NCBI GenBank assembly: GCA_965246885.1
Contig: OZ251992.1
Location: forward strand, 832,001 to 896,000
Length of the DNA: 64,000 bases
Reading direction: 5' to 3'
From: Abditibacterium sp.
GTDB taxonomy: Bacteria > Armatimonadota > Abditibacteriia > Abditibacteriales > Abditibacteriaceae
Below the pieces are notes generated by a model that saw only the letters and a program-made list of their open reading frames with translations, did no database searches and was not told the DNA's origin. A program made the position numbers and the translations under genes. Numbering within the stretch: position 1 is the first letter of the stretch; every line of letters begins with the position of its first letter. This document shows positions 1 to 64,000 of this stretch, one piece after another.

Positions 1-933
1 GAACACGACAACGGTTCCGGTCATCCCGAACGGCCCGCGCGCATGGAAGCCATCAGCGCCGCTTTGCGTGAGGTCGGCCTCTGGGAAGCGCTCGACCACC
101 GCGCCTTTGAAATGGCGTCCGAAGCTGATTTGGAAACCTGCCACACCCGCGCCCACATCGAGCGCGTCCGGCAAATGGCCCAAAGCGGCGGCGGGATGCT
201 CGACGGCGATACGGGCGTCGGCCCCGCCTCTTTTGAGGTGGCGGGTCTGGTTGTCGGCGCCGCCATCGAAGCGGTGCGATTGGTTATGCAGGGTGAGGCG
301 CGCAACGCGTTCGTCTGCTCTCGCCCGCCGGGACATCACGCCGAAAGCGGGCGCGACCCCTATGCCCCTTGGGGCTTTTGCTTGTTCAACGCCGTCGCCA
401 TTGCCGCGCGCGCCGCCCAGCGCGACTGGGGCGCGGCGCGCGTGGCCATCCTCGACTTCGACGTGCATCACGGCAACGGCACGCAGGAGATTTTCTATTC
501 TGACCCGTCCGTCCTCTTCGTGTCGCTGCATCAGTCCCCGCTTTTCCCCGGAACCGGCGCGGCATCCGAAAGCGGGAGCGGCGCGGGCGAGGGATTCACC
601 GTCAATTACCCGCTTCCGGCTGGTTCGAGCGGCGCCGTCTACCACCGCGTTTGGGGGAGGGTCGGGGCGCGCGTGCGCGAGTTCAAGCCCGATTTGATCT
701 TGCTTTCCGCGGGTTATGACGCGCACGACGGCGACCCGTTGGGCGGCATGCAACTGACCTCGGACGACTTCGGCGCTCTTGTTTACGACGCCCAAAGTTG
801 GGCCGACGAACTGTGCGGCGGCAAACTCGTCGCCCTCTTGGAAGGCGGCTACGACCTCAATGCCCTCGCCGCGAGCGTCGCCATCACCTTGGGCGTATTG
901 AGTGGGAGAATAGTGGAGGAGTTGCACGGGTGA
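1..933 (+). CDS. Histone deacetylase family (AcuC/AphA-like) protein, 5'-truncated by window edge
   Basis: Frame open from base 1 (EHDNGSGHPERPARM...); motifs RPPGHH, GFCLFN, DFDVHHGNGTQ, SLHQSPLFPGTG, SAGYDAH, LEGGY. Confidence 0.95.
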   Translation, partial: EHDNGSGHPERPARMEAISAALREVGLWEALDHRAFEMASEADLETCHTRAHIERVRQMAQSGGGMLDGDTGVGPASFEVAGLVVGAAIEAVRLVMQGEARNAFVCSRPPGHHAESGRDPYAPWGFCLFNAVAIAARAAQRDWGAARVAILDFDVHHGNGTQEIFYSDPSVLFVSLHQSPLFPGTGAASESGSGAGEGFTVNYPLPAGSSGAVYHRVWGRVGARVREFKPDLILLSAGYDAHDGDPLGGMQLTSDDFGALVYDAQSWADELCGGKLVALLEGGYDLNALAASVAITLGVLSGRIVEELHG

Positions 934-936
934 ACC

Positions 937-1560
937 TCACGGCGCCTCTATCGTATACGGCGTTCCAGCGAGGGGGTTGGGGCGCTTTGCAAAGGGCACG
1001 GCGGCATACTTCCGGTTCCACTTGGCGAACAGCGCCGCGACGGGCGCGGTTTTCTCGACAGAATCGGGCCTGCCGTGTGGGGCAATCACGTTCGCTTTGC
1101 CAACGTAGGTGTTCTGGCGCAAACATTCAAGCAATACGAAACCGTGTTGCATCCCGTCGTGGGGCGGGTAAACTTTCCAGTCGCGCAACACCGTTTGCGC
1201 GACGCGGCGCCTTGCCTTATCGGAAAGAGCAAACAGCGCTCGGTGCTCGCGTCCTCCGGCTTGCTGTGCCCAGAAGCGGACGATGGCCGCCACTTCGCGC
1301 GCGTCGTTGCTCCGTTCCAAGCGCTCCGCCAGAAAGACCGCCACCGCGTCGGGAACAGAGCCGCCGCCGTGTTCCCATGTTTGCCCGCGATACTCCTCCA
1401 AGAAGGCGCTCTTGTCGCTCGCGCCGTTGTACAGCAGGTGGAAGCGGTTCCAGCCGAGCGTGGTGCTGGGCACCATGCGCGCCACGAAATCCAGCGCCGT
1501 CGCGCCGCCAATGACTAAAACTCCGGCGACAACGGCGCGGCTCCAAAAGCGGGTTTTCAT
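937..1560 (-). CDS. Hypothetical membrane-anchored/exported protein
   Basis: MKTRFWSRAVVAGVLVIGG N-terminal hydrophobic segment; fills gap downstream of 1582..3564. Confidence 0.6.
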   Translation of the reverse strand: MKTRFWSRAVVAGVLVIGGATALDFVARMVPSTTLGWNRFHLLYNGASDKSAFLEEYRGQTWEHGGGSVPDAVAVFLAERLERSNDAREVAAIVRFWAQQAGGREHRALFALSDKARRRVAQTVLRDWKVYPPHDGMQHGFVLLECLRQNTYVGKANVIAPHGRPDSVEKTAPVAALFAKWNRKYAAVPFAKRPNPLAGTPYTIEAP

Positions 1561-1581
1561 GGCGAGTCCCAAGAAAAGACG

Positions 1582-3564
1582 TTACTCGAAGCGCGCGTTC
1601 CACAGGGTGGCGTCACCCGTAGCGACAAGAGTGAGCTTTTGCCAGCCGCCCTTGCCGCCGAAGTAGAGCAGGGTGGCGCCGCCTTCGTGCTTGAAGGGGG
1701 TGCCGACGACGCTGAGAGTGGGCGAGTCAATGCGCAACGTGGTGGCGCCGGACGGGACGCAGACCCAGCCGCTCGCGCGTTCTCCGGCTTTGAGGGTGAC
1801 GGGTGCGCGGGCGACTAAAGCGGCGTCGCTCAGGGGCGCGTTGAGGGCGGCGGGGAGGTAGAGCGTGAGCGACTTGCGCGCGGCGAAAGTCGTTTGGAGC
1901 GCGGCGTCAAGGGAGCCGAGCAAGTCTTGCGTGCGGATAAGCGCGCGGCGCGCGGCGATGTTTTGGGTTCCGGCCCCGCGCGCCGACAAGGGCGCAAACG
2001 CGCGGCCCAACAAGGGCGCGCCGTAGGTGCGCTCGGCCATGACGCACAACCCCTGCAAGAACTTGAGGTCGGAGGGGCTACCGTCCAAGCGCGGCGCGGT
2101 CGGGTCGGACGCGACGAAAAAGCGGCGCGCGGAAGCGGCGACGCGTTCGACGTGGAGTAGGGCACCGGCGTGAAAGTCGGGGCTGGGGTCGAGCGCGCCA
2201 GAGTTTTGCGCGGCCCACAGCATGCCAAGCGTTTCGCCCAAAGAGCCGTTGCCGTAGTTTTCCAAGGGCGCTTTAAAGCCGCCAAAGGGTGGCAGGGCGA
2301 CGTGGCCGTATTCGTGGAACAGTTCGCGCGTCCACTCGGCTTCGGAGCGCGCGTAGCCCGCTTTCCAGAACATGATCTCGCCCGGTGCGGTGCCCTCGGT
2401 TTGCCCGGCCAAGGCTTGCCAAGGCTTCATGAGCGCCGTCGGTTGCGCGACGAATATTTTGGGTTTGGGGCCGGTGTTGATGGGTGGCATTTTGGGGCCG
2501 AGTGCGGTGAGCACGACGGGGTCGTCGTCGTCTTGGGGCCACAGCGCCGAAATTTCGAGAAGGTAGAGGGTGGTGACGCCTTCTTGCTCGCCGCGCGAGT
2601 AGAGGTTAGTGGCGCCCAATTGGGTAGCGAAGAGGGCGTGGACGCGCAAGAACTGCGCGGCCAAGGCTTGTGCGCGCGCGGCGTCATCGCGGTTGGCGCG
2701 CGTGAGGAAGGGCGAAGCGTAAAAGACGCGCACGGTTTGGCGCCACTGTCCGGCGTTGGGGCCGAGGGCGATGCGCTCGTAACCCGCGACCATGCGGTTG
2801 AGCTTGACCGAGCCGGGCAAGCGGTCGAGCGCGGCGTCGGTTTCTTCGGCGCCAAGCCCCGCCTTGGGTCGGTAGAAGGGCGGGATTTGGACGAGCGACT
2901 GGTTGCGTTGCGCAGGCGGGAACAGTTGCCCTTCGGTGACGAGGAAAGCCGTTTTGGGAAGCGCGTCGAGCGGGGAGCGTCCGGCGGGGGCGGGGGCGAA
3001 ATCGAAGCGGCGGGCGTGCCACATGTCCTCGTGCGAGCGCGTGGCGATGCCATCTAACACGTCATCGGGTGCCACAAGCGGCAAGCCGCCGCGCAGGAGG
3101 GCGTTGAGTTCGGACTTGGCGTCGCGCACCAGCCGGTCGTCGGGCAAGACCCGCGCGTGTGCGAGCAAGGTCTTGGCGCGCACTAAGGCGGTGATGGCTT
3201 CGTCGCGCTGTCCGAACTGGTCGGCGGCGCGGCCCCAGCGCGCGTGCGCTTCGATGGCGAGGGGGGTGAGGCGGTCGGTGAGCGGGTCGTCGGGAAGCGC
3301 CGGGAGTGCGAGCGCGTTGCCGCCAGCGCTGGCGCCGAGGGCTTTGAGCGCGCTTTGAGCGGCACCGCGCAAGACGCTAACGGAGGCGGGGTTGTTGTCA
3401 TCCAACAGCGCCTGTCCTTTGGCAATGGCGTCCTGAGTGGCAAGGGAGATTTTGTCGTCGGGCGCCGGGGCAGGGGCGAGGGGGGCAAGCTCTTGGGCGA
3501 ACGAGGGCGCGGCGAGGGCGAGTAAGCACAAAAGCGCGCAGGGGCGCACAAAAAAGGGGGACAT
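1582..3564 (-). CDS. Secreted hypothetical protein with HExxH (zincin-like) motif
   Basis: Signal peptide ending PSFA-QE; RELFHEYGH motif; 660-aa ORF. Confidence 0.7.
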   Translation of the reverse strand: MSPFFVRPCALLCLLALAAPSFAQELAPLAPAPAPDDKISLATQDAIAKGQALLDDNNPASVSVLRGAAQSALKALGASAGGNALALPALPDDPLTDRLTPLAIEAHARWGRAADQFGQRDEAITALVRAKTLLAHARVLPDDRLVRDAKSELNALLRGGLPLVAPDDVLDGIATRSHEDMWHARRFDFAPAPAGRSPLDALPKTAFLVTEGQLFPPAQRNQSLVQIPPFYRPKAGLGAEETDAALDRLPGSVKLNRMVAGYERIALGPNAGQWRQTVRVFYASPFLTRANRDDAARAQALAAQFLRVHALFATQLGATNLYSRGEQEGVTTLYLLEISALWPQDDDDPVVLTALGPKMPPINTGPKPKIFVAQPTALMKPWQALAGQTEGTAPGEIMFWKAGYARSEAEWTRELFHEYGHVALPPFGGFKAPLENYGNGSLGETLGMLWAAQNSGALDPSPDFHAGALLHVERVAASARRFFVASDPTAPRLDGSPSDLKFLQGLCVMAERTYGAPLLGRAFAPLSARGAGTQNIAARRALIRTQDLLGSLDAALQTTFAARKSLTLYLPAALNAPLSDAALVARAPVTLKAGERASGWVCVPSGATTLRIDSPTLSVVGTPFKHEGGATLLYFGGKGGWQKLTLVATGDATLWNARFE

Positions 3565-3630
3565 GGAAGTGGATAATCAGCGAGCGTTAATTTTTCCGAC
3601 GCTTGCGCGGGGCTGTGGTTGCGCGCGCCG

Positions 3631-4671
3631 TTAGTGGCAAGCGAGCGAGTCCAGCACGTCGCTGGGGATGTGCTCGTTGGCGGCGCCGACCTCGGACTCA
3701 AAGGCGAAGACGCGGTTGGACGCTTCGCACACCCACACCAGCACGCGCGTCGGCGCGGTCTTGCGGCGCATAACGAGGTCGAAGAACACCGTCGCCAAGC
3801 GCGCGCGCGGATCGCGGGCGTGGCCGTAGTACACGAGGGCGTCGTGGCCGTTGATGGGTATGGTTTCGCCCTCGGCGCGGCGCAGCGTGAGCGCCTTGTT
3901 CTTGAAAGCGATGTTGTAGTCCGCCCACTCCTCTAAGGTCTTGCCTTCAAGGAGGACGTTGGCAACGGGAAAGCGCTGCACGCGCAGCCGTTCGGCGGGC
4001 CGTCCCCATCCCGCCATACCGGTGGGTTTGGGGCGCACCCATTCCCAGTCGAGCTTGGAAACGAGCATCTGCGAGCGCGCGAGCGGAAACTCGTCGGGGA
4101 TTTCGAGGGCCAACTCAAAGGCGGCCCAGCAGTCCCAGCCGCCCTCCCCGTCGCAGTCGAGCGACCCTAAAATCTCGCCCGCGACGCGCTCTACCCGGCG
4201 CGGCGCCTCGTGGTTCTGGCCCAGCAGGTGCGCGACCACGACGCGCTTGCACGTTTCGCACTCCCACGCCACGCCGTATCCGCTACTCGCCGCGCCCGTC
4301 GTGTCGCTCGTCCAACCGAATGAGACGACGCGGTTCTTGCCCTTGCGGTGCTTGGACACGAGGTGTAGCCCGTCCAACTGGGTGAAGGGGCGCTTCTCCT
4401 TTTTGGCAGTTTTGGCGAGCGTGGCGAGGAAGTTCTCGACGGTCTTTTCGACGTTGACGGCGGTTTTGGGGGTTTCCCACTTGATTTCCAAGCGCGCGCC
4501 ATCGGGGTCGTCTATGCGCAGGTCGCCGCGCGCGCGGTCGCCAAACACCTTGCCGGGGTTCCACTCGACCGGCACGTGCAAGGTCACGCCCTGCCAGCCA
4601 AGCGCATGGCGCGCGCGGCCCCATAAGGGCGGAGCGGCGGGGGCTTCGGGGGTAGTTTTGCCGTCTTTCAT
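3631..4671 (-). CDS. Hypothetical protein
   Basis: Likely start MKDGKTT (ATG at 4671), which avoids overlap with the divergent polX; internal repeat WQGVTLHVP / WAAFELALEIP. Confidence 0.65.
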   Translation of the reverse strand: MKDGKTTPEAPAAPPLWGRARHALGWQGVTLHVPVEWNPGKVFGDRARGDLRIDDPDGARLEIKWETPKTAVNVEKTVENFLATLAKTAKKEKRPFTQLDGLHLVSKHRKGKNRVVSFGWTSDTTGAASSGYGVAWECETCKRVVVAHLLGQNHEAPRRVERVAGEILGSLDCDGEGGWDCWAAFELALEIPDEFPLARSQMLVSKLDWEWVRPKPTGMAGWGRPAERLRVQRFPVANVLLEGKTLEEWADYNIAFKNKALTLRRAEGETIPINGHDALVYYGHARDPRARLATVFFDLVMRRKTAPTRVLVWVCEASNRVFAFESEVGAANEHIPSDVLDSLACH

Positions 4672-4683
4672 ACTCGAAGTATC

Positions 4684-6387
4684 ATGCAAAACGCCGCCCT
4701 CGCCCGCCAGTTCGAGCAAATCGCCGCGTATCTCGAACTGGCGGGCGACTCCATCTTCAAAATCCGCGCCTACCGCGAGGCCGCCGCCGCCATCGCCGAC
4801 TACCCCGCGCCCATCGAAGACGCCGACCTCGACGCCATCGAGGGACTGGGCACCGCAACCATCGCCAAGTCGCGCGAGTGGTTCAAATCGGGCAAAATCC
4901 GCGTCCTGGAGTCGCTCAAAACCCAGTTCCCGTCCGGCCTGCTCGACGTGTTGCGCGTGCCGGGACTTGGCCCGAAGAAAGTGCAACTGCTGTGGAAAGA
5001 AAAGGGCGTGGACTCGCTCCCGAAATTCCAAGCCGCATTAGAAAACGGCGATTTAGTGGGCCTCGCCGGATTCGGCCCGAAAACCCTCGACAATCTCCAG
5101 ACCGCGCTGCGACGCATGAGCGAATTGACCGCCCGCACCCCGCTCCCCGAAGCGACGGCGCTGGCGGCAAAGATACTCGCGCATCTGGCGGAAAAGGCGC
5201 CGGGCGTGCGCGTCGAAATCGCCGGGGACTTGCGGCGCGGGTGTGATACGGTTGGCAAGTTGATCCTCGTGGCGAGCGGGCAGGAAACGGAGGATAGACG
5301 GCGAACGCTGGATGATTTCGCTGAGTTTCCGGGGTTTGAGGCTGTCACTGAGCGTGGGAGGCGCCGTGTTTTGGCTCTCACTTTCGAGGGAATCGAGTGT
5401 GAACTCCACGCCACGTCCCCTGATCTTTTTGGCTCGGCGTTGTTCTTTCACACTGGCTCGAAGGCGCACTACGCGAAAAGCGGGGCTACCGCCTCCTTCC
5501 AATCAACTTCCGCCGCGCCCGATTGGAAGGAGGCGGTAGCCCCGCTTTTCCCCACCGAGCGCGAACTCTACGCCCACTTCAACGCCGATTACATCCCGCC
5601 CGAACTGCGCGAGGGGCAGGGCGAGTGGGAGTTGGCGCGCGCTCACAAACTCCCGAATCTCATCGAAACCTCTGACATCAAGGGCGATTTGCACACGCAC
5701 TCGACGTGGAGCGACGGCGTTGCCACCATCCGCCAGATGGCGGCGGCGATGAGCGCGCGCGGCTACGCCTATTTCGCGGTGTGCGACCACTCGAAGGCGC
5801 TCGCCATGACGAACGGACTCGACGCTTTTCGCGTGCGCGAGCAAGCCCACGAAATCGCCGAAGTGCAAGCCGACTTTCCCCACCTTCGCATCTTGCGCGG
5901 CATCGAGTGCGACATCCTGCGCGACGGGAGCATGGACTTGGACGACGAACTGCTGAGCGAACTCGACTTTGTCGTCGGCAGCGTTCATTCCGCTTTTAAC
6001 TTGCCCCTCGCCGAGCAAACCGACCGCATCATCAAGGCCATCCAGAACCCGCACGTTGACCTCATTGGCCACCCGACGGGCCGCGTGTTGGGCGTGCGCG
6101 CGCCGTATGATGTGGACGTGCCCGCCCTCATCGCCGCCGCTAAAGAAAGTGGTTGCGCGCTCGAAATCAACGCCAGCGAGCGCCTCGACCTCAAGGATGA
6201 ACACGCCCGTCTCGCCCGCGAAAGCGGCGTGATGCTGTGCATCAACACCGACGCGCACGGCCCCAAAATGCTGCCCAACATCGCCTTCGGCGTCGCCGTC
6301 GCCAGACGCGCCGGATGCGAGGAGCGCGACGTGCTGAACACTAAGTCACTCGATGAGTTGCGGCTTTGGCTCGGAAAGCGCGTCTAA
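4684..6387 (+). CDS. polX: PolX-PHP (family X DNA polymerase / 3'-5' exonuclease), polymerase active site altered
   Basis: FKIRAYR, HhH motifs VPGLGPKK and GFGPKT, IPPELREG; PHP motifs DLHTHSTWSDG, CDHS, GIECDI, GSVH, GHPTGR, EIN, NTDAH. Confidence 0.93.
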   Translation: MQNAALARQFEQIAAYLELAGDSIFKIRAYREAAAAIADYPAPIEDADLDAIEGLGTATIAKSREWFKSGKIRVLESLKTQFPSGLLDVLRVPGLGPKKVQLLWKEKGVDSLPKFQAALENGDLVGLAGFGPKTLDNLQTALRRMSELTARTPLPEATALAAKILAHLAEKAPGVRVEIAGDLRRGCDTVGKLILVASGQETEDRRRTLDDFAEFPGFEAVTERGRRRVLALTFEGIECELHATSPDLFGSALFFHTGSKAHYAKSGATASFQSTSAAPDWKEAVAPLFPTERELYAHFNADYIPPELREGQGEWELARAHKLPNLIETSDIKGDLHTHSTWSDGVATIRQMAAAMSARGYAYFAVCDHSKALAMTNGLDAFRVREQAHEIAEVQADFPHLRILRGIECDILRDGSMDLDDELLSELDFVVGSVHSAFNLPLAEQTDRIIKAIQNPHVDLIGHPTGRVLGVRAPYDVDVPALIAAAKESGCALEINASERLDLKDEHARLARESGVMLCINTDAHGPKMLPNIAFGVAVARRAGCEERDVLNTKSLDELRLWLGKRV

Positions 6388-6396
6388 CCTCTTCGC

Positions 6397-7881
6397 ATGA
6401 ACTTCCAATCCATCTACGGCTTCGAGACCGAATACGGCATCACGGTCGAGGGCGCCGACGCATCGGCGCTCATTGCCGCGTCGCGCGAAGTGGTCAAGGC
6501 CTACTCGTCGCTTGGCCTGCCCGCCGTAACGCGCTGGAATTATCGCGCCGAAGACCCGCGCAACGACCAGCGCGGCTTTCACGTCGAGCGATTGTCCGTT
6601 GACCCGGTTGACGCGCAGTTCGACCGCCCCGGCGAACGCGCGCACTCGCCCGAATCCGACCGGTGTGACCATCTCCTTGCCAACGGCGCGCGCTTTTACA
6701 ATGATCACGGGCACCCCGAATACTCCACGCCCGAATGTGCCGACTTGAGAAGTCTCGTCGCGCACGACAAGGCGGGCGAACGCATCGCCCTCCAATGCGC
6801 GCAGATTTATGGCGCCCGCATCGGCAAGAGCGTCGAGATTTGGAAGAACAACACCGACTTTCACGGCGCGAGTTACGGCTCGCACGAATCCTACTTGGTG
6901 CGCCGCGATGTCGCATGGGATGCCTTCGTCGCGGGCCTCGCGCCGTTTTTGGCGACGCGCATTATCTTCTGCGGCGCCGGAAAAGTCGGTTGCGAGGAGC
7001 GCGGGCACGACTGCGACTACCAACTCTCGCAGCGCGCCGACTTCTTTTCGGTGCTTCAAAGCGTGGATACGCTCAACAACCGCCCGCTCGTCAACACGCG
7101 CGACGAACCGCACGGCGACGCGCGCGCCTTTCGCCGCTTGCACGTCATCGCGGGCGACGCCAACATGAGCGAATGGGCCATCGCCCTGCGCGCCGGAACG
7201 ACGAACTTGGTCGCGGCGCTCATCGAAAGCGGCTGGCAGTTGGGCTTTGAACTGCGCGACCCGGTGCGCGCCATCAAGCACATCTCCCGCGACGCCAGCT
7301 ACAAATGGCCCGTCGAAACCTCACGCGGGAGCCTGAGCGCCGTAGACGTGCAGCGCGCTTACTTGGAAGGCGCCCGCGAACTGAACCTTCCCGGCTCCGA
7401 CTGGGTCTTGGAAGAGTGGGCCGAGGCGCTCGATACCCTCGAACGCGACCCGATGGAACTCTTCGACCGCTGCGACTGGGTCGCCAAAAAGCTGCTCCTC
7501 GACCAGTTCGCCGAAGCCGAAGACCTCGACTGGAAGCGCGACCGCCTCAGCTTGCAATCGCTCGATCTCGCTTATTGCAACGTCCACCCCGACGCCGGAC
7601 TTTACGCCGCCTTAGTCGAAGATGGCGCCATGCGCACCCTCGTCACCGACGCAGAAATCGAAGCCGCCCGCCAAGCCGCGCCCAACAACACCCGCGCAGG
7701 GGTGCGCGGCGCCCTCGTCGGGAAGTTCGCGGCGCAAATCAAGCAACTCTCTTGGGGCGCCCTCGAAACCCGCGCCGGGACGCGCTTGGCCCTTCCCGAA
7801 ACGGGCGACTTCGGGGAGATGCTCGCCCAAGTCGCGGCGGCGGGCGATATCGAGGAGTTAGCGGGGAAGTGGGGGGAGTAG
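6397..7881 (+). CDS. dop: Pup deamidase/depupylase Dop (Pup-ligase/PafA2 family)
   Basis: GFETEYGI, ANGARFYNDHGHPEYSTPEC, KNNTD..GASYGSHESY, YQLSQRADFF, LNNRPLVNTRDEPH, RRLHVIAGDANMSE. Confidence 0.88.
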   Translation: MNFQSIYGFETEYGITVEGADASALIAASREVVKAYSSLGLPAVTRWNYRAEDPRNDQRGFHVERLSVDPVDAQFDRPGERAHSPESDRCDHLLANGARFYNDHGHPEYSTPECADLRSLVAHDKAGERIALQCAQIYGARIGKSVEIWKNNTDFHGASYGSHESYLVRRDVAWDAFVAGLAPFLATRIIFCGAGKVGCEERGHDCDYQLSQRADFFSVLQSVDTLNNRPLVNTRDEPHGDARAFRRLHVIAGDANMSEWAIALRAGTTNLVAALIESGWQLGFELRDPVRAIKHISRDASYKWPVETSRGSLSAVDVQRAYLEGARELNLPGSDWVLEEWAEALDTLERDPMELFDRCDWVAKKLLLDQFAEAEDLDWKRDRLSLQSLDLAYCNVHPDAGLYAALVEDGAMRTLVTDAEIEAARQAAPNNTRAGVRGALVGKFAAQIKQLSWGALETRAGTRLALPETGDFGEMLAQVAAAGDIEELAGKWGE

Positions 7882-7886
7882 ATGTG

Positions 7887-8693
7887 TTACACCCCCGCAA
7901 TCGGCGGCAATATCGGCTTCGCCGCTTCGCAATGGGCGCGCGCGAAGTCGCCAAAGAGGGCGAACTCTTCGTCCGACGCGAACGCGCGGCGGGGGACGAT
8001 GAAGGCGCTGCGCGGTTGGTCGAAGAGGAACAAGTGCGTGGGCGTCTGGGCCACGCGCTCGATGCCCGACCACGCGGTTTGCGTCGTCGTCGGGTTGTAG
8101 GATAGTTGCACCCCGTCCGCCGATAGCGTGAAGGTGCTGGGGTTTTGCAGAATCGGCAACTTGGACTGGGCTTTTCTACTCGTACTGAGGATGAACCACC
8201 AAAACGCGACCAGCAGCACCATCGGCAACAGCAGGGAAACAAGGCTTACCAACGGCGAATTGCTCGCTCCCGCATGGGAATAGCGATACGAGTGCGGCGC
8301 CGCCATCTGTGCTTTGACCACCAGACCCGCGAACAACGTGAACGCGAGCAATAATCCCAGCAGGCGAAGCAGTCGCGTCTTATATGAGGCGGGCGAGGTG
8401 AGGAAAAACCAGAACGCCATCAGAAACACCAGAGGGCCGACGCCGGCGACGAGGTTCATCACCGGCAACATGCCCGCTCCCGTAGCACCATAGCGAGTAG
8501 AAGGCGGCACCATCCCCGCTTTGATGATGATCATACCGGCAATTAGAACCCCTAAAAACACCGGAACAAGCCTGCGGACAACCGAGGTGTTTCGAGAACC
8601 GTTGCCTTTGGCGCCCTTACTAAGGAAGTTGGAAAGAGCATCCGCGTCGGCACTTTCGAGTTGGTAATGCGCCGTGAGAATCGAAGAAGTCAC
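7887..8693 (-). CDS. YcxB-like membrane protein
   Basis: GTG start (VTSSILTAHY); TM hairpins followed by C-terminal W..I..V..TPTHLFLF....AFIVPRRAF pattern. Confidence 0.75.
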   Translation of the reverse strand: MTSSILTAHYQLESADADALSNFLSKGAKGNGSRNTSVVRRLVPVFLGVLIAGMIIIKAGMVPPSTRYGATGAGMLPVMNLVAGVGPLVFLMAFWFFLTSPASYKTRLLRLLGLLLAFTLFAGLVVKAQMAAPHSYRYSHAGASNSPLVSLVSLLLPMVLLVAFWWFILSTSRKAQSKLPILQNPSTFTLSADGVQLSYNPTTTQTAWSGIERVAQTPTHLFLFDQPRSAFIVPRRAFASDEEFALFGDFARAHCEAAKPILPPIAGV

Positions 8694-8731
8694 GCCCCTA
8701 TTTTCCCCCAATGCGGGCGCGGTTTCAAGGC

Positions 8732-9631
8732 TTATTCCGGTTTGAGCAATTCCCCCACCACTGCGCCCAGATGCGACACGAAGGCGCGCACGCCCACCCG
8801 TTCGTCGCGGCCTTTGCGCCGCAGGAGGGCGATGGTGCGGTGCGGGCGCGGGTTGGTGAGGGCGACGGCGCGCCAGCCGCGCGCTTGGCCGGGGTGGAGC
8901 GATTCTTGGAGCATCGGCGCGGGCAGGATGGCGGGCAATTGGGCGGCGACGGCGGCGCGAAAGACCGCTTCGGTCGAGGGGAACTGCGCCAAAATGCGCG
9001 GCGCGATGCCCGCACGGGCGAGGGCGTCGTCCAAGATGGTGCGAAGCGGCGACGGCGACGGGCACAGCAAGCCCACCCCGTCCAAATCGGCGACGCGCAC
9101 CCGCGCGTGCATCCCCAAACGGTGCGATGGCGGCAACCACAGCGCCAAATCTTCATCGAAGAGCGGCTCCGCGTTGAGGTTCGGTGCGGGCAGGGTGCCG
9201 ATGGCCAAGTCCAACTCCTCGCGGGCCACCGCCCAGCCGAGTTCCAGCGCGGGCAACGTCTCGACCTCGATTTGTAGCCCCGACTGTTCAATCGCCCGCG
9301 CCACGACGGGCGGCAAGAGGTAGTCGCCTGTGCTTTCAAGCGCCCCGACGCGAAGCGGCTCCAACGGCGCCGCCTCGTCCTGCCCCAACGCCGACACCGC
9401 CTCGTCCATCTCGCGGAGCACCCGCTCGGCGTAGGGCCGGAACCGCTCGCCCGCGACAGTGAGTTGCACCCCGCCCGCCCCGCGATGAAAGAGCGGCGCC
9501 CCCAATTCGTCTTCCAACTGCTTGATTTGCTGCGACAGCGTCGGCTGCGACACATACAGCTTTTGCGCCGCGCGCGTAAAATGCGCGGCATCGGCGACCG
9601 CCAGAAAGTAGCGTAGGTGACGAAGTTCCAC
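8732..9631 (-). CDS. LysR family transcriptional regulator (CynR-like)
   Basis: ELRHLRYFLAVADAAHFTRAAQKLYVSQPTLSQQIKQLEDELGAPLF HTH; substrate-binding domain follows. Confidence 0.95.
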   Translation of the reverse strand: MELRHLRYFLAVADAAHFTRAAQKLYVSQPTLSQQIKQLEDELGAPLFHRGAGGVQLTVAGERFRPYAERVLREMDEAVSALGQDEAAPLEPLRVGALESTGDYLLPPVVARAIEQSGLQIEVETLPALELGWAVAREELDLAIGTLPAPNLNAEPLFDEDLALWLPPSHRLGMHARVRVADLDGVGLLCPSPSPLRTILDDALARAGIAPRILAQFPSTEAVFRAAVAAQLPAILPAPMLQESLHPGQARGWRAVALTNPRPHRTIALLRRKGRDERVGVRAFVSHLGAVVGELLKPE

Positions 9632-9667
9632 GCATCCCATTGTAAAGCGAACGCGCGCCACCCGACA

Positions 9668-9691
9668 ATTCGATTTTCCAATCGCCCCCAT
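9668..9691. promoter_or_regulatory. Putative LysR operator (T-N11-A) between regulator and first ferredoxin
   Basis: ATTCGATTTTCCAAT-CGCCCCCAT; similar copy at 10031. Confidence 0.5.
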
Positions 9692-9790
9692 CGCGCGGGC
9701 GCCAATCCGCTTTATTCGCCGCCTCCCAATGGCGCCGATGGGAAGTAAGTCTTGGACTTGCGCGCCCCGATGCAGGAAAATGATTGGCCT

Positions 9791-10030
9791 ATGGCTTACG
9801 TAATCACCCAGCCCTGCGAGGGCGTTAAGGACGGCGCGTGCGTGGAAGCGTGCCCGATGGATTGCATCGGAACGGATGACTCGCACAACCAGATGTTCAT
9901 CAACCCCGCCGAGTGCATTGACTGCGGCGCGTGCGAAAGCGCCTGCCCCGTCGCGGCGCCCTTTCTCGATGTCGCCGTGCCCGACAAGTGGCGGCACTAT
10001 ATCGAGTTGAACGCCGCGTTCTTCGGCTAA
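9791..10030 (+). CDS. Ferredoxin, 7Fe (3Fe-4S + 4Fe-4S) type, copy 1
   Basis: MAYVITQPC-x7-CVEACPMDC ... CIDCGACESACP. Confidence 0.93.
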   Translation: MAYVITQPCEGVKDGACVEACPMDCIGTDDSHNQMFINPAECIDCGACESACPVAAPFLDVAVPDKWRHYIELNAAFFG

Positions 10031-10054
10031 ATTGGAAAACCCAATAGCTCCCAT
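10031..10054. promoter_or_regulatory. Second putative LysR operator upstream of ferredoxin copy 2
   Basis: Palindromic ATTGG-AAAAC-CCAAT followed by AGCTCCCAT. Confidence 0.5.
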
Positions 10055-10130
10055 TCAAACCAAGTTTTGGACGCGGCGCCGGAACTGCCCTAAGCTGCTT
10101 AGCGCGAAAGCGTAAAGGAGACAAACAACA

Positions 10131-10370
10131 ATGGCTTATGTAATTGCCCAGCCGTGTATCGGCGTGAAAGACAAGGCGTGCGTCGAGGTGTGTCCGGTGG
10201 ACTGCATTCACGGCGACGACGACAGCCCGCAGATGTATATCAACCCCAGCGAGTGCATCTCGTGCGGCGCGTGCGAGCCGGAATGCCCCGTCGAAGCGAT
10301 CTACGAGGACTCCGCCCTGCCCGCCGAGTGGAAGGAATACACCCAAATCAACGCCGACTTCTTCGGCTGA
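10131..10370 (+). CDS. Ferredoxin, 7Fe type, copy 2
   Basis: AAAGGAG SD; MAYVIAQPCIGVKDKACVEVCPVDC ... CISCGACEPECP. Confidence 0.95.
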   Translation: MAYVIAQPCIGVKDKACVEVCPVDCIHGDDDSPQMYINPSECISCGACEPECPVEAIYEDSALPAEWKEYTQINADFFG

Positions 10371-10378
10371 ACCACCCA

Positions 10379-10407
10379 AGACCCGGCCCGCTTGGGCCGG
10401 GTTTTTC
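10379..10407 (+). terminator. Intrinsic terminator
   Basis: ACCCGGCCC-GCTT-GGGCCGGGT followed by T run. Confidence 0.8.
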
Positions 10408-11173
10408 AGTTGGCGCTCGTCTGCTTCACCGGAGTCTTGGACGCCGTGCGGACGCAATACAGCGCGACGCCGAGCGGGTCGTGAAGCGACACCAAGTCCG
10501 GCTTCTCGCCGTTCGGCTTTGCGCGTTTGGCCGCCGCTTGCGCCATGTTGTTGTGGCACGTCACGCACGCGGGGGAACTCGCGGGAATCGGGCACGCCAC
10601 CACTTTCCATTCGCCGACGTGCTTCTGGGCGCCATCGTCGGGCTTGGCTTGATTCAACACTGCGTAAGCGACCGGCAAGAAAGCCTCTTCCTTGGGAGCT
10701 TGTTTCGCCAAGGCGTCATCCCCCGCTTGCGCTTGCCCCCACGCTTGTTTACCGTAGAATCGCTCTGGGCCGTAAATGCGCGAAGTCATTAACAGTGGCC
10801 CCTGAACACGGTCTGCCACAAACCGCAAGAGGGGATCGCGCGGGCGTCCAACAAGGTAGAACACGACTTGCTGTTTCGTCTCTTGCAACTTGGCTATAGC
10901 CGCCCTTTCGGGTGGTGACTCCGGGTAAAAGGGGCCATGTGCGCTGATACGCGGCACCAGCCGACTGTAACCAAAGCTCCCGTCGCGCGGCACAACCGCG
11001 AAGCGGGCTTGCACGACGCGGTCGAGTTCTTCCAACTCGCGCGAAGGAAAGACAGACGCCGGTTTGGGCGGGGCGGGAGCGACCGTCGCATCCCCGCGCT
11101 TAGCCACCACAAAAGCTGAGGTCGCGGCCAGCGCCAACACGCCGACCAGCGCGAGCGAAGAAGAGCGTTTCAT
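10406..11173 (-). CDS. Exported single-heme c protein (DUF3365/Tll0287-like domain)
   Basis: N-terminal signal/anchor MKRSSSLALVGVLALAA; ACPIPASSPACVTCH heme motif followed by DPLGVALY strand. Confidence 0.7.
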   Translation of the reverse strand: MKRSSSLALVGVLALAATSAFVVAKRGDATVAPAPPKPASVFPSRELEELDRVVQARFAVVPRDGSFGYSRLVPRISAHGPFYPESPPERAAIAKLQETKQQVVFYLVGRPRDPLLRFVADRVQGPLLMTSRIYGPERFYGKQAWGQAQAGDDALAKQAPKEEAFLPVAYAVLNQAKPDDGAQKHVGEWKVVACPIPASSPACVTCHNNMAQAAAKRAKPNGEKPDLVSLHDPLGVALYCVRTASKTPVKQTSAN

Positions 11174-11261
11174 GAGCGTTGCTCCTTGGAGAGTGACGCG
11201 CTTGTGAAGTTGCGCGGTTCGGGGCAACTTTTTCGCGGGCCGGTGGTCTGTAGGGGCACTC

Positions 11262-12089
11262 ATGCGCTTTGCCGTCCCTCTTCTTGCCCTGCCGTTGTTG
11301 TTGGCCGCCGCTCCTGCCGCCCTTGCCGCGCCAACTGACCGCGAAATTGCCCTCTCCGGCGCCACTCCCGACTTGAAGTCGTTGCAACTCGACTCGCCGC
11401 ACGTCTACGACTACACCTTCGCTGTCGCGCCGACGGACTGGCGCGTCGCTTCGGGCGTGTGGGAGATGACGAACCGGTGGAGTTGCTCGCCCGGCTGGAG
11501 TTGGTTCGGCGGGAGAAGCGACGAAACGGCGGCGATCTGGAACAAGCGCAAACTGATGGGCGACCAATCGGCGCAGGTCTACTTCGCCTTCAAAATGGGC
11601 ATGACGGGCGTTGGGCAATGGCCCGAATACCCCTCCGATGCCGCCGTCACCATTTGCGGCGACGGCAAGAATTTGGGCACCGGCTACACCTTTATCGCGG
11701 GCGCCTACGATAACTCCTGCTCGGTCTTGCTGCGCAACGGCGTCGAAGTCGCGCGCTCGACCGCGCCCGAAGCTATCCTCCCTCGCCTGACCGATGGCAA
11801 CCCCGGCAACGAACGGATGCACCGCCGTTGGTGGTTCGCCCGCGTCGAGAAAGAAGGCGGCACCGTGACGGCCTACCTCGACGAAAAGCCCGTCGTTTCC
11901 TTCACCGACCCCAAGCCCATCGCGGGCGGCCAAACGGCGATCTGGACATACAACAATGGCCTGATGCTCGCCCGCGTGCAGCTTTACTTCGAGCGCGAGC
12001 AGAAACCCGCCTTCGCCCCCCAAATTTTACAAGTGGCCACTCCCACAACCCCCGCCAAAGCGGGAAAGGTGCGCGTGGCGAAGCGGTAG
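11262..12089 (+). CDS. Secreted beta-sandwich (ConA/lectin-like) hypothetical protein
   Basis: Signal peptide AALA-AP; Trp/Gly-rich beta strands; VEKEGGTVTAYLDEKPVVSFTDPKP pattern. Confidence 0.65.
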   Translation: MRFAVPLLALPLLLAAAPAALAAPTDREIALSGATPDLKSLQLDSPHVYDYTFAVAPTDWRVASGVWEMTNRWSCSPGWSWFGGRSDETAAIWNKRKLMGDQSAQVYFAFKMGMTGVGQWPEYPSDAAVTICGDGKNLGTGYTFIAGAYDNSCSVLLRNGVEVARSTAPEAILPRLTDGNPGNERMHRRWWFARVEKEGGTVTAYLDEKPVVSFTDPKPIAGGQTAIWTYNNGLMLARVQLYFEREQKPAFAPQILQVATPTTPAKAGKVRVAKR

Positions 12090-12242
12090 AGGGTAGATGC
12101 TCGACCGGAGGCTCCCAAACCGCCGCTTTAGTGGTTGGTAGGCCCTCTCTTTGGCGCGATAAACGCTAAGATAAAAGGGTGATTTCGCGCTTTCCCCTTC
12201 TCCCCCTGCGGTGGCGTTGTATTTGTTCTCGGAGTGACCCCT

Positions 12243-12881
12243 ATGAACACCGCTAAAATCGGCGTGCTCGTGTCGGGCGACTCCAAGGGCACCAACTTTC
12301 AGGCGATACTGGATGCCATCGCTCGCGGCGATTTGGACGCGCGTCTCGCGCTCCTTGTCGCCACCAACGAGCATCATGGCGCCGTCGCGCGCGCGCGCGA
12401 CGCCCACATCAAAACGCTCGTGTTGCCCATCAAAGGGATGGAGCGCGACGCGTGGGATGCCCGCGTCGCCGACGCGCTGTATGAGGAGGGCGTCTCGATT
12501 GTGGCGCTCGCGGGCTACTTGCGCTTCGTCACGCCCACACTGCTCGAAGCGTTTCCGCGTCGCATCCTCAACGTTCACCCCAGCCTGCTCCCCTCGTTTG
12601 GCGGCAAGGGGATGTTCGGCGCGCGCGTTCACCGCGCCGTGTTGGAGCACGGCTGCAAAGTGTCGGGGTGCACCGTCCATCTGCTCGATGAGCGCTACGA
12701 TACGGGGCCGATTTTGGAGCAAGCCTGCGTCGTGGTCGCCGAAGATGAGACGCCCGACTCCCTCGCCTTGAAAGTACAAAAAGAGGAGCACCGCATCTAC
12801 CCGCGCTGCTTGCAAGCGATGGTCGAAAACCGCATCGTCGTCGAGGGTCGCCGCGTCATTTGGCGACGCAAGGAGACTTAA
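12243..12881 (+). CDS. purN: Phosphoribosylglycinamide formyltransferase
   Basis: VLVSG..GTNFQAI, ALAGYLR, ILNVHPSLLP, SGCTVH, YDTGPI. Confidence 0.96.
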   Translation: MNTAKIGVLVSGDSKGTNFQAILDAIARGDLDARLALLVATNEHHGAVARARDAHIKTLVLPIKGMERDAWDARVADALYEEGVSIVALAGYLRFVTPTLLEAFPRRILNVHPSLLPSFGGKGMFGARVHRAVLEHGCKVSGCTVHLLDERYDTGPILEQACVVVAEDETPDSLALKVQKEEHRIYPRCLQAMVENRIVVEGRRVIWRRKET

Positions 12882-12887
12882 GGCACT

Positions 12888-13466
12888 ATGAAGTTCACCG
12901 TGTTTTGCGCTTTGGCTGGCCTGCTTCTGACCGGGTGTCACGGCGGTGGCGCGTCTGCGGGAACGCCCGACGCGCCCGAAGAGATCACCCACGTTTTCAG
13001 CCGCGACGCAGGCGGTCATGACGTGATCAACGCCGGTTTTTTCAAAATCACCCCGCCAAGTGGGTGGAGATGGGTCAAACATCAGCCGGACGGCTTATTT
13101 CAGGTCAGGATTTTATCGCCTGAAGCGGGTAACCCCATCGGAAGTTTAAGCGTGCGAATCGTTGTGGCGAATCCGGGAGAAACGCTGGAAACGGTGAGGG
13201 CCGATGCGCAGAAAAGGAACTCTTCGGTGTTTTCCAACTACCAGTTGCTTCTCAACGGGAATATGATGATGGATGGCAATGCCGCTTGGTCGGAAGAATT
13301 CACCGCAACCAAGGATGGACAGCCCTATTGGTGCCGGGACATTTGGGCGTTGCGGGGCGGCAAGCTCTACCAAATCAGATGTCTCGTGGCGGATACAAGA
13401 CCGGGAGTTTGGATATTGGATTTTGAGAAGACCATTGACTCGTGGCAATGGCAGCCGTCCTCATAA
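12888..13466 (+). CDS. Lipoprotein, PsbP/DUF1795-like fold
   Basis: Lipobox LLTGC; FKITPPSGW ... FEKTIDSW pattern. Confidence 0.65.
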   Translation: MKFTVFCALAGLLLTGCHGGGASAGTPDAPEEITHVFSRDAGGHDVINAGFFKITPPSGWRWVKHQPDGLFQVRILSPEAGNPIGSLSVRIVVANPGETLETVRADAQKRNSSVFSNYQLLLNGNMMMDGNAAWSEEFTATKDGQPYWCRDIWALRGGKLYQIRCLVADTRPGVWILDFEKTIDSWQWQPSS

Positions 13467-13516
13467 TTTGCCGACGCAAGGAGAATAAAACGGCGGCGGC
13501 CCATTCGCCGGGCCGG

Positions 13517-13642
13517 GCGGACAAGTGGCGCGACCCGGTGGACAAGTGGCGCGGCCCGGTGGACGAGTGGCGTGACCCGGCGAACGAGTGGCGCGACCCG
13601 GCGGACGAGTGGCGTGACCCGGTGGACGAGTGGCGTGACCCG
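13517..13642. repeat. Tandem array, 6 x 21 bp (GACRAGTGGCGYGACCCGGYG)
   Basis: Units start at 13520, 13541, 13562, 13583, 13604, 13625. Confidence 0.92.
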
Positions 13643-13681
13643 TTTTCCCGAACCGCGACTGATTAGGGAACACTGAGGGCG

Positions 13682-16546
13682 ATGCCGCGTTCTCTTTCTC
13701 CCGCGCCGCGCCAATCGCGGCTGACGTGGGGTATGGCGCAGGGGTTGGTTATTGCCCTCGCGCTGCTGTTCTTGCTGCGTCCGGGCGCGCTCGGCGGCCT
13801 CGCGCACACGTTGGAATGGGACACGTTGGATTGGTGGTTTGGGTTGCGGGCGCCGCGCAGTGCACGTTCGACGGCGATTCTGGCCGTTGACGAGGCGACA
13901 ATCGCGCGGTGGAACGGGCGGGTTTTCGAGGCGCGCGACGTGGCGTTGGCGCTCCGCGAACTCAAAGGGCGCGGCGCCAAAGCGGTGGCGCTGGATTTCC
14001 CGTCGTTGTGCGAGGTGCCGCTCGGCGCGTCCGATGCGGACGAGTTGGCATCGGCGATGCGCTTCAACGGAGCGGTCACGCTTCCGCTTGCGCTGCGTTT
14101 GGGTTCGGGTTCGGAAATCCCGACGAGTCCGAGCGTAGAACGGTTTGCGTTCGCGCCGGAGGAGCGCCTCGCGCCCGACGACGCGCCCCTTGCGCGCGCC
14201 GATGCCATTGTGGGGTCTCCCGGCGCGTTGATGGATGCGGCGGCGGGTGCGGGACACACCAACTTCGAGTTCGACCGCTTTGGCCGCGTACGGGCGTTGC
14301 CCCTTGATGCGCGCTTGACGGCGCCGCTTGGCGGGAATCTGAACGGGCGCTTGTTTCCCTCGCTGGCGTTGGCGACGGCGAGCGCGGCGGGGCTGGCGGC
14401 GCCCGCTCGGGAGGAGCCGATGTTGCTCAACTTTGCGCGCGGCGGGGGGGACGAAAGCCGCGCTTTTCCGGTTGTGTCGCTCGCGGCGGCGCTGCGCGAT
14501 CCGCGCTTGTTCGAGGCGTTCCGGAATCGCGCGGTGGTGGTGGGGGTGACGGCGCGCTCGTTGTGTTCGCGCTTCCCCACGCCGGGCGGGGCGCGCGTGC
14601 CGGAGTGCGTCTTGTCGGCGGAGGCGCTGGACAACCTGCTTTCCGACCGGGCGCTGCGCCGCGCGCCGCCGGTGTTGCACTGGTTTTTGACGATTCTGCC
14701 TGCCTTGGTGGTGGGCGGCTTGGCGGCGGTGTGGCGTCCGGCGAGTAGCGCCGTGCTGGCGCTGTTGTGCGCGCTCGTGGTGGCGCTAATTTCGTTTGGG
14801 ATGTTCGGGCGCGACGTGTGGCTGGACACCAGCGTGCCTTGGTTGACCATCGGCGCCGCGTGTCTGGTGGGCGTGGTCGGGCGGGCGCGGCGCCAAGAGC
14901 GGGACACCATTTCCATCGCTTCGACGGTGGACGCGCTCGCGCAGGTGGCGGACTTGGTGACGGTGGGGCGCAACCCGACGGAGCTTTTGGAGCGCGTCCT
15001 GTCGTTTGCGGCCAAGACGCTGGGCGCGAGCGGCGCGTCGGCGCTATTGTTGGAGGGAGACGGCCAGCATCTCAAGTTCGTGGCGGCCATTGGCCCGCGC
15101 TCGGCGCCGCTCGTGGGGCAGTTGGTGGCAATGGGCGAGGGCTTGGTGGGGCGGGTGGCGCGCGAAGAACGGGGGATGATCTTGGGCGATGCCGGGGAGC
15201 ACGCGGGGCGCTTCGACTTGTTGACCGGTTTGGAAACGCGCTCGCTGTTGGCGGTGCCGCTTCGGGTGCGCGGGGAAGTGGTAGGGGCGCTCGAAGTGGT
15301 GAACCGCGAAGGGGAACTGCCGTTTTCGCCCGCCGACTTGGAGCTATTGCAAGCCATCGCCAATCAAGCGGCGGTGGCGCTGGATAACGTGCGCTTGTAT
15401 AACCGGCTGGCCTTTCGCGTCGAGCAGTCGCAGGACGCGCTCGCCGTTGCCAACCGCGAACTGCAAGCGGACAAGGCGCTCATGCAAACGGTGCTGTTCT
15501 CGATGACCGATGGGCTGGTCGTGACGGACGAGTCGGGGCGCATCCAACTGGTGAACGAGGCCGCTGTGCGCTTGTTGCCGGAACTGGCGGGGGAGGAAGT
15601 GCTGGGCGAACGGCTGGCGCTCGTGCTGCCCGACTTCGCTTTGGGCGCCATTCCGCCGTCGCCCGAAGGGGACGAAGAGGAGCCGGTCATCCTGTTTCGC
15701 GGCTCGCTCGACGCGGTGCGCGCGGTCGAGGGACACGTGGCGCCGCTTCGCGGGGGGCACGGCGAGTTGGCGGGATTGGTGGCGGTGTTCGCCGATGTCA
15801 CGCAGCGCCGCCGCATCGAGCAGGCCAAAAGCGACTTCGTGTCGTTCGTGGCGCACGAGATGCGCTCGCCGCTCACTTCCATCGCGGGCTTTTCGGCGAT
15901 GCTGTCGCGCGACGAAGGAGCGGGCGCGGGGCAAAGCGCCCTGTCTCCTCCGACGCGCGCGCGGTTTTTGGGACTGATTCGCGGCGAAAGCGAGCGGCTC
16001 ACGCGGCTGATTAACACCCTTCTCGATACCGCGCGTTTGGAAGCGGGACACGCCATTGAACTCAACCGCGACGCGCTGGAGTTGGCGCCGCTGATTCAGT
16101 TGGCCTTGGAAACGCAGCGCGCGTATTCGAGCCGCCATACCCTGCGCGCCGACCTGCCGCCGCACTTGCCACCCGTTTTTGCCGACGCCGACAAAGTGCT
16201 GCAAATCCTCGTCAACCTGCTTTCCAACGCGCAGAAGTACTCGCCCGGCGGCGAGATTACACTCTCCGCGCGGACGCGCGGAGAGAGGGTGGAACTGAGC
16301 GTGCGCGATCAAGGGCCGGGGATTGGGCCGGGGCAACGCGAACTGCTGTTTTCCCGTTTTGGCCGGGGGCCGCAGTCGGCGCAAGGCGTGGGGGCGGGCG
16401 CCAAACCGACGGGGACGGGGTTGGGCTTATTTTTGACCAAGCACTTAGTCGAAGCGCACGGCGGCGAAATCTGGGTGGAAAGCGAAGTCGGGCAGGGCGC
16501 AACGTTTCGCTTCACCCTTCCCACCGAAGAGAGTTTTGCTTCTTGA
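13682..16546 (+). CDS. CHASE2-GAF-PAS sensor histidine kinase
   Basis: CHASE2-like ILAVDEATI..GAKAVALD; TM helices; GAF (LLAVPL..VVGALEVVN..ANQAAVALDN); HisKA AHEMRSPL; HATPase NLLSNA, DQGPGI, GTGLGL. Confidence 0.92.
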   Translation: MPRSLSPAPRQSRLTWGMAQGLVIALALLFLLRPGALGGLAHTLEWDTLDWWFGLRAPRSARSTAILAVDEATIARWNGRVFEARDVALALRELKGRGAKAVALDFPSLCEVPLGASDADELASAMRFNGAVTLPLALRLGSGSEIPTSPSVERFAFAPEERLAPDDAPLARADAIVGSPGALMDAAAGAGHTNFEFDRFGRVRALPLDARLTAPLGGNLNGRLFPSLALATASAAGLAAPAREEPMLLNFARGGGDESRAFPVVSLAAALRDPRLFEAFRNRAVVVGVTARSLCSRFPTPGGARVPECVLSAEALDNLLSDRALRRAPPVLHWFLTILPALVVGGLAAVWRPASSAVLALLCALVVALISFGMFGRDVWLDTSVPWLTIGAACLVGVVGRARRQERDTISIASTVDALAQVADLVTVGRNPTELLERVLSFAAKTLGASGASALLLEGDGQHLKFVAAIGPRSAPLVGQLVAMGEGLVGRVAREERGMILGDAGEHAGRFDLLTGLETRSLLAVPLRVRGEVVGALEVVNREGELPFSPADLELLQAIANQAAVALDNVRLYNRLAFRVEQSQDALAVANRELQADKALMQTVLFSMTDGLVVTDESGRIQLVNEAAVRLLPELAGEEVLGERLALVLPDFALGAIPPSPEGDEEEPVILFRGSLDAVRAVEGHVAPLRGGHGELAGLVAVFADVTQRRRIEQAKSDFVSFVAHEMRSPLTSIAGFSAMLSRDEGAGAGQSALSPPTRARFLGLIRGESERLTRLINTLLDTARLEAGHAIELNRDALELAPLIQLALETQRAYSSRHTLRADLPPHLPPVFADADKVLQILVNLLSNAQKYSPGGEITLSARTRGERVELSVRDQGPGIGPGQRELLFSRFGRGPQSAQGVGAGAKPTGTGLGLFLTKHLVEAHGGEIWVESEVGQGATFRFTLPTEESFAS

Positions 16547-16632
16547 ACTTCCACTTAGGGGTTGACGTCCACCATCGGGCGGGAGTTCTCACTGTCGCCT
16601 GTTCAGCAGTCGCCCCTCTCGCAGGAACAACC

Positions 16633-17130
16633 ATGCTCAAGAAACTATTGATTGGAGGCATCTTGGGAGCTTGCGCTCTCACTGGCCTGTCTCCCGTCGC
16701 GCGCGCCGATGGCGACCGCGACACCCGTGACCGCGATTATCGCCCCGCGCCGTATTACGGCGACCGCGACGATTATCGCCCCAACCGCGACCGTGACCGC
16801 GACTACCGTGACCGCGACGACGCCCGCGACCGCGACTACCGGCGCGACCGTGACCGCGATACTCGTGACCGCGATGACTACCGCCGCAACGACTACCGCC
16901 GCAACGATTACAATCGTGGCGGCAACTACGGCTATAGTGGCGGTATCACCGTCTACGGCGGCGGCACTAACCGCCCCCGTTACGATGACCGCTATGACCG
17001 TCGCCCCCGTTACGACGACCGCTACGACCGTCGCCGCCGCTATGACGACCGCCCGCGCTACGACAGCCAAGGCCGCATCATCACCGGCGCCATCGTGGGC
17101 GGGATTCTGGGCGCCATCATCGCCCGCTAA
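16633..17130 (+). CDS. Secreted Arg/Asp/Tyr-rich low-complexity protein with C-terminal glycine zipper
   Basis: AGGA SD; signal peptide ending VARA-D; RD/RDY and RYDDR repeats; GAIVGGILGAII tail. Confidence 0.75.
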   Translation: MLKKLLIGGILGACALTGLSPVARADGDRDTRDRDYRPAPYYGDRDDYRPNRDRDRDYRDRDDARDRDYRRDRDRDTRDRDDYRRNDYRRNDYNRGGNYGYSGGITVYGGGTNRPRYDDRYDRRPRYDDRYDRRRRYDDRPRYDSQGRIITGAIVGGILGAIIAR

Positions 17131-17135
17131 ACGGC

Positions 17136-17169
17136 AACAGCCCCGCTCACCCATATGAGCGGGGCTGTT
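17136..17169. terminator. Bidirectional terminator between convergent genes
   Basis: AACAGCCCCGCTCA ... TGAGCGGGGCTGTT. Confidence 0.8.
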
Positions 17170-17193
17170 CTTTAACTGCGGAGCAGTTTAGCT

Positions 17194-18744
17194 TTAGCGG
17201 CGGGCGCCGACAAAGATGTTCCAGTTGCGGCCCTCGAACAGGTTGGACACCATGACGCGGTGCCCCGACCCGGACGCATGGACGAACAGGCCGTTGCCCA
17301 TATACAGGCCGGTGTGGTCAATGCGCGTGCCCGACGCCGAGAAGTACAAGCGGTCTCCCGCGTGCAGGTCGGCGGGCGCGACGGCCATGCCGATGCGCGC
17401 TTGTTGGGCGGCGGTGCGGGGCAACTGCACGCCGCACGCGGCGAAGGAGTGCTGGATGAGGGACGAGCAGTCAATGCCGCGCCGTCCCGTGCCGCCGTAA
17501 ACGTAGGGCGTTCCTAACCAGCGTAGCGCTTGGGCGACGGTGGCGCTTTGCGCGGCATAGCGGGCGCCCGCGCCGGACACGCTTCCGCCGGGGCCGGGAG
17601 TGGCAACGATTTGCGAGGACACGTCCACCGTTTGCTCGGTCATGGACAAGTAGCGAGTGGGCAGCCAGCCGGTCGAGCGGTCGCTCATCAACACCGCCGA
17701 CCACGCGCCGCTTTGCCGCAGAACCGCGAGACGCGTTCCCATGCCGCACTTGAAAAGCGTGACGGCGCTGGCTTGGGGCAAGCGGCGGATGCGCGCGCCC
17801 GCCGAGGAGATTTGCCCGACGCGCGCCACGCCGCCTGAGGGCCTGATGGGAGTCGTGGTCGCGGCGCCCGCGTCGCCACCGCCGCCCGTATTGGGCGCGG
17901 CCTCGTTTTGGCCCATGACGCGCACTTCGCCGCCGAGCGCCGAGCGCGCCATTTGGCCGTAGCCGCCGCGCGAAGCGAGCGCGCCGCGCCGCGTGTCAAC
18001 GACGGAGGACGAGCCGAAGATGGGCGTGTTTTGCGGGATTTCGCGCACGGTCGAAACGGGAGCGCCCGCGCCCAAGTTGAACTCGCCCGACGCGTACACG
18101 CCGCCGCCCAAAGGACGCGGCTCGGCCTGCGCGTGTGCGGGAGTCGAGGGCGTGCTTTGCGCCGACGCGGTGTAGGTGGCTTTGGGGCGACGGCCAACGG
18201 GCGTGGAAAGCGGCACGCGCGGGGCGTAAACGCTGGGCGCTTGGTAAGTCAGTTGGCCCAAAGGCACAATCACGGTTTCGCCCGCGATAGGAGCGACGGC
18301 GTCGCCGTTGCGCGCACGGAGCGAGGCGGCGGAAACGTCGTTGCCTGCGGCGCGAAAGCGAAGGGCGATGGAGTCCCACGTGTCGCCTTGGCGCACGGTG
18401 TCGCTGACGGCACGGGAAAGCGAGCCACTGCCAGAGCGCACCTCGGAAAACGCGGGCGTTTGGACGACGGGCGCGGCGATGGGCGCTTGCCCTTCGCTTT
18501 CGCCGGGAACGCGCAGAAGCATCGAGCCAAGGGGCACCGCGTCCTCGTTCGTGAGACCGTTAGCGGTGCGCAGGGCGCCGGGGGTGACGCCGTATTTGGC
18601 CGCGACGCCCGCGAGCGTTTCTCCCGCCGTGACGGGGTAATACACGTCGGCGCGCGCGCTGAGCGAAAGCCAGAGCGCCCCGCCCGAAAGCAAGAAGAAA
18701 GATGAAACGGGTTTGCGCGCCCGCGACCGCGAAGTGAAAGCCAT
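17194..18744 (-). CDS. LysM-LysM-SH3-NlpC/P60 peptidoglycan endopeptidase
   Basis: LysM YPVTAGETLAGVAAKYGV and VRQGDTWDSIA; SH3-like IRRLP..GWLP; NlpC/P60 GTPYVYGG, DCS, DHTGLY, FVHAS. Confidence 0.9.
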   Translation of the reverse strand: MAFTSRSRARKPVSSFFLLSGGALWLSLSARADVYYPVTAGETLAGVAAKYGVTPGALRTANGLTNEDAVPLGSMLLRVPGESEGQAPIAAPVVQTPAFSEVRSGSGSLSRAVSDTVRQGDTWDSIALRFRAAGNDVSAASLRARNGDAVAPIAGETVIVPLGQLTYQAPSVYAPRVPLSTPVGRRPKATYTASAQSTPSTPAHAQAEPRPLGGGVYASGEFNLGAGAPVSTVREIPQNTPIFGSSSVVDTRRGALASRGGYGQMARSALGGEVRVMGQNEAAPNTGGGGDAGAATTTPIRPSGGVARVGQISSAGARIRRLPQASAVTLFKCGMGTRLAVLRQSGAWSAVLMSDRSTGWLPTRYLSMTEQTVDVSSQIVATPGPGGSVSGAGARYAAQSATVAQALRWLGTPYVYGGTGRRGIDCSSLIQHSFAACGVQLPRTAAQQARIGMAVAPADLHAGDRLYFSASGTRIDHTGLYMGNGLFVHASGSGHRVMVSNLFEGRNWNIFVGARR

Positions 18745-19001
18745 GATGTGCGAAGAACGACCGCCGACAAAAACTCTCTCCGAGACCGACGCGCCTTTAG
18801 CGGTCTGCCCCAAACGCGCCCCCTTTTGAGGCGCCGCGCCCGGCGCCCGGTCAAAGCGCCGCCAACATTTTAACCTAATCTTCACCCTGCAAGTGTGAAG
18901 GGCACCCGTTTTGCTTCGGACGCGCCGCTTTTCCCCCGTCAAAGCCACGTTTTGGCCAAACGCCGCCCGCTTGCGGCGCCTTAGCGGTTAAAACTACCGG
19001 C

Positions 19002-19454
19002 ATGGCCCAGCATCCCGACCCCTGCGACATCTGCGCGCGCCTCGACCGCATCGCGGCGAGCGACTACCCGCCCTTCATCCACGAACTGCCAACCGGCTTT
19101 TTCGTGCTTGGCGACTCGCAGCAGTTCCCCGGCTACGCGCTTCTCTTGTCGAAGGCGCCCGTCGCCGAACTCGAAGAGTTACCCATGCCCGCGCGCATGG
19201 CGTTCCTGCGCGACGTGGCGCTCTGTTCCCAAGCCGTTGCCGACGTTGTGCGCCCGCACAAGATGAACGTCGAATCGCTCGGCAACGTCGTTCCGCACCT
19301 GCATTTCCACTTCTTCCCGCGCCAGCTATCCGAGCCGGAGCCGACCAAACCCGTCTGGACGCAGCAGCACGAAGGAGCGCCCTTTGACCCCGCCCGCGAT
19401 GGCGCGCTGGTCGCCCGCCTGCGGGCGCGGGTGGTAGAGTTGGCGCGCGCTTAG
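19002..19454 (+). CDS. HIT family hydrolase
   Basis: CDIC; GNVVPHLHFHFFPR histidine triad. Confidence 0.92.
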   Translation: MAQHPDPCDICARLDRIAASDYPPFIHELPTGFFVLGDSQQFPGYALLLSKAPVAELEELPMPARMAFLRDVALCSQAVADVVRPHKMNVESLGNVVPHLHFHFFPRQLSEPEPTKPVWTQQHEGAPFDPARDGALVARLRARVVELARA

Positions 19455-20206
19455 TCGCCGTCGTAGTGCTTGGTGGCGGCGGGGTCAGTCCACATGGCGT
19501 CGAACTGCCCCGCGCTCACGGTGAACTTCGCGTGCCCATCGGCGAACAAGAAACTCCCGCCCGTCGGGTGCCACTGTGCGTAGTAGAAAGGCGTGCCGGA
19601 GTAGCCGTAGGTCGCGCCGCCCGCGTCCATGTCGGGGCCAAACCAAGGCAGCATTTCGTCGCGCATGATGCGCGTTTCGGCGGCACGGGCGAACATCGAG
19701 TCTTTGACGGTGTGCGGCTGCACGGTGTTGGGGTTGGCGGGGTCGGAAAGGATGTTGTTTTGGCTCGATTCCCCGGCGACCACCGAATACGCGCCGCTCG
19801 TGAAGCGATACGAGGAGCCGTAGCACGCGGCGTAGGAGCTTTGCTTGGTGGCGTCGAGGGCGCAGTCGCCGTCCGACGCGATGGCTGGCCCGCCGATGTC
19901 GTTGGGGCACTTGAACACTTGCAGGCTCCGCGTGTAGGGCTGCAACTCCAACTCGACGCCCTTGTGGCCGGGGTTTCCAGAAGCGGGGACGGAGTTGTAA
20001 GCGTAAAATATCGGCCACGTTTCGTCGTTGTCTTGGACGTATTGCAGGGTGCCCAAGCCGATTTGCTTCATGTTCGACAGGCAGTTAACGTCGCGCGCCT
20101 TTTGGCGGGCGCGGGAGAACGCGGGGAACAGGATGGCCGCAAGAAGGGCGATGATGGCCACGACGACGAGGATTTCGAGCAGGGTAAAAGCGGAGCGGGT
20201 TCGCAT
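19451..20206 (-). CDS. Prepilin-type N-terminal cleavage / DUF1559 / H-X9-DG protein, TPP-riboswitch controlled
   Basis: SA-FTLLEILVVVAIIALLAAILFP; CLSNMKQIGLG..QYVQD; FKCPND; WHPTGGSFLFADGHAK. Confidence 0.92.
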   Translation of the reverse strand: MRTRSAFTLLEILVVVAIIALLAAILFPAFSRARQKARDVNCLSNMKQIGLGTLQYVQDNDETWPIFYAYNSVPASGNPGHKGVELELQPYTRSLQVFKCPNDIGGPAIASDGDCALDATKQSSYAACYGSSYRFTSGAYSVVAGESSQNNILSDPANPNTVQPHTVKDSMFARAAETRIMRDEMLPWFGPDMDAGGATYGYSGTPFYYAQWHPTGGSFLFADGHAKFTVSAGQFDAMWTDPAATKHYDGD

Positions 20207-20295
20207 GACAAAAGGGGCGCACCGCTTGCTTCGCCCGAAAACAGGGGAGAAGTGCCGGTTGCCCGTTCTGCCCGAAGCCGGAACGGTCAACGAGT

Positions 20296-20393
20296 GCTTC
20301 CCTCCGCTGGTATGATCCAGATCAGGTGATTGGGGTCGGCTCCAAGCCCTCTCAGCCGCATCTCCGATTGGTCGGATGGCGGCGCCCCCAGCA
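20296..20393 (-). ncRNA. TPP (thiamine pyrophosphate) riboswitch
   Basis: Minus strand reads GCTGGGGGCGCC...GGCTGAGAG...GACCC...ACCTGATCTGGATCATACCAGCGGAGGGAAGC, matching the hallmark CTGAGA and ACCTGA-N-GG-NN-AT-N-CCAGCG-N-AGGGAA elements. Confidence 0.93.
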
Positions 20394-20455
20394 AACGCTG
20401 CGTTATTTGATTAGGTAACAGTGTGACGGCTTGCGGCGCCCGCCGGTTCGCTTCC

Positions 20456-21271
20456 TTAGTTCGCGCAAAGTGGCACGAGGCTTTGATACATCTCGCGCGC
20501 GGCATCGGCGGCGGGCAATTCCCATAAGCGCTCGCTGAACATTTCGATGGAAAAGGCGCCGTTGTAGCCATTGCTTTCCAAGGCGGCGATAATGGCGGGC
20601 AAATCGAGGTGCCCTTGGCCGGGAAGTTCGCGGTCGGCGTTGCAATCGGAGAGTTCGCCCGGTTTGTTCTTCATGTCGTCGAGGTGAACGTGTTTGATAA
20701 AGGGCACGGTTTGCGCGTTGATATGCTCGAACTTGGTGGCGGTGCAATGATAGTGCGCGGGGTCGAAGAGGACGCCGAAGTTGGCGGCGCCGCTCAAGCG
20801 GGCGATTTCAACGGCGCTTTGCAGGGTTTTGACGGCGCCCCAGTTGAACTCCAAGCACAGCGTCACGTTCATCGGCGCGACGGCGGCAGCGAGTTCGCCA
20901 AACAGTTCGCCATAGCGTTGGAGCGGGTTTTCGAGTTCGCCGATGGGTCGGTAGTCGGTGCCCATCACCATGTTTTGCGGCGCTCCGCCGCCCATTTCGG
21001 CGAGAAAGCGCGCTTTTTCGAGAATGGTCGCACGGTTGGCGGCGCAGCTGGCGTCGTCGCCGTACGCCTCGGCCCCGCAAAAGAAGCCGCCGATGCCGCG
21101 CAAGCCGCGCGCGGCGAGGGCGTTCTTGACTTGGACGGCGCCCAGCCCTTCCAGTTGGCCGAGCGCGAACTCGACTTGTGTAAAACCCGCCGCCGCGTAC
21201 GCGTCGAGGGCGGTTTCGAGGCTGTCGAAGCGCGTCGAAACCGAGTTGATGCCCAATTGAGACCGTTGCAT
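20456..21271 (-). CDS. Sugar phosphate isomerase/epimerase (xylose-isomerase-like TIM barrel)
   Basis: LCLEF, LFDPAH, HVHLDD, RELPGQG, FSIEMF metal-ligand motifs. Confidence 0.88.
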   Translation of the reverse strand: MQRSQLGINSVSTRFDSLETALDAYAAAGFTQVEFALGQLEGLGAVQVKNALAARGLRGIGGFFCGAEAYGDDASCAANRATILEKARFLAEMGGGAPQNMVMGTDYRPIGELENPLQRYGELFGELAAAVAPMNVTLCLEFNWGAVKTLQSAVEIARLSGAANFGVLFDPAHYHCTATKFEHINAQTVPFIKHVHLDDMKNKPGELSDCNADRELPGQGHLDLPAIIAALESNGYNGAFSIEMFSERLWELPAADAAREMYQSLVPLCAN

Positions 21272-21377
21272 AATCGCCCCCCAGTTTGCCGCTTCGCTAC
21301 GTTACCAACAACGATAGAACAACAGGAGGCACAATGTTCAAGAGGGGGAAGCGAATTGGGTGGCAACGGCTTCCGCT

Positions 21378-21713
21378 TCACTCGTTAGACGAAGCCAAAC
21401 GTTGCTTTGGTAGGAGGTGAACCAAGCACAGCAACGGTGGAAGGACAAATATGGAGGGGAGGTAGAGGAGTGCCAGTTCGTGCCGTAAAAGGCTACACAT
21501 CAAAGAACTCACAGCTACCACTGCGAAGCAGAACCAAACGCTCGCAACGCGTTGCCCCCGAAGCATACGTACGCCGATAATTCCAACTAACAGGAACACG
21601 AGCGAGGGGAGCAGACGGAACTGAACGCCCATCAAATCGGGATGGGCGACGTGTCGGGCGGCGACTCCCGCCGCGAGTGCCAAGCCCAGCACCCACGCGA
21701 GAAGGCGCTTCAT
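21378..21713 (-). CDS. Small integral membrane protein (about 4 TM)
   Basis: Hydrophobic 111-aa ORF; ATGA overlap with upstream gene. Confidence 0.6.
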   Translation of the reverse strand: MKRLLAWVLGLALAAGVAARHVAHPDLMGVQFRLLPSLVFLLVGIIGVRMLRGQRVASVWFCFAVVAVSSLMCSLLRHELALLYLPSIFVLPPLLCLVHLLPKQRLASSNE

Positions 21714-22201
21714 TCCGGCACCCCTTCGATGGAAGTGATGACACCGCGCGCGTCCACATGAACGGCCAACGGCAGCTTTTGCGGCGCGGAAACGAGCGGG
21801 TCAACGTCGGCAATGCGAGAGCGCGCCACAATTTGGGACGGCTGCGCCAGCCACTTCGCCTTGTCGAGCGACATGGCGGAGCCAACGCAAACAAGGGCGG
21901 CGGTTTCATGGCTTCTGTTCGCCGCGTCCAGCCACGCCGCGACGGGGACATCCTGACACGAACACGAGCCGCGAAAAACGATGGTCGCCGGGAACTTGGG
22001 CGTATACGGCGCGCCGTCCGCTTGCGAGAGCGACAGGCGCGGCAGGAGCGAGCCTTCCTTGAGTCGCATGTTCTGTGCGAGGTTGACGAGATGATTCCAC
22101 GTCAACACTTCGCTTTTGATGGGCGGGCCGCTAATGGCCATCACGCCCATTTGCAGCACCACGACGCCGACCAACAGTTGCGCCATCGGCGGTTTAGCCA
22201 C
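21710..22201 (-). CDS. Membrane-anchored thioredoxin-fold (TlpA/MauD-like) protein with CxC motif
   Basis: N-terminal TM; LPRLSLSQADG..ATIVFRGSCSC..LPLAVHVDARGVI resembles TlpA topology. Confidence 0.55.
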   Translation of the reverse strand: MAKPPMAQLLVGVVVLQMGVMAISGPPIKSEVLTWNHLVNLAQNMRLKEGSLLPRLSLSQADGAPYTPKFPATIVFRGSCSCQDVPVAAWLDAANRSHETAALVCVGSAMSLDKAKWLAQPSQIVARSRIADVDPLVSAPQKLPLAVHVDARGVITSIEGVPE

Positions 22202-22723
22202 TTTGCATCGCCGCCTTTTTGCGGCGCGGGCGCCCAGAGGCTCGCGCCTTCAAAATCCAGAACGCGGACGCCGAATCGCGCGATAGGGTGTGAATCTTCA
22301 TCCGCGACAGGCCACGTCCTTGAAACAAGCACGGCCCCGGTTGAAGCGAGACCAGTCCGTAATAGGCGACAAGCTATCGCCTACGCCCCGGCTGATGTCC
22401 ACTCCGTCCTCAACCCAGCGCACTTTGTCTTGTCCATCGAACACGCTCCGCACCGTCAAAAGCGGCTTGCCATCGGCATGGGTGTCCACTTCAAGGAACT
22501 CGAACTTTTGGCCACGCATAACGGCTACCCGCTTTTGGAGGCGCCATTTGGAACCTTTTTGGGAAAAGTCCGCGACGCGAGCCGACGAGGAGTAGGTGCC
22601 ATTGTTAAAAGCAGCGTCGGCGGCCCGCAGACTTTGCAGAACGCCTGCGTTGATGTCAGCACGAGCGTGGGGGCAGAGGATGAAAAGCGACGCGACCGCC
22701 GCTGTGGGAAGAGAGTGTTTCAC
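22194..22723 (-). pseudogene. Exported protein, apparently truncated/frameshifted (two fragments)
   Basis: GTG 22723 with signal peptide (PHARA-D) stops at 22298; a 35-codon ORF 22301..22194 (FWILKAR..RRKK) bridges to the next gene. Confidence 0.4.
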
Positions 22724-22733
22724 GGCATCTCGG

Positions 22734-23387
22734 TTAGTTCGGGCACATGGTGTAGGCGTATGCATCAGGAGCGTTTGGAGGCGCCGGACAACTAAAATCG
22801 TAAGTCGCGTTTTCCCCGACGGATTTGACGTGGCCATCCACGAACAAACAGTTCTTCCTCTCAAGGTGTCTGGCACCATTCCCTGGGCTTGCGAGAAAGA
22901 ACTGCAGACCCGTGTCGTAGGAAGAAGGGCCAACTTCGTATGAATCGAAACAAAGGATGGTGCGGTCGGGAGCGGCTACTTTGCTGGAACTCATGTTGGT
23001 GATGTACAAATTGATGGCATACGAGGTGTAGGCACTAAATTCTGTGAAATTGACCCGTGCCGAAGATGGGCATTGATAAAGCCGCGCGTCTTTGAGATAC
23101 GGAAGAACCCTTTTTGTCCAGCCCACTCCCTGCCCATAAGGAAGAGTGGTGGCGTTCGCTGGAACATTCAACTCATCGCCATTCCAAGCGACAGGAAGAC
23201 GCCCCGCGTCCGCTTCGTACATTTGCAACGCCAAGCCGATTTGCTTGAGGTTGCTTTGGCACTGTGTCGAGCGCGCCTGCTCGCGCACTCTGGAAAACAC
23301 GGGGAAAAGGATGGCCGCCAATATCCCGATGATCGCTAACACCACAAGGATTTCCACGAGGGTGAACGCTGCTATTTTTGTTTTCAA
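22734..23387 (-). CDS. Prepilin-type N-terminal cleavage / DUF1559 / H-X9-DG protein
   Basis: [60 protein letters not shown]. Confidence 0.9.
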
Positions 23388-23401
23388 TGATGCTGGCCTC
23401 G

Positions 23402-23432
23402 AACCCGGCCAGAAGGTTATTCTGGCCGGGTT
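23402..23432. terminator. 13-bp stem hairpin between Cys-rich gene and pilin-like gene
   Basis: AACCCGGCCAGAA-GGTTA-TTCTGGCCGGGTT. Confidence 0.7.
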
Positions 23433-23438
23433 TTGATG

Positions 23439-23864
23439 TTAGGCTGGTGGGCCGCCGCACGTCGTTAAAGCGACCCACGGTACTTGGCCGGCAAATGCCA
23501 TCGTTCCAGTGATGCTGCCCGCGCAGCCTGCTGCACTGTAGCCAGTAAGAACCACTGTAGTCGGTCGAGGCACTGGTGTGCAAACATAGCCAGTCGGAAA
23601 GAAGCTCTGCCGACAAGTGCGCGATGGATCAGGGGTGTTAACTCGTCTGAGAGACACAGTGGGCGGCGTCCTATTCGTAAAAGGCCCCGTGCCGACGGAG
23701 CATTGGGCGGGATTAGCAACTTCGTCGTAAGTGCCAAAGCAGGCGCCGAACGCAGAAGGCGCATAAGCGATGGTCAATAAACCAGCCGCAGCAACCAGAC
23801 GCTTTGCTGAGGAAATCAGCAAGAGAAGTTTCCGAGTTGTAGAATGGTGTCTGGGAGTTCTCAT
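23439..23864 (-). CDS. Small secreted Cys-rich protein
   Basis: Start MRTPRHH; signal ending SAFG-AC; six Cys in a Thr/Pro/Gly-rich mature region. Confidence 0.6.
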   Translation of the reverse strand: MRTPRHHSTTRKLLLLISSAKRLVAAAGLLTIAYAPSAFGACFGTYDEVANPAQCSVGTGPFTNRTPPTVSLRRVNTPDPSRTCRQSFFPTGYVCTPVPRPTTVVLTGYSAAGCAGSITGTMAFAGQVPWVALTTCGGPPA

Positions 23865-24041
23865 TGGGCCGCCTAAGAATCGAAGCGGGCCACGACAAAT
23901 CTTACATCCCGAACTCACTTATCACAAGAGAAATAAGGGGGGGGGATGGGAGTGTTCTCAGTATTCGGCACGGTAGCCCCGCTCTATGCTTGGAGGGCCG
24001 CATTTCGCCTAAAATAAAACCCGTTTCCAACGGAAAAACAT

Positions 24042-25058
24042 ATGGCACGACCAGTTACCCTTTTCACCGGCCAGTGGGCCGACCTGTCCCTATCCGAACT
24101 CGCGCCCCTCGCCAAGCAGATGGGCTTTGACGGACTCGAACTCGCCTGCTGGGGCGACCACTTGGACGTGGAGCAGGCCGCCCACGACCAAAGCTATTGC
24201 GACGCGCAAAAGAAAATCCTCGCCGACAACGGGCTGTCGCTTTTCGCCATCAGCAACCACCTCGCGGGTCAAGCCGTTTCCGACAAGGTGGACGAGCGCC
24301 ACAAAGCGATTCTCAGCCCGCGCGTGTGGGGCGACGGCGACCCGAAAGGGGTCAATCACCGCGCCGCCGAGGAGATGAAGCTGACCGCGCGCGCCGCCAA
24401 GAACCTCGGCCTCAAGATCGTCAATGGTTTTACAGGTAGCCCCATTTGGCCTTACCTGTATTCGTTCCCGCCCGTTGGCCCGACCGTCATAGATGATGGC
24501 TTCAAGTCCTTCGCCGCCGACTGGAACCCCATCCTCGATGTCTTCGACGAGTGCGGCGTCGTGTTCGCCCTCGAAGTCCACCCGACCGAGATCGCCTTCG
24601 ACATCGTGACGGCGCAGCGCGCCATAGACGCCTTGGGTGGCCGCAAAACCTTCGGATTTAACTACGACCCCTCGCATCTCGGCTATCAAGGCGTGGACTA
24701 CGTGCGCTTCTTGTATGAGTTCGCCGACCGCATTTACCACGTCCACATGAAGGACGTCTATTGGTCGCCCACCCTGACCCGTTCCGGCGTGTTCGGCGGG
24801 CATCTGAACTTCGGCGACCACAACCGCTATTGGAACTTCCGCTCCTTGGGGCACGGCTCCGTCAACTTCGAGGAGATCATCCGCGCCCTCAACGACATTG
24901 GCTACCAAGGCCCGCTCTCCAACGAGTGGGAAGACTCCGGCATGGACAGAGTTCACGGCGCCACCGAAGCCGCCGCCTTCATCAAACGCTCCGACTTCAA
25001 ACCCAGCGACCGCGCCTTCGACGCCGCGTTTGATAAAGAAGAGCAGCCGGAAGGCTAA
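24042..25058 (+). CDS. Sugar phosphate isomerase/epimerase (IolE-like)
   Basis: [51 protein letters not shown]. Confidence 0.92.
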
Positions 25059-25072
25059 AGTGGGCAAGCGAC

Positions 25073-25103
25073 AAGCGCGGCGAACGGGATGTTCGCCGCG
25101 CTT
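25073..25103. terminator. Hairpin between convergent genes
   Basis: AAGCGCGGCGAAC-GGGAT-GTTCGCCGCGCTT. Confidence 0.7.
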
Positions 25104-26114
25104 CTACGTTTGGTCAGGCGAAAGTCCCGGCGCGTTGTCAGCGCACCAGTCGCGCACGGTCAAGCGCGCTTCGAGCCGTTCGTGGTGCGTGAACGGGCCT
25201 TGCGCGGAGACGCCAACGCTTCGCTCGGTATCGCGCCCCTGGAGGGCGAAAGGGGAAGGCGCGAGACTTTGAAACGAGTAGCCGGGAACCAGATGCAGCG
25301 CGAACGAGCGCGCAATGGCAATTAGCAAAGGGCTTTCCTGCATTTTTCGGTGGTGGCAAATACGGCCTTCGCGCTGGTAAGCGGAGAAGTCAAAGATGGG
25401 CGGACGGTCGAGGTGGGTGAAGCGAACGCCGAACCTGCGCTCCATCCCGTCGGGCCAGTCATAACACGCGATGAGCGCGGCGCGCACGAGTGACTCGAAC
25501 TCGCTCCGCGTGCCGTTGCCAAAGCGAAGCGGGTGTTCTTGGTCTTCGACGGGCAATTCCAAAAACTCGAACGCGCCCGCCAAACGTCCGCGCCTGTCTT
25601 GAAGGAGCGGCCACAACCGCTCGGCGAAGAACTCAGCGCCTTGTCCCAAGCGTCTCATTTCGCGCCAACGCGGAGAATCTTTGGGCCAATGGGTGTCAGG
25701 GGAGAAGCGCACCGCGCGATTGGTGACGGTGCTTTGTAGGAAGAACTCCAAACGCCCGCGCCATAACACCCGCCACACGCCAGTTTTGTCTGCGCGCGGG
25801 TCAGCGAGGGAAATGGCCCGCGCCCACGCGCCGTGATGGATTTGGTGTTTGAACTCGGCCCGCATCGCGCGTAGGTCAGTGCTTTGAGCGGTCTGCACGA
25901 ACCAATTGCCGTAGCGCAGGGACGACATTTGTGGTCGCATGGGGCCATCGCTGAACACGCCGAAGAAGTCGGGAGAGTCCTCGATCCAGAACCAGAAGAA
26001 ATCGGGCGCACGCCAGATGTGCCAACGCTCCCGGCCCCATTCACGGCGCGTCTCAACGACCAGAAGCGGGTGGTGCGAGGTGCTAAAAAGCGGGTCGCGG
26101 TTGAAGGCCAGCAT
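25104..26114 (-). CDS. Hypothetical protein
   Basis: 336-aa Trp/Arg-rich ORF filling the gap; no recognised motif. Confidence 0.55.
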   Translation of the reverse strand: MLAFNRDPLFSTSHHPLLVVETRREWGRERWHIWRAPDFFWFWIEDSPDFFGVFSDGPMRPQMSSLRYGNWFVQTAQSTDLRAMRAEFKHQIHHGAWARAISLADPRADKTGVWRVLWRGRLEFFLQSTVTNRAVRFSPDTHWPKDSPRWREMRRLGQGAEFFAERLWPLLQDRRGRLAGAFEFLELPVEDQEHPLRFGNGTRSEFESLVRAALIACYDWPDGMERRFGVRFTHLDRPPIFDFSAYQREGRICHHRKMQESPLLIAIARSFALHLVPGYSFQSLAPSPFALQGRDTERSVGVSAQGPFTHHERLEARLTVRDWCADNAPGLSPDQT

Positions 26115-26138
26115 GGAAAGGGGTTAACTGCGCCCGTT

Positions 26139-26891
26139 ATGAGCAATTACAAACAAGCGGTCGCGCGCTGGTCTTTTGGGGCGTTGCCGCTCGATGCGTT
26201 TCCGCAGGTGCGGGCAATGGGGATTGAGGGCGTGGAGATGCCGCCGTCCGCAGAGATAGCGCCGTTACGGGACATGGGGTTCACCATCGTGTCCATTGGC
26301 GGGCACACCACCCTCGAAGATGGGCTGAACAAGCGCGAGAACCATACGCGCATCCAAGATGAACTGGGGAAGACCCTCGAAACTGCGAAGCAGTTTAGCA
26401 TCCCCAATCTCATCGTTTTCTCCGGCAACCGCAACGGCAAATCGGAGCAAGAGGGCGCCCACAACACGGTTGAAGGGTTAAATATGGTCAAGGGGATGGC
26501 GGAAGCGGCGGGCGTCACGCTCGTCTTGGAGCTACTCAATTCCAAAGTAGACCACCCCGATTACCAATGCGACCACACGGCGTGGGGCGCGCAGGTCGTG
26601 TCCGCCGTCAACTCGCCGCGCGTCAAGCTCTTGTACGACATCTACCACATGCAAATCATGGAAGGCGACCTCATTCGCACCATCAAGACCCACATCGGGC
26701 ACATCGGGCACTTCCACACGGCGGGCAATCCGGGCCGGGGCGACTTGAACGAGAAGCAGGAAATCTACTACCCCGCTATCGCCCGCGCGATTAACCAAGC
26801 GGGTTACACCGGCTGGGTCGGCCACGAATACAGCCCCAAAGCGGCGCCACTTGAATCCTTACAAGAAGCGTTCGACGCTTGGAATGTTTGA
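26139..26891 (+). CDS. Hydroxypyruvate isomerase (Hyi) family TIM barrel
   Basis: LELLNSKVDHPDY, KLLYDIYHMQIMEGD, HFHTAGNPGR, VGHEY. Confidence 0.92.
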   Translation: MSNYKQAVARWSFGALPLDAFPQVRAMGIEGVEMPPSAEIAPLRDMGFTIVSIGGHTTLEDGLNKRENHTRIQDELGKTLETAKQFSIPNLIVFSGNRNGKSEQEGAHNTVEGLNMVKGMAEAAGVTLVLELLNSKVDHPDYQCDHTAWGAQVVSAVNSPRVKLLYDIYHMQIMEGDLIRTIKTHIGHIGHFHTAGNPGRGDLNEKQEIYYPAIARAINQAGYTGWVGHEYSPKAAPLESLQEAFDAWNV

Positions 26892-26914
26892 AAGGAACAC
26901 GAAGCGGGGATAAT

Positions 26915-26946
26915 AAAGGGGGCGAAGCGGAGGCTCGCCCCCTTTT
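26915..26946 (+). terminator. Intrinsic terminator-like hairpin
   Basis: AAAGGGGGCGA...TCGCCCCCTTTT. Confidence 0.65.
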
Positions 26947-26949
26947 ATC

Positions 26950-27567
26950 ATGTTCTGGAAACGACTTTACCCCGTTGAAAAGCTCGCAGTTGCGGGCGCA
27001 ATGGGTTTAGTGGCGGCGCTCTTTGTGTTTCCGATGTTCGCGCGGTCGCGCGACACTGGCGTGCGTCGCGCGCCGTGCCAATCGAATCTCAAACTGCTCG
27101 GCCTCGCTTTCGCGCAGTACGAGCAAGACCACAACGACCAATTCCCACCCGCCAAGGCGGATGGCGCGGCGTATGGTTGGGCCGGTTTGCTCTTGCCCTA
27201 CACGAAATCAACGCAACTTCTCCAGTGTCCAAGCGAGCCGCACGATGGGCAACCCAAGCCCAAACTCACCGGATACACAGATTACTGGTATGACTCGCGC
27301 TTGTTCGGTCGCGCAATGGGCGATCTGGGCTTACCCGCGCAAGTGTTGATGTGTGGAGACGGCAACGACGGCACGGAAACGACAAACGCGCGCTACGCGC
27401 TTTCCAGTTTTCCACCCAAATGGACAAACGACGAAAAATCGCCGATGTTCCGGCACGAGGGAGCGGCCAATTACCTCTTCGCCGATGGGCACGTCAAGGG
27501 CATAACGCCGCCGGACGCGGTGGCGCTGTGGAGTCCGCAGGGGCCGCCAACCAACGGCAACCCATAG
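26950..27567 (+). CDS. DUF1559/H-X9-DG protein with degenerate prepilin motif
   Basis: CQSNLKLLGLAFAQYEQD, LQCPS, RHEGAANYLFADGHVK; N-terminus LYPVEKLAV instead of FTLxE. Confidence 0.82.
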   Translation: MFWKRLYPVEKLAVAGAMGLVAALFVFPMFARSRDTGVRRAPCQSNLKLLGLAFAQYEQDHNDQFPPAKADGAAYGWAGLLLPYTKSTQLLQCPSEPHDGQPKPKLTGYTDYWYDSRLFGRAMGDLGLPAQVLMCGDGNDGTETTNARYALSSFPPKWTNDEKSPMFRHEGAANYLFADGHVKGITPPDAVALWSPQGPPTNGNP

Positions 27568-27581
27568 GGGTGCCCACGCTT

Positions 27582-28046
27582 TTACGCCGCCTCGCCGATG
27601 CTTAAAATCTCGAATTGCACCTGCGGGTTAATGTGGACGATGTCGCCGACTTTTTTGCCCAGCAGGGCTTGACCGATGGGCGACTCTTCCGACGCGGCGC
27701 CGTCGGTGAACTCCATTTCTTCGCTGCCCACGATGGTGTATAAGCGCTCCGCTCCGTTGGTGAGGTTCTTGATTTTGACGGGCACGCCTAGCACGACACT
27801 CTCGAAACTGCCGCCTTCAACGATGACGGCGTCTTCGAGGCGCGATTCCAAGCCGGAGATGCGTCCTTCGAGGATGCCAAGGGCTTGGCGGGCGGCGTGA
27901 TACCCGGCGTTTTCGCGCAGGTCGCCCAGTTCGCGCGCGTCTTTGACTTCCAAGCGCAGGTCAACGCGGTCTTGTTTGAGTTGTTCGAGTTCGGCTGTGA
28001 GGCGTTCAAAGCCTTCGCGCGTGAATTGCGCTTGAAATCCTGCCAT
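27582..28046 (-). CDS. greA: Transcription elongation factor GreA
   Basis: TREGFERL..EL, ARELGDLRENAGYHAA, YTIVG, SPIGQALLGKKVGD. Confidence 0.95.
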   Translation of the reverse strand: MAGFQAQFTREGFERLTAELEQLKQDRVDLRLEVKDARELGDLRENAGYHAARQALGILEGRISGLESRLEDAVIVEGGSFESVVLGVPVKIKNLTNGAERLYTIVGSEEMEFTDGAASEESPIGQALLGKKVGDIVHINPQVQFEILSIGEAA

Positions 28047-28352
28047 GTGTGATGCTCCGAAAAAGTAGAAAAAGGCGGCGCATCGCGCTCGCCCCGATGG
28101 GGAGGAACTCTCCTGTCCCCCTCAGTTTAAGCGCCTAACGCCCGCATTGACAGAGGCTTTGCGTTTGGGCCTTGAATTTTCCCGCCCAATTGCAGAAGCT
28201 AAGGGGGTCGTTTCCGCGTCTGGCCCCGCGATTGGCCCTCCTCAGGGAGGCATCCGATTTGCGGCAAGGGTGCGGCGTTGCTCGCGGAGTGGCTTCGGTT
28301 CGTTTGTTCCGATTGCCGCTTCCCCAAGAAAAAACTTCGGAAGAAGACTCCT

Positions 28353-28589
28353 ATGCAAATGCGTAAAATCATCATCGCCCTGGCTTTGGCCATTGTCACT
28401 GCCGCCGCAGTGTCCGTCCCGTCCGCCCAAGCGCAGACTTATCCGTCGGTCGCCGGTTTGACCGCGTTCTCGCCCGAATGCAACTTCATGTCGAAGCCCG
28501 GCTACTTGCGCTATCGCTACTATCAGACGTCGAAGGATTTCATCTCGTATGAAACCGCCGCCCGCGTCGTGACCGAACAAGGCGGCTAA
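28353..28589 (+). CDS. Small secreted protein
   Basis: Signal peptide MRKIIIALALAIV..AQA-Q; followed by hairpin 28607-28632. Confidence 0.7.
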   Translation: MQMRKIIIALALAIVTAAAVSVPSAQAQTYPSVAGLTAFSPECNFMSKPGYLRYRYYQTSKDFISYETAARVVTEQGG

Positions 28590-28606
28590 TTGCTCCGCTT
28601 CCAAAT

Positions 28607-28632
28607 AACCCGCGTCCCCAACGGCGCGGGTT
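28607..28632 (+). terminator. Hairpin terminator
   Basis: AACCCGCGTC..GGCGCGGGTT then TGTTT. Confidence 0.6.
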
Positions 28633-28661
28633 GTTTGCGTTTAGTGTGTCCCCGTTTGGCG

Positions 28662-28829
28662 GACGTCCGCCAAACAGCGACAGACGTCCGCCGAACATTC
28701 CCAGACGTCCGGCGCCGAAAAGCGGACGTCCGCCGACGAATGACAGAGGTCTGTCACCGCCCGACAGACGTTTCTGGGCGTGTCGCCGCCCTCCGCTTTT
28801 CCTCGACGGACGTATTTCGTCGGCTCACC
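28662..28829. repeat. Degenerate tandem array, 8 x 21 bp (GACGTCCGCC core)
   Basis: Unit starts at 28662, 28683, 28704, 28725, 28746, 28767, 28788, 28809. Confidence 0.85.
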
Positions 28830-28941
28830 GGCGGCTTTTAGGCGGTGACGGGAGATTTTCTTTGCCATCCGGGGCGACTTTGGACGGGTTCGGGTGTCTG
28901 TTTTTTGGCGCCGCTTGTTTTTGAGCGCGCCCAAGGACTTC

Positions 28942-31332
28942 GTGCTTTACCCCACTCCTCGCTTTTTTTACCCCCGCTCCGCCGCCCTCGTCGGCGGATT
29001 GCTGTTGCTCGGCTCGCCCACATGGGCGCAAACACCCGTCGCCAATTTGCCCATCGCACCGACACTTCCCACCCCAACGCCGCCCGCACCGGTTGCCGCG
29101 CCCGCTCCGGTTCCGGCACCTGTCGCAGTCAGGCCCTCTCTCGACGCGACCGCCATTTCCGTCAACATCAACGGGCGCACTGTCGCTTCCGACCCCGCGC
29201 CGCGACTGGTCGGGGGCACCGTGTATGTCCCTCTGCGCGGGGTGTTGGAAGCGCTCGGCGCGCAGGTGAACTTTCTGCCGTCGGTGAACCGCATTGACAT
29301 CGTGCAGAGCGGCAAGACTTATTCGCTGCGCCCCGAAAAGAGTGGGGCCATCGCCGATGGGAAGTTGGTGGATTTGGCGCAGTCCAAGAGTTTCGACGGG
29401 CGCACTTTTGTGCCGCTTCGCGCCCTCGCGCAGTTGTTCGGCTATGGCGTGGCGTGGCAGAGCGCGACGCGCACCGTCGCCATCACGAGTAAGGAGGGGC
29501 TGGCGATTGGCTTTGTGGATCACCGCCAAGCCCTGAATAAGGCCGGAAATATCGGGGTGGGGGTGGACTTCGCCGCGTTTGCGCCCGAACAGGTCAATAC
29601 GCTGTTGGACGAAGCCAAAGCGTCGGGTGCGGGCTTGATTAAGTTCCGCTTTGACTGGGGCACGCTCGAAGCGGATAAGGGCGCGGCGTTCAACTGGCCA
29701 GTGTATGACCGCATCGTCAAAGCGGCGCGGGAGCGGGGATTCGTGATTGTGGGCATCTTGGGCGACACGGCGCCTTGGGCGTCGGTGAACATCACTGGCG
29801 ATGCCCGCGTGAAGCGCCTGTCTCCACCGCGCCCCGAAACATACTCGGCGTGGCAGAACTACGTGTCGCGTGTGGTGGGCCGCTACAAAAATGACGTGCA
29901 AGCGTGGCAAGTGTGGGAAAACCCCGACGCCGCGAACTTCTTTTCCGTGCCGCGCACCTACCGCCGCTTGGCATCCATCGCGCTCGACGCGGCGCACAAG
30001 GCGGACAAGAACGCGGTTGTGCATCTGGCCGAACCCGGTGCCGTTGACCTTACCTTTCTGGACGACCTTAATCGCAACGGTTTGACGGCCAAGGCCGACG
30101 GAGTGGCGGTCTACCCGGTCGCGGGCTTCCAACCCGGCACACTGGAAGCGCCCGAAGCGTTTCTGAGGCCGTATGGCGCGCTACGTTCCTCGCTCGTGCC
30201 GCGCGATGGCAAGGCGCGCGACTTTTGGGTGGGCGGCGTTTCGTTTCCGGCCTCGGACGACCCGGCGCTGCCCGCGTTTTCCGAGCGCGCGCAGGCCGAT
30301 TTCGCCGTTCGTTGCCTTGCTTTGGGGTTGGTGGCGGGCGGCGGCAAAGCCTTTTACAGCAGTCTGCGTGACGCTCCGGGCTTTCGGGCGGGGCGCGGCT
30401 TGGTGCGCGCCGACGGGGTGCCGCGCCCTGCGCTGGCGGGTGTGGCGGCGCTGTCCAAAGCGGTTGGCAATCTGCCGTTTGCGGGCGCGCTCCAAGCCGA
30501 TGACAACGCTGTTGTGCTGCTTTTCGACAACAAAATTGAAGGGACGCTCGTCGCGTGGTCGCCGCGTGGCGGGGCACAGTTGCAACTGTCGCCGCTCGGC
30601 TTGCCCGCACCGGCGCCCGGTTTGATTGAAGTGGCCACCCGTCCCGATTCGGAGGTGTTCGACGCGACGGGAAAAAGTCTGGGACTTACGAGCGGCCCCT
30701 TGGCGCTTGGCAGTAGTCCGGTCATCATCACGCGCATTGGCGGCGAAACAGCTAAAGCGGTGCGCGCCCAAAGCGCCTCGTTGCAACTGCAAAACCCACT
30801 GCGTTTTGTGGGCGCGGCGGGGGCGAGCGTTGACCTTGGCACCGGAGAAGAAGCGGGATTAAACTTCCGTCGTTACGCCGCCTACGGCGGCGAAGCGCAG
30901 ATCTACTCTTCCTTTGAAGGCAAGAAGGGGTTGACCACAACGCCCCCCACGTCGGCGCTCGATCCCAATTCCGCCAACCCCTTCATTTATCTGGATGTGG
31001 ACGACGATTACTTGTACAACGCGCCGGGGGTGCCCGTCACGGTGACGCTGGAAGTGAAGCGCCCACCCGTCCAAGCCCAGAGCATCTTTACCTCGACGGC
31101 GGGGTTCCGTTTGGAATATGACGGGCAAGGCGGGCCGAAGACCACGAAATGGGTCGAAGTCGAGCCGGGAGAGGGCTGGGTGACGCTCTCGTTTGATTTG
31201 CCCGACGCCAAGTTTGCCAACTCGAACGGCTACGACTTGCTGGTCAACGCGGGCGGCTCGAAGATGGCGTTGACCTTTGGGCGTATCACTCTCGCGCCGA
31301 AACCGGCAACAGCCATAGCGCAAACGCCATAA
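28942..31332 (+). CDS. Secreted copper-amine-oxidase-N-like (stalk) domain + clan GH-A-like TIM barrel protein
   Basis: AAGGA + GTG; signal peptide; YVPLRGVLEALG and TFVPLRALAQLFG stalk repeats; RFDWGTLE..FNW..YDRIV, WQVWENPD. Confidence 0.8.
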   Translation: MLYPTPRFFYPRSAALVGGLLLLGSPTWAQTPVANLPIAPTLPTPTPPAPVAAPAPVPAPVAVRPSLDATAISVNINGRTVASDPAPRLVGGTVYVPLRGVLEALGAQVNFLPSVNRIDIVQSGKTYSLRPEKSGAIADGKLVDLAQSKSFDGRTFVPLRALAQLFGYGVAWQSATRTVAITSKEGLAIGFVDHRQALNKAGNIGVGVDFAAFAPEQVNTLLDEAKASGAGLIKFRFDWGTLEADKGAAFNWPVYDRIVKAARERGFVIVGILGDTAPWASVNITGDARVKRLSPPRPETYSAWQNYVSRVVGRYKNDVQAWQVWENPDAANFFSVPRTYRRLASIALDAAHKADKNAVVHLAEPGAVDLTFLDDLNRNGLTAKADGVAVYPVAGFQPGTLEAPEAFLRPYGALRSSLVPRDGKARDFWVGGVSFPASDDPALPAFSERAQADFAVRCLALGLVAGGGKAFYSSLRDAPGFRAGRGLVRADGVPRPALAGVAALSKAVGNLPFAGALQADDNAVVLLFDNKIEGTLVAWSPRGGAQLQLSPLGLPAPAPGLIEVATRPDSEVFDATGKSLGLTSGPLALGSSPVIITRIGGETAKAVRAQSASLQLQNPLRFVGAAGASVDLGTGEEAGLNFRRYAAYGGEAQIYSSFEGKKGLTTTPPTSALDPNSANPFIYLDVDDDYLYNAPGVPVTVTLEVKRPPVQAQSIFTSTAGFRLEYDGQGGPKTTKWVEVEPGEGWVTLSFDLPDAKFANSNGYDLLVNAGGSKMALTFGRITLAPKPATAIAQTP

Positions 31333-31507
31333 GTGTCACCTTCCAACCGTGCGCAACCTCCAGTGCGCGCGGGTGTCCATTAGGAGCGTTCCCGTCACTT
31401 CTCTGGCCGTGCTGCGCTTGCAAACAAGCGGGGTATGGCATCAGATTGGCAACGGGCGACGCGGAGTTTTCAGAGGAATTGCTCGCACAACTTGCTTCTT
31501 GAGTCGC

Positions 31508-31536
31508 TTTACAAGAGGGGTGAGAGCGGTTAAAAT
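31508..31536 (+). promoter_or_regulatory. Sigma70-type promoter for SLH/OmpM gene
   Basis: TTTACA-17 bp-TAAAAT. Confidence 0.65.
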
Positions 31537-31775
31537 GGGAGCGCCTTTGTTTTTCACTTTCTTGCCGCCCAAGGGCGGGTAGACGAAAAACAATCCATAT
31601 GCAACGCCCAAAGGGGCCGCGTGAATAGGGGAGTGGAGAAGACAACGAAGAAAAAGAGCCAAGTGACGGAGGCAACATGGATACTCCGCCGCTCACCTCT
31701 TCCACTTCGTTCGAGGCTCGCCCCAGTTCATTGCGCCGCTTTGTTCGTTATTTTGTCAGGTTTTTCAACCATACT

Positions 31776-33767
31776 ATGAAGCGATTCACCCAAATGGCGG
31801 CTTTGATGGCCGTCGCGGGCTTGCCCGCAATCGTTGCGCCCGGCCTTATGGCTTCGGCGCACGCGCAAGACGCCGCCCCCGCTGGCGGCATGGCCAAAGA
31901 GTTCCAAGACGTTCCGGTGGGCCACTGGGCCTACCCCGCGCTGCAAAAGTTGGCGGCGGCGGGCGTTTTGGAGGGCTATCCGCCCATCGGCGACTATCGC
32001 GGCAAAAAGCCGATGACCCGCTACGAGTTCGCGGTCGCCATCGCCCGCATCCTCGACCGCATCCCGCCTGCCAATGCCGCTGTTGCGTTCGACCCGTCCG
32101 GCTTGCAAAGCCAGATTGACGCCCTCAACAAGCGTCCCATCCCCGACATCACCCGCGCCCAAACGCAGGACTTGATCGACGCTCTGCGCCGCGAGTTCGC
32201 CGACGAATTGGCCCGCCTCGATGGCCGCGTTACTGTGATCGAGAACCGCGTTGACAAGTTGGAGAACCGCGTTGCCGCGCCGCCCCGCATGACGGTCGCC
32301 GCCTCGTTCCTCCACCGTCGCGGCTTCGCCAACTACATCGACGACAGCGGTAGCGCTGCTGCCATCGGCGCTAATGGGAACGTTACCTCTATTGGTCGCA
32401 CCTTCTTGCGCCCGGAAGTCTCTACCGGCGAAGGTTTCACTTTGGCTAACCCGATCGACGGCACCAACTTCGTCTCGCAAAACGGCAAGGGCGTTTCGTT
32501 CGACCGACGCGTGGTCAACCGCACCTTCTCCTACACGGACTTTGAAGTCCGCTTGTCGGATCGTGTTTCTGACCGCCTGAGCGTCAACGCCGCTCTCCGC
32601 TCCCTCGGCTCCACTCAGGAAGATCCCTGGGTGGGCAACACCGATGGCGGCTTGTACGTCCGTGAAGCGTTCGTGTCGGCCAACTTGGGCAACACGCGCG
32701 GTTTGAGCTTCGTCAAGAACTTGAGCGCCACCTTGGGCCGCCAGCGCACCAAAATCGGTTTGGGCTTGTTGTATGACAACGATTTGTCGCCTACAGATCA
32801 GTTGCGCTACGACGCCAACATCGGCCCCGTCGCCCTGACTGGCTTCTTCGGCACCCAAAACAACGTTGGCCTCGGCAACGGCTTTGGCGCCAACGGCAGC
32901 GACCCTTACGGCAGCCAAGGCTCCAACTTCTATCTTGACCCGGCGAAAGACGGTACCATCAACGATGTCGCCCGTCAGCGTTTAATCGGCTTCGGCACCA
33001 CTGGTGTCGCTGGCGGCGCCACTCAGTTCACGCCCATCGACGACAACGAAACCTTGGGCCGCGCTTCGCTCAACGTATTTCGCATCGCGGGCCAACCCGT
33101 TTCGGTCGGTTACTCCCGACTGCTCGACGGCTACCGCCGTCAGGCGGCGGAAAGCGGCGACTTGACCATCCCGCTCTTCAACCGAACCATTGGTTTTGAG
33201 GCCGTGCGTTCGCTTCGCACTGCCGACGGCACGAGCACCAACAACTTGGATGGCGTCGGTCGCACCCACCGCCCTGTCGCTGGTATCGTGACGGCCAACG
33301 TTCTCCGCACCAGCTACCTTGACCTGAACGCGGCTTACGGCAAAGCGGACGACAACTTCGAGTATCTCGCAGCGTCGGTCGCCAACCCCTACGCGCGCTC
33401 CTACGGCGAAGCCATCTTCGACCGCCCCGTGTTCCTCGGCGCTCCGCTTATCAACGGTTCGGGCGTCGCGGGCGAACCCGGCTTCCTCACGGCCAAAGAA
33501 GGCTACGATGTGAGCGGCACGCTCCGCATCCCGGTTTCTTTTCTGCGCCGCTTACCGCTCGACTTCCGCTACTACACCGCCCGTTCCGGTCGCTTTGTAA
33601 GCGGTGGCGTGTTGACCCGTCGCAAGTTGGGAGAGGTTTACTCCATCGGCACGACGCTCAACTTGACTCCCGGCCTCGACCTCGAAGTCAAGGGCGGCTT
33701 CTATAACCCGTCCGGTAACGCTTCCACTGTGCGCTACGTCCGCATCGGCGCCAACGTCGGCTTCTAA
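31776..33767 (+). CDS. SLH domain + coiled coil + outer-membrane beta-barrel protein (OmpM/SlpA-like)
   Basis: Signal peptide AHA-Q; FQDVPVGHWAY..GYP..MTRYEFA SLH; LRREFADEL..RVDKLE coiled coil; C-terminal Phe strand RIGANVGF. Confidence 0.88.
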   Translation: MKRFTQMAALMAVAGLPAIVAPGLMASAHAQDAAPAGGMAKEFQDVPVGHWAYPALQKLAAAGVLEGYPPIGDYRGKKPMTRYEFAVAIARILDRIPPANAAVAFDPSGLQSQIDALNKRPIPDITRAQTQDLIDALRREFADELARLDGRVTVIENRVDKLENRVAAPPRMTVAASFLHRRGFANYIDDSGSAAAIGANGNVTSIGRTFLRPEVSTGEGFTLANPIDGTNFVSQNGKGVSFDRRVVNRTFSYTDFEVRLSDRVSDRLSVNAALRSLGSTQEDPWVGNTDGGLYVREAFVSANLGNTRGLSFVKNLSATLGRQRTKIGLGLLYDNDLSPTDQLRYDANIGPVALTGFFGTQNNVGLGNGFGANGSDPYGSQGSNFYLDPAKDGTINDVARQRLIGFGTTGVAGGATQFTPIDDNETLGRASLNVFRIAGQPVSVGYSRLLDGYRRQAAESGDLTIPLFNRTIGFEAVRSLRTADGTSTNNLDGVGRTHRPVAGIVTANVLRTSYLDLNAAYGKADDNFEYLAASVANPYARSYGEAIFDRPVFLGAPLINGSGVAGEPGFLTAKEGYDVSGTLRIPVSFLRRLPLDFRYYTARSGRFVSGGVLTRRKLGEVYSIGTTLNLTPGLDLEVKGGFYNPSGNASTVRYVRIGANVGF

Positions 33768-33784
33768 ACGGAGCCAAGCAAGAT

Positions 33785-33822
33785 AAAGCCCCGCGACCTT
33801 TGGGTCGCGGGGCTTTGTTTTT
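33785..33822 (+). terminator. Intrinsic terminator
   Basis: AAAGCCCCGCGACC-TTTG-GGTCGCGGGGCTTT-GTTTTT. Confidence 0.85.
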
Positions 33823-33855
33823 AACCCCACCCATCCCGATAAACTGCCCGCCATT

Positions 33856-34899
33856 ATGGACGCCCAAACACCTGCTTCTTCCCCCGCCCCCGTCGCTCCG
33901 GCGCCCGCCTATCTTCCTGCGCCTAAACCGCCGCGCCGCGTCTCGCTGTTTGGGGTCTTCTTGATTCTCTGCGTGTTGGGCGTGTTGTCGCTGTTTTTGA
34001 TGGGAGCCATCGCGTCCTCTGTCGCGGCGGGACAGCCGAAAATAGGACTCATCGAAGTGTCCGGCGCCATTTCGGACGAGGGCGCGCGCGGCTTGTTCGG
34101 CGCCGGAAGCGCGGGTGGCGCGCGCGAATTCATGGCCCAGACCGCCAAAGCCGAGCGTGACGACGCCGTCAAAGCCGTCGTCATTCGCATCAACTCCCCC
34201 GGCGGTTCGGCTTCGGCCTCGCAGGAAATGTTCGAGGCCGTGCAACGGTTGCGCGCCAAAAAGCCGGTCATTTGCTCGATGGGCGACCTCGCGGCGTCGG
34301 GTGGGTATTACATCGCGGCGGGCTGCGACAAAATCTACGCTAACCCCGCGACCCTCACCGGGTCTATCGGTGTCATTTCCGAGTTTCCCAACTACGGCGA
34401 TCTCGCCCGCAAGCTGGGTGTCGGCCAAACTATCATCAAGTCCGGCAAGTTCAAGGACGCGGGCAACCCCGCCCGCCCGCTCACAGCCGAAGAGCAGCAA
34501 CTGTTTCAGGGGATGGTCAACTCCATCTTCGCCGGTTTCAAAGCCGATGTCGTGCGCGGACGGAGCAAAGCGACCGGCGGCAAACTGACCGCCGCGAAGC
34601 TGGCCGCTCTCGCAACGGGCCGGGTCTTCACCGGGCGTCAAGCCAAAGATGTCCTGCTCGTGGACGAAATCGGCGGCCTGTATGACGCCGTGCAATACGC
34701 CGCCCAAATCGGCAAAATTTCTGGCGAGCCGGAAATCAAGCCGATGGCCAGCAGTGGCGGCTTGGGCGCCCTCTTTGGCGCCTCGTCGTCATCGGGCGCC
34801 TTGGGCACGCTGTCGAACACCTTCGGCGAAAGCGTGGGACGCGGCGCCGTTAAGCAGTTCGAGGAATCGGCTCAAACAAGCGCGCCCGTGTTGAGGTGA
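33856..34899 (+). CDS. sppA: Signal peptide peptidase SppA (S49)
   Basis: RINSPGGS, SMGDLAASGGYY, TGSIGV, KSGKFKD, GRVFTG. Confidence 0.95.
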   Translation: MDAQTPASSPAPVAPAPAYLPAPKPPRRVSLFGVFLILCVLGVLSLFLMGAIASSVAAGQPKIGLIEVSGAISDEGARGLFGAGSAGGAREFMAQTAKAERDDAVKAVVIRINSPGGSASASQEMFEAVQRLRAKKPVICSMGDLAASGGYYIAAGCDKIYANPATLTGSIGVISEFPNYGDLARKLGVGQTIIKSGKFKDAGNPARPLTAEEQQLFQGMVNSIFAGFKADVVRGRSKATGGKLTAAKLAALATGRVFTGRQAKDVLLVDEIGGLYDAVQYAAQIGKISGEPEIKPMASSGGLGALFGASSSSGALGTLSNTFGESVGRGAVKQFEESAQTSAPVLR

Positions 34900-34902
34900 A
34901 GC

Positions 34903-35760
34903 ATGCGCTCCTCTCGCTTCCCCCGTTCCAAGGCGTTGTGGACGATTCCCGTTTGGATTGCGGGCGCCACCTTGGGGGGTTACTGCCTCTCGATTGCGCG
35001 CACTCCAAGTGATAAAGTGACGGCTTGGCTGTGCATCGGGCTGAGCAGCATGATGGGGCTAACGATGATGGCGTGGGAAGTGGGGCAGAATTTTCAGGGC
35101 GAAGGCGCCGGGTGGAAAAGCGGAAGAATTGGTGGCCAAACGCGCACTGTCTGGTTATGGCCCGCTTCCAAGCTCAACATCCTGTTGGTTGTCTTCATCA
35201 TGGTTGGTGTGGGAGTCGGCTCGGTTTTGTATTTCTTCTACGGCCCTGTGGGAGCAGGTTTGCATCACTGGGAAATGGGCTTTGCGGCGCTTTTCGCGCC
35301 TGTTGCTGCCGTTGGATTGGGGTTCACTACCTTCACTAAAATAAAGGGCATCGCCCTCGTTCCCGAAGGCATTTAGTGGCTCAAGGACGCCCAAGAGGTG
35401 TTCATCCCTTGGGAAGCGATTGATTCCGCCGCCCAAGCCAGCGCGTTCATGGAAGTGGGGCATGGCATCCGAACCCGCGCGCCAGCTTTGGGCGTGCGGG
35501 TGGGGAATGTTGAAAAGGTTGTGTGCTTACGCAGTAGCGCGCCGCCGAAACCGGCCCTGCGCGCTTCGTGGAGCCAGTCACGCCGCGAAACGGGCTACGA
35601 ATTGACGTATCTCGAAGAGGCGCTCATCCTGCCGTCCAAGCAAGCCGAGTTTCTTTTGCGCTATTTCATAGAGAACCCGCGCGCGCGGCGCGAACTGAGT
35701 GCAGGCGAAACCTCGCTCGGCTTCTTGGAAACGCTGCTCCATGACGCCCGCCGGGAGTAG
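34903..35760 (+). pseudogene. Membrane protein with PH-like C-terminal domain interrupted by in-frame TAG at 35374-35376
   Basis: ORFs 34903..35376 and 35398..35760 are in the same frame: IALVPEGI*WLKDAQEVFIPWEAI. Confidence 0.7.
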
Positions 35761-35801
35761 GCAGAAAGGGGGGCGGCGCGGCTTAAACTGCTGCTCAGTT
35801 C

Positions 35802-38543
35802 ATGTCCAAATTGCTCCTCATTGACGGGTACTCTCTCCTTTACCGCGCCTTCTTTTCGTCGCCGCCGTTTTCGACTTCGCGCGGCGAGCCGACCGGCGCG
35901 CTGTATGGCTTCATTCGGATGGTCACGCGCCTCTTGGATGAGAACGCGCCGGATTATGTCGTCGTGGCGTTCGATCCGCCCGGCGGCACGTTCCGGCACG
36001 AGGCTGACGCGACTTATAAGGCGCAGCGCTCCGATGCGCCAGACGACCTCAAAATCCAGCAGCGTTTAGTGCGCGATTTGCTCGATGGCCTGTCCATTCC
36101 GCGCTACGAGCACAAAGGGTTTGAGGCCGACGACGTCATCGGCACGCTCGCCAAGATGGGCGAAGCGCGCGGGCAGGACGTGCTCATCGTCACCGGCGAC
36201 GGCGACCAACTGCAACTGGCGACCGACCGCGTGCAAGTCCTCCTCACGCGCAAAGGCGTGTCCGAATTGGAAGCTTACCGCCCCGCGCAAGTCGTCGAAC
36301 GGTACGGATTCGAGCCGCAGTATGTGCCCGACTTCAAGGGCTTAAAGGGCGACGCGAGCGACAACATTCCCGGCATCCCCGGCATCGGCGACAAGACCGC
36401 GTCCGCCCTGCTCCAAAAGTTCGGCTCGTTAGACGGCATCTACGAACACTTGGACGAAGTGGCGCCGCCGCGCATCCAAGGGCTGCTCCGCGAGCATCAA
36501 GCGCAGGCCTTCCACTCGCGCACGATGGCGACCATCGTGACCGATTTGCCCGTCGAAGCCGCGCCGGAAGACTTCAAATACGACCCGTTCGACCCGGAAA
36601 AGCGCCGCAAAGCCGCCGAAACCGCGCGCCATTTCGAGTTCAAGTCGCTCGCCGCCCGGTATCAAACGCCCGTCGAAGCCGCGAACCGACCCGCGCCCGT
36701 CGCGGCGCAAGAATTCGACTTCGCGCTCGAAGAAACCGACGCTCCCGACGCGGCGCGCGCGTGGATTAGGAAACAGAAGAACGCCCCCATCGCTTTCGCC
36801 CTTTTTGTGGATGGCCCGATGCTCGCCCGCGACGGGAAGGTGCTGCGCTTCGCGGGGCCAGTCGCCGAACTGGGCGCGTTTCTCGCCGACCCAAAGGCGC
36901 CGAAGATTGTGCATGACGAGAAATCGCTCCTGCGCGCGCTCTCGCAACTGCCCGCCGCCAATACATCCGAACCGTCGCTATTCGACGAGCCGGAAGTGGA
37001 CGGGCAGGGCGTCGAACTGCGCGGCGTCGTGGCCGACACCATGCTGATGGCGTGGCTGTTGGAACCGACCAAACAAGCGCCCCCCATCGAACACGTCGCG
37101 CAAAAGTTCCTGCGCTACTCGCTCCCGCCGCTCCCCGAAGCCCCGAAAAAGCGCGGTAAAAACGCGAGCCTGTTCGAGGATGGGCCAGACGAGGCCGCCA
37201 TCCATGCGCGGCGCAAACACGAAGCGGCGAGCGTCGCCGTCACCGCCGAACTCGAACCCGTCCTGCGGCAAGAGTTGGACGACATCGGCGCGACCGTGTT
37301 GCTCGAAGAGTTGGAATTACCGCTCGTGCCGGTGCTTTCGGGCATGGAGCGCGTCGGGATGCAACTCGACCCGCAGCCTCTGCGCGAGTTGGGGAAGAAG
37401 TTGGAAGTGGACATCGCGCGCTTGCAAGGTGAAGTGTGGACGCTGGCGGGCCGCGAGTTCGCCATCGGCTCGCCCAAGCAATTGCAGGAAGTCCTCTTCC
37501 AAGAACTCAAGCTCGACACGGGCCGCAAGAACAAGTCCGGCGGCTTCACCACCGACGCCTTCGCGCTCGAAAAGCTGGCCGAAGACCACGAAATCGCGCG
37601 CAAAGTCATCGAGTGGCGCCAAGCGAGCAAGCTGCAAACCACCTACGTCGAGGCGCTCTTGAAACTAATGGAGCCGAAGTCGCACCGCATCCATTCGACG
37701 CTCAACCAAACTGGCGCCGTGACGGGGCGCCTTTCTTCCAGCGAGCCGAACCTGCAAAACGTGCCGATTCGCACCGAACAGGGCCGCCTCATCCGCAAAG
37801 CGTTCGTCGCGCCCGAAGGCAAGGTGATTCTCTCCGCCGACTACTCGCAGATCGAACTGCGCATCCTCGCGCACATCACGGCTGATGCGCCGCTTGTGGA
37901 CGCTTTCCAGAACGGTGAGGACGTTCACGCCCGCACCGCGTCTGCTCTGTTTGGCGTGGACATCAAAACCGTTGACCGCGAACAGCGCCGCCTCGCCAAG
38001 ATGACCAACTACGCCATCGCCTACGGCGTGTCGGGGTTTGGCCTCGCCAAGCAATTAGGCGGCGGCATGAACGCGGGCGACGCGGCGGGCTTTATCAAGA
38101 CTTACTTCGAGACTCTGCCGGGCGTCAAAAAATATATAGACGACACCCTCGAAGAGGGCCGCAAGCGCGGCTACGTCGAAACCCTGATGGGACGCCGCCG
38201 CCCGATGCCCGACCTCAATGCCAACGCCTTTCAAGTCCGCTCCGCCGCCGAGCGCACTGCCATCAACCACCCCATCCAAGGGACAAGCGCCGACATCATG
38301 AAAATGGCGATGATCGGCATCGCTGCCGAACTGCGCGCGCGCGGCTTGGCGTCGCAACTCACGATGCAAGTCCACGACGAACTCGTTTTTGAAGTGCCCG
38401 AAGCGGAGATCGAAGAAGTCACGGCTCTGGTCAAAGACATCATGGCCCGCACACCCGTCGAACGCCTCCAACTGCGCGTGCCGTTGCTGGCAGAAGTGGG
38501 AACAGGGCCGAATTGGGAGGACACGAAGGAGGGGAAGGAGTAG
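35802..38543 (+). CDS. polA: DNA polymerase I
   Basis: 5'-3' exonuclease LIDGYSLLYRAF, EADDVIG, GDASDNIPG; polymerase TGRLSSSEPNLQN, ADYSQIELR, IQGTSAD, QVHDEL. Confidence 0.98.
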   Translation: MSKLLLIDGYSLLYRAFFSSPPFSTSRGEPTGALYGFIRMVTRLLDENAPDYVVVAFDPPGGTFRHEADATYKAQRSDAPDDLKIQQRLVRDLLDGLSIPRYEHKGFEADDVIGTLAKMGEARGQDVLIVTGDGDQLQLATDRVQVLLTRKGVSELEAYRPAQVVERYGFEPQYVPDFKGLKGDASDNIPGIPGIGDKTASALLQKFGSLDGIYEHLDEVAPPRIQGLLREHQAQAFHSRTMATIVTDLPVEAAPEDFKYDPFDPEKRRKAAETARHFEFKSLAARYQTPVEAANRPAPVAAQEFDFALEETDAPDAARAWIRKQKNAPIAFALFVDGPMLARDGKVLRFAGPVAELGAFLADPKAPKIVHDEKSLLRALSQLPAANTSEPSLFDEPEVDGQGVELRGVVADTMLMAWLLEPTKQAPPIEHVAQKFLRYSLPPLPEAPKKRGKNASLFEDGPDEAAIHARRKHEAASVAVTAELEPVLRQELDDIGATVLLEELELPLVPVLSGMERVGMQLDPQPLRELGKKLEVDIARLQGEVWTLAGREFAIGSPKQLQEVLFQELKLDTGRKNKSGGFTTDAFALEKLAEDHEIARKVIEWRQASKLQTTYVEALLKLMEPKSHRIHSTLNQTGAVTGRLSSSEPNLQNVPIRTEQGRLIRKAFVAPEGKVILSADYSQIELRILAHITADAPLVDAFQNGEDVHARTASALFGVDIKTVDREQRRLAKMTNYAIAYGVSGFGLAKQLGGGMNAGDAAGFIKTYFETLPGVKKYIDDTLEEGRKRGYVETLMGRRRPMPDLNANAFQVRSAAERTAINHPIQGTSADIMKMAMIGIAAELRARGLASQLTMQVHDELVFEVPEAEIEEVTALVKDIMARTPVERLQLRVPLLAEVGTGPNWEDTKEGKE

Positions 38544-38578
38544 GGGTGGGGAATCTCAAAGCCGTTGTGTGATGAGAG

Positions 38579-39220
38579 TCACCACATCCACGCTTTGCGC
38601 TCCATCAGCATCTCGATAACCTCTTGCGAGGCCCGATGTCCCGGCGACAAAGTTGCCGCCATGCTCGCCTCGTGAAAGATGGTGTAGCCGTCACGGTCGT
38701 AAGCGTTCACGTCGGCGCCCGCTGCGATGAAAAACTTTGCCAGACGGGGCGAAACCAGATGGTAAGTCCCCGATGTTTCGACGGCTAACCGAAGCGGAGT
38801 TTGCCCCTGTGCGTCTCGCGCGTTGATGTCCGCGCCCAAGCGAACCAACTCTTGAGCGGCTTCGAGGGCATCCCACTCAATCGTGAAGTGAAGCGGAGTG
38901 AATAGCTCAGAAATGTGAATGGGCGGGCGCACAAATCTACTGCCATCCTTTAAAGGCGGCGCGTATACGAAAACGGTTCCCGGACAATGGGCATCCAAAT
39001 CGCCGCCCGCTTCCGCAAGCAGACGAATGAGGTTTGGCCGATTGAAAGAGGCGGCGCTATGGAGTGGTTTGAAGCCGTGCGCGTCGTCCACGTTTGGCGA
39101 AACACCTTCCGTCAACAAGCGCAATACGTCGCTTTCATCGTTCGCTTTGATAGCAGCGAAAAGCGCCAGAACATCGGGCGGCAAATCGGGAGCGGGCGGA
39201 TGGCGCGGCTTGCGGCTCAT
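38579..39220 (-). CDS. Ankyrin repeat protein
   Basis: KPLHSAA, TPLHFTI, GADINARDAQGQTPLRLA, GADVNAYD. Confidence 0.88.
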   Translation of the reverse strand: MSRKPRHPPAPDLPPDVLALFAAIKANDESDVLRLLTEGVSPNVDDAHGFKPLHSAASFNRPNLIRLLAEAGGDLDAHCPGTVFVYAPPLKDGSRFVRPPIHISELFTPLHFTIEWDALEAAQELVRLGADINARDAQGQTPLRLAVETSGTYHLVSPRLAKFFIAAGADVNAYDRDGYTIFHEASMAATLSPGHRASQEVIEMLMERKAWMW

Positions 39221-39424
39221 GTGGAAAGTGAACCAGAAACTGACGACGGGAGGAATCTGTCGCGCCCGTCGCTCGGTGGCAAATGGGCCGGAGCTACGAG
39301 GTTCCCTGTCGCCAAGGCTCCCCTCGGAATGACAGCGCGCGGCTCGGTTGGCAACGCCCTCCTCCCGACGCGACTGCCGCTTTCATCCGCGCGGCAAACC
39401 GGATAATTCGAGAGACTAACCGCC

Positions 39425-39607
39425 ATGCGCGAACTCCTTGGCAAAGCCATCTTAATCGGCATCTCGGCGGTGCTGGGCTTTTTCGTCGGCAACGAATTTT
39501 ATATGGTCGCCGGGTTTCCCTTTGCCTGCGCGCACCTCATTTCCCTGCTGACGACGGTTGGCATCGCGTGGTTTTTGCTGAGCGAAAGCAAGCCGCGTCG
39601 CCGTTGA
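39425..39607 (+). CDS. Small two-TM membrane protein
   Basis: 60 aa, two hydrophobic helices, basic C-terminus. Confidence 0.55.
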   Translation: MRELLGKAILIGISAVLGFFVGNEFYMVAGFPFACAHLISLLTTVGIAWFLLSESKPRRR

Positions 39608-39695
39608 GCGCCTAAGCCGCAATTGCTGCCATCCATCAAGAGAGGGCAACAACGTTATATTTGAATGGCGGGCCGACTTCCGCGCGGTTACTCCT

Positions 39696-41297
39696 TTGAT
39701 GAAGCACTCTTTTCTGCCCTTCGTGTTGTTGCTGGCGTCGTCCGCGTGGGCGAAGCCGGTTCTCGTGGAAGTGGCTCCCGCCGAGGGGGGCGCGTATGTG
39801 GCGCCGGACAGCGTGTTCGCGCGGGAAATCGTGAAGTTGAACGCGGCGGTGGCGGCCAATCCCCAAGACGGTTTTTCGCTTGCGTGGCGCGCGGTGCAGT
39901 GGGCCAAGTGCAACGAGATATTTCGGCGCAGTGGCCCGCAAGACGCGCCGGTCTACACGCCAGACGCCGCGTTTTGGGAGGCCCACATGAACGCGGATAT
40001 TGAACAGGCGGCGGCGGTCGCGCCCACTAATCCGCTCTCGTTTTCGGTGGCGGCGATGGCGTATCAAATTGCGGCGGCGCGCGAGATACGCGCAAGCGTC
40101 GAAGACCCGCACCCGGCACCCGAAGCGGCGCGGTTGCGGCAAAAACTGGCACTTTACGACCGGAAACTGGAAGCGGTGTGGGCTACGGACACCAAATTGG
40201 GCGACCGCAACGTGGCGGGCGTGCGGTGTTGGTGGTTGTTGAAATACGTCGAGCAGACCGCGCAAGAAGCGTCGCAAGAGCAGACTTTCGCGCTACTGGG
40301 CGCCATAAACGCGGCGCAAAAGAGCGCGCCGGATGACCCGATGGCAGCGCTGTGTCGCGGCATCGGACTCGTGACGTGGGGCACTACGCCCGCCATTCGC
40401 GCCGCCGCCGCGCCCGAAATTGAGACCACCATCGCGGCTTTCGCCGCCAAAGACCCGCAGCAGACCTTCGACAACCTGTGCCGCATTGGGCGGCTGTTGA
40501 GCCTGCACAACCACGAGGCCGCCATGCGTTGGCTGATTCGGGCCAACGGCATCGCGGGCGCCAAGCCAACCGCCGACAGCCTGTTGCTCGCTTACGAACT
40601 CGGCCCGACGCCAGAGGAGTTAACCGCCAAAAAAGCCTCGGCTATCGAGAAGTTCGTGTTCGGGCTGTCGCCGTATTTCGAGCCGTCGCCCCTGCGTTCG
40701 CAGAGATTGAATTTGCTCGAACGGTTGGCGAGTTGGAAGGCGGGCAAAGGTGACTTCAAGGGCGCGTTCGAGGCGCGGCAAGCGGCGTGTTTGGGGGGCG
40801 GCAAACTCGGAAACTGGGCCGAAGCGGGCGACATGCAATACCACTTGCACGACTATCGCGCCGCCGCCAACTACTACGAGACCTTCGCGCTCGACAGCCC
40901 GAAGTGCGTCGCGGGGCGCGGCATCGAACTGGACATCGGCTTCGTGTTGGCGATGGGCGACGGCACTAAAGCCGAAACAGACGCCTATCTCGCCGCCATT
41001 GGCAACTACGAGGGGAGTGTCCTCAAGAATCACGGGGATCTCGTGGCATGGCAAGAAGCGCAACTCGAAGAGGGAGACTGGGGCTACAAGAACCCGACTT
41101 TGCAAAGTGTGGCGGCGGCCATTGACGCCCATTTAAAGGAAGCGCCTTACGCTGCGCTTTATCCCGACACGCCGCTTCGCGCGCGCGTGTCGGATGAGCG
41201 CGACCACTTCCGCCAATACGCGCCGCGCATCCCGGCGGACGCCGGAATGGGCGTTTTCATCGTGCGCCGGACGCCCCAAACGCCGGGGCGGGCGTGA
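39696..41297 (+). CDS. Secreted helical/TPR-like hypothetical protein
   Basis: Signal peptide SAWA-K; Ala-rich helical repeats. Confidence 0.65.
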   Translation: MMKHSFLPFVLLLASSAWAKPVLVEVAPAEGGAYVAPDSVFAREIVKLNAAVAANPQDGFSLAWRAVQWAKCNEIFRRSGPQDAPVYTPDAAFWEAHMNADIEQAAAVAPTNPLSFSVAAMAYQIAAAREIRASVEDPHPAPEAARLRQKLALYDRKLEAVWATDTKLGDRNVAGVRCWWLLKYVEQTAQEASQEQTFALLGAINAAQKSAPDDPMAALCRGIGLVTWGTTPAIRAAAAPEIETTIAAFAAKDPQQTFDNLCRIGRLLSLHNHEAAMRWLIRANGIAGAKPTADSLLLAYELGPTPEELTAKKASAIEKFVFGLSPYFEPSPLRSQRLNLLERLASWKAGKGDFKGAFEARQAACLGGGKLGNWAEAGDMQYHLHDYRAAANYYETFALDSPKCVAGRGIELDIGFVLAMGDGTKAETDAYLAAIGNYEGSVLKNHGDLVAWQEAQLEEGDWGYKNPTLQSVAAAIDAHLKEAPYAALYPDTPLRARVSDERDHFRQYAPRIPADAGMGVFIVRRTPQTPGRA

Positions 41298-41324
41298 GGC
41301 GCGGCGGCGCAAATAGAACAACCG

Positions 41325-41744
41325 ATGAAAATTTTAGCCGAGCGCGAGGACGTTTTGGGGTTTGTGCGCGAGTGGATTAACCTGCTGGCGGAGCAGAAAT
41401 TCGAGGAGGCGTTCGAGGCGTTGATGCCTTCCAATTGGGGCTTCTCGCCGCAAATTCTCCAACAACTGACGGCGAATTATGGGCAGTTGGAGCCGAGACC
41501 CGATGGTTTGACTTTTCGGGTCACGCCTCCAGAGTCGGCCATTTGTCCCGAAGGCCGCGCGAAGCCTCATCAAGATGTCAAATGGGATGAGAGAACCTTT
41601 GTGCGCGAAAAGAGTGTGGTTGTGGGCGATGTTCACTTCGACTTGCCGCTTAATGGCGAGTGGAGCGACCTGCCGGCGGTGTTTTTCATTCATGCCGTCG
41701 AGGGCGGATACGCGTTGGAATTGGAGCGAATCGAAGTTTTGTGA
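41325..41744 (+). CDS. Hypothetical acidic protein (immunity-protein-like)
   Basis: FVREWINLLAEQKFEEAF ... HFDLPLNGEWSDL. Confidence 0.6.
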   Translation: MKILAEREDVLGFVREWINLLAEQKFEEAFEALMPSNWGFSPQILQQLTANYGQLEPRPDGLTFRVTPPESAICPEGRAKPHQDVKWDERTFVREKSVVVGDVHFDLPLNGEWSDLPAVFFIHAVEGGYALELERIEVL

Positions 41745-41807
41745 GTGGGCATGAACAGAGAGTTCGGCAGAAAATGCCAAAATGCGGCCCGTTTAGGCGT
41801 TTTTCGG

Positions 41808-41836
41808 TTGCGCCGCGCGGGTGTGGGTGCTAAAAT
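41808..41836 (+). promoter_or_regulatory. Sigma70-type promoter for rpsA
   Basis: TTGCGC-17 bp-TAAAAT with extended TGn. Confidence 0.6.
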
Positions 41837-41964
41837 TCCAGAGGTTTTCCCCGTTTTTGCCCCCAAGGTCGTCGTTTGTCTTCTTTTAGAAGGGTTGCGT
41901 GCGGGCGGAGGAAATCGAAGTCCCACAAAGTCGCGCTCTTTCGGGGCGCGCAACCCAAGGAGCT

Positions 41965-43806
41965 ATGGCGGTGGACAACACCCAGACCAACGACACGACC
42001 GTGCAGACCACGGAACAACCGACCGAAAACGGCGCGCAACTCAATGCGCCCATTCTCGAAAACACCGGCTCGCCTATGGTAGCCGAAATGACCCACGACC
42101 AAACCGGCATCGAAGAGGCCTCGCTCGCGCCCGCAACGGACGACACTCAAGCCGTTTCGACTTCCCTCGACGAAGCGCCGACTGAGCCGTCCGAAATGCC
42201 GACCGCGTCCACCGAATCCGCAACGGGCGACATCGCGCCGCAAGGCCTGAGCGCGCCCGCGCCCGAAATGGCCCAAAGCGCGCCCGCGATGGAAGCCGAG
42301 TCGGAAGCGGCGTCGGCCATTGTGCCGCCGTCCGAGCCGACCCCGGCGCCCGCCCAACCGTCCGCGCCCGCTCCTCAACAGGGCGGCAACACGCGCGGTC
42401 GCCAGCCTTCGATGGCGCAGGTGATGAACTCCGACTCCGACGAGTTCGCGGCCTACATGAGCGGCGCCGACCAGTTGCAGCGCAACGCGCCCATCAAGGG
42501 CACGGTCGTCCGTTTGGAAGATAACGGCTCGGTTCTGGTGGACATCGGCTCGAAATCTGAGGGCGTCATCCCGCGCTCCGAACTGGGCGACGACGAAATC
42601 AACGTCGGCGACGAGATCGAGTGCGTGGTTCTTAAAAGCGAAGACGACGAGGGCCACCCGGTGCTGTCCAAGCGCCGCGCCGATTTCGAGCGCCAAAAGC
42701 GCGACATCGTGGCGGCCAAAGAGTCGGGGCAGATCATCGAAGCGACCGTTAAAGAAGCCGTCAAAGGCGGACTTATCGTGGACTTGGGCGTGTCGGCGTT
42801 TATTCCGGCCTCGCACGTTGACCAGCGCGTGCGCGGTCAAATGGAGCGGCTCATCGGCCAAGTTCTGCCGGTCAAGGTCATCGAAGTTGACTTCAAAAAG
42901 AACCGCGACAAAGTCATCGCTTCGCACCGCTTGGCCGCCGAAGAAGACCGCGCCGCCCGCGAAAACGAGGCGTGGGCCAACATCGAGAAGGACAAGATCG
43001 TCGAGGGCATCGTGCGCCGCATCACCGATTTCGGCGCCTTCATTGACCTTGGCGGCGTGGACGGCTTGCTCCATGTGCGCGAGATGGCGTGGGGCCGCGT
43101 CGAGCATCCCTCGAACGTCGTGAAGAAAGGCCAGAAGCTACAGGTCTTGGTTCTCGATGTCAACGAGGAAACGCAGCGCATCGCGCTTGGCCTCAAGCAA
43201 CTGTTGCCCGATCCTTGGAAGAAGGCGGCGAAGAACTACCGCGTCGGCCAGACCGTGACCGGAAAAGTCATGCGCCTCGCGCCAACGGTGGCCTTTGTCG
43301 AAATCGAGCCGGGCATCGAAGCGATTCTGCCGGTTTCGGAAATCGCCGAAGAGCGCATCCGCGAACCGGGCGACGTGCTGACGGTTGGGCAGGAAGTCGA
43401 GGGCCGTTTGAAGAGCATTCAAACGAATCAGCGCCGCATCACGATGAGCCTGCGCGCCGCCGTGCAAGAGCGCGAGCGCCGCGAAGAGCGCACCGTCATG
43501 CGCGAAGTCAACACCCGCGCCGACTCGGATGGCCCGCTCCGCTTGGGCGACCTGTTCGGCAAGGAACTGCGCGCTATGCGAAACCGCCAACGCGACGTCA
43601 TCGGCGCCGCCCCCGGCACCGACGAAGCCCCCGCCCAACCCGACGAAGAGGAAACCACCCTCAACGCCGCCGGACAGGAGGCCCCCGTCGCCGAAGTCGA
43701 GGCAGAAACTGCCGCGCCGATGGAAGCGGAAGCTGCGCCAACGGGAATCGAAGCCGCGCCAACGGAACCGGAAGCCGCTCCCGCCCATGCGGAAGCGAGC
43801 GAGTGA
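41965..43806 (+). CDS. rpsA: 30S ribosomal protein S1 (4 S1 domains) with long acidic extensions
   Basis: AAGGAG SD; LVDIGSKSEGVIP, VKGGLIVDLG..FIPAS, ITDFGAFIDLGGVDGLLH, LGLKQLLPDPW. Confidence 0.93.
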   Translation: MAVDNTQTNDTTVQTTEQPTENGAQLNAPILENTGSPMVAEMTHDQTGIEEASLAPATDDTQAVSTSLDEAPTEPSEMPTASTESATGDIAPQGLSAPAPEMAQSAPAMEAESEAASAIVPPSEPTPAPAQPSAPAPQQGGNTRGRQPSMAQVMNSDSDEFAAYMSGADQLQRNAPIKGTVVRLEDNGSVLVDIGSKSEGVIPRSELGDDEINVGDEIECVVLKSEDDEGHPVLSKRRADFERQKRDIVAAKESGQIIEATVKEAVKGGLIVDLGVSAFIPASHVDQRVRGQMERLIGQVLPVKVIEVDFKKNRDKVIASHRLAAEEDRAARENEAWANIEKDKIVEGIVRRITDFGAFIDLGGVDGLLHVREMAWGRVEHPSNVVKKGQKLQVLVLDVNEETQRIALGLKQLLPDPWKKAAKNYRVGQTVTGKVMRLAPTVAFVEIEPGIEAILPVSEIAEERIREPGDVLTVGQEVEGRLKSIQTNQRRITMSLRAAVQERERREERTVMREVNTRADSDGPLRLGDLFGKELRAMRNRQRDVIGAAPGTDEAPAQPDEEETTLNAAGQEAPVAEVEAETAAPMEAEAAPTGIEAAPTEPEAAPAHAEASE

Positions 43807-43813
43807 GAATGAG

Positions 43814-43842
43814 GACGGACGCCCGCAAGGGCGTCCGTTTTT
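43814..43842 (+). terminator. Intrinsic terminator
   Basis: GACGGACGCCC-GCAA-GGGCGTCCGTTTT. Confidence 0.85.
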
Positions 43843-43877
43843 GGTTCCGCCTCGATTGGGAGGTTTGCCCGCTCCAC

Positions 43878-44192
43878 ATGAACAGCAAAGATGCTCTCTA
43901 TCAGAGCGCCATTGATGAAGAGAAGCTGCGTTTGATGGCTCTTCCCACAGAGGAACTCCTCGCTCTGGAATCTCTCAGTTGGGACACAGTTCAGCGAGGC
44001 AATGTGTCTATCCACTACGGCCTATGGCATGAATCACCGGGCTATCGGGGAGAGGATGTCCATTCGTTCATCCTTCAGGCGTCACGCAAAGTGTTCTTGA
44101 TTTTCTATAGAAACTATCTCGCCGGGTTTTCCATTAACGAGGGCGGCGAAGTTATCCCCATCTCCGATTCGACGCTGTTTTCCTACGATTAA
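43878..44192 (+). CDS. Hypothetical protein, atypical composition
   Basis: GGGAGG upstream; MNSKDALYQ..., 104 aa; visibly more AT-rich than neighbours. Confidence 0.6.
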   Translation: MNSKDALYQSAIDEEKLRLMALPTEELLALESLSWDTVQRGNVSIHYGLWHESPGYRGEDVHSFILQASRKVFLIFYRNYLAGFSINEGGEVIPISDSTLFSYD

Positions 44193-44213
44193 CTTTGCTT
44201 TGAACTATCCGCC

Positions 44214-44429
44214 ATGACACCCGAACTCAAAGCCATCGTAGAGGCGCAAGACGCGAAATTGGCAGCTTACAGTGCGAAGCGAAGAGCTGAAACGGCTGAA
44301 ATAGAAGCCAAAGCCAAGCGGTTGGAGGCGTTGGCTGCCGAGGCTCAGAAGGTCGCCGAGCAGATGATGCAATTGCGCGAGCAGGTGCGGCGCATTGAGG
44401 CGGAAAGAGATCTTTTGTTGGCGGCATGA
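44214..44429 (+). CDS. Small coiled-coil protein
   Basis: Ala/Glu/Lys-rich heptads; ATGA overlap with HNH gene. Confidence 0.65.
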   Translation: MTPELKAIVEAQDAKLAAYSAKRRAETAEIEAKAKRLEALAAEAQKVAEQMMQLREQVRRIEAERDLLLAA

Positions 44430-44878
44430 CGCGCGAACAACACGCCGCCTTGCGGCAACGCTTCGGCTTTGCGTGTGCCTACTGCGGCACGACGGAAACG
44501 GGTGTTGGCGCTCCATTGACGGTTGACCACTTCCAGCCAACCTCGCGCGGCGGTTTGGATGACGAGAGCAACTGGATTTACTGTTGTTCCGCTTGCAATG
44601 GCTACAAAGCCGCGTTTTGGGATGCGGTATCCGATGAGGGTTTGTTGAATCCATTGCGCGACGATATTTCGCAGCATATTGAGGAGAGGGACGGGCTTCT
44701 CCATAGCATCACTGTGCGTGGCGAGCGACACATTGAGCGGCTGCACCTCAACCGCGAACAGCTTGTTGGTCAGCGTCAAGACAACGTGGCGCGGGCGCGG
44801 GCCGACGAACGCTTGCGTCTCGCTGAAGCAGACTTGCAACGTGCGCTGGAACTTCAAGAGGAAGTTAAGAGAGAATAG
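44426..44878 (+). CDS. HNH endonuclease
   Basis: [28 protein letters not shown]. Confidence 0.9.
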
Positions 44879-44900
44879 AGCGACGCGCGACCTCCCCGCA

Positions 44901-44929
44901 TTGCGCGGCTCCTTCCCGCGTGTTATAAT
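44901..44929 (+). promoter_or_regulatory. Sigma70-type promoter for rpsL-rpsG
   Basis: TTGCGC-17 bp-TATAAT with extended TGn. Confidence 0.75.
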
Positions 44930-45029
44930 TCCCAAGGTTTTCCGAATGGCCCGCGTTGGCCCGACGGGAAAGAACTGCGCCTCTGTCGGGCGCTTTTTCA
45001 TTCTTCCACCCACTCGCAAGAGTTTTCGT

Positions 45030-45476
45030 ATGCCTACCATTTCGCAACTGATCCGCAAAGGCCGCAAGCCCGCGCCGAAAAAATCGACCACTGCGGCGTT
45101 CAAAGAAGCCTATAACGGCGTTCAGGGCGCGCCGACGCAAAACGTGGCGGCGCCGCTTATGCGCGGCGTGTGCCTCCAAGTCAAGACCGACAAGCCGAAG
45201 AAACCCAACTCGGCCCTGCGCGCCAAAGCCCGCATCCGCTTGTCGAACAAGAAAGAAATCACCGCCTACATCCCCGGCGAAAAGCACAACTTGCAGGAAC
45301 ACTCGGTTGTCCTCGTGCGCGGCGGGCGCGTCAAGGATATGCCCGGTATCAAATACAAGATCGTGCGCGGCGCCCTCGACTGCGCGGGTGTCGCCAACCG
45401 CAAACGCTCCCGCTCGAAATACGGCGCCAAGCGCCCCAAAGCGGGCGCGGCGGCTCCGACGGGAAAGAAAAAGTAG
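45030..45476 (+). CDS. rpsL: 30S ribosomal protein S12
   Basis: [49 protein letters not shown]. Confidence 0.97.
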
Positions 45477-45481
45477 TCGTC

Positions 45482-46031
<550 letters not shown>

Positions 46032-46051
46032 ATCCGGGCCTGCCCCAACAC

Positions 46052-46086
46052 AAAGCGCGCCGATTAAGAAAGTCGGCGCGCTTTTT
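46052..46086 (+). terminator. Intrinsic terminator after rpsG
   Basis: AAAGCGCGCCGA..TCGGCGCGCTTTTT. Confidence 0.8.
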
Positions 46087-46115
46087 CGTGCGTCTACTCC
46101 TCTGCCCACGTCGCA

Positions 46116-46631
46116 ATGAACGCCACGTTTTACGAAGCCCTCGAACTTTTGCCCGACGCCTCGCCCGAACAGATAAAAGTTTCCTACCGCGCGTTGGCGA
46201 AGCAGTGGCACCCCGACTGCCATCCCGCAGAAGCCGACAAGCTCGCGGCCCACGAAAAGATGCAGGTGATGAACCTCGCTTATGAAACCCTCAAAGACCC
46301 CGCGAGGCGCCGCGATTACGATGCGCAGTTGCGCGCCAAGGGCATCCGCCCTCGCCGCGCGCGCACCGCGACCCCCGGCAAGCGCGCCGCGCCCGAAGTG
46401 CGCCAAGCCGTCCTCAGTCTGGCGCGCTCCTACTTCGAGAACCTCGTCGCCAAGCACCCCAACTGCACGGTCGCCGTCGAAGGCGCGCTGCGAATGGAGC
46501 TTGGCCGCCGCAAAACTTTCGTCGCCCGCCTCGTCGGGGAAGGCCATGACGAAGAGCAGGCGTTGTGGGAGTGGGCCTACCAAATGAAGCGCGTCGCCGA
46601 CAAAATGGATCCCGACATCCCGCGTCGGTAG
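46116..46631 (+). CDS. J-domain (DnaJ N-terminal) protein
   Basis: FYEALEL..IKVSYRALAKQWHPD..AYETLKDPARRRDYD. Confidence 0.88.
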   Translation: MNATFYEALELLPDASPEQIKVSYRALAKQWHPDCHPAEADKLAAHEKMQVMNLAYETLKDPARRRDYDAQLRAKGIRPRRARTATPGKRAAPEVRQAVLSLARSYFENLVAKHPNCTVAVEGALRMELGRRKTFVARLVGEGHDEEQALWEWAYQMKRVADKMDPDIPRR

Positions 46632-46655
46632 AGGGTCGCGCGTCAAACTAAGAGC

Positions 46656-47231
46656 ATGAGCGCCCAACGACAGCACGCTCTCTTCACCGAAGCGGAGTAT
46701 TACTACGAGGAAGACCACTTTCTAATCAAACGCGAGTTCTATCGCGGGGAAGTAATCGCGATGGCTGGCACGACCGGCAAACACAACGACATTGCAGTCA
46801 ACATCGTCGGCTCTTTTTCGTCCCAACTACGCGGCAAGCCGTGCCGCGCCCGAATGAGCGACCAGCGCATCCGTGTCGAAGCGAATAGCCTCATCACCTA
46901 CCCCGATGTGGCTGTCGTGTGCCCGCCCTTCCGCTTCGACCCGCAGAACAAAATCACGCTCTTGGGTGCGACGGTGATTGTCGAGGTGCTGTCCGATTCC
47001 ACGCGCGCTTACGACCAAGGCAAGAAGTTCGAGTTAGTGCGCGAGTTGCCGTCGCTGCGCCACTACCTGTTGGTTGAGCCGGATGAAATCCACATCGAGC
47101 ACCGCTTTCGCGCGGAAGAAGGGGACTGGCAAACGGAAGTGTTCACGTCGTTGGATGGCGTCGTTAGTCTTGGGGCCATCGCCGCGATGCTTCGCGTCGC
47201 GGGAGTTTACGAGGAAATCAAGGGGCTTTAA
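46656..47231 (+). CDS. Uma2 family PD-(D/E)XK endonuclease
   Basis: GEVIAMAG, YPDVAVVC, IVEVLSDST..YD.GKK, YLLVE. Confidence 0.9.
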   Translation: MSAQRQHALFTEAEYYYEEDHFLIKREFYRGEVIAMAGTTGKHNDIAVNIVGSFSSQLRGKPCRARMSDQRIRVEANSLITYPDVAVVCPPFRFDPQNKITLLGATVIVEVLSDSTRAYDQGKKFELVRELPSLRHYLLVEPDEIHIEHRFRAEEGDWQTEVFTSLDGVVSLGAIAAMLRVAGVYEEIKGL

Positions 47232-47245
47232 AGGGGCGGCGCGTC

Positions 47246-48181
47246 CTATTTCGCCGAAAGAATCGTAATCCCCGACACGAGCAAGACCCACAACAGCGCG
47301 TTAATGAGCATCGGCTTGTCGCGCAGCATCTGCTCCGGCTCGCCGCCGACGGGCGACGAATGGGCCAACACTAAAAAGCGGAAGACGCCATACAGCACGA
47401 AGGGGATGGACAGCATCAGGCTCGGCGTTTGGCCGAACTGCGGCCCCAGCGCCTTGGCTTGCGGCGCGTTGAAGGTGTAGAGCGAGTAGGAGATAATGGT
47501 CAGCCCCGCCGTCACCGCGATGAAGGTGTCGAGCATCGGCACGGAGTAGCCCTTGAGCACCTTGCGCGTTGTGCCCGACTCTCCCACTTCCAATAGTTCC
47601 GCGCGCCGCTTGTTGAGCGCCACGAACAGCGCGAGGTTGAAGGTGCAGAACAAAATCCAAGGCGAAATCGCCACCGGCACGGCCAAACACCCCGCCACCA
47701 CGCGCACCAAGAAACCTGCCGCCACGCATAGCACGTCTATGATGACCTCGTGCTTGAGCCGCAGCGAATACGCGAGCGTTTGCACGAAGTAGAATGCCGC
47801 CGCGCCGCTAAAGCCCCACGTCCACACCCCCATCTCCCTTCCCGAAAAGCCCACCGCCGCCGCCAGAATCACCGCCGACACCAGTAGTGCAACGAGCAGC
47901 ACCGCCGCGCCGCTTTTCGAGATGCGCCCCGACGCGAGTGGGCGGTTGCGCTTGGTCGGATGGGCGCGGTCGCGCTCGATGTCTACCCAATCGTTAATCA
48001 GATAGGCCGCGCCCGACAGCGCGCAAAAACACGCGAACGCCATCAAAACGCGCAATGCATCCGGCACCAAAAGCGCGGGGGGTTCATGCAACCGTCCGGC
48101 GAAAATAAAGCCGCCAAACAGCAGCCCATTTTTGGCCCATTGGCGCGTCCGCACGGCGCGCAAAATATCTTTGAAAGTCAC
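47246..48181 (-). CDS. UbiA family prenyltransferase (decaprenyl-phosphate phosphoribosyltransferase-like)
   Basis: RQWAKN, YLINDWVDIERDRAHPTKRNRPLASG, YSLRLKH, KRRAEL. Confidence 0.9.
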   Translation of the reverse strand: MTFKDILRAVRTRQWAKNGLLFGGFIFAGRLHEPPALLVPDALRVLMAFACFCALSGAAYLINDWVDIERDRAHPTKRNRPLASGRISKSGAAVLLVALLVSAVILAAAVGFSGREMGVWTWGFSGAAAFYFVQTLAYSLRLKHEVIIDVLCVAAGFLVRVVAGCLAVPVAISPWILFCTFNLALFVALNKRRAELLEVGESGTTRKVLKGYSVPMLDTFIAVTAGLTIISYSLYTFNAPQAKALGPQFGQTPSLMLSIPFVLYGVFRFLVLAHSSPVGGEPEQMLRDKPMLINALLWVLLVSGITILSAK

Positions 48182-48303
48182 GAGGTGCCCGCAGTTTGGC
48201 AAAACCGTCCGAGGAAGAGGGAAACACGAAACTGCAAAGCCTACTCGCTCCGGCGCTTGCAACCCAAGACGCCGAATAATTAGGGGGCGCGGCAACGCGA
48301 CGG

Positions 48304-48514
48304 GCTAATTCTCCGGCTGACACACCTAATTGCTCGAAAGAATTAGCTAAATAAAAGGGAAATTAGGTGACCCAATCAAAGAACCAAGCGCCGGAGTCGA
48401 AGAATTAGATGTGTCAGTCGTCCAGAGAGGTGTGTCAGTCGTCGAAAGAGGTGTGTCAGCCGTCGAAAGAGGTGTGTCAGTCGTCGAAAGAGGTGTGTCA
48501 TCTGGAGAATTAGC
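48304..48514. repeat. 211-bp element with 24-bp terminal inverted repeats and internal 5 x 21-bp array (MITE-like)
   Basis: GCTAATTCTCCGGCTGACACACCT (48304-48327) vs AGGTGTGTCATCTGGAGAATTAGC (48491-48514), 22/24 complementary; units GGTGTGTCAGTCGTCGAAAGA at 48408-48512. Confidence 0.8.
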
Positions 48515-49622
48515 TGGGTGAGCCTTCCAGTTGGCTCAGTCCCCGCACCATCTGTGCGTCTGCTTCGATGCGCACGACTTCTCCCAACCGCGCGGGTACG
48601 ACGAAGAAGACACTTGTGCCGCGATTCTTTTTGTCGAGCGTCATCGCGCGCCACGCGGCCTCGAAATCGAGGTTGGGAGCGCGGGTGGGCAATCCGGCGC
48701 GCTCGAAAAGGCGGGTCTGGCGGCCTATGAGTTCCTCGCCGTCCGCGCGGGATATGGTGCCGAGCGCGATGCCTAAGCGGGCTTCGACGGTCATGCCGAC
48801 GGCGATGGCTTCGCCGTGCAGCCATGTGCCGCGCCCATCCCCCGCGTGGAGGGCCTCAAGCGCGTGGCCGAAGGTGTGACCGTAATTGAGCGTGGCGCGG
48901 CGCCCGACAGCATCGGACTCGCGCTCGTCTTGGCCAACGACTTCCGCTTTGATTTCGCACGAGCGTTGGATGGCGTAACTGACTGCGTCGGCGTCGAGGG
49001 CGAGCAGGGCGTCGAGGTTATTTTCCAGCCACGCGAAGAAAGCGGCATCGGCGATGACGCCGTATTTGATGACCTCAGCTAGCCCCGCTCCCAATTCGCG
49101 CCGGGGCAAGGTGCGGAGGCAGAGGGGGTCAACGAGGACGCCGACCGGTTGCCAGAAGGCGCCTAAGAGGTTCTTGGCGCGCGGGTGGTTGACGCCGGTT
49201 TTGCCGCCCACACTGGAATCCACCATCGCCAACAGCGTTGTCGGGACTTGCACCCACGACACGCCGCGCATCCACGTCGCCGCCACGAACCCCGCCAAAT
49301 CGCCCGTGACCCCGCCGCCCACCGCCCAGACCGCGCCGCGCCGCCCAAAGCCTGCTTCGGCGAGCGCATCGAACGCGCGCGCGGCGGTGTCGAGCGTTTT
49401 GGCCGATTCGCCCTCGCCCATGTCGAAGCGCACCACCCGTTGCCCGCGCGCCTCCAATCGGGCCGCGAGCGCGTCGGTTATAAGCGGCCCCAGCGTCGCG
49501 TTAGAGATGAGCGCGATTTCTCCGGGGAAAGCCGCGTCGGGCAAACCGTCGAGCGTGCCAAGCGCGCCCGCTTGGATGGTGATGGAATAAGAGCGTTCGC
49601 CCAAAGCAACGGGAATCTTCAT
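48510..49622 (-). CDS. aroB: 3-dehydroquinate synthase
   Basis: GESAKT, GGGVTGDLAGF, PTTLLAMVDSSVGGKTG, KNLLGAF, LNYGHTFGHA, HGEAIA. Confidence 0.97.
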   Translation of the reverse strand: MKIPVALGERSYSITIQAGALGTLDGLPDAAFPGEIALISNATLGPLITDALAARLEARGQRVVRFDMGEGESAKTLDTAARAFDALAEAGFGRRGAVWAVGGGVTGDLAGFVAATWMRGVSWVQVPTTLLAMVDSSVGGKTGVNHPRAKNLLGAFWQPVGVLVDPLCLRTLPRRELGAGLAEVIKYGVIADAAFFAWLENNLDALLALDADAVSYAIQRSCEIKAEVVGQDERESDAVGRRATLNYGHTFGHALEALHAGDGRGTWLHGEAIAVGMTVEARLGIALGTISRADGEELIGRQTRLFERAGLPTRAPNLDFEAAWRAMTLDKKNRGTSVFFVVPARLGEVVRIEADAQMVRGLSQLEGSPS

Positions 49623-49664
49623 GCCTTGCAGTGTGCGCGCATCCGCCACACTGTTCGCCACGTT

Positions 49665-52346
49665 ATGCCGCAAACGGAATTAGTCGCCCAGCTACGCGCC
49701 CGCCTCGATGAGGGGCGCGCGCGTTTATGGAAGAAGCACGCGTGGAACAGCCCGATTCGTCCTTGGTTGCAGGAATACTCGGCCTTGGTGGACGAGGTGC
49801 TCACGCGCATCTACCACGAAGCGTGGGCCAAAGCGCGGACGGCGCTGCCTGCTGAAGATCACGAAGCCTCCGCGAACGAGCCGACGCTTGTGCTCCTCGC
49901 CGTCGGCGGCTATGGGCGCTCGGAATTGTGCCCGCACTCCGATATAGACATCGCTTTCGTGCCATCGGAGGAAGAAAACCCCCTGCTGGACTTGGTCATC
50001 AAAGAGGCGTTCCGCCTCATCGTCGAAGTGCTCATTGACGGCGCGAAGATGGAGGTGAGTTCCCCGTATCGGCCCATCTCCGACATCGAGCGCTTAGATC
50101 ACCCCTCCAAAGCGGCGCTTCTCGAAGCGCGGCGCATCGCGGGTAGCGAGAAGTTGGTGCAGGCGGTGCGCGACGAGGTGGCGCGCACGTGGGACGCGGT
50201 TGAGTTCGCCTTGGAAAAAAGCGCCGAGCGGCGGCGGCGTTTCGAGCGCATCGGCCTGTCGCAATATGCCGTCGAGCCGCAGCTAAAAGAGGGCGCCGGG
50301 GGGTTGCGCGACGTTCACTTCGCCCTCTGGAGCGCGGCGGCGCTCCTCAAGACCGACGCGCCGATGAAGGAACTCGTCTCGCGGGGGGTGGTGCTCCAAG
50401 ACGACGCCGCGCGCGTCGAAAGCGCGACCGACTTCTTGCTCAAGTTGCGCGTGTGGCTCCACCTGCGCACTGGGCGCCGCACCGATGTGCTGCGGCTCGA
50501 ATTTCAAGACCGCATGGCGCGCGATCTCTCCTACGTCGGCGCGGGCGGTTTGGCCTCACAAAGCCTGCTGGCCGACTTCTACGCGCACGCCGAAGCCGTC
50601 GCCCGCTTTTGCGACCGCGTGCTCGCGCGCCTGTTGGAAGGGCCATTGCCCTTCGACTCGCACTTCGTCGCCAATCACGGCCAACTGCGCACCGAGCACC
50701 CCTACACCCTTGTCAACCACCCCGAACTCTTACTGACGCCCTTCGCCCTCGCGCGCAAGTATGGCTTCACTTTCGCGCCCTCGCTCGACCGCGCCCTCGA
50801 CGACCTCGTGCCCCACATAGATAGCGACTCGCGGCGCCACCCGCACATGCGGAGCGCCTTCTTCCAGCTTATCGGCGACATCGGCAACTCCGCCGCCGTC
50901 CTCACGGAACTGCGCGCGCGCGGCGCCTTGCAAGCCCTCATTCCCGAAATGACCGCCATGCTGCGCCTCGCGCCCCCCGACCCCTCGCACGAACTGTCGG
51001 TCGGGGAGCACTCCATTTATGCCGTGCGCCAACTGGACGAACTGTGGCGCAAGCGATTAAGCGACGACGAGGTGTATTCCCTCTGGAACGGCGTCGAGGA
51101 CGTGGAACTGCTGGTGCTGGCCACCCTCCTCCACGACGTCGGGAAGATCGAACCGAACACCGACCACGCCGTGTCCGGTGAGCGCTTGGGCACCCGCATC
51201 GCCGAACGGCTGGGGTTGTCGCCGCCACGCACCGCGACTCTGAAGCTCCTCATCCTGCGCCACTTGCTTTTGCCCCGCATCGCACGCCTGCGCGACTTGG
51301 GTGCGGGTGCCACCATCCGCCGCGTTGTCAGTTACGTCCGCGACGTGCCCACGCTCAAGATGCTGTATCTGCTTTCCCTCGCGGACACGTGCGCAGTTGG
51401 CGAGAAGTCGTACTCGCACCTCGATTTAGGAGCCATGCGCGAACTGTACGAGAAGTGCCTGCTCGCCATGACGCGCGCCGAAAACGCCGAAGTGCTCAGC
51501 GACGAAGAGAAGCGCGAGCAACAAGTCCAGCAAGAGCGCGAGCGCATGCGCCGTGACCTGCGCCACCTCGAACTCGACGACGCCACCCTCCAGCGCCTGT
51601 CCAATACCCTCCCCGCCGCCTACGTCCTCAACACGCCGATGCCAACGATGGCCACGCACCTCAAGTTCCTCGACCAGTTGCCCGACGATAAGCTCATCGT
51701 GGACTTTTACCCCCTCCAAAGCCGTAACTTCGCCGAAATGACCGTTGTCGCCTACGACCACGAGAAGCCCGGCCTACTCTCGAAAATCTGCGGCGTCGTT
51801 TACGCGGGCGGCGCGGAAATCGTGTCGGCGCAGGTCTACACCCTGCGCGGCCACGACCTCAACTCCAAGTGGGCGACCGGCGCCCCCGATTATGGGCGCG
51901 ATGTCGTGCTCGACCGCTTGCACCTCATCTCCGGCGGCAAGTCCCTCACGGGTGCGCAAACCGCGAAGATGGCCGCCATGATGCGCGAAGCCCTCATAGA
52001 CGAAAAGCCCATCGCCGATATTCTGCGCGGCGCCGGAAAGAAGGCCGCCCAGTCGGTCGTCACCAGCAAAATCTCCGCGCGCAACGACCTGAGCGACGAA
52101 CACACCGTCCTCACCCTCGTGTGCGACAACGTCCCCGGCCTCTTGTATCACATCGCCCGCGCCTTCGCCGCCCTCGACCTCGACATTCACACCGCCAAAG
52201 TCACCACGTGGGGCGGCCAAGCCGAAGACGCCTTTTACCTCACCCACCGCACCGCCGACGGCCAGAGCCTCAAACTGAGCGACGACGACATCAAAGGCAC
52301 CATCGAAGCCCTCAAAAAGAAACTGCTCAAGCCGGGGAAGGAGTGA
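49665..52346 (+). CDS. glnD: PII uridylyltransferase / uridylyl-removing enzyme
   Basis: AVGGYGR.ELCPHSDID, EPQLKEGAGGLRD, LLHDVGK HD domain, two C-terminal ACT domains. Confidence 0.93.
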   Translation: MPQTELVAQLRARLDEGRARLWKKHAWNSPIRPWLQEYSALVDEVLTRIYHEAWAKARTALPAEDHEASANEPTLVLLAVGGYGRSELCPHSDIDIAFVPSEEENPLLDLVIKEAFRLIVEVLIDGAKMEVSSPYRPISDIERLDHPSKAALLEARRIAGSEKLVQAVRDEVARTWDAVEFALEKSAERRRRFERIGLSQYAVEPQLKEGAGGLRDVHFALWSAAALLKTDAPMKELVSRGVVLQDDAARVESATDFLLKLRVWLHLRTGRRTDVLRLEFQDRMARDLSYVGAGGLASQSLLADFYAHAEAVARFCDRVLARLLEGPLPFDSHFVANHGQLRTEHPYTLVNHPELLLTPFALARKYGFTFAPSLDRALDDLVPHIDSDSRRHPHMRSAFFQLIGDIGNSAAVLTELRARGALQALIPEMTAMLRLAPPDPSHELSVGEHSIYAVRQLDELWRKRLSDDEVYSLWNGVEDVELLVLATLLHDVGKIEPNTDHAVSGERLGTRIAERLGLSPPRTATLKLLILRHLLLPRIARLRDLGAGATIRRVVSYVRDVPTLKMLYLLSLADTCAVGEKSYSHLDLGAMRELYEKCLLAMTRAENAEVLSDEEKREQQVQQERERMRRDLRHLELDDATLQRLSNTLPAAYVLNTPMPTMATHLKFLDQLPDDKLIVDFYPLQSRNFAEMTVVAYDHEKPGLLSKICGVVYAGGAEIVSAQVYTLRGHDLNSKWATGAPDYGRDVVLDRLHLISGGKSLTGAQTAKMAAMMREALIDEKPIADILRGAGKKAAQSVVTSKISARNDLSDEHTVLTLVCDNVPGLLYHIARAFAALDLDIHTAKVTTWGGQAEDAFYLTHRTADGQSLKLSDDDIKGTIEALKKKLLKPGKE

Positions 52347-52378
52347 GATGACAACCTGACACGCCAAGATCAAGCGGA

Positions 52379-52504
52379 GAGATACCTATCTCCCCGCGCG
52401 GAATCCGTATTTCTTTGGAAGAAACCGGTATTTTGCGCGGGGAGATCCGTATTCCAAGCGATGCTTTGTGTAGTTGCGCGCAGGCAGGAGGTCTTTCCCT
52501 CGAA
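52379..52504. repeat. Degenerate 21-bp-period array (CCGTATT-like core)
   Basis: Units at 52379, 52400, 52421, 52442 and weaker at 52463, 52484. Confidence 0.55.
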
Positions 52505-52585
52505 GAGGGAGGAAGAAACTTAATCCTGCTTTAAAGTTGCTGTGGCAAAGTGGAGGGGCGCCGCAACGCCCGGCACACCATCTCC

Positions 52586-54589
52586 ATGAAAAACAACCGA
52601 AGCCAAAGGCGCAGCCACTTTCATGCCTTGCGTTGGCCGCTTTGTGCGGCGATGTCTGTGGGGAGCTTGATGCTAACGCCGCGCATGGGCCACGCGGGTA
52701 GTTGGTCTGTGTCGCTGGATCACAATGGGCAGTCGGATAGTAGCGCGGGCCAAGGCCAGACCAAGGGCCATGTCTGGGTGTGGCAGAACCCCGCCGGTGG
52801 AGAAGATGACAGCTATGAGGGGCATGGCTCTGGGAGTGGCCCACTGGATATGGGCCAAACGCAAACGGGGAGCGTCGCTGGGAACTTCACCCTCGTGCTG
52901 CGCTGGACGCCCTCGGCCAAAGGCGAGAAGATTCCGCCGTTTGTGGGCGTGTGGTTCTGGCAAGAGGCAACGGGCGAGGGTGGGCGGTCGGACTTGGGCG
53001 AGCCAAACGGCTACAATGGGCAGGGGTTGAGGGGCACGCCCGGCAGCGTCACCTTGACCACGCGCGCCGCCGCCCCCGATGGCAAGAGCTACTCGGACGC
53101 AACCCACGCGCAGAAAGCACCCAACGACCCCCACTACACACAGTTCTCCAGCTACTCGGTGACGCCCGTCAGCTTCCTCACCATCTCCACCCAAGGCGCC
53201 TCGCCCACCCACAACAGCGTCACCAAGACCGATGGCTCGTTGTATGTGACGTATGCCATGCCCCCGCTCAGCGCCACCTTACGCGTCACAATGGGCAGGT
53301 ATCCCGACCCAGCGTATGATGGGGGTGAGCAGGGGGACAATGTAACAGCCACAGTAGGCGTGCTTCCCCACTACGCCCTCGACCCGCACCAACTCTGGAT
53401 TAGCTCCGACATCGAACCCAGCTACAAGAAATTCACGGCGCCTTTGCCTCCGGCCCCTAATCCTCTTCCCGACTACTGCTACCGGAAGAACCCCGACGGT
53501 AGCTTCAAGACGGACGGTGCGGGCAGTCGCCAAATGGACATCGGAGCGGGGCGCCCCGTGTTGTGGGCTGACTCCAAGAACGGTCTTTACGCTATCCAGT
53601 GCCAGCGTAATCCCGATGGTTCGGTGGCCGTAGAAAGTGCGGCCAAAATGGATTCTTTCTCAAAGAACTGGTTCGCATGGAATTACTTCACGGCCAACAC
53701 AGTCGGGTTCCCGTCGCGTACTACCTACAAATGGAGTCTCGATGGCTCCTTCGTCGGCCCGGAGTTTCACGACTCTCAGGACAACTCTATTGTAGCCAAT
53801 GGTGGCGACGCTAAAAATATGCATCTCGCTAAAGGCATCAACAGTGGAGGCGTTCTTGTTGGCGGCGAATCACATGTCGAGTTGGGCGGTTCATCGGGAG
53901 CAATTGCTTCAAGCAGCTCTGCAAGAGTCAATGTGGCTGACCCCAACGGCGTCTCATTGGCAAGCTCCTATAACATCAATTGGCACTATCCCTTTGAGCC
54001 GTATCACAAACGGCCCAACATCCACCACTTCACATGGCGCACCGCTTTAAGTCAAGTGGATGACGGAGCCAACTTCAGCCTTGCCAACGGTGCCGCTAAG
54101 TCTCAGCAAAATCCTTATCAAAGGCAGGAAGAATCCTTCGTCCCAGTTGCAAAAGCAGGGATGGATGGTGTAGATCAGGTTTCTGGCTACCTTCCAGCCG
54201 GAAAGGACATTGCCGAAATTCTGACCAAACTGGGTGGCAAGGCTGTTGACTGGTATGTGGAAAAGAACTTCCCTACCAAATCACAGCACTTCACGAACGT
54301 CGCCGAAGCGTGGGCCTACTCGATACAGCATCAGCAGTCCGGCAATAGCGAAGGGGATGATCCCGCGCCCATCGTGGACTTAGTGCCTTCTGATCTTCTT
54401 TCCGATCCAGATGGGTGGATTTACTGTACCCATCAAGTTTTCGAGATCGTCCATACGCGCCGCGAAAGTTGGGACGCCGATGCGTATAACGGTCATGGAT
54501 ATGTCGCCCACAATGAGATCGTCAATGCAGATGAAGCTCTCGGTGTAACCGTCGAAATCCAATTCAAGGAGGTGAGGAAAAAACCATGA
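52586..54589 (+). CDS. Large secreted hypothetical protein
   Basis: Start MKNNRSQ; signal ending GHA-GSWSV; Gly/Ser/Thr-rich; ATGA overlap with next gene. Confidence 0.72.
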   Translation: MKNNRSQRRSHFHALRWPLCAAMSVGSLMLTPRMGHAGSWSVSLDHNGQSDSSAGQGQTKGHVWVWQNPAGGEDDSYEGHGSGSGPLDMGQTQTGSVAGNFTLVLRWTPSAKGEKIPPFVGVWFWQEATGEGGRSDLGEPNGYNGQGLRGTPGSVTLTTRAAAPDGKSYSDATHAQKAPNDPHYTQFSSYSVTPVSFLTISTQGASPTHNSVTKTDGSLYVTYAMPPLSATLRVTMGRYPDPAYDGGEQGDNVTATVGVLPHYALDPHQLWISSDIEPSYKKFTAPLPPAPNPLPDYCYRKNPDGSFKTDGAGSRQMDIGAGRPVLWADSKNGLYAIQCQRNPDGSVAVESAAKMDSFSKNWFAWNYFTANTVGFPSRTTYKWSLDGSFVGPEFHDSQDNSIVANGGDAKNMHLAKGINSGGVLVGGESHVELGGSSGAIASSSSARVNVADPNGVSLASSYNINWHYPFEPYHKRPNIHHFTWRTALSQVDDGANFSLANGAAKSQQNPYQRQEESFVPVAKAGMDGVDQVSGYLPAGKDIAEILTKLGGKAVDWYVEKNFPTKSQHFTNVAEAWAYSIQHQQSGNSEGDDPAPIVDLVPSDLLSDPDGWIYCTHQVFEIVHTRRESWDADAYNGHGYVAHNEIVNADEALGVTVEIQFKEVRKKP

Positions 54590-55392
54590 GCCGCTCACTA
54601 TCTGCTATTCTTGTGATCCCTCTTGTAGTCGGATGTTTTAATCCATGTCACGCCGAAAATCCGGCAGAACAAGCCTTCATGCACGCTGCTATGGAGGATT
54701 CCATCAATCCCAAGTGGCTGACTCAAGATTGGGATGAGAAGGCAAACAAGCCTTACGTCGCCAAGGCTCTTGATGTTGAGAGGCTGTTGCAAAAGAAGGC
54801 GACTCCTGCTGTCATCCTCAAAAGATACGAGGGAGTGGCGCGCAAACAACCGACCAACAGCCTCGCCATCTTCTCTTGGGTGTATGCGCGTTACCGTCTG
54901 GTGGAGGCAGAGCGGATAAAGAAGCCTTTGTCTCAAGTGTGCGAGGAACTCTACAAAGTTCTGGTCATGGCTCCCGCACCGCCTTCTGCCGAATACACTC
55001 GGTTGCGCTTCAAGGTCGAGGCTAACACCCACTTGGCCTCACACTTGTCACAAATCGGCCCACGCCTGATTGCCCGTTACAAGAATGACCGCTCTTTGCT
55101 GCTGTGCTATAGCGCCGTCGTAGGCGACAGCAACAGCGAGGCTGGCGTGCATAACGACTACGCGATGGTCAAAAAATTCCCCAAAGACCCGGCCTTCCGA
55201 TGGAACTTGGCGATGGATTTGTCTACTTTGGCATGGAAGAAACGAGATGCTAAGCTACTCGATGCCAGTGAACTTCAGTTCAAGGTGTTCGAGAAGTTGG
55301 CTCCGCCCAATTATTCTTTGCGGCGCTATCTACCGAACGCGAGAGAATACATTCGGCGCAAGCGGCTGAGATTTGCTGGAAAGACCCCTTGA
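54586..55392 (+). CDS. Secreted helical/TPR-like partner protein
   Basis: AGGAGG SD; signal peptide ending CHA-E; basic, helical. Confidence 0.7.
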   Translation: MSRSLSAILVIPLVVGCFNPCHAENPAEQAFMHAAMEDSINPKWLTQDWDEKANKPYVAKALDVERLLQKKATPAVILKRYEGVARKQPTNSLAIFSWVYARYRLVEAERIKKPLSQVCEELYKVLVMAPAPPSAEYTRLRFKVEANTHLASHLSQIGPRLIARYKNDRSLLLCYSAVVGDSNSEAGVHNDYAMVKKFPKDPAFRWNLAMDLSTLAWKKRDAKLLDASELQFKVFEKLAPPNYSLRRYLPNAREYIRRKRLRFAGKTP

Positions 55393-55420
55393 GTTAACAG
55401 CACATGACAGCCAACCCAGC

Positions 55421-55448
55421 AACGCCCCGTTTCGATGAAACGGGGCGC
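55421..55448 (+). terminator. Hairpin after gene pair
   Basis: CGCCCCGTTTC-GAT-GAAACGGGGCG. Confidence 0.6.
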
Positions 55449-55649
55449 CTTCGTTTAAAATAGCATGAACCGTTTGCGGGGTTTGTCTTTGGCTTCGGCG
55501 GGGAGGGGAAAGCGGAAGAGGGTTTGGGCGAGTTGTTTGACGGCAAGGGAGAGTTCCGATTGGGCTTGGGTGAGGACGAAGGGGCTGCCCATGTTGATGC
55601 TTTGGGCAGTGACTTGGGGGCGTCGGGCGGGAGCGGAGCGTTCCTGCTC

Positions 55650-56435
55650 TTAACTACTCGCCGAGCCATAAAACCGCAGCGCGAAGCGGAAGAACCAACC
55701 CGAAAACGCGAGGAAGGTTGCGGCCAAAGCGAGGGCGGCGAGGAGGGTGGTGGGGTGGGCGCGGCCCAAGAGGGCTTGAGTCGGGAAGGTCGTCAGGAAA
55801 GCGACGGGAAGGATGAGAGTCAGAAAGGTAAGGGCGCGGGCGGGGTAGATTTGCAGGGGGAAGCGCGCCATCTGCATCATCGGGTCGAATACGACGGCGA
55901 TGCCGTCGAGTTTAACCGCCCACACCGCAAAGGTTACGCACACAAACCAAATGGCGTAGGCAAGCGTGAAGCCGCACGCGAGGAGCGACGCCCACAACAG
56001 CCAGTCGAGCAAAGAGGGGAGATGCGCCATGCGATGCAAGCCGACGCCAATCAAGGCGAAGCCGCCGAGCGAGTTTAAGCAGCCGTTGAGGTCGAGATAG
56101 CGCGCCGACACGAAAAACTGCGTCGAGACGGGCTTGGTCAGCGCCAAATCGAGGCTCCCGTCTCGCACACCACCCGCGAAACGCCACATGTTCGGCCCCA
56201 GCGCGCCGTAGCAAAACGACTCCAATACCACGAACGTGCCATACAGCACCCACATCTCGTCCCGGCTCCACCCGCGCACCGCCCCCACTTGCCCGAACAC
56301 GATGTCAATAAACAGTAGCGACACCGCCGTCCAGATGGCATACCCCACCACGCCCGCGAAAAACTGCGCGCGGAACTCCATCGCCCGCGCGATGCAGTTG
56401 AGCGCGAAGGCGCGGTAAAGGCGGAGGTAACGCAT
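55650..56435 (-). CDS. ABC-2 type permease (DUF990/ABC2_membrane_6-like)
   Basis: AMEFRAQF, GWSRDEM, VRDGSLDLALTKP, RFPLQIYP, ALRFYGSASS. Confidence 0.9.
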   Translation of the reverse strand: MRYLRLYRAFALNCIARAMEFRAQFFAGVVGYAIWTAVSLLFIDIVFGQVGAVRGWSRDEMWVLYGTFVVLESFCYGALGPNMWRFAGGVRDGSLDLALTKPVSTQFFVSARYLDLNGCLNSLGGFALIGVGLHRMAHLPSLLDWLLWASLLACGFTLAYAIWFVCVTFAVWAVKLDGIAVVFDPMMQMARFPLQIYPARALTFLTLILPVAFLTTFPTQALLGRAHPTTLLAALALAATFLAFSGWFFRFALRFYGSASS

Positions 56436-56487
56436 GGGTTTTGTGAAAGAGGAAGGGGACGAGCGAACTCCTAAACGCCGCGCCGCC

Positions 56488-56565
56488 GTCATTCTGAGCC
56501 TGCGAAGGATTTTAGGTCACGCTATCCGCGCAGTCACTATAGATCCTTCGCAAGCTCAAGATGAC
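56488..56565. repeat. REP-like palindromic element (GTCATTCTGAG...CTCAAGATGAC)
   Basis: 23-nt arms GTCATTCTGAGCCTGCGAAGGAT / ATCCTTCGCAAGCTCAAGATGAC, 20/23 complementary. Confidence 0.8.
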
Positions 56566-56639
56566 CAAACCGGGGTTTGCGTGCGCTTAGGTGCGACCTG
56601 CTCCGGTCGGGACGCCGACATTGGCCCGCGCCCTAAAAC

Positions 56640-59600
56640 CTACCACGTCACCCCGCTTTGCAGCAGTTTAAGCGCGGCGTCGGGCGGCAGGGGACGCGAA
56701 AAGAAAAAGCCTTGGCCGCCTTTGCAATTGAGCGCGCGCAGGTCGCTCAGTTGTCTGGCGTCCTCGATGCCTTCGGCGACGACATCCATACCGAGGTTGA
56801 GGCCCAACGCCACGATGGTGCGCACGATTTCGCGGTTTTCGCCGCCGTCCTCCATGCGCATCACAAACGAGCGGTCTATCTTGAGCGTATCCAACGGGAA
56901 GCGGTGCAAGTAACTCAGTGACGAGTAGCCCGTGCCAAAGTCGTCGAGCGCCAACTGCACTCCCAACGCGCGCAGCGTATGGAGCCGCTCCGTTACCGCT
57001 TGGGCGTTCTCCATGATGGCCGATTCGGTGATTTCTAACTTCAGGTTCTGCGGCGCAATGTTCCACTTCGCCAGTTGCTCCGAAATGAACGGGATGAGGT
57101 TGGGCTGCGAGAACTGCTTGCCGCTCAGGTTGACGCTCATCGTGAGCGGCGGGTCAGGGCGCAGTTCCGCTTGCCAGAGCGCCAACTGCTCGCACGCGGT
57201 CTCCAACACCCACGCGCCGATGGGCACGATCCACCCCGTCTCTTCCGCGACGGGGATGAACTCGGCGGGCGACACGAGGCCGCGCTCCGGGTGACGCCAG
57301 CGCACAAGCGCTTCCATACCCGTAATGGCGCCGCTCTGGAGCGAGATGATCGGTTGATAGTGCAACTCGAACTCGCGCCGCTCGATGGCCCAGCGCAGAT
57401 CGGTTTCCAGTTGCAAGAGAGCGACGGCGCGGGTGTGCATCCCCGAATCGAAGACCTCGTGCCGCGCTTTGCCCAGCGATTTCGCGCGGTACATCGCCAT
57501 ATCCGCATCCCGCAGCAAGTCGTCCGGGTTGTCGTAGCCCGCGTGCGCGAGGGCGATGCCAATCGAAGCCGACGAGAAGACCTCCTGACCGACCAAGGTG
57601 AACGGCGCCGCCATCGCGCTTTGCACGCGCTCGGCGACGACGGTCGCATCGGTTTGGTCGCGCACATCCTCCAACAGGATGGCGAACTCATCCCCGCCCA
57701 AGCGGGACACGGTATCGCCGGGGCGCAGGCACTCTTCCAAGCGCCGCGCCAGCGCCACTAATAGCTCGTCGCCCGCCATGTGGCCGAGCGAGTCGTTAAT
57801 GTTCTTGAAGCGGTCGAAATCGAGGAACAAGACCGCGAAAATCGCCGTCGGGTGGCGCTTCAAGCGCGCGAAGGCTTGCGCCAAACGGTCGGAAAACAGC
57901 GCGCGGTTGGCCAGCCCCGTCAGCTTGTCGTGGAGGGCGTTGTGCAGCAGTTGGTCTTGCGCGTTCTTGCGGTCGGTGATGTCCTCGACCGTGCCCTCGT
58001 AATAACGCAGTTCCCCATCGCCGCGCACCTCGCGGGCGTTTTCCGAGATCCAAATGACCTGCCCATCCTTGCGGCGGATTTGCGCCTCGAAGTTGGAAAC
58101 TTTGCCCTGCTTGCGCATCTCCTCGATGAACTCCGCGCGCTTGCGGTCGTTGACGTAAAGTTCGCGCGAAATATCCGAATAGGAACCGATGAGTTGAGCG
58201 GGCGAGTCGAAGCCGTAGATGCGGGCGAGCGACGGGTTCGCGGCGAGGTAGCGGCCATCGGGCGAGGTTTGGAAGATGCCCTCGACGGCGTTCTCGAAGA
58301 TGGAGCGGTAGCGCAGTTCGGCTTCGCGCAGTTGTTCTTCGGCGCGCTTGCGGGCCGAGATGTCGCGGGTGACGATCTGAATCTCCTCGACTTCGCCCGA
58401 AGGCCCGATGACGGCGCGCCCCGCCGACTCGCACCACACGTAATGCCCTTCGCGGTGCAAGCGGCGATACACTACCGTCGCTACGCGCGACGGGTCGCGT
58501 AGCGACTGGCCATACGCTTCGATGAGCGCTCCCACGTCGTCGGGGTGCACTGTTTCTAAGGGGTGGCGCCCTATCAACTCTTCGGGCGCGTAGCCAATGA
58601 TGTTCTCAATCGCGGGCGATACATAGAGGGTTTGAAACTGCGGCGAGATGCGCGAAATCGCGTCCGAGGAGTTCTCCGCGAGCAAGCGGAAGAGTTGCTC
58701 GCTGTCGCGGAGCGCCTGCGCGTCGCGGTGTGAGGCCGACACGTCGCGCGCTACCCACACCACCTCGTCGTCATTGAGCGGCGTCACCGTCGCCTCGAAC
58801 CACTTGTCGCCTCCGTCGAGATGCAGCGAATACTCCAACCGGGCCGGAGCGCGCGTGTCGAGCGCGCACGCGATGGCACCCTCGAACTTCCAAGCTGTCG
58901 CCGCGTCGAAAAACTCGCGCAACGCGCGCCCCGGTATATTGGCGGGCGGCTGAATCAGGATGTCCGGGTTGCTCGTAATGACCTTGCGATACACCCCCGC
59001 CCGGTCAATGATAAACAGCGCGTCGCTCATTAGCCCCAACAGGGCAAGCAATTCCGCTTCGGACTCCCGGAGCGCCAACTCGCTTTGCCCGCGCGCCACG
59101 CCCGCGCCCAGCAGATCGGCGCACAAGCGCAGCGTTTCCCTTTCGGCTTCGCTCCAAATCCGCTCGCGGACGCAGTCGTCCACTCCCACATAGCCCCACC
59201 ACTTCCCTTCGAGGAAAATCGGCACATTGATGACCGATACAATATTGCTGTGTTCAAGCGCGGCGCGTTGCTGTGGCGCCAAATCTTTCACCAAAGCTTC
59301 GACCGCCTCGCCCCCTTCCATCAAGCGCGCCCACGCGCCAAAACCGATGTCATTTAAGTCGTAGTCGTTGTAACAGCTTTCAGGCGTCGGCTCAATGCCC
59401 GGCGCACACCACGTATAACGTAGCGAGAAACGCGGTGTGTCGGGCGCAATTTTCTCGATGATGTCCAGCCGCGATGCGCCCAGCGCCCGCCCCAACTCAT
59501 CCAAGGCTTCGGCGACTTTGGCTTCCCAGCTGTCAGACAAGAAACAGCGCGCTACAAACGCCGCCGCGTGCAACATGGCTTCGCGTCCGATGGGGGGCGC

Positions 59601-59678
59601 CGCGCCCACCGCGCCATTGGTCGTCGCCGGGGGCGAAACCCACACATCGGGCCTGCTCGAAGTGGAAGAAGAACTCAT
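56640..59678 (-). CDS. GAF-PAS-PAS-PAS-GGDEF-EAL diguanylate cyclase/phosphodiesterase
   Basis: HDKLTGLANR, RPGD I-site, LGGDEF, MEALVRW, LEITES, DDFGTGYSSL, AEGIE. Confidence 0.95.
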   Translation of the reverse strand: MSSSSTSSRPDVWVSPPATTNGAVGAAPPIGREAMLHAAAFVARCFLSDSWEAKVAEALDELGRALGASRLDIIEKIAPDTPRFSLRYTWCAPGIEPTPESCYNDYDLNDIGFGAWARLMEGGEAVEALVKDLAPQQRAALEHSNIVSVINVPIFLEGKWWGYVGVDDCVRERIWSEAERETLRLCADLLGAGVARGQSELALRESEAELLALLGLMSDALFIIDRAGVYRKVITSNPDILIQPPANIPGRALREFFDAATAWKFEGAIACALDTRAPARLEYSLHLDGGDKWFEATVTPLNDDEVVWVARDVSASHRDAQALRDSEQLFRLLAENSSDAISRISPQFQTLYVSPAIENIIGYAPEELIGRHPLETVHPDDVGALIEAYGQSLRDPSRVATVVYRRLHREGHYVWCESAGRAVIGPSGEVEEIQIVTRDISARKRAEEQLREAELRYRSIFENAVEGIFQTSPDGRYLAANPSLARIYGFDSPAQLIGSYSDISRELYVNDRKRAEFIEEMRKQGKVSNFEAQIRRKDGQVIWISENAREVRGDGELRYYEGTVEDITDRKNAQDQLLHNALHDKLTGLANRALFSDRLAQAFARLKRHPTAIFAVLFLDFDRFKNINDSLGHMAGDELLVALARRLEECLRPGDTVSRLGGDEFAILLEDVRDQTDATVVAERVQSAMAAPFTLVGQEVFSSASIGIALAHAGYDNPDDLLRDADMAMYRAKSLGKARHEVFDSGMHTRAVALLQLETDLRWAIERREFELHYQPIISLQSGAITGMEALVRWRHPERGLVSPAEFIPVAEETGWIVPIGAWVLETACEQLALWQAELRPDPPLTMSVNLSGKQFSQPNLIPFISEQLAKWNIAPQNLKLEITESAIMENAQAVTERLHTLRALGVQLALDDFGTGYSSLSYLHRFPLDTLKIDRSFVMRMEDGGENREIVRTIVALGLNLGMDVVAEGIEDARQLSDLRALNCKGGQGFFFSRPLPPDAALKLLQSGVTW

Positions 59679-59829
59679 GGAAGTGACCCACACCCGGAGC
59701 AAATGTGGCCCCGCCAGCGTGACCAGTTTCCCACAAATGCGAAGGGAACTCTCGCGTTTTTTTTCGGTTAATTCCCGTTCTTTTCGGGGAGCAGTGCAGG
59801 AGACAATAGAGGTGGGCGGTTCGTCGCAG

Positions 59830-59997
59830 GGTGTCGGCGCGCTTTTGCCAGACGTCCGCCGAGCGGTGACAGACGTCCGCCGAGCGGTAACAGACGTCCG
59901 CCGAAGAGGGACAGACGTCTGGGATTGTTCCGCCGCCCTCTGTCACCGAATCCCGCGCCTCTGTCACCGAGTGGCGCGGGTCTCTTTCCATGCGAGC
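59830..59997. repeat. Tandem array, about 8 x 21 bp (GACGTCCGCC / CTGTCACCG), same family as 28662 array
   Basis: Units at 59851, 59872, 59893, 59914, 59935, 59956, with weaker flanking units. Confidence 0.87.
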
Positions 59998-60000
59998 GAT

Positions 60001-60501
60001 CTACAAGCGCGCAACAGCGTTGTCGCCGACTTGGGCGGGATGGCCGGTCACTTTCGACTTGATAAAACCCGCGAGGTGCGCGACGGGCGACGAGGGAGAA
60101 TCCCAGTACTGCGCCGATTCAACGCTGATTTTCAGCAGCGACAGTTCGGGGTCGTCCAATCCCTTGGGGAACCACGCTTCAAAGGCTTTGCTCCAGTATC
60201 TCTCAAACAGGGCGCGGTCAATAATAAGTTCCGCGCGCCCGGCGAGAGAGACGTAGTTCTGGTGTTCGGGGTCGGAGATGGCGACGTTGACGAACGGCTT
60301 GGACTCGATGTCGTGAACTTTGGGCGAGGACTTGGCGGTAAAGAACCACACATCGCCGTCGAACTCCGATTCAATCTGCGCCATCGGACGGGCGTGCAAG
60401 TGCCCCGCCTCGTCAATGGTGGTCAGCATAGCGATGCGCGCGTTTTTCGTCATCTTGGCGATTTTGGCAATCGCTTCTTCGCGGGTCTTGGTTTCTGGCA
60501 T
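60001..60501 (-). CDS. General stress protein 26 / pyridoxamine 5'-phosphate oxidase-like
   Basis: AMLTT..LHARPM, VWFFT, YVSLAG, AWFPKGLDDP, AQYWD. Confidence 0.9.
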   Translation of the reverse strand: MPETKTREEAIAKIAKMTKNARIAMLTTIDEAGHLHARPMAQIESEFDGDVWFFTAKSSPKVHDIESKPFVNVAISDPEHQNYVSLAGRAELIIDRALFERYWSKAFEAWFPKGLDDPELSLLKISVESAQYWDSPSSPVAHLAGFIKSKVTGHPAQVGDNAVARL

Positions 60502-60561
60502 AACGTGGGCGACTGGGGCGAATCGCGCGCCAAAGGAGAGAGTTGAGGGGGCGATGGCCAC

Positions 60562-61749
60562 TTACTTCAACCGAATCGGAAGTGCGTCGGCGACTTTAAC
60601 GCGGAAAAGGGAATACGGCTTTTGGCGGAGGTCTTTGCCAAAGTTGTAGCCCTTTTGCCGCTGCAATTGATTGCTGGTCACATACAAATAGCCGTCGCCC
60701 GCGAGGGACAGCGTGTCGGGCCAAAGCAGTTTGGGGCTTTGCACGACGGTCTCGAACAGGCCGTTGGGCAGGCGGCGGGCGATGGCGTTCGTTTCGACTT
60801 CGGTGCAGTACACGCGGTTTGCGGTGTCGGATTCCAAGCCGTCGCTCATGCCTTTTTCGCCCAAATCCACCACCGTCGCGGCGACGGTTGCATCGGACGC
60901 GCGGAAGTTACGCAGCGCCGCCGTTGAAACGCTATACAAGCGGCGCGAAGCGAGCGGACAATAATACAAGCGGTTGCCGTCGGGCGAAATGGCGATGCCG
61001 TCGGACTGGAATTTGACGTAGCTGGGGAACTTGTTGGGCGGCGTTTGGAACATGGCGCGGCCTTCGGGAAAGGGCAGGAAGCGCGGCACGACGACGGTGC
61101 TGGGGTGGCCCGTCAAGCTCCGGCGCGCAGCGCCGGTGGCCAAGTCTACCGTGATGATTCCCGACGCGCCCGAATCGGTGATGTAAGCGAATCCCTCGCG
61201 CCCCTTGGACAAATCGAAGCGGATGTCGTTGAGGTAAGTGGTGGGCAGGGCCACGCTGGAGGGCAGCAGGATGGTCTTTTCGACGCGGTTGGTTTGAAGG
61301 TTGACGCACACGAGCTTAGGGCCGCCATATGCGACCGGCCCGAACAAGACCGAGCCGGTATCGAGCATCCATAAACGGTCGCGGGCGTCCACCACGACGC
61401 TTTGGACGGAAACCAGATGCGAAGCGCGGATGTTTTGGGCGCGCTCGGCTTTGTCCTGCGACAGCAAGGCGCGCGAGCCGTCGCTTCCGAAGTTGTTCAG
61501 GGCACGCGAAGGGAAAGCGACTTCGCGGCCACCAACAATCTCGCCAACAGTGAAGCGCACCTTGTCGCCCCAGCGCGGGTAGTTGACGAAAATGCGGCCT
61601 TTCTGGGAGACGGTGACTCCGGTCGGCATGGCGCCGAAGAACTGGTGGACGGTTTCGAGGGTGCCCAAAGGCCGCTCGCGCGGCTGGGCCAAAGCTGGAA
61701 CGCACGCCGCGCCAAGCAAGACAAAGGAGAGAAACGAGTGTTTGTTCAT
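60562..61749 (-). CDS. Major royal jelly / L-dopachrome tautomerase-related beta-propeller
   Basis: Signal peptide; MPTGVTVS..RIFVNYPRW, SVQSVVVD..LWMLDTG, YLNDIRFD, WPDTLS. Confidence 0.9.
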   Translation of the reverse strand: MNKHSFLSFVLLGAACVPALAQPRERPLGTLETVHQFFGAMPTGVTVSQKGRIFVNYPRWGDKVRFTVGEIVGGREVAFPSRALNNFGSDGSRALLSQDKAERAQNIRASHLVSVQSVVVDARDRLWMLDTGSVLFGPVAYGGPKLVCVNLQTNRVEKTILLPSSVALPTTYLNDIRFDLSKGREGFAYITDSGASGIITVDLATGAARRSLTGHPSTVVVPRFLPFPEGRAMFQTPPNKFPSYVKFQSDGIAISPDGNRLYYCPLASRRLYSVSTAALRNFRASDATVAATVVDLGEKGMSDGLESDTANRVYCTEVETNAIARRLPNGLFETVVQSPKLLWPDTLSLAGDGYLYVTSNQLQRQKGYNFGKDLRQKPYSLFRVKVADALPIRLK

Positions 61750-61872
61750 CGGGCACCGCCGTTTCGCAAGCGCGGTGCCATTAAAAACGGCGCCGTCCCA
61801 CTTCGGTTAAACCCAAGGCGTGCCGATTTCTCCAATGTACGCTTGCGTGCTGCCGTTCGAGGGGTGCCCTGG

Positions 61873-63330
61873 ATGAGCGCGCTCGTGGAACTACGCGCGG
61901 CGAGCGCGGCTTTGAATGGGGTGACGGTGTTCGAGGCGCTCGATTTCCGCTTGGAAGCCGGAGAAAGCGGGGCGATTGTCGGCGCCAATGGCTCCGGGAA
62001 AACGACGCTACTGCGCTTGCTCGCGGGCGAGTTGTGGCCGACGCCAGTTGAGGCGCGCACGTTCGATATGGGCGACGGCCCGACGTGGTCGCCGCTTCGC
62101 GCGCGCCAGAAGATCGCCTTCGTGTCGCCTTTGGCGCAGGAGCGGGCGGTTAGGTTGGCCCAAGGAGGCGCCGAGGATGAGCGTGGCGCGCGTTTATCGG
62201 TGCGCGAGTGCATTGCGACGGGGTTCTTCGACTCTTTTCTGCTCCATCAAGCGCCTGATACAGTGCAAGAAGAACAGATGACGGCCATGATAGCGCGTTT
62301 TGGCCTCTTGGAACTGGCGGAGCGGGAGCTACAAACGCTGTCGCAGGGCCAACTGCGCCGGGTGCTATTGGCGCGGGCGCTCGTGAAAGCGCCGCGCCTG
62401 GTGCTGCTGGACGAAGCCGCATCGGGGTTGGACGCCCTTGCGCGGGCGGAACTCTTCGCGGCGCTGGGGCAGTTGGCGCAGTCGGGAACGAGCTTCGTGT
62501 TCGCGTCGCACCGGGCGCAGGAGTTACCGGAATGGGCGGAAGGGTGGACGCTGCGCGAGGGGCGGCTAACGCGCGCTATGACAAACGTAGGAACGGTGCT
62601 TGCTCCGTCTTTTGTGCAACTGACGGAGCGGACAAAGCAAACACCGTTCCTACGGAAGGCGCCAATCGCGCCCCTTTTCACGCTCCAAAACGTTTCCGTC
62701 TTCCTCGACGGCGCCCCGGTGCTCCTCGACCTCAACTGGCAGTGGCCGCGTGGGGTGCATCTGCGCGTCGGGGGCGACAATGGCGCGGGCAAGTCCACGT
62801 TTTTGCGTTTGCTTGGCGGAGAACTGGTGCCCGCGCATGGCGGGGCAATCGTCCGTTTGGGCGAGGAGCGGCTGCGCCCGGTGTGGGAGTGGCGGCGCCG
62901 CATTGCCCTCGTGTCGCCGCACTTGCAAGCGCGCTTTCACGAGCCGTTGACGGTGCGCGAAGCGGTGGCGTCGGGGTTTATGGGCGGCTTTGTGGCGCCG
63001 ACTGTGTTGGAGACGACGCAGACCGAGGCGCTGGAAGAGGCGCTCGATGAGTGGGAGTTGCGCCCCTTGGCGGCGCGGCGCTTCGACCGTTTAAGTTTCG
63101 GCCAGACGCGGCGGGTTCTGCTGGCGCGGGCGTTAGTGACGCGGCCCGAAGTGGTGCTTCTCGACGAAGCGCACGACGGGCTGGACGCCGGGACGCGCGA
63201 CTTTTGTCTCGGGAAGTGGGCGGAGTTGGCTCGCGCGGGGGTGCATTTCGCCTTCGCGTCGCATCACCCGGAAGACTTCCCCGCGTGGGCGACGGGCGAG
63301 GTGACGCTCCGGGGCGGGCGGCTGGTTTAA
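61873..63330 (+). CDS. Tandem-domain ABC ATPase (ModF-like)
   Basis: Two Walker A (GANGSGKT, GDNGAGKS), LSQGQ / LSFGQ signatures, LLDEA twice. Confidence 0.88.
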   Translation: MSALVELRAASAALNGVTVFEALDFRLEAGESGAIVGANGSGKTTLLRLLAGELWPTPVEARTFDMGDGPTWSPLRARQKIAFVSPLAQERAVRLAQGGAEDERGARLSVRECIATGFFDSFLLHQAPDTVQEEQMTAMIARFGLLELAERELQTLSQGQLRRVLLARALVKAPRLVLLDEAASGLDALARAELFAALGQLAQSGTSFVFASHRAQELPEWAEGWTLREGRLTRAMTNVGTVLAPSFVQLTERTKQTPFLRKAPIAPLFTLQNVSVFLDGAPVLLDLNWQWPRGVHLRVGGDNGAGKSTFLRLLGGELVPAHGGAIVRLGEERLRPVWEWRRRIALVSPHLQARFHEPLTVREAVASGFMGGFVAPTVLETTQTEALEEALDEWELRPLAARRFDRLSFGQTRRVLLARALVTRPEVVLLDEAHDGLDAGTRDFCLGKWAELARAGVHFAFASHHPEDFPAWATGEVTLRGGRLV

Positions 63331-63758
63331 CGCGGTGTGCCGCCGCCCGTCAGGTTGCGTTGGAGAAGCGCGATGATCTTGGCGTTTTGCTGCAATATCT
63401 GCTGGTTCTGTTGGATAAGCACTTCGTTCTGTGCGGCGGCCAAGACTTGAAAGCGCAGACTGGCCTCGTTGACGGCTTGGCTGGCCTGTTCGGGGGTTTG
63501 GGCTTGGTTGCGCAGGGTGTAAAAGTTGTTCAGCAGTTGCCCGATGGCCAAACGTGCGAGGGTGGGGTCGGTGACGGCTTGGCCGTAGCCCAGAAGCAGG
63601 GCGTCGGCGTTCTGGTCGCGCTCGGCTTGCGCGAGCGTAGAGTTTAACCCCGTCGGCGCGGGGGAAGCAGGACGAGTGGTGGTTTGAGCGTTCGCGGGTA
63701 GGGCGGCGCAAGCGGCGAACAGTACGACGCCAAGGGGCGCGAGAAGTGTGGGTTTCAT
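63327..63758 (-). CDS. Secreted Gln-rich hypothetical protein
   Basis: Signal peptide ANA-Q; QNEVLIQQNQQILQQNAKIIALL coiled coil. Confidence 0.7.
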   Translation of the reverse strand: MKPTLLAPLGVVLFAACAALPANAQTTTRPASPAPTGLNSTLAQAERDQNADALLLGYGQAVTDPTLARLAIGQLLNNFYTLRNQAQTPEQASQAVNEASLRFQVLAAAQNEVLIQQNQQILQQNAKIIALLQRNLTGGGTPR

Positions 63759-63822
63759 CTGGGTGTTGGACGCTTCGCACTCGCAAACGGGGCGCCGGAC
63801 GCCGATTATTGCGCCGCCGACT

Positions 63823-63838
63823 TTTAGCCGGGGCTAAA
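63823..63838. promoter_or_regulatory. MntR/DtxR-type operator palindrome
   Basis: TTTAGCC-GG-GGCTAAA perfect inverted repeat 11 bp upstream of the NRAMP start. Confidence 0.65.
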
Positions 63839-63849
63839 CTCATTCAAAG

Positions 63850-64000
63850 ATGAACGACAATTTGGTGTTGGACGGCGAGGCGGGTGAGCGGGAGAGCGGC
63901 CAAAACGCGCGCGAGGTGGCGGTTCCCGACGCTGCGCCAAGGGGTGAACGGCCCGGCAAGCGGGTGGGTTGGCGCACGTTTGTGGCGTTCGCGGGGCCGG
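63850..64000 (+). CDS. mntH: NRAMP family Mn2+ transporter, 5' part only
   Basis: MNDNLV...WRTFVAFAGP matches the NRAMP TM1 lead-in (AF.GPG); upstream metal-repressor palindrome; truncated by window. Confidence 0.6.
   Translation, partial: MNDNLVLDGEAGERESGQNAREVAVPDAAPRGERPGKRVGWRTFVAFAGP

Follow-up and report, generated by a model that had tools for sequence, protein, structure and literature searches.

The locus described here raises the question of what a TPP riboswitch controls when the single gene behind it encodes a protein resembling a type IV pilin. An earlier note, made from a 64,000-nucleotide stretch of DNA (the whole of which is called the window below), had described on the minus strand a canonical TPP aptamer at 20296-20393, a downstream hairpin and a lone pilin-like gene, and had suggested that the product takes part in the capture of thiamine or of a thiamine precursor. 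A covariance-model search with the Rfam TPP family placed this aptamer inside an untruncated RF00059 match (69.0 bits, E 1.8e-11, model positions 1-105), where the family's gathering score is 54.3 bits. It is the sole Rfam match within the window, and a search of the whole genome (3.55 Mb) returned the same aptamer as its one RF00059 match. The pyrimidine sensor CUGAGA and the ACCUGAUC...GCGGAGGGA core of the pyrophosphate sensor are both visible in its alignment to the family model, and CTGAGA and ACCTGA are invariant in an alignment of 20 aptamers. The coordinates of the features are collected in Table 1.

Table 1. Features of the riboswitch-pilin locus, in positions of the window.
Feature	Position	Strand	Evidence and remarks
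TPP riboswitch aptamer	20282-20399	-	RF00059 match
Hairpin CCGUUC-N12-GAACGG	20263-20286	-	Sequence and folding; belongs to the computed ligand-free form
Candidate weak intrinsic terminator	20237-20273	-	Hairpin 20273-20245, followed by CUGUUUUC at 20244-20237
Prepilin-like DUF1559/H-X9-DG gene	19451-20206	-	251 aa; coordinates include the stop codon
Class III (prepilin) signal	20116-20206	-	PF07963, residues 1-27; TIGR02532
H-X9-DG motif (H213-x9-D223-G224)	19535-19570	-	TIGR04294
Convergent HIT-domain gene, closing the transcription unit	19002-19454	+	PF01230, 42.6 bits
Xylose-isomerase-like TIM barrel gene, upstream of the pilin-like gene	20456-21271	-	Pfam; same strand as the pilin-like gene

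The pilin-like gene starts at ATG 20206, which lies 75 nt past the RF00059 match and 90 nt past the end of the aptamer as the earlier note had drawn it, and its stop codon occupies 19451-19453. The TTG at 20290 offered by the open reading frame listing lies inside the aptamer, and the alignment of orthologues favours the ATG. The protein opens with the leader MRTRSA followed by FTLLE, and has Glu at mature position 5 and a hydrophobic helix in which mature position 22 is Pro. Its prepilin motif is intact, as had been proposed, since both N-terminal models pass their cut-offs (N_methyl, PF07963, 26.4 bits vs 21.2 in Pfam; TIGR02532, 24 vs 16.3 in NCBIfam); F7, T8, L9 and E11 do not vary across the 77 sequences compared, and the residue at -1 is Ala in the window protein and Ala or Gly in seven aligned orthologues. 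The window protein is presumably cleaved as a prepilin. The DUF1559 core and the H-X9-DG tail were also recovered, both marginally: DUF1559/SBP_bac_10 (PF07596) scores 36.8 bits vs 23.3, but over profile positions 2-27 of 268 only, and TIGR04294 scores 20.3 vs a cut-off of 19 over residues 212-228. H213, D223 and G224 of that tail are common to the genome's own paralogues.

The transcription unit consists of this single gene, as originally described. The 41 open reading frames of the window that were scanned yielded neither a thiamine gene nor a transport gene, so that neither a kinase nor a carrier shares the unit, and the next gene is indeed convergent. It overlaps the pilin stop codon by 4 nt, and the same arrangement with the HIT-domain gene is repeated in a second genome of the genus (G003).

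The leader between aptamer and gene offers two structures that exclude each other. The hairpin CCGTTC...GAACGG of the earlier note is real, and comparable hairpins with changed pairs were recognised by eye in two leaders from the same genus. In the unconstrained fold of the leader it sits within a long-range helix formed by the aptamer G-run and a downstream CUCCCC. The competing structure is the candidate terminator, a hairpin of -9.1 kcal/mol followed by a U-run, which was located with our own script. When the aptamer was enforced in folding the terminator hairpin formed (-54.6 kcal/mol), whereas without this constraint the GGGGG/CUCCCC helix took its place (-63.0 kcal/mol). A strict consensus scan of terminators and promoters returned no minus-strand site, and by minimum free energy the folding of the whole leader did not stand out from that of shuffled sequences (z -0.44). 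A hairpin and U-run terminator was found by our script in 46 of 74 orthologous leaders, and premature transcription termination appears to be the mode of action in most relatives. The window's terminator is weak, and we infer its switching mechanism from the computed folds. The riboswitch would turn off its single gene once cellular thiamine pyrophosphate is sufficient.

The pairing of aptamer and pilin-like gene extends far beyond the window. A sample of 151 Armatimonadota genomes searched with a profile of the globular domain gave 53 strong matches (E 1e-61 to 1e-103) in 51 genomes, about one third of the sample, and an RF00059 aptamer lies upstream on the same strand in all 53; three weak matches (E 1e-20 to 1e-25) have no aptamer upstream. 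Public Armatimonadota loci, examined with our own covariance model, gave the aptamer upstream in 80 of 80. A chance pairing is excluded by these counts, and what the earlier note had seen at one locus is kept in its orthologues. Eight further riboswitch loci were inspected, all from genomes without a match to the pilin profile, and in seven of them the riboswitch precedes a second, divergent subfamily of pilin-like genes. At least 58 of the 126 TPP matches in the phylum sample precede pilin-like genes, and these two clades are the only riboswitch-linked DUF1559/H-X9-DG proteins. Our search of the literature outside subscription journals found no description of a link between TPP riboswitches and pilins or DUF1559 proteins, nor of a thiamine riboswitch in Armatimonadetes.

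The protein itself shares with the DUF1559/H-X9-DG family (PF07596, TIGR04294) the N-terminal methylation motif, a CxSN-Q-G segment and the C-terminal H-X9-DG, and the genome holds about 60 paralogues of this kind (62 matches). Unlike the other members, the riboswitch-linked clade stands on a branch of its own (SH-aLRT 96 in a tree with 52 same-genome paralogues) and has 31 positions that are conserved at 90% or more within the clade and at 15% or less in the paralogues, among them Y70, H81, E85, Y125, R134, R179, R182, E184, Y200, Y202 and W212. Across the 76 orthologues, which come from several orders, the globular part has 46-64% identity to the window protein, and the middle of the sequence is peculiar to this clade. 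An AlphaFold2 model (pLDDT 94.6, pTM 0.88) suggests a pilin-like fold with an insert of about 120 residues that bears clade-specific aromatic, Arg, His, Glu and Asn residues. The best fold matches of a VIA-align search are all pilins, led by PilA4 (6xxd; Z 5.4, rmsd 3.6, 123 residues aligned), a Z below the secure level, and including EpsG (4lw9; Z 4.7) and ComP (Z 4.2, 100 residues aligned). These matches span no more than about 100 of the 224 globular residues, and nothing in the fold search matched the large insert. Foldseek returned no match in the PDB at E <= 0.001 with either model, the best E value in a profile search of PDB sequences was 0.63, and a protein-atlas look-up led to DUF1559-type clusters only, from Armatimonadota, Planctomycetota and Verrucomicrobiota. 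In our alignment the divergent riboswitch-linked subfamily does not have the 31 signature residues; therefore, unless the alignment is poor there, no single conserved pocket is common to both riboswitch-linked groups.

The distribution of thiamine genes indicates which organisms carry the pair. ThiC was not found in 48 of the 51 pilin-positive genomes, whereas it was found in 83 of the 100 pilin-negative ones, and thiamine pyrophosphokinase is above its cut-off in 48 of 51 vs 13 of 100, although such co-occurrence counts are not phylogenetically independent. Within the window's genus, the ThiC-negative genomes G000 and G003 both have the pilin-like gene, six ThiC-positive genomes do not, and G002 has both. 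The window's genome (92.7% complete) gave no match for ThiC, ThiE, ThiD or thiamine pyrophosphokinase, nor for ThiT, ThiB or a ThiV-like SSF symporter, while ThiL is present at 290.9 bits. A tblastn search of the genome with ThiC, Thi4, ThiE, ThiG, pyrophosphokinase and SSF sequences of relatives produced one weak ThiG-like match (30% identity, 85 aa). The missing ThiC, ThiE, ThiD and pyrophosphokinase here, and the missing ThiC in nearly all carriers of the gene, speak for dependence on external thiamine. The genome's only Pnu-family gene was considered as a PnuT and set aside: it matches the PnuC equivalog (65.5 vs 42.45) and, because it adjoins a NadR-type kinase domain, it looks like a nicotinamide-riboside transporter. 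The lack of ThiB, ThiT and PnuT transporters that the earlier note had raised as a point to check thus agrees with the gene content. With no thiamine kinase and no inner-membrane carrier that can be named, the route from capture to TPP is incomplete in the window's genome.

As for the envelope, the genome has two prepilin-peptidase-family (Peptidase_A24) genes, seven T2SSE-type ATPases and six secretins, none of them linked to the pilin-like gene. No TonB-dependent Plug domain was found in it. A Plug domain is present in 60 of the 151 genomes of the phylum sample, and an intersection made by hand puts 14 of these among the 51 pilin-positive genomes, so that the idea of the pilin-like protein as a replacement for missing TonB-dependent transporters held only partly, and the protein is not simply a substitute for them.

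Operon partners in relatives connect the pilin-like gene with vitamin B1 salvage. The analysis covered 76 loci, four of the 80 having been dropped when our script found no start. Thiamine pyrophosphokinase, an identity supported by TIGR01378 at 126.6 bits, directly follows the pilin-like gene in 28 of the 76, and an SSF symporter is present in 17, after the kinase in 16 and after the pilin-like gene in one. The fullest Armatimonadota operons consist of riboswitch, pilin-like gene, pyrophosphokinase and SSF symporter. In several genera the kinase-SSF pair is at a separate locus, and the only riboswitch detected in those genomes precedes the pilin-like gene. According to an intersection that was also made by hand, 21 of the 51 pilin-positive genomes, including the window's, have no detected ThiV-like SSF symporter, which argues that the pilin-like protein acts ahead of the inner-membrane step and does not depend on one particular carrier there.

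This arrangement has a counterpart in Bacteroides, where the TPP-riboswitch operon OMthi-pnuT-tnr3 serves uptake and trapping through a component of the outer envelope, a carrier in the inner membrane and a thiamine pyrophosphokinase, and is split in some genomes with the riboswitch retained (PMC5613172). In both cases a TPP riboswitch heads an operon that also holds a pyrophosphokinase and a carrier, and in operon position the pilin-like protein corresponds to the TonB-dependent OMthi. As far as the cited account describes the Bacteroides operon, the two differ in that the first gene here is type IV pilin-like and does not encode a TonB-dependent barrel, that the carrier is an SSF symporter and not PnuT, and that the window's unit has neither kinase nor carrier, with neither detectable in the genome. 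The symporter has its own parallel in SAR11 ThiV, a riboswitch-controlled sodium:solute symporter reported as a likely carrier of HMP (PMC11452348). The Armatimonadota symporters of the 17 loci belong to PF00474 and are under the same kind of riboswitch control, a likeness at the level of the Pfam family, but SAR11 ThiV works, as far as that account goes, without a pilin-like partner.

Taken as a whole, the conserved pairing, in which genes of B1 salvage often share the operon, suggests that vitamin B1 acquisition has a component not described so far. On this sequence evidence, the pilin-like protein is probably a thiamine-repressed capture component of the cell envelope. It would be the envelope part of B1 acquisition that thiamine starvation induces in Armatimonadota unable to make thiamine. 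Its ligand outside the inner membrane would be thiamine or one of its phosphates, and the vitamin would then be handed to whichever inner-membrane carrier the species has. Against this, thiamine is small enough for outer-membrane porins, and a dedicated device in the outer envelope is not obviously needed. We infer the ligand binding, the location, any pilus or secretin assembly and the vitamer from comparative genomics. In the window's genome the vitamer may be thiamine monophosphate, since only ThiL is left. The proposal in the earlier note is supported by genome comparison, and the computational checks it had listed all turned out in its favour. Capture of precursors became less likely than that of intact thiamine or its phosphates because the partner enzyme elsewhere is a pyrophosphokinase and the genome shows no ThiD or ThiE.

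Capture of a precursor or breakdown product (HMP, formylaminopyrimidine or thiazole) in place of the intact vitamin would fit the HMP reported for SAR11 ThiV (PMC11452348). Against it, the conserved partner enzyme, thiamine pyrophosphokinase, uses intact thiamine, the carriers of the gene are mostly ThiC-less and kinase-positive, and without ThiD or ThiE the moieties could not be joined in the window's genome, so that this reading is very unlikely, even though salvage genes for thiamine moieties are commonly under riboswitch control. It is also rather unlikely that the protein stays in the inner membrane, held there by its N-terminal helix, as an obligate binding subunit from which the SSF symporter receives thiamine directly, in the manner of the binding proteins of TRAP and ABC carriers. 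In 17 of 76 loci the symporter does share the operon, an ActP-like SSF symporter in the window's genome follows a second DUF1559 paralogue at a distance of 28 nt, and the Pfam family is named SBP_bac_10; but the Pfam match covers the first 26 profile positions only, 21 of the 51 carriers, the window's genome included, are without a ThiV-like SSF, and in several genera the kinase-SSF pair lies away from the pilin-like gene that follows the only detected riboswitch. No chain with the two-lobed alpha/beta solute-binding fold was among the listed VIA-align matches of either model, an absence from a list that does not amount to exclusion of the fold, and the one periplasmic peptide-binding chain in the Foldseek list had E 4.9 and probability 0.01. 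To our knowledge, the Sulfolobus bindosome is the only case of pilin-type biogenesis serving solute uptake. There, sugar-binding proteins bear class III signal peptides and depend on an assembly system resembling that of pili (PMC3047682), and the window protein has the same type of signal that is found there on nutrient-binding proteins. The bindosome, as far as it is described in that source, is archaeal, fuses ordinary ABC-type solute-binding domains to the signal, has an ABC transporter as partner and involves no riboswitch, whereas the fold matches of the modelled window protein are pilins, at modest scores (best Z 5.4).

Two readings would do without thiamine binding by the pilin-like protein. 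It could be a specialised pilin made under starvation for adhesion to, or movement towards, partners that produce B1, which the pilin-fold matches, the complete pilus machinery of the genome and the single-gene unit without a transporter in the window and many relatives would allow. We consider this quite unlikely in view of the operons that unite pilin-like gene, pyrophosphokinase and symporter, and of a globular part that keeps 46-64% identity over 76 orthologues together with 31 near-invariant clade-specific residues. Exposed adhesive pilins vary fast, and such conservation is unusual among them. Alternatively, the protein could be a subunit of a type II secretion system specific to B1 starvation, through which an exported enzyme would free thiamine from bound or phosphorylated forms. 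Weak N-terminal matches of GspG type, the structural match to EpsG, the six secretins of the genome and the nearest own-genome paralogue, which seems to form an operon with a phosphoesterase of Tat-like N-terminus, lean that way. However, no co-regulated exported enzyme was found in the 76 loci, the GspG equivalog TIGR01710 gives 27.6 bits vs 88.85 and over the N-terminal 51 residues only, and the matched GspG and PulG chains (119 and 130 residues) have no counterpart of the large conserved insert, which makes a secretion role extremely unlikely.

A more specific version of the thiamine-repressed capture component, which we regard as doubtful, is a vitamin-specific receptor pilin. As a subunit of a short retractile pilus or pseudopilus, it would pick up thiamine or its phosphates at the outer membrane or beyond it; retraction through one of the six secretins would then carry the vitamin into the periplasm, an import powered by ATP and independent of TonB. 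The idea borrows a cargo-binding pilin and secretin retraction, by analogy, from ComP, a DNA-receptor minor pilin whose retraction brings DNA through the outer-membrane secretin. The likeness of the window protein to ComP is limited to the shared pilin fold (Z 4.2, 100 residues), and unlike ComP, with its DNA cargo, the cargo here would be a 265-Da vitamin, and no retraction ATPase, secretin or cargo is linked to the window protein.

We know of no function for the DUF1559/H-X9-DG prepilin-like proteins, and because a riboswitch names the pathway of its ligand without ambiguity, the clade described here gives this family its first specific, testable link to thiamine. If the protein is a ligand-binding pilin, small-molecule import would be added to the known uses of type IV filaments. 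If it is a receptor pilin, it would represent a new class of outer-membrane import system, and the very large DUF1559/H-X9-DG families found in Armatimonadota, Planctomycetota and Verrucomicrobiota would amount to collections of receptor pilins for nutrient uptake, each specific to its substrate. The window is the barest case of the association, with a single riboswitch and gene, neither a kinase nor a known carrier, and ThiL alone remaining. Together with its fuller relatives it suggests how B1-auxotrophic Armatimonadota obtain the vitamin, and it is relevant to the exchange of vitamins in soils, mats and waters.

The DNA unit described in the earlier note, which had placed a TPP riboswitch over a prepilin-type H-X9-DG gene and proposed that the product captures thiamine or a precursor, was recovered by our searches. 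The aptamer is a significant match to RF00059, the sole Rfam family matched within the 64-kb window, and its alignment includes both CUGAGA and ACCUGAUC...GCGGAGGGA. The hairpin and the convergent downstream gene are also as described, and none of the 41 window ORFs scanned is a thiamine or transport-machinery gene. The protein exceeds the cut-offs of Pfam N_methyl (26.4 bits vs 21.2) and of the NCBIfam prepilin cleavage (24 vs 16.3) and H-X9-DG (20.3 vs 19) domains, and falls far under those of GspG and other named pilin equivalogs of NCBIfam. Its DUF1559/SBP_bac_10 assignment holds as well (Pfam, 36.8 vs 23.3), although only profile positions 2-27 of 268 are covered. A longer TTG-started frame of the same gene, whose start falls inside the aptamer, was rejected, as orthologue alignments favour the ATG.

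Features of the riboswitch unit, the surrounding window and related loci of the same genome (G000, contig C1; L numbers are individual loci, those in this table cut out of it)
Feature	Position	Strand	Remarks
TPP riboswitch aptamer	20282-20399	-	RF00059, 69.0 bits vs gathering score 54.3, E 1.8e-11, full-length model
Hairpin CCGTTC...GAACGG	20286-20263	-	sequence
Weak candidate terminator hairpin	20273-20245	-	-9.1 kcal/mol, then CUGUUUUC
Pilin-like gene	ATG 20206, stop 19451-19453	-	251 aa; start backed by orthologue alignments
HIT-domain gene	19002-19454	+	downstream, convergent; Pfam
Xylose-isomerase-like TIM barrel gene		-	upstream, same strand as pilin-like gene; Pfam
DUF1559 paralogue	22734-23387	-	within 8 kb; no riboswitch
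DUF1559 paralogue	26950-27564	+	within 8 kb; no riboswitch
Pup-ligase family gene	6397-7881	+	PF03136, 490 bits
195-aa ORF	16543-17130	+	no Pfam match
ThiL gene	G000:C1:1710711-1711640 (L109)		290.9 bits vs 184
DUF1559 prepilin-like gene	L111:436-1224		pair at G000:C1:1989828-1992329; no riboswitch
SSF symporter gene	L111:1255-2937		28 nt downstream of the preceding gene
DUF1559 paralogue	L125:3164-4090		G000:C1 ~2258000
Calcineurin-like phosphoesterase gene	L125:1539-3200		553 aa
PnuC-type gene	L126:3537-4148		G000:C1 ~1097000
NadR-type kinase-domain gene	L126:4010-4669		overlaps PnuC-type gene

Among the other window genes, the 195-aa ORF encodes a product that is hydrophobic at its N-terminus and contains an extended low-complexity tract of Asp-Arg-Tyr repeats (DRDYR, RDRD). 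A Pup-ligase family protein is also encoded; pupylation is best known in Actinobacteria.

With the aptamer enforced, the leader folds so that the candidate terminator hairpin forms (-54.6 kcal/mol), and in the unconstrained fold (-63.0) the aptamer G-run pairs with a downstream CUCCCC and the hairpin of the earlier note forms within the loop. These modelled folds would fit an OFF switch that acts by premature termination. A strict scan found no terminator in the window leader, and no minus-strand promoter was found. Our own script detected a G+C-rich hairpin followed by a U-run in 46 of 74 orthologous leaders, many of them textbook terminators.

The pairing of riboswitch and pilin-like gene is widely conserved. 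In 41 related genomes, 7 of 22 TPP riboswitches lie directly upstream of alignable pilin-like genes, and the remainder precede thiC, thi4, thiG or thiE. We then took 151 genomes from across Armatimonadota, searched with a profile of the globular part of the protein and, for TPP riboswitches, under Infernal's stricter filters. All 53 strong profile matches (E 1e-61 to 1e-103, 51 genomes) have a same-strand upstream RF00059. Measured from the start of the match, it lies 148-340 nt away, except for two second copies in tandem (864 and 1020 nt). Three weaker matches (E 1e-20 to 1e-25) make up the remainder and have none. Riboswitches of this main clade make up 51 of the 126 TPP hits, and in 46 of the 51 carriers theirs is the sole TPP hit of the genome. 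In a species-representative collection, relatives are encoded in 196 stretches, and each of the best 80 of these, all titled as Armatimonadota lineages, has an aptamer upstream (62.8-88.4 bits) by our own covariance model built from 20 aptamers. Retention of the riboswitch by orthologues, which the earlier note had proposed to survey, is thus seen in both collections.

A divergent pilin-like subfamily lies below the profile threshold of 1e-20. Its genes stand behind the riboswitch in seven of eight further loci inspected, all from genomes without a profile match (G078, G164, G042, G055, G092, G068 and G080); at the eighth, the genes behind the riboswitch look thiM-thiE-thiD-like on inspection of the translations by eye. 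Since 51 main-clade and 7 divergent loci can be counted, at least 58 of the 126 TPP riboswitches precede pilin-like genes. Among the divergent loci listed (L114, L115, L116, L117, L118, L119, L120), the riboswitch and pilin-like gene are followed by a kinase and an SSF symporter in L114 and by the symporter in L118 and L119.

Gene order in the main clade was analysed for 76 of the 80 loci, four being dropped because our script found no start codon. Thiamine pyrophosphokinase (PF04263) is the next same-strand gene in 28 of them, once after a tandem second pilin, and an SSF symporter (PF00474) comes after the kinase in 16 and straight after the pilin in 1. In the related genome G033 the three genes are directly adjacent or overlapping, with the kinase scoring above the curated equivalog cut-off (126.6 vs 76.4). 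At eight loci (L046, L050, L051, L054, L084, L086, L096 and L035) a same-strand polysaccharide deacetylase/NAGPA protein (588-616 aa) is encoded downstream of the pilin (of the kinase in L035), with TatA next in seven; this is probably lineage-specific, unrelated synteny, though co-transcription is conceivable.

Across the 151 genomes, ThiC was found in 3 of 51 pilin-positive and 83 of 100 pilin-negative genomes and pyrophosphokinase over the cut-off in 48 of 51 and 13 of 100. As the genomes are related and not independent, these figures are descriptive and should not be read as a test of the pattern. The carriers without a kinase above the cut-off are the window's own genome, G151 and G122 (a 63.5-bit hit). 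A ThiV-like symporter occurs in 42 genomes, including 30 of the 51 carriers, and adjoins the kinase at every locus compared (coordinates, by eye). The contrast within the window's own genus is cleaner than these phylum-wide tables: both ThiC-negative genomes (G000, G003) have the pilin-like gene, six ThiC-positive genomes lack it and G002 has both.

In the window's own genome, profile searches found no ThiC, ThiE or pyrophosphokinase, and ThiD reached 29.7 bits at best (cut-off 205); ThiL is the sole thiamine-pathway enzyme found. Therefore, the organism seems dependent on an external supply of B1, perhaps taken as thiamine monophosphate. The earlier note had asked about known transporters, and neither ThiT nor ThiB was found by profile search, nor was a ThiV-like symporter or a TonB-dependent Plug domain. 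The one Pnu-family gene is above the PnuC equivalog cut-off, and the overlapping NadR-type gene makes the pair, by context, a likely nicotinamide-riboside salvage system; a reading as PnuT was rejected on this context. The genome (3.55 Mb, 2 contigs, 92.7% complete) carries one TPP riboswitch, and the pilin-like gene under its control is the sole visible B1-acquisition gene.

The genome encodes about 60 DUF1559 paralogues (62 PF07596 matches). One of them forms a second pilin-like and SSF pair (L111), whose symporter is ActP-like (cation/acetate; 718.7 bits, under the ActP subfamily cut-off of 750). Another, nearest to the riboswitch clade (L125; its sister, SH-aLRT 97), overlaps the beginning of the phosphoesterase gene, whose product opens with a Tat-like RRRFLQ stretch, a hint that exported enzymes, and not carriers alone, are partners of DUF1559 proteins.

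How the protein would act may be considered under two candidate sub-mechanisms, a receptor pilin that acts together with a secretin or a membrane-anchored binding protein. The genome has 2 prepilin-peptidase-family genes, 7 T2SSE-type ATPases, 6 secretins and LpxC; this number of secretins and ATPases, with no Plug domain, is an unusually rich filament set for the genome size. Cargo-binding pilins are known for DNA uptake. AlphaFold2 models (77 sequences) reached pLDDT 94.6 and pTM 0.88 for the full protein and 94.8 and 0.90 for its globular part, and Foldseek found no match at E <= 0.001 for either. VIA-align (48,161 chains) placed pilins and pseudopilins on top, at Z values under the tool's secure level: PilA4 (6xxd, Z 5.4, rmsd 3.6, 123 residues aligned), a type IVb pilin (9iuf, 4.8), EpsG (4lw9, 4.7) and ComP (5hz7, 4.2). 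Only about 100 of 224 globular residues align with pilins, and the long insert between helix and sheet has no structural match. The VIA-align lists include no two-lobed binding-protein fold, although the Pfam name SBP_bac_10 would suggest one, and no solved relative was found among PDB sequences.

In a quick maximum-likelihood tree of 27 riboswitch-linked, 5 divergent-group and 52 own-genome rows (2 motif-lacking paralogues left out), the riboswitch-linked clade and the divergent group each form one side of a branch (SH-aLRT 96 and 98), and together with two own-genome paralogues they make a 34-row cluster (SH-aLRT 88). Thirty-one positions show conservation of 90% or more in the clade and of no more than 15% in paralogues. 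Tyr, Phe, Trp, Arg, His, Glu and Asn are frequent among them; they might resemble a small-molecule pocket and, in our own alignment, are not shared by the divergent group. Because no ThiV-like symporter was found in 21 of the 51 pilin-positive genomes, which speaks for independence from any one carrier, we lean towards a function that precedes passage across the inner membrane.

In its logic, the unit comes closest to the Bacteroides TPP-riboswitch operon OMthi-pnuT-tnr3, in which the outer-membrane transporter holds the position of our pilin-like gene (PMC5613172). The SSF partner of the relatives recalls SAR11 ThiV, reported as an HMP carrier (PMC11452348), and the only known solute-capture use of pilin-type biogenesis is the Sulfolobus bindosome (PMC3047682). 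Our literature search turned up no publication that connects a TPP riboswitch to a pilin-like or DUF1559 protein. Comparative genomics supports the reading of the earlier note, and we consider a thiamine-acquisition role for the pilin-like protein reasonably probable. Vitamin acquisition under riboswitch control is known; a pilin-like protein would be a type of component never before described for it.
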